31,062 nt of DNA from a virus (IMGVR_UViG_3300026270_000016:1-31062); one strand, 5' to 3'. Numbered from the stretch's first letter, positions 1-31,062 are shown. Notes: generated from the sequence alone by a model not told the origin. Program-made: numbers and translations.

Positions 1-230
1 TAGACTACTTGTGCGATTCTTGCTAAGTCACTTTTGAGTCCTTCGACATTATTGTGCAGATAGTCTAATGTATCCGATACACTTTCATAATCAGATTTCT
101 CTGGACGCCTGTACATCAATGTTGGGCGTTCTAATTGTGTCACTCGCTGCTCCAGGCTCGTCAACCTCTCGGACAACTTCAGGAGTACCTTCTCCATGTT
201 CTGCGGCGGCCTGTTGGACTCTGCCATCAT
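1..230 (-). CDS. Hypothetical coiled-coil protein (3' end at window edge); not in ORF track
   Basis: Manual translation from ATG 230: MMAESNRPPQNMEKVLLKLSERLTSLEQRVTQLERPTLMYRRPEKSDYESVSDTLDYLHNNVEGLKSDLARIAQVV, open to base 1; overlaps 91..342 in another frame. Confidence 0.7.
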   Translation of the reverse strand, partial: MMAESNRPPQNMEKVLLKLSERLTSLEQRVTQLERPTLMYRRPEKSDYESVSDTLDYLHNNVEGLKSDLARIAQVV

Positions 231-342
231 TTTGATCACCTCTCATATATGACTCGGATGCCCTTGACTCAAACTCGTCACAGAATGCATCGAAGTTTGC
301 AAGGATTTCATCGTAGTTTTTGAACTCGACTTTTTCAGACAT
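91..342 (-). CDS. Hypothetical acidic phage protein
   Basis: 83-aa ORF with ATG start, downstream of a late-promoter-like motif. Confidence 0.7.
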   Translation of the reverse strand: MSEKVEFKNYDEILANFDAFCDEFESRASESYMRGDQNDGRVQQAAAEHGEGTPEVVREVDEPGAASDTIRTPNIDVQASREI

Positions 343-399
343 TTTTTTGCTGGGAAATTTTTTTCCTTTTCAAGGTTTTGAAAAAACCATTTTCAAATA

Positions 400-407
400 T
401 ATTTATC
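400..407 (-). promoter_or_regulatory. T4-type late promoter-like motif (GATAAATA)
   Basis: Minus strand reads GATAAATA, matching NATAAATA, about 58 nt upstream of the 342 start and downstream of the early-region terminator. Confidence 0.55.
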
Positions 408-476
408 GATCGTCTGGATACTTTTGTAGGTTAGTGAATGGTTAGGAGTCCCATCGCTCGGCAACCCTTAACCAAT

Positions 477-503
477 AAAAAAGGGGGCATATTACTGCCC
501 CCT
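477..503 (-). terminator. Rho-independent terminator closing the early-gene region
   Basis: Minus strand: AGGGGGCA-GTAATA-TGCCCCCT followed by TTTTTATT. Confidence 0.85.
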
Positions 504-516
504 ACTGTTAACACAC

Positions 517-594
517 ATGACCTAGGACTTACGGAGGTTCGACTTAAAGAGCATATTCCACTGGGGTCGCTCACCCGTGCCCTGCCTAGGTCAT
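517..594. ncRNA. Candidate structured RNA (family unknown)
   Basis: Perfect 10-bp terminal inverted repeat ATGACCTAGG/CCTAGGTCAT enclosing nested ACGG/CCGT and GAGC/GCTC stems; intergenic. Confidence 0.4.
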
Positions 595-600
595 AGAGGA

Positions 601-858
601 TTACATTTCCTCTATGGTTTCATCCATCTCGACTGCGTTAATCTTTGGGTCGTCCCATCTTACGCCGTCGCCTGTGGTCTCTGATCCAAAATAATCCATC
701 AACTCTAGGAAGTGTTCCCAATCACGTGCCCCACGTGCTATGTTGTAAAGACCTTGGTCGTTGCCTATCCATAGTGCTGCGTTCCATGTCTCGTAGTTTG
801 TCCACCCATTATATTCTGTGTCTGGTGTGAGTAGGTCTGCTTGGTATGCTGTGGTCAT
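601..858 (-). CDS. Conserved-type small phage early protein (YNGWTNYETW motif)
   Basis: 85-aa ORF with its own promoter cassette and AC-rich leader. Confidence 0.85.
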   Translation of the reverse strand: MTTAYQADLLTPDTEYNGWTNYETWNAALWIGNDQGLYNIARGARDWEHFLELMDYFGSETTGDGVRWDDPKINAVEMDETIEEM

Positions 859-886
859 GTGGTGTAATGTGTTTGTGTATGTTCTT

Positions 887-945
887 ATTATAGGGCACAG
901 TCAGTGGTGTGGTGTGTATGCTGTGCCACTTTGTGAACTGGTCTA
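887..945 (-). promoter_or_regulatory. Palindrome-promoter cassette 1
   Basis: -10 TATAAT 887-892; stem GGCACAG/CTGTGCC 894-927; palindrome tgtgccactttgtgaactggtcta 922-945. Confidence 0.85.
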
Positions 946-1119
946 CTTGTTACGCCATACACGTTGGTATGCCATAGACTGTAGGGGATGGGGGTGTACT
1001 ATGGTTTGCACCATGTCCCAGAGTTTCGCTTCCCTCTCATGCATATACTTACCCGTCACATTGTACACGTTAAGTGCTGAGAGGTCGAAGGGTTCGCAGT
1101 GTGTGACTTGAAGTTTCAT
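943..1119 (-). CDS. Hypothetical protein (58 aa; start revised from 1329)
   Basis: ATG 1119 (MKLQVTHCEP...) forms an ATGA overlap with the stop of 1116..1247. Confidence 0.6.
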   Translation of the reverse strand: MKLQVTHCEPFDLSALNVYNVTGKYMHEREAKLWDMVQTIVHPHPLQSMAYQRVWRNK

Positions 1120-1247
1120 TTTGCTAGAGGTGAATTGAAATATTTGACGTTCACCACGTAGAGGGTGACCATTGCAACCACTATGCCAGCGAACCCTAGA
1201 AGTAGGATTGGCGACTGTGGGAAATCGTAGGTTGGAATTGCTGTCAT
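1116..1247 (-). CDS. Small single-pass membrane protein (43 aa); not in ORF track
   Basis: MTAIPTYDFPQSPILLLGFAGIVVAMVTLYVVNVKYFNSPLAK; hydrophobic stretch of about 20 aa; exactly fills the gap between neighbours. Confidence 0.75.
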   Translation of the reverse strand: MTAIPTYDFPQSPILLLGFAGIVVAMVTLYVVNVKYFNSPLAK

Positions 1248-1249
1248 GA

Positions 1250-1420
1250 TTAGTGCCTGTCTGAGATGTACCATGTTCCACCAGTAGGAACTTTGAGTTG
1301 TTGGAAATTACGCTTTGCCATTGCGTCAAGTGCTGCCCTTACTACTGGATCATTTGCTGCGGTGTCGTTCATGAGAACCGCTCCGTTGTAGTATGCTTTG
1401 AGTTGTTGTTTGTTGTTCAT
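1250..1420 (-). CDS. Hypothetical protein (56 aa)
   Basis: ATG 1420 lies just downstream of -10 box 1427-1432 (near-leaderless). Confidence 0.75.
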   Translation of the reverse strand: MNNKQQLKAYYNGAVLMNDTAANDPVVRAALDAMAKRNFQQLKVPTGGTWYISDRH

Positions 1421-1426
1421 GTCTTT

Positions 1427-1485
1427 ATTATAATGCATGATCCAAGGTTTGCTACTTGAGGTGGGACAGTTGTTGATCTGTCACA
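1427..1485 (-). promoter_or_regulatory. Palindrome-promoter cassette 2
   Basis: -10 TATAAT 1427-1432; palindrome tgggacagttgttgatctgtcaca 1462-1485 inside the 3' end of the upstream CDS. Confidence 0.8.
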
Positions 1486-1685
1486 GCTGAAACCTGTTCA
1501 TCAGCATAGACCCTCACCCACTTAATAGGGGTCGTGTTGTTGTTGATTCTGAAAATCATTTGATCTCCAAACCTCAGCTGATCCGCTGCTACTTTGTACG
1601 CGGTTTCGATGTCTGCACAGTATACGCACCCGTCACTGTCAAAGTTGAATGTGCTTGCTGGTTGAACTGCCCAAGTTGTTTGCAT
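1452..1685 (-). CDS. Hypothetical early protein
   Basis: 77-aa ORF with its own cassette and AC-rich leader. Confidence 0.8.
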   Translation of the reverse strand: MQTTWAVQPASTFNFDSDGCVYCADIETAYKVAADQLRFGDQMIFRINNNTTPIKWVRVYADEQVSAVTDQQLSHLK

Positions 1686-1711
1686 GTTTGTTTCTGTGTG
1701 TCGTTGAATTA

Positions 1712-1771
1712 ATTATAAACGTTATCACCACGGAAAGGATGGACCATAGTGACACTTTGTGAACTGGTCGT
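1712..1771 (-). promoter_or_regulatory. Palindrome-promoter cassette 3
   Basis: -10 TATAAT 1712-1717; palindrome agtgacactttgtgaactggtcgt 1748-1771. Confidence 0.85.
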
Positions 1772-1796
1772 ATCCCCACCACCTCGTGATGGGGCA

Positions 1797-1805
1797 TGTT
1801 ATAAT
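1797..1805 (+). promoter_or_regulatory. Divergent (antisense) extended -10 promoter
   Basis: TGTTATAAT on + strand; hexamer starts 28 nt past palindrome 3 and points into the 3' end of 1812..2126. Confidence 0.55.
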
Positions 1806-1811
1806 GTGACA

Positions 1812-2126
1812 TCAGGCAGCGAGCGTGTACCCTGATTCAAAATCGACTGTTCCATTGTTTGTATTCAAGAACCACTCAAAATTCTTTTGAAACACGCCGC
1901 AACCATATGCGAACTCGTAACATAATGCATTAAGTCTAGACTTAGTGGTGTTAGACTGCCAACCGCCGTCAAACAGTTGTAATGACTTAGGTCCCACAGT
2001 TGCAATGTGGTTGCCATGTAGATAAACAAAAGAGCAACCGCGAATGTTGATAACTTCAGTGTTATCCTTTCTGAAATCAGAGTTGTTTCTGATTGCTTCG
2101 TTCATTTGTCTTTCAATTAGTCTCAT
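1812..2126 (-). CDS. Conserved-type phage hypothetical protein (LHGNHIA / GGWQSNTTKSRLNAL motifs)
   Basis: 104-aa ORF with its own cassette. Confidence 0.85.
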   Translation of the reverse strand: MRLIERQMNEAIRNNSDFRKDNTEVINIRGCSFVYLHGNHIATVGPKSLQLFDGGWQSNTTKSRLNALCYEFAYGCGVFQKNFEWFLNTNNGTVDFESGYTLAA

Positions 2127-2152
2127 GTGTGTTCTGTGTGTTGTACTCTTTA

Positions 2153-2211
2153 ATTATAGGGCATCACGCCGCTGTTGCAAGCGGGTGTGTACCAGTTTCT
2201 AAACTGTCCTA
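2153..2211 (-). promoter_or_regulatory. Palindrome-promoter cassette 4
   Basis: -10 TATAAT 2153-2158; palindrome tgtaccagtttctaaactgtccta 2188-2211. Confidence 0.85.
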
Positions 2212-2444
2212 TCCTTGGTTGACTTGAAGTCGCATTTCATGTACTCTGCAATGTCAGCAACTACTTCATCATAGGCATCGTCCCAATAGTTGCGACATTC
2301 TTCTAAGAATTCATGCTCACCCAACTTATCAAAATAGTTGAATAGATCATCTGCAACGTACTCTTCAAGGTCTTTGGTTGACATGTTGTCAACCATTCTC
2401 TCTGTTAGAAATTCCTTGAGTTCGGTTAGTAATGCTCTATCCAT
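2199..2444 (-). CDS. Hypothetical acidic protein
   Basis: 81-aa ORF, TAATG-coupled to the upstream gene; stop in the centre of palindrome 4. Confidence 0.8.
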   Translation of the reverse strand: MDRALLTELKEFLTERMVDNMSTKDLEEYVADDLFNYFDKLGEHEFLEECRNYWDDAYDEVVADIAEYMKCDFKSTKDRTV

Positions 2445-2671
2445 TAGTAGTCATAAAAGAAAGGGTGTTCAGTCTCCACTGGTTCGGGTTCGTAACTCAT
2501 GCTTGAGTCAAGGTTTTGTTTGAGATTGTCATCATACAACCTCATTGATAATTCACCCTCTTCCCACATACCACAGTAACCGTGGCGATCTAATGCCTTG
2601 TCGATTATGTTCCAAATCTCATGCATTTCCCCATCATTCAAAAATGTGGGGAGATTCCAATAGTTCATCAT
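2444..2671 (-). CDS. Hypothetical acidic protein
   Basis: ATG 2671 in ATGA overlap with the stop of 2668..2847. Confidence 0.75.
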   Translation of the reverse strand: MMNYWNLPTFLNDGEMHEIWNIIDKALDRHGYCGMWEEGELSMRLYDDNLKQNLDSSMSYEPEPVETEHPFFYDY

Positions 2672-2847
2672 AAGCACATTCCCTCAAATAGTCTCTGTGC
2701 TTGTTTCTCTATTGCATCTAATGTGCCTAGAGTGTTGTTGGTTAACCAATTTAATTCGTCTTCGGTTAACTTGTTTGAGATTCTGAATGATTCCCATGCT
2801 TCGTCAAAGCATGTCTCAAGTAATGATTCGTGATGAAGTGTTGACAT
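2668..2847 (-). CDS. Hypothetical protein (59 aa); not in ORF track
   Basis: MSTLHHESLLETCFDEAWESFRISNKLTEDELNWLTNNTLGTLDAIEKQAQRLFEGMCL; directly after cassette 5 and an ACACAACACACAC leader. Confidence 0.8.
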   Translation of the reverse strand: MSTLHHESLLETCFDEAWESFRISNKLTEDELNWLTNNTLGTLDAIEKQAQRLFEGMCL

Positions 2848-2870
2848 GTGTGTGTTGTGTCTATAGTTCT

Positions 2871-2929
2871 ATTATACATGTACTAGTGACACTGTGTAGG
2901 GTATGAGTGCCACTAATAAAACTGTCACA
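2871..2929 (-). promoter_or_regulatory. Palindrome-promoter cassette 5
   Basis: -10 TATAAT 2871-2876; palindrome agtgccactaataaaactgtcaca 2906-2929. Confidence 0.85.
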
Positions 2930-2944
2930 AGGTGCTTTGACATT

Positions 2945-3130
2945 TTACCAATCTCCATTAGATTCTGAGAATACGTCTTCGTTCCAGTGTTCCTTTGGTT
3001 CTAGAACTCCAACATGTCTCATGATACCGTCATAGATTTCCATGCCACTGCGTGACATTCTACCGCATGTGTAATCCCAACCTAATTCTGTTAGATTGTC
3101 TAGAATGAATGAGAGAGAAACTTTTTTCAT
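2945..3130 (-). CDS. Hypothetical protein
   Basis: 61-aa ORF, ATGA-coupled. Confidence 0.75.
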   Translation of the reverse strand: MKKVSLSFILDNLTELGWDYTCGRMSRSGMEIYDGIMRHVGVLEPKEHWNEDVFSESNGDW

Positions 3131-3324
3131 TTGAGTTGAATGTTGTAATCAATGGATTTAATGCACCATCCCGTGCTAGTAGTAATTTCCTCTATTAGGT
3201 CATCATCGTCCGACGCTTCCCAACATCCCAAACAGTTCTTAACTATTTGATTTTGTTCCCACGTATCCAGATGACCGATAGAGTCTGAAAAATCAAACTC
3301 TATCGCGTTAACATTGTACATCAT
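3127..3324 (-). CDS. Hypothetical acidic protein
   Basis: 65-aa ORF, ATGA-coupled on both sides. Confidence 0.8.
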   Translation of the reverse strand: MMYNVNAIEFDFSDSIGHLDTWEQNQIVKNCLGCWEASDDDDLIEEITTSTGWCIKSIDYNIQLK

Positions 3325-3503
3325 GCGAATAGTGGACGCATGTAATCTTTAAACTCCTCACGTCTGTGATCTGCGAGGATTTGCATTTCTTTCTCTGTGA
3401 TTACTATGTCGTAACCCTCTGCTTTCATTTCGTCGTAACATGCTTGAGAGATGCCCTTGTCTGTTAGGTCATACTTGTGAAGTTCAACGTATTTAAAAAA
3501 CAT
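3321..3503 (-). CDS. Hypothetical protein (60 aa; start revised)
   Basis: ATG 3503 (MFFKYVELH...) follows an AC-rich leader and -10 box 3529-3534. Confidence 0.8.
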   Translation of the reverse strand: MFFKYVELHKYDLTDKGISQACYDEMKAEGYDIVITEKEMQILADHRREEFKDYMRPLFA

Positions 3504-3528
3504 GTGTGTCGTGTGTGTTGTGTACATT

Positions 3529-3591
3529 ATTATAATAAGGGATTGCAATGACTACTGCAACCCCTTATGTGACAGTTTGTCTACTGTCCTA
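3529..3591 (-). promoter_or_regulatory. Palindrome-promoter cassette 6
   Basis: -10 TATAAT 3529-3534; 13-bp stem (one G-U) 3535-3568; palindrome tgtgacagtttgtctactgtccta 3568-3591. Confidence 0.8.
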
Positions 3592-4036
3592 GGTATCCTG
3601 CAACCATACAACCTGGTTCGTCATAGAACCACGTAACGTCAACATCTGGGTATTTTTCCCTTAGTTCATAGTATATTCCCTCAGGTGGTGCCCAGGCAGT
3701 TTCAAAGCAAATATCAAAACTAAATTCATCATCACCATCTGAGATGCCCCCATCTATATCCCACTTCGTCCCCCAGTTGTTCACGTTCCAGTCATACCAT
3801 CTGTCATCATTCTTTCCATCTGGGAAATCATAGGTAGTATAGACTATATCACCATTTGAGTTCTTACATTCTCTCTTAATAGGTAATGCACCATCCTCAC
3901 GAGGTGTATTCTTCCAATCTGGTGCTGGTTTGATCTTTTGAAATACATTAGGACTCTCAAAGATCTCTTTTAATTTTTTGATCTGCTCTGTGTTGTCTGA
4001 GTAGAATGAAACTCTGTTCTCGCACCAGTTTGGCAT
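3581..4036 (-). CDS. YubB/DUF1281-like ferredoxin-fold protein
   Basis: MPNWCEN N-terminus plus WYDWNVNNWGTKWD, FETAWAPP and YDEPG motifs typical of this family. Confidence 0.75.
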   Translation of the reverse strand: MPNWCENRVSFYSDNTEQIKKLKEIFESPNVFQKIKPAPDWKNTPREDGALPIKRECKNSNGDIVYTTYDFPDGKNDDRWYDWNVNNWGTKWDIDGGISDGDDEFSFDICFETAWAPPEGIYYELREKYPDVDVTWFYDEPGCMVAGYLGQ

Positions 4037-4061
4037 AATAATTCAATTTGTAATGTGTGTG

Positions 4062-4170
4062 ATGTGAGAACGAACTGGTAATTCCAGGAGTTGCAAGTAC
4101 TGCTCACAAGGATCTTTAGACCCAGTTCTACATGTCCATGTTAATGATGGAATCGAACCATCCCTCACAT
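4062..4170 (-). ncRNA. Candidate structured leader RNA with a tRNA-like T-arm
   Basis: ATGTGAG/CTCACAT closing stem, GATGG-TTCGATT-CCATC hairpin, GAACTGG/CCAGTTC stem; no ORF; starts at the predicted TSS of cassette 7. Confidence 0.55.
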
Positions 4171-4174
4171 TTAT

Positions 4175-4234
4175 ATAATACTAAAAAAGGGCAACTCATT
4201 CAAGCTGCCCTGTGCCACTAATTAAACTGTCTAC
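4175..4234 (-). promoter_or_regulatory. Palindrome-promoter cassette 7 with embedded terminator-like hairpin
   Basis: -10 TATTAT 4175-4180, -35 TTGAAT 4198-4203; AGGGCAGC/GTTGCCCT hairpin plus T-run; palindrome tgtgccactaattaaactgtctac 4211-4234. Confidence 0.8.
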
Positions 4235-4536
4235 ACCATTGCCATCTGTGTGACAACTTGTGAGATCATAACAGCATCCTGTCTAAATGCTTTTTTGTAT
4301 GCCGCTCCTATCATTACGAACAGCGGGTGAAACGTTTCAATCTCACTGTCTGGAATTTCAACGTAGAGGATCTTTGTCATCTCTTGCTGTCCTTTCCAGA
4401 ATCCGATCCCGTCGAGGATCGTACCGTATTCAAGCAATGGCATTATGTTGGTCCTTACGAAGTCAGCGAACATTTCATCATCGACGGTACCCGCGTCTGG
4501 AATGTTTCTGCCCATTGTCAATTCAAGTCGGATCAT
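4231..4536 (-). CDS. DUF3574-like protein, possibly SAM-lyase-related
   Basis: GRNIP...F...GxGxWKG..E.TK...YKKAFRQDAV pattern. Confidence 0.6.
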   Translation of the reverse strand: MIRLELTMGRNIPDAGTVDDEMFADFVRTNIMPLLEYGTILDGIGFWKGQQEMTKILYVEIPDSEIETFHPLFVMIGAAYKKAFRQDAVMISQVVTQMAMV

Positions 4537-4558
4537 GTGTGTTTGTGTGATTAATTAT

Positions 4559-4618
4559 ATTATGGCACAAAAAAGGCACCGCGCAACGGGTGCCTGTGCC
4601 ACTTTGTCAACTGGTTAC
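4559..4618 (-). promoter_or_regulatory. Palindrome-promoter cassette 8 with embedded terminator-like hairpin
   Basis: -10 CATAAT 4559-4564; AGGCACC/GGTGCCT hairpin plus T-run; palindrome tgtgccactttgtcaactggttac 4595-4618. Confidence 0.85.
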
Positions 4619-4815
4619 ATGTAACCTTGATCCACGGCGTCCATCACATCACCATACTCACCGATGATGTTCCCGAATGTGTCACGTATGCACACATACT
4701 TAGTCTCATCCTCTGACATAGCATAACATAGGTCAAAGGCACGATCCTCATCGGCAGTGGTTTCAATTTCGCCAGTCTCTGGGCAGTGGATTTCAAAAGT
4801 CATAATCTCATTCAT
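4615..4815 (-). CDS. Hypothetical acidic protein (start 4815 or 4803)
   Basis: ATGs lie downstream of -10 box 4828-4833. Confidence 0.75.
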   Translation of the reverse strand: MNEIMTFEIHCPETGEIETTADEDRAFDLCYAMSEDETKYVCIRDTFGNIIGEYGDVMDAVDQGYM

Positions 4816-4827
4816 GTGTATGCTACT

Positions 4828-4886
4828 ATTATAGAGCATAAAAGGTTGAGGGCGACACATGTTATGCCACTACCTCAACTGTCCCA
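4828..4886 (-). promoter_or_regulatory. Palindrome-promoter cassette 9
   Basis: -10 TATAAT 4828-4833; palindrome tatgccactacctcaactgtccca 4863-4886. Confidence 0.75.
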
Positions 4887-5101
4887 TAGATATCGTTCAT
4901 GATATCTCTCACCCTCTCACGGTCTAGACTGTCACCATCTCCCCATGACCAGTGAACATATTCCAGGTCACCCTTAGCAATGAGATCAAAATACCTTAGT
5001 GTTGCATATGCTACCTGCTCAGCTGTTCTGTTCTGATCATATAAACCACCAGGTCCATAGAATGAGAGACAGTATTCAATGAATTCATCAAAATTGTGCA
5101 T
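4862..5101 (-). CDS. Conserved-type phage hypothetical protein (SFYGPGGLY / GDSLDRERVRD motifs)
   Basis: 79-aa ORF with its own cassette. Confidence 0.8.
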   Translation of the reverse strand: MHNFDEFIEYCLSFYGPGGLYDQNRTAEQVAYATLRYFDLIAKGDLEYVHWSWGDGDSLDRERVRDIMNDIYGTVEVVA

Positions 5102-5122
5102 AGTCTGTGTGTTACTGTCTTA

Positions 5123-5180
5123 AGTATACCACACGGCGTCTCTCATGCATTCTCAGTGTGACAGAAATCTAACTGTCCTC
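5123..5180 (-). promoter_or_regulatory. Palindrome-promoter cassette 10
   Basis: -10 TATACT 5123-5128; palindrome tgtgacagaaatctaactgtcctc 5157-5180. Confidence 0.8.
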
Positions 5181-5324
5181 ATATGGGTTGTCATCACCCT
5201 TGAAATGCTTTACTCTTTTCCTACTGGACCTTCTAATGTTTTTAATATGATATCCAAAATCTTCAAAATCGTCGTCTATTTCTTTGTATCGCTCTCTATT
5301 GTTTGCCGAAGGACGTTTGCCCAT
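5169..5324 (-). CDS. Small highly charged protein (51 aa); not in ORF track
   Basis: MGKRPSANNRERYKEIDDDFEDFGYHIKNIRRSSRKRVKHFKGDDNPYEDS; stop inside palindrome 10. Confidence 0.65.
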   Translation of the reverse strand: MGKRPSANNRERYKEIDDDFEDFGYHIKNIRRSSRKRVKHFKGDDNPYEDS

Positions 5325-5362
5325 AGTACAATTGCAATGTTTACTGTAGAATGAATTAATAT

Positions 5363-5611
5363 TTAGTTTTGAGGAACTGCAGTGATATTACCTTCTTTAA
5401 TTTGATTGTGAATATACCTTCCAACACTACCTCCAGTCTTCATTTCGACTGAAATTAGTTCTTTACATAGACTATTCTCAAAATGTTCTAAATCTTTGCA
5501 ATTAAATGTATATTCTTTCTCTAAATTACTCGTATACACAACTTTTACGTCATTTTCAGTAATATTAATGCTTTTAATAGCACTAGAGATTAAATTGTCG
5601 TACATTTTCAT
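5363..5611 (-). CDS. KTSC-like small nucleic-acid-binding protein
   Basis: SSAIKSI...VKVVY...EYTF...SVGRYIHNQIK resembles the KTSC pattern. Confidence 0.55.
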   Translation of the reverse strand: MKMYDNLISSAIKSINITENDVKVVYTSNLEKEYTFNCKDLEHFENSLCKELISVEMKTGGSVGRYIHNQIKEGNITAVPQN

Positions 5612-5650
5612 CTTTTTGACGTTTTTAGGGCGATTTAAAAAGGAATTTAA

Positions 5651-5800
5651 TTAAAAAACTCAGAAATACAAAGAAATTAAATCTTAAATATTCTGAAAAA
5701 CTCAAAAATCTTAAATATTAAACTTTCTGAGTTTTTTAAAGTCTTAAAACTTTCGTTTTTTTGACTTTTTAAGGAATTCAGCAGTTCTCTGTTTCCTTAA
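5651..5800. repeat. AT-rich non-coding region with inverted and direct repeats
   Basis: 16-bp perfect IR 5651-5666/5724-5739; AAATCTTAAATATT at 5679 and 5706; 8-bp IR 5769-5776/5793-5800. Confidence 0.8.
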
Positions 5801-5804
5801 TTAC

Positions 5805-5864
5805 AGTATAACCCAAACTCCAAGGAATTTTGAGGGTTTGTGTGACACTTTGAGTACTGGCACA
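5805..5864 (-). promoter_or_regulatory. Palindrome-promoter cassette 11
   Basis: -10 TATACT 5805-5810; palindrome tgtgacactttgagtactggcaca 5841-5864. Confidence 0.85.
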
Positions 5865-6024
5865 CTCCGAGTTGACATTCGATGGGTGGCGTGCTAAGCC
5901 AACAACGTGACCGTACATTTACATACTTGTCACAGTATTAACACAACACCTATACACATTTATCTAATGATTTGTTAACATTCTCACAAGTACCTCAAAG
6001 ACACTTGGAAAACCCAGTCCACCA

Positions 6025-6612
6025 CTAGTGCGGAGTTGTGTTCAAAACACGTGGTACATTCATACTATCACTGTTCCATGATATACTTATTCGATCATGC
6101 ATTTCATTGTTACATTCAACATGATGTGGTATGTATGAAGGGAACATCAGTATGTCTCCTTGGTGTGGTATTATGCTATAGTATGGGTGTATGTTCAACT
6201 CTTTTCTGACTGTATCACTCAATGAAACAGTTGCATTATGTTGTTCATACAGATGTGGATTGGTTAACACTAATGGTACATTACTATCAGTCAAGTAGTA
6301 CACAAATGTATAATCACTGTTAGGATGTATGTGTGATACATTATATCCTCCTGTTGGGTTGATATTAATCCATGCATCACCATGTACTAACTTAGTTGTG
6401 ACAGTATTATCATCAATGTATTCTAATACTGGTTCTAACTGTGGTATACTATGTGTCTTTGATTGCCATCCTAATCGTATACTCCTTGTCTTATCAATGA
6501 ACTTATGCTTATTGTATTCTTGTAGACAATGGTCAATGAGATTAGGGGGTGGATAGTAATGTAGTTGTTGTATGTAAGAAGAGAACAGTGGTTTAACCGA
6601 AGGTGTTAGCAT
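6025..6612 (-). CDS. Putative 2OG-Fe(II) oxygenase
   Basis: WININ..GGYN..HIHP, FPSYIPHHV and RISISWN motifs. Confidence 0.85.
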   Translation of the reverse strand: MLTPSVKPLFSSYIQQLHYYPPPNLIDHCLQEYNKHKFIDKTRSIRLGWQSKTHSIPQLEPVLEYIDDNTVTTKLVHGDAWININPTGGYNVSHIHPNSDYTFVYYLTDSNVPLVLTNPHLYEQHNATVSLSDTVRKELNIHPYYSIIPHQGDILMFPSYIPHHVECNNEMHDRISISWNSDSMNVPRVLNTTPH

Positions 6613-6700
6613 TGTAATGTGTCCTTATGGGTTTGTACACTGGTCGTCTTGCTTTCATGTATATCTTGAGGAGCAATTCAGTGGGTAATTGTAATGACAT
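6593..6700 (-). CDS. Small basic hypothetical protein (35 aa)
   Basis: ATG 6700, MSLQLPTELLLKIYMKARRP...; bridges its neighbours. Confidence 0.55.
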   Translation of the reverse strand: MSLQLPTELLLKIYMKARRPVYKPIRTHYNANTFG

Positions 6701-6818
6701 ACTTTGTTGTTTCTTCTCCTCTACTGTTCTTTGTTTCATACTTGGTGAAGTCAGCATTGAGTAATGTGGCAAGTTCATTTAAACGAGTGATGATACGTTC
6801 TTCACGTTCACTTGTCAT
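6678..6818 (-). CDS. Hypothetical protein (46 aa; start revised)
   Basis: ATG 6818, MTSEREERIITRLNELA... Confidence 0.65.
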   Translation of the reverse strand: MTSEREERIITRLNELATLLNADFTKYETKNSRGEETTKYVITITH

Positions 6819-6939
6819 TCTCTTTACCTTTCCTATTCTTAATGGGCATTGGTTTTTCCATCTTCCACTTCTTAAACATGATCTTATTCTCATGTCTTAC
6901 GTGGTTACGAATTGATTCTCTATCAGTCCAGTCAGTCAT
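6808..6939 (-). CDS. Small basic protein (43 aa); not in ORF track
   Basis: MTDWTDRESIRNHVRHENKIMFKKWKMEKPMPIKNRKGKENDK; GGAGG upstream, TAATG-coupled. Confidence 0.6.
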   Translation of the reverse strand: MTDWTDRESIRNHVRHENKIMFKKWKMEKPMPIKNRKGKENDK

Positions 6940-7373
6940 TAAAGTCCTCCTTTGTACTTGTATGCTGTGTACTCATGTTGTTTCAGTTTGTACTTTTTGA
7001 TGTGATTCTTGATCCTGTCTTCACCATCGAACCATGCTTTATTTAACCTGTCAGACCATGCTTCACAGGGAAAGAATGCATAGGGAAACCGTGGTAAATG
7101 TGGGAAGTATTCTAGGTTACTACTTGCTGTTACCTTTGGTGCGGTTGCCCTCACTCTCTTCTTTGGCGATGACTTTGAGTCTACTGTTGTAGTCGTAGTC
7201 TTCTTTGTTGAGTTCTTCGTTGATCCTTGAGGGATCCCAGAACTCAAGTTCTCCACGCTCTTGGAGAATGTAGAAGCAGTCTTTGCGGATTGCGTTGATG
7301 AAGTCTTCTTCCGTCCAGTTGTTGAAGACTTTTTCGATTGGGTCGTTTTCGTCCCACGTGATTTTGATGCCAT
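6939..7373 (-). CDS. Hypothetical protein with a Ser/Thr/Lys-rich N-terminus (start uncertain)
   Basis: 144-aa ORF; C-terminal 60 aa look globular; N-terminal part overlaps 7120..7398. Confidence 0.6.
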   Translation of the reverse strand: MASKSRGTKTTQSKKSSTTGRKKTSSTQSAKTASTFSKSVENLSSGIPQGSTKNSTKKTTTTTVDSKSSPKKRVRATAPKVTASSNLEYFPHLPRFPYAFFPCEAWSDRLNKAWFDGEDRIKNHIKKYKLKQHEYTAYKYKGGL

Positions 7374-7398
7374 TAGGATCGTTGTTGAAATTAATCAT
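7120..7398 (-). CDS. Hypothetical acidic protein (ITWDENDP...WTEEDF)
   Basis: ATG 7398 overlaps the stop of the upstream gene; 92 aa. Confidence 0.7.
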   Translation of the reverse strand: MINFNNDPNGIKITWDENDPIEKVFNNWTEEDFINAIRKDCFYILQERGELEFWDPSRINEELNKEDYDYNSRLKVIAKEESEGNRTKGNSK

Positions 7399-8080
7399 GA
7401 ATGTAATTGTTTTCCTCCAACCATAATCGTGTAAGAGGAGTCGGTTCGTACTCTGTCCACATACTACCACGAGAACATGCTTCAAGTGCTTGAATGGTCA
7501 TGTTCTCTGCTCTACCTGCCCATTGTGCTTCTGCTTCCCATGGTACAGACTCTTTGGGATACGTGCGTTCCGCAAGTGTCCTCCATAACATGGGTACAGA
7601 CTCCTCAGGAAGAATGATTGCAAGCATACTATTCTCAATAGTACCTGCCATACAATCCTGTGCTGCGTGCCATCCCTCATGTCTCATCAACATCATCAAC
7701 ACACTTGGTTCACCCATATACTCTCTGTTAAGAAAGAAGTTGTTACCTACTGTGTGATAGATGCCACGATGATTCACTGGAAAGTACTTGGAGTCTGCCA
7801 GATAGACCTTAACACCGATTTGATGCAAGACGCTCAACATATAGTTAAACTCTTGTGCATGTGGTGTAAACTGTTCTGTATTGGTATACTCACTGCTGAT
7901 ATCCAACAATGAGAATACTTCATCTACATTGTCCTTACACTCACGTAGGAGCATACATCCCATTGAATCATATGATTTGAATCCTTTGGTGATCTTGCTC
8001 TCATTTGCGAGTGCTTGTCCTGTAATGTATCCTGTTGTGAGTGATGCTGCTGCTGCAATACTAAGAAGTACGTTTCTCAT
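7391..8080 (-). CDS. Signal-peptide-bearing HExxH (zincin-like) protein
   Basis: MRNVLLSIAAAAS...ALA signal-like N-terminus from ATG 8080; RHEGWHAAQ and downstream WEAEA. Confidence 0.75.
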   Translation of the reverse strand: MRNVLLSIAAAASLTTGYITGQALANESKITKGFKSYDSMGCMLLRECKDNVDEVFSLLDISSEYTNTEQFTPHAQEFNYMLSVLHQIGVKVYLADSKYFPVNHRGIYHTVGNNFFLNREYMGEPSVLMMLMRHEGWHAAQDCMAGTIENSMLAIILPEESVPMLWRTLAERTYPKESVPWEAEAQWAGRAENMTIQALEACSRGSMWTEYEPTPLTRLWLEENNYIHD

Positions 8081-8219
8081 GGTCAATTGCTCCCTGTTCC
8101 TTGATACGTTGTAGTAGTTCTTCTGCGAGTGCGTGTTTCTGTTCATTACATGCTGTCATGTAATCTATAATCAGTTGACGCATTTCATCTGATAGTTCAA
8201 TTGAGTTGTCCGAGTCCAT
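8061..8219 (-). CDS. Small helical protein (52 aa); not in ORF track
   Basis: MDSDNSIELSDEMRQLIIDYMTACNEQKHALAEELLQRIKEQGAIDHEKRTS fills the gap. Confidence 0.6.
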   Translation of the reverse strand: MDSDNSIELSDEMRQLIIDYMTACNEQKHALAEELLQRIKEQGAIDHEKRTS

Positions 8220-8415
8220 AGTCAGCGAATAAGGTGTCTTCTTCTTCTAGTTGATTGGGATCCATCCACTCATAGAACTCATCAGCAAGGTTCAATGCAT
8301 CATCAACACGATCTTCTGCCATCAGTACTCTAAACCGATCGACACACCAATCGTAAATCATGTCACGTTGCTCTGAGATACGTGCAGTTGTTTCTTCGTC
8401 GTGAGTAAAGTTCAT
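8197..8415 (-). CDS. Hypothetical acidic protein
   Basis: 72-aa ORF, ATGA-coupled. Confidence 0.8.
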   Translation of the reverse strand: MNFTHDEETTARISEQRDMIYDWCVDRFRVLMAEDRVDDALNLADEFYEWMDPNQLEEEDTLFADYGLGQLN

Positions 8416-8660
8416 AGTTTTTTGGCAAATAGAATGTTGGAAAGATGATCGTACTGAATAAATTCTACATCATCAGGGAGTAGTGAGACAGCAGCGGCAG
8501 CGAAGTCGTTAGGAAACTTCTTAAACATTCGCCAAAACTTCTCAATACCATCGTAGTCTAGGTCATCATGCGGAAGTACACGAACCTCCCAGTCTCCACG
8601 AGTATATCTATTCGGGAATGGATTGATATAGTCGCGGATGTGCTCTTGGAGCATGTTCAT
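8412..8660 (-). CDS. Hypothetical protein
   Basis: 82-aa ORF, ATGA-coupled. Confidence 0.8.
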   Translation of the reverse strand: MNMLQEHIRDYINPFPNRYTRGDWEVRVLPHDDLDYDGIEKFWRMFKKFPNDFAAAAVSLLPDDVEFIQYDHLSNILFAKKL

Positions 8661-8887
8661 TTGACAAAGACCTCGTTGTGGTGTTCAATAGTAAGTGCTT
8701 CCATGTCTTGGAGTAGTTTGCACATGTATGCAACATACTCTACATCCTCATCAGAAGGATCTAGTTCATAACTCCTGTCCCAATCGACAGTGTTATCTTC
8801 AAATACAGGAGCACCGTAAATATAACCATCATCTTCCATTGCATATGCGTTGCCATCAGCAACGATATAGTAGTTTGGAATAGGCAT
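8657..8887 (-). CDS. Hypothetical acidic protein
   Basis: 76-aa ORF directly after a consensus sigma70 promoter. Confidence 0.8.
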   Translation of the reverse strand: MPIPNYYIVADGNAYAMEDDGYIYGAPVFEDNTVDWDRSYELDPSDEDVEYVAYMCKLLQDMEALTIEHHNEVFVK

Positions 8888-8912
8888 TTGAAAAAGAAGC
8901 GAGTGTGTTTAA

Positions 8913-8941
8913 AGTATACTATGTATTAGAGCGTTTGTCAA
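8913..8941 (-). promoter_or_regulatory. Sigma70-type promoter (no palindrome)
   Basis: TTGACA-17 nt-TATACT. Confidence 0.8.
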
Positions 8942-9360
8942 CGCATGTAGAGATATCCACCCGCCCAATCAGCATTTTGTTGTAAATACTCACGATCCTT
9001 GATCAGACGTAGGTCATAGCGTACGTGCTTAGCAGGTGATTTCCAACCTGCTGGTTTGTACACCTCACCAGTTTTCTTATCAATGAATGCGTGAACACTA
9101 CGCTGATTATTCACCATTACGATCTTGTAGTACTTACGACCAGACTCACATACGAAATCATAGTCGCTGATACCTTTCTTTAACTCTTCAATTTGTTCTG
9201 TGTGATACTTACTGTTTGGTTCAGTAATAAGATAACGCTCATGACTCCTGATTGAATCGTTGATGTAGTTCTGCTTGAGTGCATTGCATAAGTCATTTGT
9301 CCATACTAGGACGTTCTGTGCAATTTGTTGTTGTGCTTCAGTGAATGTTGGAGTAATCAT
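8938..9360 (-). CDS. Conserved-type phage protein (GRKYYKI / SVHAFIDKKTGEVYKPA motifs)
   Basis: ATG 9360 downstream of cassette 12; 140 aa. Confidence 0.85.
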   Translation of the reverse strand: MITPTFTEAQQQIAQNVLVWTNDLCNALKQNYINDSIRSHERYLITEPNSKYHTEQIEELKKGISDYDFVCESGRKYYKIVMVNNQRSVHAFIDKKTGEVYKPAGWKSPAKHVRYDLRLIKDREYLQQNADWAGGYLYMR

Positions 9361-9384
9361 GAGGTGTCTTGTGTTGATGTTCTT

Positions 9385-9443
9385 AGTATAACGCGGAGTG
9401 TGGCACAAAACCACACTCAGTGTACACTTTGATAACTGTCACA
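9385..9443 (-). promoter_or_regulatory. Palindrome-promoter cassette 12
   Basis: -10 TATACT 9385-9390; perfect 8-bp stem GAGTGTGG/CCACACTC 9396-9418; palindrome gtgtacactttgataactgtcaca 9420-9443. Confidence 0.85.
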
Positions 9444-9445
9444 CA

Positions 9446-9646
9446 CTAGAATGGGCAATCATCTGGTACAGTGTATGTTGATTGTTCTCCGCACATCCAC
9501 TTAGTACGTTGTTCATCTTGCCACATCATATCCGCAACACGTTTAGACATTGCATCTACATGTTTACGTTCTAGCATTTGCTGTCCAGACAGATTATATT
9601 CATTCATATACTCTGTCCAGACGATATCTCTGTATAGATTGTTCAT
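9446..9646 (-). CDS. Hypothetical protein
   Basis: 66-aa ORF, ATGA-coupled. Confidence 0.75.
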   Translation of the reverse strand: MNNLYRDIVWTEYMNEYNLSGQQMLERKHVDAMSKRVADMMWQDEQRTKWMCGEQSTYTVPDDCPF

Positions 9647-9792
9647 CGCAACAGATCAAGTGCTTCTTGTGATAGTTGTTCACGTGGCATGTCATCTACC
9701 AAGAATGGTTCTTCATTCTCCCATGCTGTTTCTGCTTGATCTAGATTTTGCAGCAACCAACGGTCGAGCATTACTTCGTTCATTTGTCTCAT
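9643..9792 (-). CDS. Small acidic protein (49 aa); not in ORF track
   Basis: MRQMNEVMLDRWLLQNLDQAETAWENEEPFLVDDMPREQLSQEALDLLR, after cassette 13. Confidence 0.7.
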   Translation of the reverse strand: MRQMNEVMLDRWLLQNLDQAETAWENEEPFLVDDMPREQLSQEALDLLR

Positions 9793-9809
9793 TTGTATAG
9801 GACTCATTT

Positions 9810-9867
9810 AATATACATCATTTCGATGTGAATGGGGGTGATGGTAGACAGTTTGATAACTGGTTGT
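9810..9867 (-). promoter_or_regulatory. Palindrome-promoter cassette 13
   Basis: -10 TATATT 9810-9815; palindrome gtagacagtttgataactggttgt 9844-9867. Confidence 0.65.
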
Positions 9868-9988
9868 AGAGTATACCATCATTTACTGATTTATGGTAGA
9901 AAGATTTGGAATCTGCTTCCATCATCATATCCATGATAAATCGAATCTGAGAGGGAGTCAATGGTACTTGGGTAGTTTGTTCAATCAT
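9818..9988 (-). CDS. Hypothetical protein (56 aa); not in ORF track
   Basis: MIEQTTQVPLTPSQIRFIMDMMMEADSK...; ATGA overlap with the MTase stop. Confidence 0.65.
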   Translation of the reverse strand: MIEQTTQVPLTPSQIRFIMDMMMEADSKSFYHKSVNDGILYNQLSNCLPSPPFTSK

Positions 9989-10932
9989 AAGTAGTTCAAT
10001 ACGCTTGTAGACGGTTCTAGAAGGGTCTGAGGTAGTGTGTTGATCCTTTGTTGTATCAGATCACCATAATCCTCATGCAATTCACACCCAATATAATACC
10101 TATCGAGTTGTTTTGCAACTGCTGCTGTAGTTCCTGATCCCATGAACGGATCGAGAATAATATCTCCCTTCTCACTACCTGCTAGTATGCATGGTTTGAT
10201 CAGTTCCTCAGGATAGGTAGCGAAGTGTGCTCCCTTGTATGGTTTCTTATTCACTGTCCATACTGATCTCTTATTCTTCTTCTCGTAACTCTTTGTTAAC
10301 CCTGTATGAGGGGATAGACCAGTGCCAGCATTATGATACTTGCCTTTACTACGGTCGCGAGTGCCCCAGTCCCTAGCAGGTTCTTTGATCGCTTCATTGT
10401 CATAGTGGTAGTGCTTACTCTTACTCAAGAGAAAGATATACTCATGTGCTTTTGTGCATCTATCTCTTACACTCTCAGGCATAGGATTAGGTTTATGCCA
10501 TATAATATCTTGTCTTAGATACCAACCATCCGCACGTAATGCGAATGCAAGCATCCAAGGTATACCAATTAGATCTTTACTCTTGTATCCCTTGAGTTTA
10601 TTACCTCTAACTGGTGTACTCATGGGTAAATCTTGTCTAGTCTTGGATACTGATTGCTGTGGATAGTTACCATCACTCCTGTAATTATAGTATGAGTCAC
10701 CAATATTCAACCATAGTGTGCCATCATCCGTAAGACAATCACGCACTAGTGCGAACACCTTAACCATTTCATCCACATACTCCTCTGGACTCTGCTCCAT
10801 GCCTATCTGACTCTCCTCCCCACCATAGTCACGTAGACCATAGTATGGTGGAGAAGTGACGCACATCCGTGCCTTCTCATCAAACTGTGTGAGTGTGTCT
10901 CTACAGTCGCCAAATAAAATAGTGTCTTTCAT
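9985..10932 (-). CDS. DNA amino-methyltransferase (N4-C/N6-A), beta class
   Basis: N-terminal catalytic VTSPPYY, C-terminal SAM-binding DPFMGSGTT, HFATYP; start revised to MKDTILFGDC. Confidence 0.93.
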   Translation of the reverse strand: MKDTILFGDCRDTLTQFDEKARMCVTSPPYYGLRDYGGEESQIGMEQSPEEYVDEMVKVFALVRDCLTDDGTLWLNIGDSYYNYRSDGNYPQQSVSKTRQDLPMSTPVRGNKLKGYKSKDLIGIPWMLAFALRADGWYLRQDIIWHKPNPMPESVRDRCTKAHEYIFLLSKSKHYHYDNEAIKEPARDWGTRDRSKGKYHNAGTGLSPHTGLTKSYEKKNKRSVWTVNKKPYKGAHFATYPEELIKPCILAGSEKGDIILDPFMGSGTTAAVAKQLDRYYIGCELHEDYGDLIQQRINTLPQTLLEPSTSVLNYL

Positions 10933-10938
10933 AAAATC

Positions 10939-10967
10939 AGTATAACATACATTAAACAAACTGTCTA
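10939..10967 (-). promoter_or_regulatory. Sigma70-type promoter of the methyltransferase
   Basis: TAGACA-17 nt-TATACT with TGn extension. Confidence 0.65.
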
Positions 10968-11506
10968 CCCACACACCATCCAACCAGACTCTTTCTGATA
11001 CCCTTGGTAACAGGTGTCACACGATGAGCATGTATTGATGGAAATACTATCATAGTTCCTGCTTTACATGGAATGCGTTGTATACTCCATCCTAATTCTG
11101 ATCCAAACACTGGTTCAACAAACTCAAAGTGTCCACCCTCATAGTCATCATTTAATATGAGAGAGAATGACAACTTACGATGCCATAACTGGTTGTTCTT
11201 CCATATTTGATCAACATGCCAATCATACTTGTGACCAACATGGTAATGAGCATACTGATACTTACCTTCAGCAAATCCATCATTCAAATTGAATTTGTAC
11301 TCATCTTCATTAATTACTTGTACATGGTGTCTACAGAACTTACCAACCCAATCATTATCATAACGCATACAAACTTTAGTTCTACGTGTGTCTGATAATA
11401 CTGCTTGTCCGTTCTGTACAATCATACCATCACCAAATTTAGATGTAGTATCCAAGAACTCTATCATCTTTGGTGGTATACCAATATCACCCAAAGTATA
11501 ATACAT
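10952..11506 (-). CDS. 2OG-Fe(II) oxygenase (PKHD/prolyl-hydroxylase-like)
   Basis: WHVD, RKLSFSLILNDDYEGG, HRVTPV, RKSLVGW. Confidence 0.9.
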   Translation of the reverse strand: MYYTLGDIGIPPKMIEFLDTTSKFGDGMIVQNGQAVLSDTRRTKVCMRYDNDWVGKFCRHHVQVINEDEYKFNLNDGFAEGKYQYAHYHVGHKYDWHVDQIWKNNQLWHRKLSFSLILNDDYEGGHFEFVEPVFGSELGWSIQRIPCKAGTMIVFPSIHAHRVTPVTKGIRKSLVGWCVGRQFV

Positions 11507-11664
11507 TAGTCTTGATACAAAGGAATGATGTCAGTTCTTACGTGTTGGGTTTTGTTTATGTGCTGCTCCCACAGAGCGGCATCGTCCAAATTGTAGAAGA
11601 TCGCTTGTTGGCGGGACGTGGATCCCTTCTTCTTCTTTTTCATCCAAACGACAGCGTATTTCAT
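11506..11664 (-). CDS. Small basic protein (52 aa); not in ORF track
   Basis: MKYAVVWMKKKKKGSTSRQQAIFYNLDDAALWEQHINKTQHVRTDIIPLYQD; TAATG-coupled to the 11506 start. Confidence 0.65.
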   Translation of the reverse strand: MKYAVVWMKKKKKGSTSRQQAIFYNLDDAALWEQHINKTQHVRTDIIPLYQD

Positions 11665-11845
11665 GCCAATATTCAGGGTATACTAAAATGTTTACATAAT
11701 GTCTTCCCCACCTAGAGTTTGCACTCTTGGGTAGAGGTTGGTCGATAAAGCAAATCGTTAGATATGCATCATCGAGGAAGGAGATGTAACCTTTAACGTG
11801 GTGCCATTGCACAGGTTGAAGTAGTTCAAAATCATCCTTTTTCAT
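11531..11845 (-). CDS. Hypothetical protein (start revised)
   Basis: ATG 11845, MKKDDFELLQPV... Confidence 0.7.
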   Translation of the reverse strand: MKKDDFELLQPVQWHHVKGYISFLDDAYLTICFIDQPLPKSANSRWGRHYVNILVYPEYWHEIRCRLDEKEEEGIHVPPTSDLLQFGRCRSVGAAHKQNPTRKN

Positions 11846-12029
11846 CAAACAACTTCCTGTTAGCATTTGCTGGATTAGGTAGTCTTAATAATTGTTTGAG
11901 GTCATTCAATTCACTCAACTGTTTCTGCAAGTTATCAATCTGATTTTGCAGAATCTGAAAGTTGGTATCATTGTTGTTTTGCATCATCAGCATATTCTGG
12001 ATTGCCGATTTGAAGTCTTCCTCTTTCAT
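11832..12029 (-). CDS. Coiled-coil hypothetical protein
   Basis: 65 aa, heptad-like LQNQIDNLQKQLSEL. Confidence 0.75.
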   Translation of the reverse strand: MKEEDFKSAIQNMLMMQNNNDTNFQILQNQIDNLQKQLSELNDLKQLLRLPNPANANRKLFDEKG

Positions 12030-12180
12030 CTTCGTTGATTAATCTTAGTTGACGTTGTAGTTCGTATTCTACCACACACAAGTGTTGTTGTAAATACTTT
12101 TCCCACTTATTATCTTTAATAAGTTGATTCACGCTATTTATTTGTGATAACGCTTCTAGTAGTCTGGTCTTTTCATTCAT
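11968..12180 (-). CDS. Hypothetical protein
   Basis: 70-aa ORF, TAATG-coupled. Confidence 0.75.
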   Translation of the reverse strand: MNEKTRLLEALSQINSVNQLIKDNKWEKYLQQHLCVVEYELQRQLRLINEDERGRLQIGNPEYADDAKQQ

Positions 12181-12461
12181 TAGTATCTGTCAGGTATTTG
12201 GGATCTGATTTGTGATACTAGATCTTGATCAGAGGTGGGTCGATAACCATGCATTAGGGTTCTCAGTTCCTGAGTCCTATCTAGATTATTCTTGTGATAA
12301 CGAATCACATCATCGATGCAAGATAACATCTCTTCATATACCTGCTTTGGCGAAACCTTTGGATCTTGCAAGTAATCATCGATACAGTCTTGGAGACGTG
12401 CTTTACGTTGTTCTTCATAGGTCTTGTCTGGTCCTAAGTTAGGTCGGGTCATAAAATTCAT
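12180..12461 (-). CDS. Hypothetical protein
   Basis: 93-aa ORF in operon. Confidence 0.75.
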   Translation of the reverse strand: MNFMTRPNLGPDKTYEEQRKARLQDCIDDYLQDPKVSPKQVYEEMLSCIDDVIRYHKNNLDRTQELRTLMHGYRPTSDQDLVSQIRSQIPDRY

Positions 12462-12639
12462 CTTGACGACGTTTGTCTAGGTAAGTTACAATCTCGTCAC
12501 GCCACTCTAGCAACTCAGGATAACAGTTTTGATCCCTAGCGTCTTGGCGTAACTCATGGTCTGGTTTAAGCACACTCTCATAGAAGATAAAGAATGCATC
12601 TTTACGCTTCTCATCCTTTGTCCTGTCGTTCCAATCCAT
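12439..12639 (-). CDS. Hypothetical protein (start revised)
   Basis: ATG 12639, MDWNDRTKDEKRKDAFFIFYESVLKPD..., downstream of a promoter. Confidence 0.8.
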   Translation of the reverse strand: MDWNDRTKDEKRKDAFFIFYESVLKPDHELRQDARDQNCYPELLEWRDEIVTYLDKRRQDEFYDPT

Positions 12640-12659
12640 GGTTATTATGTGACTCAATT

Positions 12660-12687
12660 ATTATATAGATCCAGAGTTAGATGTCAA
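12660..12687 (-). promoter_or_regulatory. Sigma70-type promoter
   Basis: TTGACA-16 nt-TATAAT. Confidence 0.7.
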
Positions 12688-13786
12688 CCCCATCATGCCA
12701 TTGCTTGAATGACACTCGTGGCCAGATACCATACTCTTGACCTGCGTACGCTTTTGAGTTTAGCATAGGATAGTCCATTTGAACAGCAGATTCACGATAT
12801 TTCATGAAATCAACATCTGGTTCAAATGCTAGACTCTTGGCATAATCCCAGAATGGAGTATCGAATGCAGATCCGAACTGATAGTGCCATAATAGAAATG
12901 TTTCAAGTTGTTTCATGTACTTGATTACATCAGTATCACATGCAAACTTCGGTTTGCCATCCACAATATGTTCCCATGCATGACCTGCAACATTACGATA
13001 GAATGAAGTTGAGGTTGCTTCTAATGGTTCTACGAAAGAGAATCTATTACCATTAAGGATAGTTCTATCTCCTTTGAACATACTCTTAGCAATATAATTT
13101 CTAAATGTTAGATCACCATCAGGAACTACATTAAACATCTCATGCATATTAAATGCTGCTTCATCTTTAGATGTAATAATATTATTGTAGAGATAACCAT
13201 ATGATACACTATCATTATTTGGTATCACAAATGTCCATCCATCTTTAGTTGCAACACACTTAGTAAATGTTAAGTCTGGATCTCTACCATCTTGACGAGA
13301 GAGAAGCACTGCATTCAATGGATTGATTAGATTATTATACTCATCATAATCATTACCTGACCTACCTCTACAATCAAAGATGTAGTCAGCATCAATTTCT
13401 ACCTCAGGATCTATTACTTTCTTCTCAATCACATTTACATACTGTGATTCTCTTACTTTCTCTGATAGTCTATGTGTCTGGAAATGACATGCAATACTAT
13501 CCATGTAAAACTTATGGAAGATATGCTTTTGTTTCTTTCCCCAGTTCTCATACAATACACCAGTCTTGATCGTTGCACCAATATCATTATTCCACCAGTC
13601 TATGTTGAGACTAGCTGATATTAGCTGCAGCACATCAGGTGTAGCACCTTGTCCTACTCTCTCCATAGGAGTGTTTGGATCGTAGTACATATCGATCTCA
13701 AACAGTTCTTTACCATAGTATCCAAAGTTCAATGCTGTCATGCATCCAGCATTACCAGCACCTACAATTGCAATTTTCTTTTTCAT
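12677..13786 (-). CDS. Tryptophan halogenase (PrnA)-like flavoprotein
   Basis: IVGAGNAG FAD motif, GATIKTG, DCRG, GWTFVIP, FVEPLEAT. Confidence 0.85.
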   Translation of the reverse strand: MKKKIAIVGAGNAGCMTALNFGYYGKELFEIDMYYDPNTPMERVGQGATPDVLQLISASLNIDWWNNDIGATIKTGVLYENWGKKQKHIFHKFYMDSIACHFQTHRLSEKVRESQYVNVIEKKVIDPEVEIDADYIFDCRGRSGNDYDEYNNLINPLNAVLLSRQDGRDPDLTFTKCVATKDGWTFVIPNNDSVSYGYLYNNIITSKDEAAFNMHEMFNVVPDGDLTFRNYIAKSMFKGDRTILNGNRFSFVEPLEATSTSFYRNVAGHAWEHIVDGKPKFACDTDVIKYMKQLETFLLWHYQFGSAFDTPFWDYAKSLAFEPDVDFMKYRESAVQMDYPMLNSKAYAGQEYGIWPRVSFKQWHDGVDI

Positions 13787-13968
13787 TCTGATATTTGATC
13801 AACACTCATGATATCTGATACTGGCACCTCATGTTCACCTGCTATGAGATAATAATGCTCACCACCACGTTTCCCCAGATATTTCAACTCATCCTCTGGG
13901 AATTCATTCTCACGTAGCATCGCTTGTATCTGTAGATGTTTCAACTGGTCAGCGTCAGGCAATTCCAT
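13783..13968 (-). CDS. Hypothetical protein (61 aa; start revised)
   Basis: ATG 13968, MELPDADQLKHLQIQAML... Confidence 0.75.
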   Translation of the reverse strand: MELPDADQLKHLQIQAMLRENEFPEDELKYLGKRGGEHYYLIAGEHEVPVSDIMSVDQISE

Positions 13969-13989
13969 AGTCACACTATTTGTATGATC

Positions 13990-14018
13990 ACAATAACAGA
14001 GGATCACTGAGTTGTCAA
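13990..14018 (-). promoter_or_regulatory. Sigma70-type promoter
   Basis: TTGACA-17 nt-TATTGT with TGn extension. Confidence 0.6.
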
Positions 14019-14882
14019 GTCATCAAACTCATGAGTTGTCTGGATATACGCATACACTTCAGCAACTGTCCCATTAGGGTTGACATCGAACTCTAGGTTG
14101 AAATAAGATTCACCCTCAAGTTTAGACTCAATGAATGCTGCTTGATCTACTGTTAATACTTTTGTACCACCATCACGTGACATCATATCTAAGTATGACT
14201 TAGCAAGTTCTTTTGTGTCTTGATCATATCTCAATAGTCCTTTACCCTTGTAATCCTCAGTGAAGAATTTAGGATACACAAAGTTTAATCTGTATGTGAT
14301 TATATCACTATCAGGATAAACATCAATCGTTCCTTTACATATATCATATCGTCCCTCAGGAATCTCATTGACTCTACTTAAGAAGTCATTATCCTCTAGT
14401 TCATCTAGATCATATGATGAATCAAATATTCTAATACTAATCAGTTCACCAGTTGGTGTGAGTGATATTCCAGTAAACCAGGTAACAGTTGCATCAGTGA
14501 CATTAGTCAATGCATCGATATGTTTCTTTGCATCATTCACCTTGGGTTGACCAATACGATCAACAAATAGTTTCCAAGTACTTGGATTAGTTGCAGTACT
14601 ACTATAAGAATAGAATTTCTTACAAAAATACTCTTGAACCACACCATCTAAATGATAGACATACAAGTCATTGTCAAATGAATAGTTTGGGTCAGTAGTA
14701 TTAGGTTGTTTATAATCAAAGTATTTGTTGATTGTCTCCTTCAATCCACTATCAAGTGTAGGAGCATAGTCATCACTTGCAAGACTAGTGAACCTTACAG
14801 GCATCATCTCAACGGTAGCAATCTTTGCTCCATCAGATAACCTATACTTATCAGCAATACTATAGTCTTCTGTAAAGATCAT
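14004..14882 (-). CDS. Hypothetical protein (292 aa)
   Basis: Long ORF, TAATG-coupled; no motif recognised. Confidence 0.85.
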   Translation of the reverse strand: MIFTEDYSIADKYRLSDGAKIATVEMMPVRFTSLASDDYAPTLDSGLKETINKYFDYKQPNTTDPNYSFDNDLYVYHLDGVVQEYFCKKFYSYSSTATNPSTWKLFVDRIGQPKVNDAKKHIDALTNVTDATVTWFTGISLTPTGELISIRIFDSSYDLDELEDNDFLSRVNEIPEGRYDICKGTIDVYPDSDIITYRLNFVYPKFFTEDYKGKGLLRYDQDTKELAKSYLDMMSRDGGTKVLTVDQAAFIESKLEGESYFNLEFDVNPNGTVAEVYAYIQTTHEFDDLTTQ

Positions 14883-15229
14883 TACTCGTTGCTCGCAATT
14901 TGTTGTCCTTGTGCATTAACAAGAGAATAAAATATATAATTCTCTGGTGTAGTGCATGATGCTTGTGACTCTGGAAGATTATCACCTAACCATGTCTGTA
15001 CATCAGCAATATCATCATCAACTTCACAGAATACATGCTCTGAATTCTTCAGTGCAGTCCATATATCATTTGGTAGAATGTTTTCATACACTGCATATGA
15101 TGCATTGATAGCATCAACATCAGAACTAGCATTCCAACCAGTTGATCTTAGATATAGAATAGTCTTGCCCCTTTCATCGGCATATCTTTCAATGAAATTA
15201 TCAAAGTAAAAGGTATCGTAGGTATTCAT
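14882..15229 (-). CDS. Hypothetical acidic protein
   Basis: ATG 15229 in ATGA overlap with the upstream stop. Confidence 0.8.
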   Translation of the reverse strand: MNTYDTFYFDNFIERYADERGKTILYLRSTGWNASSDVDAINASYAVYENILPNDIWTALKNSEHVFCEVDDDIADVQTWLGDNLPESQASCTTPENYIFYSLVNAQGQQIASNE

Positions 15230-15738
15230 CTTAGTAGTAGTTTCCAAGCAATTGTTACACGTAGTCCAGTAAATGCTCTAGAGCAACCTTCTGACATGTG
15301 TGGAATCATGCCATTGAACATCACAGCAGAGTTGCCTTTGGGAAGATAATAATAGTGATCATCTTCACCTAAGTCAAATATAGTCTTGCCGAGGTATTCT
15401 GGTCTCCAGTTATCATTAGCGTAGTAGAGAAATGTTCTCTCGCTATCATCATACCAGTCAACGTGGAAATCACCCTGTGTACCAAACGTATGCCCATTAG
15501 CATACACATCATGTAATTCATAATTTCGTTGGGTTTTTTCCTTAATGATATTTAGAAGATAATCAGTGTAATATGGATTATCATTCAATTCATAGATCCA
15601 AAATGGATATCTACGTCTACGATCACCTGCTGGATATGATCCATGACCAAACTTCCATCCTGATTGCTGCATATCATTTTTGATCTTCTCATGAATTCCT
15701 TTATCAAAGAAGTCATTGAATTTTTTAAGTTCTTTCAT
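15226..15738 (-). CDS. 2OG-Fe(II) oxygenase
   Basis: YANGHT..GDFHVD, TFLYY, IPH, RVTIAWK. Confidence 0.88.
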   Translation of the reverse strand: MKELKKFNDFFDKGIHEKIKNDMQQSGWKFGHGSYPAGDRRRRYPFWIYELNDNPYYTDYLLNIIKEKTQRNYELHDVYANGHTFGTQGDFHVDWYDDSERTFLYYANDNWRPEYLGKTIFDLGEDDHYYYLPKGNSAVMFNGMIPHMSEGCSRAFTGLRVTIAWKLLLR

Positions 15739-16214
15739 TGTTCCATCCATGCTAAAAATACATCTCTTCTACCAGAGGTCACCTTGTTCACCCTGTGAAG
15801 TAAATTACCAGGATATACTATTGCTTTACCCTTTGGTAATTTAATCTCTCTTTCATTATTAATAACCAACTCTCCACCTCCATAATCATCACTCAGGAAG
15901 CATGTCATGCTTAGATCTGGTCTAACACCACCACATGGATTAGCATCGTAATGATCTTCATACTGTCCACCCACATCATACTTCACAAAGTATATCTGTG
16001 ACAGTTTTGTAGCAAATGATTGTAGTTTCTGTTCAATAATCTGCCCACAATACATGTTTAGATCACGAAGTCCTACCCCACCATATACTGTGGAGCACAC
16101 CTTATTCTTTGCTTCTGAGTTACTTTTCTTGCCGTCTTCAAACTCTAAGTATTTGAAGTATCTTGTAATATATGATAGTTGTTCATCATTTAGTAAATCA
16201 ATTTCACGTATCAT
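15735..16214 (-). CDS. 2OG-Fe(II) oxygenase (PKHD/YbiX-like)
   Basis: HYD, RPDLSMTCFLSDDYGGGEL, LHRVNKVTSGRR. Confidence 0.9.
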   Translation of the reverse strand: MIREIDLLNDEQLSYITRYFKYLEFEDGKKSNSEAKNKVCSTVYGGVGLRDLNMYCGQIIEQKLQSFATKLSQIYFVKYDVGGQYEDHYDANPCGGVRPDLSMTCFLSDDYGGGELVINNEREIKLPKGKAIVYPGNLLHRVNKVTSGRRDVFLAWMEQ

Positions 16215-17146
16215 AATTCATTTTCATCAACGTGGTACTTACTCCAGTTAACTGGTACTATCTTCTCTACCTCTAGTTCACGCATGAGTTGTAGAATATT
16301 ATCTGTAATCTTCTTACTATCAGGTACACCACGAGTAGCAAGTCTGTACATATTCTCTTCTCTACTCTTCCAGAAGTCTGTACTTGCTTCACCATCATGC
16401 TTAACCCACTGATCAGCATCATTCTCATCCATGAATGCAGGAGCATCTGTTACTCCATCATCTAACTTACCATTTGGATATAGTTTTCTGTAGTTTGATG
16501 GGTCAATAGGGAACTTAAGATCAAATGTATGTTTAAAATACTTTAGACCTGATCCCTCAAACATAGGGTCAGTTGGAACTGGTACAGTGTAGTCACGTAA
16601 CCATTGTCTCCACTTAACCCAATCGTCTTTTTCTCCTGTATACTTCTCTGCAATGTCAGGTAATACTCTCCAATCAGATAGTCCTAACATATTATTTCTT
16701 TGTCTAAGAAGTTTTCTCCATCTCTGCTCCCAGAATACAACAGCATCATCAATGCCTGTGACTTTCTCTTCTACTTTAAGATCTTTAACCTCTTTTAAGA
16801 CATAGAAGAAGTCTTGACACTGCTTGAATAATGCTTCTGCTTGTGCTGAGGTAGCACCAGTGAATGAATATGATTTCTTATAAGATGAATTAGTCTTGAA
16901 ATCATATATAGTCTTTCTTCTTTGGCAGAAGTATCCACCATCACTAAAGTATTGGAAGTATTCAAGTTCATCTTTATCAGTATGCCAGAATTCATCCACT
17001 TGAGTTGCAAACCATTTTGCCATCAGATCAGCATCCACTTTAAATCTTCTAGCGGATTTACCTGATGCCATTAGTTCTGCTGATTGTTCCTCAGAGAAGC
17101 TCTTATTTAAAAAGTCTGCTTCAATAAGTAGTGCTCTTACTTCCAT
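16211..17146 (-). CDS. Protein with a tail-fibre assembly chaperone-like domain
   Basis: RNNMLGLSDWRVLPD...WVKWRQWLRD motif; close to tail fibre genes. Confidence 0.65.
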   Translation of the reverse strand: MEVRALLIEADFLNKSFSEEQSAELMASGKSARRFKVDADLMAKWFATQVDEFWHTDKDELEYFQYFSDGGYFCQRRKTIYDFKTNSSYKKSYSFTGATSAQAEALFKQCQDFFYVLKEVKDLKVEEKVTGIDDAVVFWEQRWRKLLRQRNNMLGLSDWRVLPDIAEKYTGEKDDWVKWRQWLRDYTVPVPTDPMFEGSGLKYFKHTFDLKFPIDPSNYRKLYPNGKLDDGVTDAPAFMDENDADQWVKHDGEASTDFWKSREENMYRLATRGVPDSKKITDNILQLMRELEVEKIVPVNWSKYHVDENEL

Positions 17147-17151
17147 GGGAA

Positions 17152-17841
17152 TTACTTACCTTTGATGTACCATCCTGTTACTATGTATTTATCTTGAGTG
17201 AGGACTGTATTACCTTTATGAGTATGGGTAAATGCACCAGGCCAGATAACAACAGTACCTGCAGTTGGTTTAATTCTACGTCTCTGATATAAGAATTCAG
17301 TCTCTGCTTCACCATCAGGCATATCATTTAGATAAATCATCCACACAAGATCTCTGTGTGCATGTGCAATATCACCTGCTTCATGATGCCACAAATGATA
17401 ACCACCACCAGGTGGTGTGATTTGAATCTTAATGTCAGTAGATATCAATGCTGTGTGTTTCAGTGCTTGATATTCATTAATATAATGTTTAGCACATGAT
17501 TTAAGAATCTGATTGATTTGTGTAACCAGATCTCTATTAGCATAGTTCAATAGAAATGCAAAATCTCTTCTTTGGAGAGCACCACCGTAAAATTCTTCTG
17601 ATTTGTATACAGTTTCACTGTCCTCCAACATACCAAGAGCATCACCAGCAAGATCACTATCTTGATCGTAATTCACTTGTACACCCATGTCTGCGACTTG
17701 TTTGGTGTAATTGATGATAGTATCACACATTGGTCTGGGCATAAAATTAGGCCACACACCAATAAAGTCTTTAAATTCGACTTTGGTGATATTCGGGTCA
17801 AGCATCAATTCAAGGGGTCTATAATCAGGAATACCAGTCAT
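17152..17841 (-). CDS. 2OG-Fe(II) oxygenase
   Basis: GGGYHLWHHE, WMIYLND, GTVVIWP..FTHTHKG, KYIVTGW. Confidence 0.9.
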   Translation of the reverse strand: MTGIPDYRPLELMLDPNITKVEFKDFIGVWPNFMPRPMCDTIINYTKQVADMGVQVNYDQDSDLAGDALGMLEDSETVYKSEEFYGGALQRRDFAFLLNYANRDLVTQINQILKSCAKHYINEYQALKHTALISTDIKIQITPPGGGYHLWHHEAGDIAHAHRDLVWMIYLNDMPDGEAETEFLYQRRRIKPTAGTVVIWPGAFTHTHKGNTVLTQDKYIVTGWYIKGK

Positions 17842-17842
17842 A

Positions 17843-20800
17843 TTAATAAGCTTTGATCATGTATTTAGTCTTGTGGAAAGGGTTAAGTATTGGAACTTGT
17901 CGTTGTGGTCTCATAGTAACAGAGGGGAATGGTTTCTTAAAGTTACTTGCGAACTTAAAGTTACCTTCAGTCATATCCATGAAAAGATCACTCTGTGTAA
18001 ATGATACTTGAATTGCAGGTGCTGCACCACCTGTACCAGCAGGAGCAACATTCTGAACTCTAAACATAATATCACCAGATCCACCAAAATCATTCCAGAA
18101 TTGGCATGTTAGTATATCACCAGCAGCATAGTTTTGTCCAGCATTAACAATTAAGTTAACTCTGTATCTTGTATCACCAACTGGATTACCACCACCAATA
18201 GAAGGAAATGGAGTATATGTTATGTTTAATATCATTCCACTACCAGTTTGAGAACCAGTATCTTGAGGAGAATATAACATCGGGCAATCTATTGTAACCT
18301 CATCGTCAACAGATGTCCAGTAATTGTCACCATTTGTTAATCTATACGCCCATTCGTTGATAGCTCTATTAGTCCATCTACCCTCATCCAATGAAGAATC
18401 AATAGTTCTTCTCTCCCATAATTGGAATGTTTGCAGTGATCCACTAACACCACCACCTAGACCAGATCCAAATGGTGCTCCAGTAGTACCAACACCTGAT
18501 ACGTTACCACCAGTAAAGTCAGTATTAGGGTTACCAACAATATTCTCAGTAATTAGGTGAGAGTGTGTTAATGTTTGTCCACCAACAGGAGTATATGGGT
18601 CAAATCTGAATGCAGTAGGTTGTGTATCAACAACAGCAGCACAATCATTACCACCACCAGCACCAGTTGGTTGTAATATAGCACCAGCATATGCAGAAGT
18701 AGGTGAGATCCACCATGTTAGGAAGTCAACTGTTACATTCTGGTCATCTGATTCAGGACCGAAGTCGGTAGATCCACCACCTGATTCTTCGTTAACTGGA
18801 TAACCTTGTGGTAAGTATGCTGCAACAAAGTCGTCAAGTGTAAAGTTATTACCATAGTATAATCTAAGTTCATCCCTGAACTGACTCAAACTATTCAACC
18901 ATGTTGCCCATGCAGCACGTGCTTCTGCTGCTGAGTTATCTCCACCAGAAACTGTATCAGCAGGACGTGTAGTAGGACCATTTTGATATGCAGTGGTAAA
19001 CATACCTCTACCAGCTGGAGGACCCCATGAGATTAATGCTTCACCACCATCATTCTCAGTCTGTGCCGCAATAAATGCGTGGTTATGGTCAGGTGCAGCA
19101 ACTGTAACCTCCTGTAATGGCCCGATCTGTGCAGTAACTAGACCAGAAATACTAAATGTAACATCATCAATAATAGTTTCCAATCCTGACAACCTTACAG
19201 TACCAAGAGAGAAGAACTGTGAATTAAGTCCTGTATCACTTGTGGGTGGTCCCTGAATCTGTTCTAATGGTTGTACACCAAACGAGTCAACTCTATCAAA
19301 GTACCAGTATCCACCCTCAGCACCAGGATCATTGATACCTTTACCAGATGTAGTTACAGGTAAGAATGCTGAGTTACCTCTAGAAGAGTTAACTAGTCCA
19401 ATACCACACAGTCTTCTATTTCTATAATCAGGTAAATTAAATGTGCCTGTATATGTATAGGTGATATTTCCATCATTATCAGTACCAGTATCTTTACTAC
19501 CTGTACCACCATAGGTGTTACCAATCATATCAAATAGAGCCCAGTATTGATTTGCATCAAGTATCTGACCTTCACATGCAATGAATCCAGCATATCTATT
19601 ACCAAGAGCACCATCGATAGTACCATATGTTCCAGAACTTCCTTCTTTCAATACAGGAAGAACTGTGCCAACAGGATAACCATCAAACTTCTCAGTCTTA
19701 TTACTATACCACTTACCTAGATTAGCAGCGGAAGGTGGTGCAACAGCATATGTTGTTACTGTCCATGTAAATGGGTTGTTAACTGTACCAGTACCAACAC
19801 TGATAGTAGTATTTTCAGGTGTACTCAACTGTGTAGCAGATTTAATGATAAGATAGAAACTACTATTGACTGCAGGATCAAATGTTCTTGGTCCTTGTAC
19901 TGGTGTATCAAAGTCAATAGAGATCAGTGCATTATATCCACCGATACATTCAATAGTAATTGGTTGGTTGATACCAGTAATAGCAACAGGAGCACTAGAG
20001 ATAAAAGTATCTGGTGCTTGATTATTTCTATCTTGTGGTGGTTGGAATGCTGCGTTAGTATCAGGTCCACTGTTAGTTACAACAGTCCATGTTGGAATAA
20101 CTCTTGTACCAACTTGAATCTGTAATTCTTTACTAGCACCAAATGAAGCATCTGATTGTAAGTAAATGGTTAATTGATCACCATTAGTTACAGATGCAGG
20201 GAAGACACCAATAGAACCATTATTAACTTTAACTCTTACAATACTAGCATCAGTAGATACAACAGTTGCTTCCACACTAGTACCAGCACCTAGTCCAGCA
20301 ATACCACCAGCAGGTTGAGTATCTGATCCTACAAGTGCGTCTGCTGCAGCATTATTAACATCAGTGAAACTGAATGCATTTGGTGTTGTTGATAGGTTCG
20401 CTCCTGTAGTAACAGTCCATGTAGATCCATTACTAATATCACCAATACTTAAGGATGTTTGTCTTGGGGTATTTCCTGTACCTGGAGTGATAATTCTTAA
20501 TTGAAGATAATCACCATTTTGAATAGTTCCATTACTACCTGTAAATGTGACGTTATCTAGTACATCAAAACCATCACCATTTGTTGTAGTACTATTATTA
20601 GATGAAACTGCCCACTCACCAATACCACCAGTCGCGATTAAACCTGCCGTGTTCAATCCCTGAATTCTAATAACTTCAGAATATGCATACTTGTTTACAG
20701 TTAAGTCAGTTAAATCTGTAAATACGGGGAATGGTACGGGTTCGTTAGCAGGTTCTGGTTTGTTTGTTACAGTCCATTGTTCATTTGATGTACCAATAAC

Positions 20801-21283
20801 CAAGTTAAGTCTAAGAACTTGACCATTAAATCCACTGGTAGTTCCTCTAATTTGAATCTTAGCACCATTTTCTACAGTCTGGGTGCCGTTAGTCTGAATC
20901 CATCCAGTATCCCAAGTACCATCACCATCATAATCAATTCTCAATGACCATTTACTTGCATCACCAAAAATATTAGAACTTAATTGAATTGGAGCTGCAG
21001 TAGTTGGTGTTAATCCTGATACTACAATAAGATTTTCACCTGGTCTACTACCATCAGCATAGGTATACATGGTATCAAGTTCCGCATCATCAACAGGTGC
21101 TAATGGAAACGGATCAGGTGTAAAATCTTCAGGAATGGTTGAAATTAACCAGAACTGTGTGAGGTCACCAATTTTGACAGTAATAGTCTGAGTAAAGTCC
21201 CATGCAGGTGGGGCTTTAAACTTAAATTGGATATAATCACCCTCTGAAACGTATAAAGGTGTATTTGAATAAGAATACGTCAT
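17843..21283 (-). CDS. Tail fibre protein with tail-collar domain
   Basis: 1146 aa, G/T/S/N-rich; PVGTVLP...GFIACEGQ...LFDMIGNTYGG...FNLPDYR collar motif; HNH/HSH motifs; C-terminal YMIKAY. Confidence 0.85.
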   Translation of the reverse strand: MTYSYSNTPLYVSEGDYIQFKFKAPPAWDFTQTITVKIGDLTQFWLISTIPEDFTPDPFPLAPVDDAELDTMYTYADGSRPGENLIVVSGLTPTTAAPIQLSSNIFGDASKWSLRIDYDGDGTWDTGWIQTNGTQTVENGAKIQIRGTTSGFNGQVLRLNLVIGTSNEQWTVTNKPEPANEPVPFPVFTDLTDLTVNKYAYSEVIRIQGLNTAGLIATGGIGEWAVSSNNSTTTNGDGFDVLDNVTFTGSNGTIQNGDYLQLRIITPGTGNTPRQTSLSIGDISNGSTWTVTTGANLSTTPNAFSFTDVNNAAADALVGSDTQPAGGIAGLGAGTSVEATVVSTDASIVRVKVNNGSIGVFPASVTNGDQLTIYLQSDASFGASKELQIQVGTRVIPTWTVVTNSGPDTNAAFQPPQDRNNQAPDTFISSAPVAITGINQPITIECIGGYNALISIDFDTPVQGPRTFDPAVNSSFYLIIKSATQLSTPENTTISVGTGTVNNPFTWTVTTYAVAPPSAANLGKWYSNKTEKFDGYPVGTVLPVLKEGSSGTYGTIDGALGNRYAGFIACEGQILDANQYWALFDMIGNTYGGTGSKDTGTDNDGNITYTYTGTFNLPDYRNRRLCGIGLVNSSRGNSAFLPVTTSGKGINDPGAEGGYWYFDRVDSFGVQPLEQIQGPPTSDTGLNSQFFSLGTVRLSGLETIIDDVTFSISGLVTAQIGPLQEVTVAAPDHNHAFIAAQTENDGGEALISWGPPAGRGMFTTAYQNGPTTRPADTVSGGDNSAAEARAAWATWLNSLSQFRDELRLYYGNNFTLDDFVAAYLPQGYPVNEESGGGSTDFGPESDDQNVTVDFLTWWISPTSAYAGAILQPTGAGGGNDCAAVVDTQPTAFRFDPYTPVGGQTLTHSHLITENIVGNPNTDFTGGNVSGVGTTGAPFGSGLGGGVSGSLQTFQLWERRTIDSSLDEGRWTNRAINEWAYRLTNGDNYWTSVDDEVTIDCPMLYSPQDTGSQTGSGMILNITYTPFPSIGGGNPVGDTRYRVNLIVNAGQNYAAGDILTCQFWNDFGGSGDIMFRVQNVAPAGTGGAAPAIQVSFTQSDLFMDMTEGNFKFASNFKKPFPSVTMRPQRQVPILNPFHKTKYMIKAY

Positions 21284-21315
21284 TCCTGCTTATACAGATA
21301 TTATCCCAGTCATAC

Positions 21316-21322
21316 TATTTAG
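21316..21322 (-). promoter_or_regulatory. Late promoter-like motif (CTAAATA)
   Basis: Variant of the T4 late TATAAATA about 32 nt upstream of the tail fibre start. Confidence 0.45.
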
Positions 21323-24300
21323 AGCTCCCTTATACCTTGCCAGTTGTCTTCAAGGTTTTTATCTACTAATAATGGATAGTTTGCCTTGATTTCAACAGGT
21401 ATGTCAATACCATCAACCAATAGTAATTCAGATAGAACTTCTGTTTCAGGTGTCTCAACAGGTTCTTGCTCTTTAAATTTATCTTTACTCTCAGGAATTA
21501 CGAAGTTATCAGGTGTCTGGTCAATAATAACTGAGGTTGTTGTAGTATCCTGAGCTGTTCCACCAGTACCTGATACAGCAATGCTCCAGTTAATTAAATA
21601 TGGACCAAAATTATTCCATGGTACACCGATAGTCACCCAATCAATAGTACCATCTCTATCTGTTGATCCTTGAGTACCACCTAATTCAGCAGATGTTGCA
21701 GGAGTAATATCAATCGCAGTACCAACACTTGTAGTACCATCAAGGTAAACATATTCAGGAACTATTTGAATACTTCCATTTGCATACGATGTTTCATATT
21801 CAACATCAAATGTGCTTTGTCCATATGTTGTAGTTGCAGGTGAATCAATGCTACATGTTGGGAACTGTGCTACAGTAACAGTAATACAGGTTTCAGGAGA
21901 ATCACCAGCAATACCAGTTGCCTTAGCACAATAAGTGGTAGTATCACCAGGACATACTGTAGCATTACTGGTCAAGTTTCCATTATTAATATTACCTTGT
22001 GTCCATACAATTTGATCAGCATCACCAGTAACATACCAATCAAGTGTGGTACAATTACCAGTAATAATAGTTCCACTAGGGTTAGCACTGATGAATAATG
22101 TAGGTGGCGTTAAAACATTTACCTGAACACTAATATTAGTATCACCCTCTGGACCTGTTGCAGTCAGTAGATAGAGTGTATTCTGTGTTGGATTAACTGT
22201 AGTGCTGGCGTAGAAGAAATTACTATCATTAGTATTAAGAACACTAGGAGTAATAGTAACGTTAGTAACATCACCAAACACGATCCATGCTAGTGTTACA
22301 GAACTACCAGCAAGAACTGTGACAGTATTAACTGCCTGACCATTACTATCAATAATCTTAAAGTTAGCACTTGGTGGTAGAGTTTTATTGTGACCTGGAA
22401 TCCATCTCTCTCCACTGTCACTAGTCTCAAGAATAATATTAACATTATTAGCAGCACAGTCTGCCACAAATTCATTATAAGATGCCTGAATAGTAGAGAA
22501 TACCATACTACCAGAAATATCAATCCATAGTGATACGTATGTACCATCAGGTACATTTGCTAGATCACAAATATCAAACCAACTAGAAGTAAAACTAGCA
22601 TTACCATTATCACGTCTAATTTGAATACCACCATTTGCATATGGATCATTCAAATAGTTATTTGGCATGTTCAATCTACTGAGTGGATATCTTACATTAC
22701 CATTAGATTCTAGAACTGCCTGTAACAACCAGAATGTTCTGTATGGGAAATTATTTCTAAATGCAGTCCAGTCAGACTGTTGAGTAGATACACTTGGTGA
22801 TACCTCGTCAATGATTGATATACAGTTAATTAACTGTGCTAACTGTGCATTTGTAATCTTTGAGATTAATGGTGCTTCCTCATTAGGATCATCCGAGTAG
22901 AATGTATCAGTGCTAAATGTATCTGACTGTGCTAAATGGAATGAATGATTATTTGCTACTACTATACCTTCATTAGGATCTTCACCCACAAAAGCATTAC
23001 CTGAGACTGAACCTATTTCTCTGACACTCTGCCAGTTATCTGTCTGATTAACATCAACCTCAATAGGATAATTTGCTTGGATCTCAACATCAATATCAAC
23101 ATCATTAATTAAAAATAGATCAGTAAGAACTGGAGTTTCTGGTACAACAACTGGTTCTTCTTCTTTAATCTTTTCATCACTCTCTGGTATGTTTAAGTTA
23201 TCAGGAGTTCTATCAATAGCAACATTAATTGTCTGAGAATCTGATATACTACCACCATTACCAGTAGCAATGATTGTAAATGAAACAGTCTTTGCACCTC
23301 TATTATCAAATGGAATTTGAGTATTATATGTATCAGTAACTGATGCTCCAGCAACATTTAAAAATGGAGAACTAGATGCTGTTAATGAAATAGGACCAAC
23401 ACTTTGATCTGGTGCATCATAGAAACTATATGTTGCAAATAATTGAACAGAAGTATTAGCATAATTTGCTGTGTACTCAATAACACCCTGATTTCCATAT
23501 GAAAGAGAAGCAGGCCAGTTTACACTTAGTGTTGGTATTTGATATACTTCAATAGTAATACATGTCTCATCTGATGTACCACCATTACCACTAGTGTATG
23601 CACAATATGTTGTGGTATCACCAGGACATACAGTCTCATTACTGGTGATATTTTGATTTGTTAATCCACCAGATGTCCAGAAAACTGTATCACCATCACC
23701 TGTAACATACCATGAAAGATTAACACATGCTCCAGCAATAATTTGTGTGCTGGGACTTGCAGTAATGAATACTTGAGGTGGTTGATAAACAGTAACAGTT
23801 ACGATACCAGTAACATAAGTTCCACCATTATTAGGAATATTATACAACCCTATAACATAGGATGTAGTTGTTGTTGGTGATACAGTTGTACTACCATTAC
23901 CGTTAGCATCAAAACTGATTGCACCAACACCATTATCAATGTAACCACCACTTAGATTTCCAAATGTAGTATCCCATGAAAGTGTAGTGGATTGTCCATT
24001 AATAATAGGATTAGGACTTGCAGTAAAACTATTAAGAATAGGATTTGCTAAAGTATAAGTAAGTTTTGCATATCCCTGTCCAAAATTAGAAGTTCCACTA
24101 TTAGATGTGAAACTAACGTAAGTAGAATCAAAGGCAGAATTACCACCAATACCATCCATTCCACCAACGTTGTTATCAAATCCATGAGTACCACCAGCAC
24201 GACCGCCAGCACCACCGCCACCGCCACCTCCTCCTCCACCATCGGAAGGGCAGTTAGAACCACCACCACCATTAGAGATAGTGGTAATATTACCAGAGTA

Positions 24301-24774
24301 TAATCCTTTAGCGAAAGATCCAGAGGGGTTAGTTACTGCTCCACGGTTCCATGAACCACCACCGCCTCCGCCGCCGCCACCAACGACACAGACATATCCA
24401 TTCTTAACTGAATCGAAGATGGCACTGGCACCACCTCCGCCACCTCCACCACCAGAACATCCTCTAGGACCACTTCGTCCGCCACCGCCGCCACTAGCAA
24501 CGTTAGAGGGACCTGCAGCACCAGCACCACTATTACGAACACAACCAAATCCATTACCACCCTGTTGACCTATTCTAAACGTAAGAGTTCTAGCTTGAAA
24601 ATCGGGAAAATATACAACACACTTCCTTCCTTGACCACCGCCACGTCCAGGACCATTAGCGTCAGCACCACCTGATCCTCCTTGTGCTCCAGCAAGTTCA
24701 ACTTCTATACTGTAGGCATTGAAGGGAATTGTTACAGATGTGTCGCCCGTATAAGTCGTATTAAACCCTGACAT
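21319..24774 (-). CDS. Virion structural protein with Gly-rich N-domain, VWA-like segment and duplicated beta-rich module
   Basis: 1151 aa; poly-Gly tracts; LWIDISGSM; two copies each of VCPGDTTTYCA and TPDN..IPES. Confidence 0.8.
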   Translation of the reverse strand: MSGFNTTYTGDTSVTIPFNAYSIEVELAGAQGGSGGADANGPGRGGGQGRKCVVYFPDFQARTLTFRIGQQGGNGFGCVRNSGAGAAGPSNVASGGGGGRSGPRGCSGGGGGGGGASAIFDSVKNGYVCVVGGGGGGGGGSWNRGAVTNPSGSFAKGLYSGNITTISNGGGGSNCPSDGGGGGGGGGGAGGRAGGTHGFDNNVGGMDGIGGNSAFDSTYVSFTSNSGTSNFGQGYAKLTYTLANPILNSFTASPNPIINGQSTTLSWDTTFGNLSGGYIDNGVGAISFDANGNGSTTVSPTTTTSYVIGLYNIPNNGGTYVTGIVTVTVYQPPQVFITASPSTQIIAGACVNLSWYVTGDGDTVFWTSGGLTNQNITSNETVCPGDTTTYCAYTSGNGGTSDETCITIEVYQIPTLSVNWPASLSYGNQGVIEYTANYANTSVQLFATYSFYDAPDQSVGPISLTASSSPFLNVAGASVTDTYNTQIPFDNRGAKTVSFTIIATGNGGSISDSQTINVAIDRTPDNLNIPESDEKIKEEEPVVVPETPVLTDLFLINDVDIDVEIQANYPIEVDVNQTDNWQSVREIGSVSGNAFVGEDPNEGIVVANNHSFHLAQSDTFSTDTFYSDDPNEEAPLISKITNAQLAQLINCISIIDEVSPSVSTQQSDWTAFRNNFPYRTFWLLQAVLESNGNVRYPLSRLNMPNNYLNDPYANGGIQIRRDNGNASFTSSWFDICDLANVPDGTYVSLWIDISGSMVFSTIQASYNEFVADCAANNVNIILETSDSGERWIPGHNKTLPPSANFKIIDSNGQAVNTVTVLAGSSVTLAWIVFGDVTNVTITPSVLNTNDSNFFYASTTVNPTQNTLYLLTATGPEGDTNISVQVNVLTPPTLFISANPSGTIITGNCTTLDWYVTGDADQIVWTQGNINNGNLTSNATVCPGDTTTYCAKATGIAGDSPETCITVTVAQFPTCSIDSPATTTYGQSTFDVEYETSYANGSIQIVPEYVYLDGTTSVGTAIDITPATSAELGGTQGSTDRDGTIDWVTIGVPWNNFGPYLINWSIAVSGTGGTAQDTTTTSVIIDQTPDNFVIPESKDKFKEQEPVETPETEVLSELLLVDGIDIPVEIKANYPLLVDKNLEDNWQGIREL

Positions 24775-24775
24775 T

Positions 24776-25663
24776 TTATACCTTGATTAAGTATTCGACT
24801 AAAATAAATGGTGTTACTAGTTGGTCTAATTTTTCTTCGTCTGAGATATCAACATCAACATATGCTTGTACTCCACTCATGTCCACATTCTGTTGATCAT
24901 ATGAGTAAACAAAGTTATGTGCATATGTTGTAGGTCTTGTAATAATATGATCGTGAACTGACTCAGCACCACCATCAGAGGTGAAATCTAAGAGGTTACC
25001 ACCACCAGAGTTAGCTAACCTTTGTGCATAGTCTTTACCACCAACAGAGGAAGTTTCATGCTGACGACTGTAGTTTAAATATTTCTGGTTAGACTGGTGT
25101 GCATGACCTTGGAAGTTATCAATGTTTAGAGTAGTATCAGCAGTAGATCTTTGTACAGTATATCTAGGGTTTCCAAGCATATTAAGATCACCAGAAGCTG
25201 ATATTCTTGCATTACCAATATAGTCAGCACTAATTCTATTTCCAAAGTTACTAATTACTTCAATTTGTGGTCCCACTCTGTTTTGTGGTGTACCAGTTTC
25301 ATTATCTAATTCAATAATATCATTTGAATATAAACCTGTACCTCTACCACCAATAATTACTTTAGATCCAAGATCTGGTAATTGAAACTGACCCAAATCT
25401 CCAATAGAAATATCTTCTGGTCTTAATACTTGATTATCTTTTCTAAATCTAGATTCATCACCAACACCCAATATTTTTGACAATGCAAGAAAGTCCTTTG
25501 CATTTTGTATTGATCCATCACATCTCAAATATCCTGCTGGTAACAAATTTTTAAATGTAACAGCATTAGGGTCATTTGAACTACCAATTCCACCTGTGGA
25601 ATGTACAATAATACTTCCACACATGCCCCCGTATCTTGCTTTTTGATTAGCGTAATTTGCCAT
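24776..25663 (-). CDS. Tail-collar domain / short tail fibre-like protein
   Basis: PAGYLRCDGS...FQLPDL, HAH/HDH, C-terminal EYLIKV. Confidence 0.85.
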   Translation of the reverse strand: MANYANQKARYGGMCGSIIVHSTGGIGSSNDPNAVTFKNLLPAGYLRCDGSIQNAKDFLALSKILGVGDESRFRKDNQVLRPEDISIGDLGQFQLPDLGSKVIIGGRGTGLYSNDIIELDNETGTPQNRVGPQIEVISNFGNRISADYIGNARISASGDLNMLGNPRYTVQRSTADTTLNIDNFQGHAHQSNQKYLNYSRQHETSSVGGKDYAQRLANSGGGNLLDFTSDGGAESVHDHIITRPTTYAHNFVYSYDQQNVDMSGVQAYVDVDISDEEKLDQLVTPFILVEYLIKV

Positions 25664-26919
25664 TAGTATGCTCGGATAATATACACGATTGTTAACGAAG
25701 GTTGGCTAGTGTTCATGCTGATTTCTAATGCACCAACATTACTTATGTTATCTAGTACAGTAGTTACTGGAATGTTAACATCAGCAGTCAATCTAGACTG
25801 TGGTTTTAAACTATTTTGATCAAAAATTACAGAGAATGGATCATGTGTATGTGCTTGAATACTATCATCCAACCAGTCAGAACCAACATTACTTACAAAT
25901 GAACCAAAGTTACCAGATGCTAAGGCATCAGGATAATAGTTTCTCATTCCTTGTGGAACTGTAATATTAGTTCCAAAAATACCATAAGGAATAATATCAC
26001 CACTAGTTAACTGTTCATATGTAAATTCTCCTTGGTTTGCAATACTAGTTTGTCTTACAACCTGTGGTGATAAGTTAACAGGTGGGTTTTCACCTCTTGC
26101 TCCCATAACTGTTCTACCTGGTAAACCAGAGTTAGCACCAGTAAAGTTTCCAAATTGGTTCCAACTACCAGAGTCTACTAACTGAACATTTCCTTTTTCC
26201 CATGTAAGTCCTAATCTAACATAGTCAATTTTTCTATCACCACCAGATATACCAAGGATAATAGTTCTTTCATCATAAGAAGCATAGTTAAATGATGCTG
26301 TGATGTTATCATAAGGAATAACACCAAGACCTGGCCTTGTTCTATCTGCTTCTAGCATTGTTTCATAGATGCCAGGATGACTATGAGTTCTAATATGTTG
26401 GTGACCTAGTTTTCTACCACCAACAAATACTGATTTCTCAGCAATACCATCTATAATAGTATTTCCACTAATATTACCACTATAACCATTTCTATCGTTA
26501 AGTGTAAACTCAACGTCAGTTCTAACATCATTAAAGACACTAGGAATACCATTATCAGTATTTTCACCAATGAATGGTTCAATCAATAATCTTGCATCAG
26601 AATCAGTATCAATTGGATCACCAGTACCAGTAGAAGCATCAAAGTAATCACCTTCAATGTCCATGAGTGTCCTACCTGTTAACAAATCAGGGAGAACAAA
26701 TTGTCCCGTATATGCTGGGAATGCTCCCCCTAAGTTTGATGATCCTTGATTATAAGTGTCGCCAATAACCTGTACCAGTAGTGGATAATCTTTTGCATCG
26801 GGTGTTGTCCCGTCACAAATGATCCACCCTTTAGGGATCTCACTAAGAGATCCCGACCAAGGCATAATCGTGCCGATAACGGCAGCTTTCATTGTTCTTG
26901 TTTCTTGGTAAAAAGGCAT
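25663..26919 (-). CDS. Tail-collar domain / short tail fibre-like protein
   Basis: IGTIMPWSG...IPKGWIICDG...IGDTY...FVLPDL, HSH/HTH, YIIRAY; start revised to MPFYQE. Confidence 0.87.
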   Translation of the reverse strand: MPFYQETRTMKAAVIGTIMPWSGSLSEIPKGWIICDGTTPDAKDYPLLVQVIGDTYNQGSSNLGGAFPAYTGQFVLPDLLTGRTLMDIEGDYFDASTGTGDPIDTDSDARLLIEPFIGENTDNGIPSVFNDVRTDVEFTLNDRNGYSGNISGNTIIDGIAEKSVFVGGRKLGHQHIRTHSHPGIYETMLEADRTRPGLGVIPYDNITASFNYASYDERTIILGISGGDRKIDYVRLGLTWEKGNVQLVDSGSWNQFGNFTGANSGLPGRTVMGARGENPPVNLSPQVVRQTSIANQGEFTYEQLTSGDIIPYGIFGTNITVPQGMRNYYPDALASGNFGSFVSNVGSDWLDDSIQAHTHDPFSVIFDQNSLKPQSRLTADVNIPVTTVLDNISNVGALEISMNTSQPSLTIVYIIRAY

Positions 26920-26924
26920 TTGAT

Positions 26925-29900
26925 TTATACGTCTGTGAGATACCAACCAACTAAGGAAGAAGGTGCGCCAGGTGCTCCATCTGGTGTGGAATTACCAGCA
27001 TAAACAAGACTGAACGCTGCGTTTGGAGTCTGTACAACTAGTTCACCACCATTGTATCCAGCGAATGCTGATGGTGCGATACCCTGAAGAACAGTGGATC
27101 CAGTATTAGATGTTTCACCCTGAACTCTCATATTATCAACTGCTCTAACAACCATACTCTGGTTATATGATAGACTACCACTAATATCTATAATGCGAAT
27201 CTCATCGCCCATTTCAGGGTTAGCAGGAAGTCTAATCAAGGTGTTACCAGTACAGTTAACAAAGTAGTTAACATTTGATTCAACATCAAAGTTATCGTCT
27301 GCCTTATAGAGCCACTTACGTGCTCCAGTCTGGGAGAAGAAGTTCTGAATTCCAGCAATCTTAACTGAACCATCGTTGTCAACAGCGAAGATTTCATCTC
27401 CTTCTGTTGCATATGCAGTGGTCTCTCCAGCATATACTGTGAGGTCTCCACCACGGATGAATGCATCACCAGCAACATCGATATCACCACCAAATGTAGA
27501 TGTTCCTGTTCCAAGAGCAGAGAACGAACCATAAGTGGTAAAGTCACCTGAAGAATTATTAAAGGTCAATCTTGGAGTAGTTCCATCTTCACCAAAGATA
27601 TTAATATCACCACCATTGATCGTTAGATCACCAGTTGCAGTATCAACTTCAAGAGTTGTTCTTAATGGAATGCCAGTTGCACCACCATTTGTAAGTCTGA
27701 ACCACTGCTGACCTTCTATAACAGAACCGTTAACAGTGAAGGTATTCTCAACAGTAAGTGTTCCAGCGATATTAGTATCACCACTGTTAGAATCAACAGT
27801 GAACTTATTGAATCCAGATCCAGCAGCAATGTTACCAAAGATGTAAGTGTCACCAGTAGTAGACTCAACCTTGAATGTTGTAGCAGCAGGATCACCACCA
27901 TCATTAACAATCAAGGATTGTGGTGAAGTAGTAATTAGTTCTACAATAGAAACGAATTCAGTTGCTGATAATCTAAAGAAGTCTTGAGTGGAAATAGTAC
28001 CACCAAACTCTGCAACACCAATGTTAATATCAGTAGTACCAGCACCAATACCAGTTAAAGGTTCATCGAGTTCACCGTTATTATCAAGGTCAGAACCAGT
28101 AATATAAGAAGCATTAGATTGCTTATCAAGTTTCGCGATAACACAGTTATCTGGGTGATCAGTACCTGCATTAGTTCCATCAATTCCTCTGGTAACAATT
28201 AACCTGAAACCTTGTGAATCCTCAGGGTTAGAAATGTTATCAATACCAACAACCTGTAGAATTTCAGATTTAGATTCATCTGCTGTATAGCCTGCAACAG
28301 GTTGACCAGCAGAAGTAACAGGACCAATGAATCTGTCGATTAAGAGAAGATCACCAATTTGGAAGTCAGTAACAGATGGTGTAGTAATTGGTAAGTAGTA
28401 GTTAACACCTGAACTATTAACACCATTGACTTGGAAGGTAAGGTCTCCACCACCACCTCCACCTAACTGGGAGTCAGTAATAGTTAGAGTTTCATTGTCT
28501 GCATATCCTTCACCACCAGACTCAATCGTAATTTCGATAGTAAAGTCAAAGCGGATAAGAACTGAGAATGCTGCACCTTTACCATTTGCACTAGCCTGTG
28601 CATCAAGGAATTGATATGTACCAGGTTGCCTTGAAGTACCACCATTGTTAGTGATGTTATCAATAGCAGCAATCTGACCACCAGCAACTAGGAATTGACT
28701 TGAACCCCATGGTGCAACACCACCAGTATCAATTCTTCTACCAGTTGGTTCATATTTGTAGAAGTCAATGTTTGGATTCTCTACACCACCCACAAGATGT
28801 GGAGCAGGGGTTGTACCAAACTTACCTCTTCCGATCTTAATAATACCAGCATTCAAACCACCGTCTAGTCTGATATTACCTTCAACGATTGCAGAAGCAA
28901 GAACATTTAAGGTGTTTCTGATGAATGTAGTACCACCAGTTGAACCCATGGTGAACGTGGTTGCGTTCGTTGCAAGGTTAACAGTGTTGGTAGATGTACC
29001 ATCGAATGCATTAACAGTTCTAGTCTGAGAGAAGATTCTGGATGTACTTGTGCCAGCTCCATAACCTGTACCAAATTCAATCTGACCAGCAAATCCAGAG
29101 TAGAATGTACCAATCTTAGTGCTTGACTTACCAGGTGAACTAGTTGCGAAACCACCACCAATTCTGATATCACACTCAGAAGTATTAGCCTCAGAAACAG
29201 TACCAATATCTGCAGTAAACTTATTACTATTTCTGGCAAAGTTAAGAGTAGCAGTTGATGCAGTTTCTGCAATCAACCATGTAGTAGTAGGTGAAGAACC
29301 ACCAATCGTGAATGTCTGCGGAGTACTCGCATTATTCATCATATTGAAGATCTGACCTTCACCCGCCCAGTTTAGGATCTGAGCATCATTATTAACAAAG
29401 TTGAATGAAGAGTTAGTAGTAGTAATATCTCCACCATTAACTTCAATATCAGATGTAAATGCAGTATCACCAGAGAATCTAGAGTCACCAATAACAACGA
29501 AGCTTCTGTCTAGTTCTAACTGTGGGTTAACAGTATCAGTTGTCTTAGTATTGATACCAACACGACCACCGTTAGTAGTCATGACACGTAAAGTTGCAGT
29601 CTCGTCAGGATCGCTACTATCACCACCAACCAAGAATGCGTTATTTTCCTCAGTTTCAGTCTTAATAGTAGTGGTATCTGATAGGTAACTATTAATGGTC
29701 TTACCACTAATGAATGCAGTACCAACAACATCTAAGTTTGCTCTAGGTTCTTGCTCTATTGAAGTGAATGCATCTAGACAAGCAACATGGTCAGTACGTG
29801 CAATGGTGTTAACACCAAGTTTGTAATTACCAATATTCTCTGTGTCAGTTCTTAATGCTTCAGCACCAATTACACCGTACTCCTTCCAGTTAGAGTTAGA

Positions 29901-31062
29901 GAACTCAACCTTAATTGGAGGATTACCAGTAGCAACAGCTGGAAGTACATCACCTGCCCAGTTTAGAAGATCAGCACCAATGTTATTATTAACTTGGAAG
30001 TAAACGTAGTTCTTAGAAGAACTGAATGAATCACCATTAGGTGAGAATACCAACCAAGTAGAGTTTAATAATGGATCGATATAATTACTGATCTTAATTG
30101 AAGATGCAGATTCAATACCAAGTTGTCCACAAGTAACAGGTGCTCCTTGCTGATCCTTGAATTCAAGTCTAACTACGTTAGTACCATCAAACTGAATCGT
30201 AAAGATATTGCTATCAAGGATTGTGGTAAAGTAGTTTGCATAGATCCAACCAAGTGAACCAGTCTTACCAACCTCAATACCCTTGAGTAAGATATCACCA
30301 GTTCCTGCTGTTACACCGTTATAGTCTACGAACTGGTTAGTTTGTAGTCTAGTTCCGCCGTTAGCAATTAGATTACTGTTATTAGGTGTGATGTTAGAAG
30401 GAAGACCACCACTAATATGTGTCTGGATCTGATACTTCTGACCTTTACCTCTAGAGTTAAATCCAAAGACTGCAGCATCTACTCTGTTCTTACTGATACG
30501 AATATCACCATCAAGAGGATTACCAGGTCCAGTCCATGAAATTCTATCTAATGACTCATCTTGTGGTAAGTTAGTAACAGGGTCAGTAGGAGATACGTTA
30601 GATCTAATAATTAATGCATCTCTAGTCTCAGTTAAATCATTATCCTGAACAGAAATGACTACAGGAGACTGGAATACGTTCTGTTGTGAACCATCGCCAC
30701 CAACAACTGTAATATTCTGGTTGAATGTTACAGGTGTATCGAACGATGTAACGAGGTTACCGATATCCTCATCATCATCGTCACTATCCTGAAGAACTGC
30801 CGCCTCTAGGAATGTCTCTTGACCAGTAATAGCATTAATCTTTCTATTACCGATGTATAGGTCACCATTACTGTTAAGACCAGTATAGAAGACGATACCA
30901 CCATCTTCTTTCTTACTTTGAGCGTAGAAGTCCTCTGTAGGAGTTAGAACAATCTCTTGACGTGCTGGTAGACCAGTTGAGTAGTTACCTGGACCAAAAC
31001 CGAGATATTCAAATGTGTGGTTACCTGCTCTTGCGATAGATGGTCGTCTCAGTTCAACATAA
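26925..31062 (-). CDS. Giant virion structural (tail/baseplate-associated) protein, 5'-truncated by the window
   Basis: Frame is open without stops from 31061 (YVELRRPSIARAGNHTFEYLGFGPGNYSTG...) to 26925, 1378 aa in window; C-terminal LPANP..GDEIRIID motif. Confidence 0.88.
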   Translation of the reverse strand, partial: YVELRRPSIARAGNHTFEYLGFGPGNYSTGLPARQEIVLTPTEDFYAQSKKEDGGIVFYTGLNSNGDLYIGNRKINAITGQETFLEAAVLQDSDDDDEDIGNLVTSFDTPVTFNQNITVVGGDGSQQNVFQSPVVISVQDNDLTETRDALIIRSNVSPTDPVTNLPQDESLDRISWTGPGNPLDGDIRISKNRVDAAVFGFNSRGKGQKYQIQTHISGGLPSNITPNNSNLIANGGTRLQTNQFVDYNGVTAGTGDILLKGIEVGKTGSLGWIYANYFTTILDSNIFTIQFDGTNVVRLEFKDQQGAPVTCGQLGIESASSIKISNYIDPLLNSTWLVFSPNGDSFSSSKNYVYFQVNNNIGADLLNWAGDVLPAVATGNPPIKVEFSNSNWKEYGVIGAEALRTDTENIGNYKLGVNTIARTDHVACLDAFTSIEQEPRANLDVVGTAFISGKTINSYLSDTTTIKTETEENNAFLVGGDSSDPDETATLRVMTTNGGRVGINTKTTDTVNPQLELDRSFVVIGDSRFSGDTAFTSDIEVNGGDITTTNSSFNFVNNDAQILNWAGEGQIFNMMNNASTPQTFTIGGSSPTTTWLIAETASTATLNFARNSNKFTADIGTVSEANTSECDIRIGGGFATSSPGKSSTKIGTFYSGFAGQIEFGTGYGAGTSTSRIFSQTRTVNAFDGTSTNTVNLATNATTFTMGSTGGTTFIRNTLNVLASAIVEGNIRLDGGLNAGIIKIGRGKFGTTPAPHLVGGVENPNIDFYKYEPTGRRIDTGGVAPWGSSQFLVAGGQIAAIDNITNNGGTSRQPGTYQFLDAQASANGKGAAFSVLIRFDFTIEITIESGGEGYADNETLTITDSQLGGGGGGDLTFQVNGVNSSGVNYYLPITTPSVTDFQIGDLLLIDRFIGPVTSAGQPVAGYTADESKSEILQVVGIDNISNPEDSQGFRLIVTRGIDGTNAGTDHPDNCVIAKLDKQSNASYITGSDLDNNGELDEPLTGIGAGTTDINIGVAEFGGTISTQDFFRLSATEFVSIVELITTSPQSLIVNDGGDPAATTFKVESTTGDTYIFGNIAAGSGFNKFTVDSNSGDTNIAGTLTVENTFTVNGSVIEGQQWFRLTNGGATGIPLRTTLEVDTATGDLTINGGDINIFGEDGTTPRLTFNNSSGDFTTYGSFSALGTGTSTFGGDIDVAGDAFIRGGDLTVYAGETTAYATEGDEIFAVDNDGSVKIAGIQNFFSQTGARKWLYKADDNFDVESNVNYFVNCTGNTLIRLPANPEMGDEIRIIDISGSLSYNQSMVVRAVDNMRVQGETSNTGSTVLQGIAPSAFAGYNGGELVVQTPNAAFSLVYAGNSTPDGAPGAPSSLVGWYLTDV

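Follow-up and report, generated by a model that had tools for sequence, protein, structure and literature searches.

A repeated palindrome in a cyanophage early-gene array

The 31,062-nt viral sequence analyzed here (IMGVR_UViG_3300026270_000016:1-31062, hereafter the window) is an early-gene array of a T4-like marine cyanophage. All 386 of 386 BLAST records were Synechococcus, Prochlorococcus or Cyanophage phages (Kyanoviridae). PHROGs matched 22 of the 23 − strand ORFs in the window, the small genes falling in families of unknown function, and Rfam gave no matches there. A 22-bp palindrome, a dyad with a 6-bp spacer, occurs 13 times and is centred ~53.5 nt upstream of each predicted sense start. 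Counting offsets from the end of the palindrome, a sense −10 lies at offset 29-31 in 12 of the 13 copies.

The relatives came from a pool of 665 loci, to which the window was added; five scans were run, each on 5-8 of 64 collection parts and with fixed half-site variants. The 215 loci with at least three spaced copies were used (1219 sites, 802 unique), and these sites included 553 orientable and 431 non-redundant ones, 419 of them outside the window. The sense −10 distance peaks sharply at 29-31 nt (802 unique sites). Upstream ORFs end within −7 to +14 of the palindrome start in 193 of 302 cases, so the repeated unit begins at the upstream stop codon. The gene neighbours of the cassettes are shuffled among relatives. 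Sense leaders are A/C-rich, 49% of 366 sense spacers fold below −6 kcal/mol, and a TTGAC-like hexamer at the sense −35 position is rare (30/419 sense arms). The palindrome and sense −10 also precede small genes at 7 sites in Syn9 and 9 in P-TIM40, and lone palindromes carry both arms in 2 of 74 loci. We found no enrichment of the palindrome in host chromosomes among 81 genomes of the family of a Synechococcus-labelled MAG, where the forward motif count exceeded a reversed-pattern control, a crude one, in 6/81 genomes. Searching 185,579 genomes for the palindrome plus TATAAT matched 19 stretches; the clustered matches, on four contigs, are probably mis-binned phage.

On the far side of the palindrome, + strand promoter motifs had been predicted at six copies, pointing antisense into the upstream gene. 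All six are present where they had been placed, with mirror hexamers starting 29-31 nt from the 22-bp palindrome. Copy 1 (923..944), whose edge overlaps the stop codon of the gene at 943-1119, has a sense −10 TATAAT (892-887, − strand) and a mirror −10 TAGACT (975..980, + strand, offset 30) inside that 58-aa gene, with a predicted start at 987. The mirror arm of copy 3 (1749..1770) is an extended −10, TGtTATAAT (1797..1807, + strand; hexamer 1800-1805, offset 29; TAATGT at 1802, offset 31). It is intergenic, and its predicted start, 1812, falls at the stop of a Kyano_Gp96-family gene. Copy 4 (2189..2210) carries TTGACT-17-TACTCT (2219..2247, + strand; TACTCT at 2242, offset 31) inside the gene at 2199-2444 (DUF7326), and copy 5 (2907..2928) carries TTGACA-16-TAGATT (2937..2964, + strand), with TAGATT at 2959 (offset 30) inside the gene at 2945-3130 (phrog_17030). 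Copy 10 (5158..5179; sense −10 TATACT at 5128-5123) carries TTGTCA-17-TACTCT (5188..5216, + strand; TACTCT at 5211, offset 31) and contains the stop of its target gene (5169..5324, − strand), which encodes a 51-aa charged peptide of phrog_4484 with no Pfam family. At copy 11 (5842..5863; sense −10 TATACT at 5810-5805), the highly conserved arm TTGAC-A-17-TAAGCC-AAC (5872..5904, + strand; TAAGCC at 5895, offset 31) lacks T−7. TTG-type mirror −35 hexamers lie at offset 8 in copies 4, 5, 10 and 11.

Copies 2 (1463..1484) and 6 to 9 lack a convincing mirror arm, as had been stated, and copy 13 (9845..9866) has no mirror TAnnnT either. Among members of the copy-2 family, window counted, the arm occurs in 2/15. 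Copy 6 (3569..3590) has a strong hairpin (−19.7 kcal/mol) between palindrome and sense −10. Terminator-like hairpins with U tracts follow the palindromes of copy 7 (4188..4233, − strand; palindrome 4212-4233, hairpin 4211-4188) and copy 8 (4574..4617, − strand; palindrome 4596-4617, hairpin 4595-4574); copy 9 lies at 4864..4885. One of two weaker predicted cases is a mirror −10: TATGTT at 9474-9479 (offset 30), which lies with the copy-12 palindrome (9422-9443) in a + strand unit at 9422..9479 and falls inside the gene at 9446-9646. The other, at 9897, is not TAnnnT. That no credible + strand gene follows had been noted and holds: PHROGs matched none of the 11 + strand ORFs tested.

Enrichment and weakness of the mirror −10 motif

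In the window, 6/13 copies carry a mirror TAnnnT at offset 30/31, whereas the motif occurs on the + strand at a density of 0.05 (binomial p 2e-5). For the 11 copies whose mirror position lies in coding sequence, synonymous recoding predicts 2.8 and the observed count is 5/11 (p 0.08), so the window alone is not decisive. The enrichment is clear among the relatives. The motif occupies offset 30/31 in 124/419 non-redundant copies, compared with a mean of 19.9 and a maximum of 35 at other offsets; inside coding sequence it occurs in 58/206, compared with 27.3 +/- 3.7 under recoding, a value reached in 0/500 simulations. Taking one site per gene family in coding sequence gave 68/259 versus 32.5 under synonymous recoding (0/100,000 draws), and the motif is present in 68 of the 89 cases where the peptide permits it. 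Clean tandem cassettes, defined by a sense −10 and a downstream gene with no divergent ORF, have it in 73/239 cases versus 12.1. Regions of 11 named isolates gave 15/62 non-redundant sites versus 2.65, with 0/7 sites in Syn9.

Relative to the upstream gene, the motif is seen in each of the three reading frames. For Val-Ala the valine codon is GTA, which makes the motif, in 12/13 cases; Lys-Val-Thr uses GTT or GTA, both of which make it, in 9/9. T−7 follows TA in 68/91 cases at the mirror offsets versus 37% elsewhere. TTGAC-like hexamers occur at mirror offset 7/8 in 34/419 copies versus 3.6; they co-occur weakly with the mirror −10 (p 0.18 overall; p 0.02 for one subset), and an intact mirror-proximal half-site does not predict the arm (p 0.16). 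A generic sigma-70 scan was uninformative, giving 35 sites versus 29.5 in shuffled sequence and recovering only the copy-5 arm of the six.

These comparisons support a real, selected mirror −10 motif on the opposite strand at the mirror distance. The window's own recoding result, weak conservation outside one family and relatedness that inflates family counts leave some room for chance, codon bias or stop codons as the origin, or for real divergent genes or inverted-cassette relics. However, the enrichment persists when divergent ORFs are removed, when a single site per family is sampled and under recoding, and no upstream stop codon ends where it would create the TA. The features of the sense arm are also missing. 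Hairpins (18% vs 49%) and ATG codons (17% vs 67%) are rarer on the mirror side and the A+C content of the leader is lower (0.49 vs 0.71), which argues that the mirror arm is not a sense-arm relic. We regard this family of explanations as largely refuted by the sequence comparisons, and it is the most improbable reading considered here.

The two predicted starts are 107-109 nt apart, and the palindrome centre lies at −52.5 to −54.5 relative to each. The original prediction of one symmetric site with two promoters holds as far as a selected −10 at the mirror distance, but the mirror −10 is much weaker than its sense partner (mean matches to TATAAT 4.07 vs 5.30). Random TAnnnT hits match TATAAT about as well as the mirror hexamers do (3.92 vs 4.07, p 0.09), and only T−12, A−11, T−7 and T−17/−18 are enriched. 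There is no purine preference at the mirror +1 (25/68; background 0.45), no terminator is favoured on the mirror strand (1/68 vs 3/191), and ~70% of palindrome copies have no mirror arm. What is seen in the sequence is the geometry, the enrichment of three key −10 bases, and their re-creation over different codons.

Possible roles of the mirror arms

The clearest gene-specific pattern is in the phrog_4484 family, where the mirror −10 is kept in 72/76 members (34.1 expected), in 9/12 stop-to-palindrome registers and in 15/18 peptide contexts, and persists across 16 different downstream gene families. ESM Atlas returned only 'hypothetical protein' clusters for this peptide. Concordance of the arm within the same upstream family (r 0.53) is driven by one family; outside phrog_4484 the arm is labile and its association with the upstream gene family is slight (r 0.09, p 0.056). 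With the downstream gene family there is no such association (r 0.02-0.03). The arm is commoner after multi-gene units (~61/175 vs 19/91, median p 0.018), an effect that drops to z 1.6 with covariates.

Our preferred reading, to which we give about an even chance, is that two promoters fire together from the palindrome site, a strong one for mRNA and a weak antisense one that trims the upstream gene. In about three of ten copies the palindrome is flanked at equal distances by a strong sense promoter motif and the weak selected mirror −10 motif. The mirror symmetry of the −10 boxes argues for a symmetric factor at ~−53.5 that positions polymerase. A dimeric factor would likely bind the palindrome and recruit host RNA polymerase both ways; it may be phage-specific, since the motif is not enriched in the host genomes searched. 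The upstream gene would then receive a low-level antisense transcript, and through colliding polymerases or decay of the RNA duplex this could act as an incoherent feed-forward trim on the last gene of the preceding unit. Such trimming would adjust dose and not serve as an on/off switch. Two metatranscriptome contig sets gave 0 records, a result that weighs neither for nor against transcription. Collision-type interference is described as frequent in cyanobacteria in the available text of PMC10349824.

The same antisense RNA might instead protect the upstream early mRNA, with the duplex masking single-stranded RNase E sites during host RNA degradation. As described in the accessible part of PMC3113571, antisense RNAs shield mRNAs, in that case host RNAs, from RNase E in phage-infected Prochlorococcus. 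The predicted antisense start lies a median of 157 nt from the upstream start codon, so the RNA could cover a whole small gene. A weak promoter would probably make too little RNA for a strongly made mRNA, and ~70% of the cassettes have no mirror arm. We consider protection unlikely, though the tests run do not separate mRNA trimming from mRNA protection. Slightly less likely again is a role for the mirror −10 as a polymerase docking or melting site that aids the palindrome complex or the sense promoter, through cooperative binding or supercoil coupling, with the RNA as a by-product. The narrow set of enriched bases and the missing start-site preference and terminator would fit this, but the arm does not track the downstream gene it would aid, and in phrog_4484 it follows the upstream gene whatever the downstream partner.

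It had also been proposed that each cassette, when fired, silences the one before it, as a timer, insulator or mutual-exclusion circuit. The convergent geometry is real, and copies 6-8, three of the four strongest hairpins in the window, all lack mirror arms, the direction an insulator predicts if arms replace terminator hairpins. Among relatives this anticorrelation has the same sign but is not significant (p 0.10-0.28; z 1.7). The mirror arm is the weak partner and is usually missing. One motif is common to all cassettes, so nothing in the sequence orders them, and sharing a palindrome they would probably switch on together. These points argue against all three forms of the circuit, which we judge very unlikely.

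Copy 11 does not belong with the other arms, among which it had been grouped. Its arm does not point directly into the upstream gene but first into ~120 nt of non-coding DNA, and it gave one match per locus among the matches listed. Of 96 distinct modules located by this arm alone, 85 have a palindrome 7-8 nt upstream; 62/84 have a 100-nt stretch of GC <=0.22 on the sense side and 37/82 have TTWTCCACA within 200 nt. None of 259 ordinary cassettes reaches GC <=0.20, and no conserved RNA structure was found after the copy-11 arm. T4-type origins consist of a promoter and a downstream unwinding element. In the window, an A+T-rich non-coding tract (5600..5790; GC 0.18-0.25 per 100 nt) lies directly downstream of the copy-11 sense promoter, the arrangement of a T4-type origin, and appears unwinding-element-like. 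Copy 11 is a separate use of the same palindrome, within what is likely a replication-origin module.

For copies 10 and 11 only, both arms may serve this origin, a reading we hold at somewhat below even. The copy-11 sense promoter would transcribe into the A+T tract, its conserved mirror arm would face non-coding DNA with DnaA-like boxes, and the copy-10 arm would fire towards the tract. The tract is flanked by these two arms, which are the best conserved of all. However, the window contains no DnaA-like box, TAAGCC/TAAGAC without T−7 may be a protein site and not a −10, and the idea leaves unexplained the remaining arms, found to either side of the module.

A more speculative and rather doubtful synthesis is that one factor fires all early cassettes, doses chosen upstream genes by antisense, and couples transcription to origin firing. 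The antisense information would be written into last codons, and the special copy would be a non-canonical promoter without T−7 beside an A+T tract. These findings bear on how T4-like cyanophages start their first genes without T4's modifying enzymes; they lack alt, modA and modB (PMC2984593, in its available text). The palindrome geometry pins down predicted start sites exactly, and a single synonymous change would be enough to abolish an antisense arm. The analysis also points to a conserved 51-aa early peptide, with predicted antisense control that is apparently selected, and to a candidate replication origin.

Comparison with known systems

Doron et al. in 2016 reportedly described a palindromic motif upstream of the Pribnow box at early genes of the T4-like cyanophages Syn9 and P-TIM40. 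We take the window motif to be, probably, this early promoter, as a palindrome ~30 nt upstream of the −10 is also present in the small-gene regions of both phages here. The same study may, with an even chance, also have reported short antisense RNAs from these elements. If it already mapped them, the present analysis adds the evidence of selection and a division into two classes. In the literature searched, where most subscription papers were outside reach, we found no mirror promoter described on this palindrome, and no selected mirror −10 in coding sequence, gene-specific conservation or origin-like copy.

CRP/FNR-type dimeric activators co-activate divergent promoters from one central site, usually centred at −41.5 or −61.5, with the half-site TGTGA. 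The 22-bp dyad with its 6-bp spacer likewise lies between back-to-back promoters, but its half-site is not TGTGA, its centre is at ~−53.5, and one arm has no gene.

PeSL cassettes of the T4-type phages RB49 and phi1 are repeated promoter units between small unknown genes. They start at the upstream stop codon, often have a stem-loop between −35 and −10, and carry consensus −35 boxes, an AT-rich upstream region and a Shine-Dalgarno sequence (Arbiol et al. 2010, available text of PMC2839356). The cassettes here are similarly repeated intergenic units that run from the upstream stop ahead of small genes, with shuffled neighbours. They differ in the palindromic site and mirror promoter, neither of which the available PeSL text describes, in rarely having a consensus sigma-70 −35 box, and in an A/C-rich leader. 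The antisense RNA CfrI of cyanophage S-PM2, a single ~225-nt RNA at psbA, resembles the cis-antisense RNA predicted here in lying at a gene 3' end in a T4-like cyanophage, and the available text of PMC2984593 and PMC12197685 draws no tie to an early palindrome. Bidirectional sigma-70 promoters, according to the available text of PMC10268837 (citing Warman et al. 2021), have overlapping −10 elements with starts 7-25 bp apart. From one locus they make mRNA in one direction and, often, antisense non-coding RNA in the opposite one, as predicted here; T−7, A−11 and T−18 matter in them and are among the positions enriched here. Their symmetry is that of the −10 itself; here an upstream palindrome supplies it, and the predicted starts are 107-109 nt apart.

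Dyad array and gene content of the window

The window is a 31-kb virus record whose genes lie on the - strand. Its first 8 kb matched 386 phage records by BLAST, all of them Synechococcus, Prochlorococcus or 'Cyanophage' phages, and the top match was a Kyanoviridae genome. PHROG families were matched by 22 of the 23 small - strand ORFs tested, 21 of these with function unknown. The palindrome preceding the early genes (the dyad) is 22 bp long with the consensus GTGHCAST-N6-ASTGKCAC, and its 13 copies start at 923, 1463, 1749, 2189, 2907, 3569, 4212, 4596, 4864, 5158, 5842, 9422 and 9845. A - strand TAnnnT, the -10 of the sense arm, lies 29-31 nt past the dyad in 12 of the 13 copies. This layout is also present in Syn9 and P-TIM40. 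We believe that it corresponds to the Doron et al. 2016 early-gene element, and the sense promoter class is probably already known. Across 366 homologous sense arms the start is sharp: 97% have a purine at 12 nt from the first base of the hexamer and 80% a T next to it, after which comes a leader rich in A and C.

The 6-bp dyad spacer is biased at both ends, opening with T in 69% of sites and closing with A in 69%. In several copies (e.g., 4604-4609) its sense-strand sequence resembles TTGACA and lies farther upstream than a normal -35 by about two helical turns. Upstream stop codons frequently fall within the dyad (left arms, 923-9866 in the window), and 137 of 302 upstream ORFs of relatives end at +1 to +14. 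Given its 8-6-8 structure and shuffled neighbours, the dyad may also serve as a crossover point for cassette exchange. A terminator-like - strand hairpin with a U tract (482-503) closes the early array. At 1115-1244, a close relative in two public runs skips 128 nt, most of the gene at 1116-1274; this is gene-level variation inside one cassette.

Mirror motifs in the window and its relatives

The original prediction placed + strand promoter-like motifs (mirror arms) at the symmetric distance from the dyad, facing back into the upstream gene, and every motif that it quoted is present at the position given. The mirror TAnnnT starts 30 or 31 nt from the dyad end (offset 30/31) in 6 of 13 window copies (density 0.05, p 2e-5). 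Synonymous recoding, in which peptides were kept and codons redrawn, gave 2.8 expected against 5/11 observed (p 0.08), so the window alone is only suggestive. As predicted, no credible + strand gene was found: none of the 11 + strand ORFs tested had a PHROG match.

Five viral-contig scans yielded 665 loci, the named one included, and arrays with at least three copies gave 802 unique sites (553 orientable, 431 non-redundant, 419 outside the window). The mirror TAnnnT occurred at offset 30/31 in 124 of these 419 sites, against a mean of 19.9 (maximum 35) at offsets 40-120, which bears out an offset-specific enrichment over background across homologous cassettes. Clean tandem cassettes carried it in 73/239 cases versus 12.1, and TTGAC-like hexamers occupied mirror offset 7/8 at 34 of the 419 sites versus 3.6. 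The anticipated excess over codon-shuffled sequence, short of clear in the window itself, holds in the relatives, where 58/206 sites within upstream coding sequence had the motif versus 27.3 +/- 3.7 by recoding, in all three frames. With one site per upstream gene family the count was 68/259 versus 32.5, a value reached by 0 of 100,000 recoding draws; we consider an artefact very improbable. T-7 followed TA in 68/91 cases at mirror offsets versus 37% elsewhere, and the enriched signal is a three-base -10 signature. The enrichment is not accounted for by stop codons. In regions of 11 named isolates, oriented by annotation and including one shared with the 419-site set, 15 of 62 non-redundant sites had the motif versus 2.65 expected; P-TIM40 had it at 3/9 sites and Syn9 at 0/7 (offset 30/31). 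In the P-TIM40 record, mirror hexamers lie at positions 52468, 53289 and about 55026.

The mirror arm is weak: of the six TATAAT positions it matches 4.07, sense arms match 5.30 and random TAnnnT hexamers 3.92. Divergent promoters at one dyad had been proposed as a possible timer or exclusion circuit. This fails because one switch is common to all cassettes and, of the two partners, it is the antisense one that is weak; we regard such a circuit as improbable. Since the sense-arm hairpin, A/C-rich leader and ATG are all missing, we also rejected the mirror arm as a relic of an inverted cassette. Mirror arms did not favour a purine at +1, and no terminator distinctive of them was found within 400 nt on the mirror strand. 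The mirror -10 might be a docking site whose RNA has no role, but we think this unlikely.

Upstream genes and the copy-11 module

The mirror arm of copy 10 (dyad 5158-5179) enters the phrog_4484 gene (5169-5324), where 72 of the 76 members retain it (34.1 expected); these members are related to one another. It spans 9/12 stop-to-dyad registers and 15/18 peptide contexts and was seen with 16 downstream partners. Even among related members, its re-creation over different codons at a constant distance points to selection. The peptide (51 aa) is conserved, acidic in its middle and basic in its C-terminal half, and is a candidate for an early factor that binds nucleic acid or polymerase. In the relatives aligned, its gene lies downstream of an origin-like module.

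The mirror arm is mostly absent from the families at copies 2, 6, 7 and 8 (present in 2/15, 0/3, 0/3 and 0/6). Outside phrog_4484, concordance was weak by upstream family (r 0.09, p 0.056) and nil by downstream family. The arm was somewhat commoner after multi-gene units (~61/175 vs 19/91, median p 0.018), with a z of 1.6 once covariates were included, and its anticorrelation with terminator hairpins was not significant.

Copy 11 (dyad 5842-5863) lies in a non-coding region (5600-6025) comprising an A+T tract, the dyad and a highly conserved arm, TTGAC-18-TAAG[C/A]CAAC, nearly invariant across ten aligned phages. Scanning with this arm alone returned 119 stretches; the 80 listed loci had a single match apiece. 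The dyad lay 7-8 nt upstream of the arm in 85/96 distinct modules, a sense-side A+T tract was present in 62/84, and TTWTCCACA, a DnaA-like box, downstream in 37/82; the window itself has no such box. Relatives' modules also contain short tandem repeats. No ordinary cassette (0/259) had a GC of 0.20 or lower, and no conserved RNA structure was found in the copy-11 region. These features fit an origin-like module, whose hexamer may be no working -10 because it lacks T-7.

Binding factor, antisense transcription and known systems

A search of 185,579 prokaryote genomes for the dyad plus TATAAT gave 19 matching stretches. Every match in a Synechococcus-labelled MAG fell on one 194-kb contig, which we infer to be phage, and the loose dyad pattern exceeded its reversed control in 6/81 genomes of that MAG's family. 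With so few matches, a host regulon using the dyad is not evident in the genomes scanned or in that family, and the factor could be a phage or virion protein, or one of the host that lacks similar sites. Contigs with clustered dyad promoters (L699, L700, L702) also occur in assemblies labelled Synechococcus, Nonlabens xiamenensis and Flavobacteriales TMED113; these are probably cyanophage sequences that were binned with bacterial genomes.

The sequence comparisons show the geometry, the enrichment and, in one family, a pattern of selection, and we regard the mirror arm as real. A dimeric factor bound at about -53.5 would recruit polymerase in both directions, and the weak mirror arm would co-fire antisense transcription and thereby trim the upstream unit; we give this combined reading about an even chance. 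There is about an even chance that Doron 2016 reported short antisense RNAs from these elements. No description of a mirror arm on this dyad was found in the literature searched. Antisense RNA could instead shield the upstream mRNA from RNase E, as host antisense RNAs do in phage-infected Prochlorococcus (PMC3113571); we find this doubtful, if slightly less so than a docking site. Relative to either predicted start the dyad centre sits at -52.5 to -54.5, and the two starts lie 107-109 nt apart, which excludes the overlapping bidirectional type, whose starts are 7-25 bp apart (PMC10268837). The cassettes resemble PeSLs (PMC2839356) in layout but differ from them at the -35 box.
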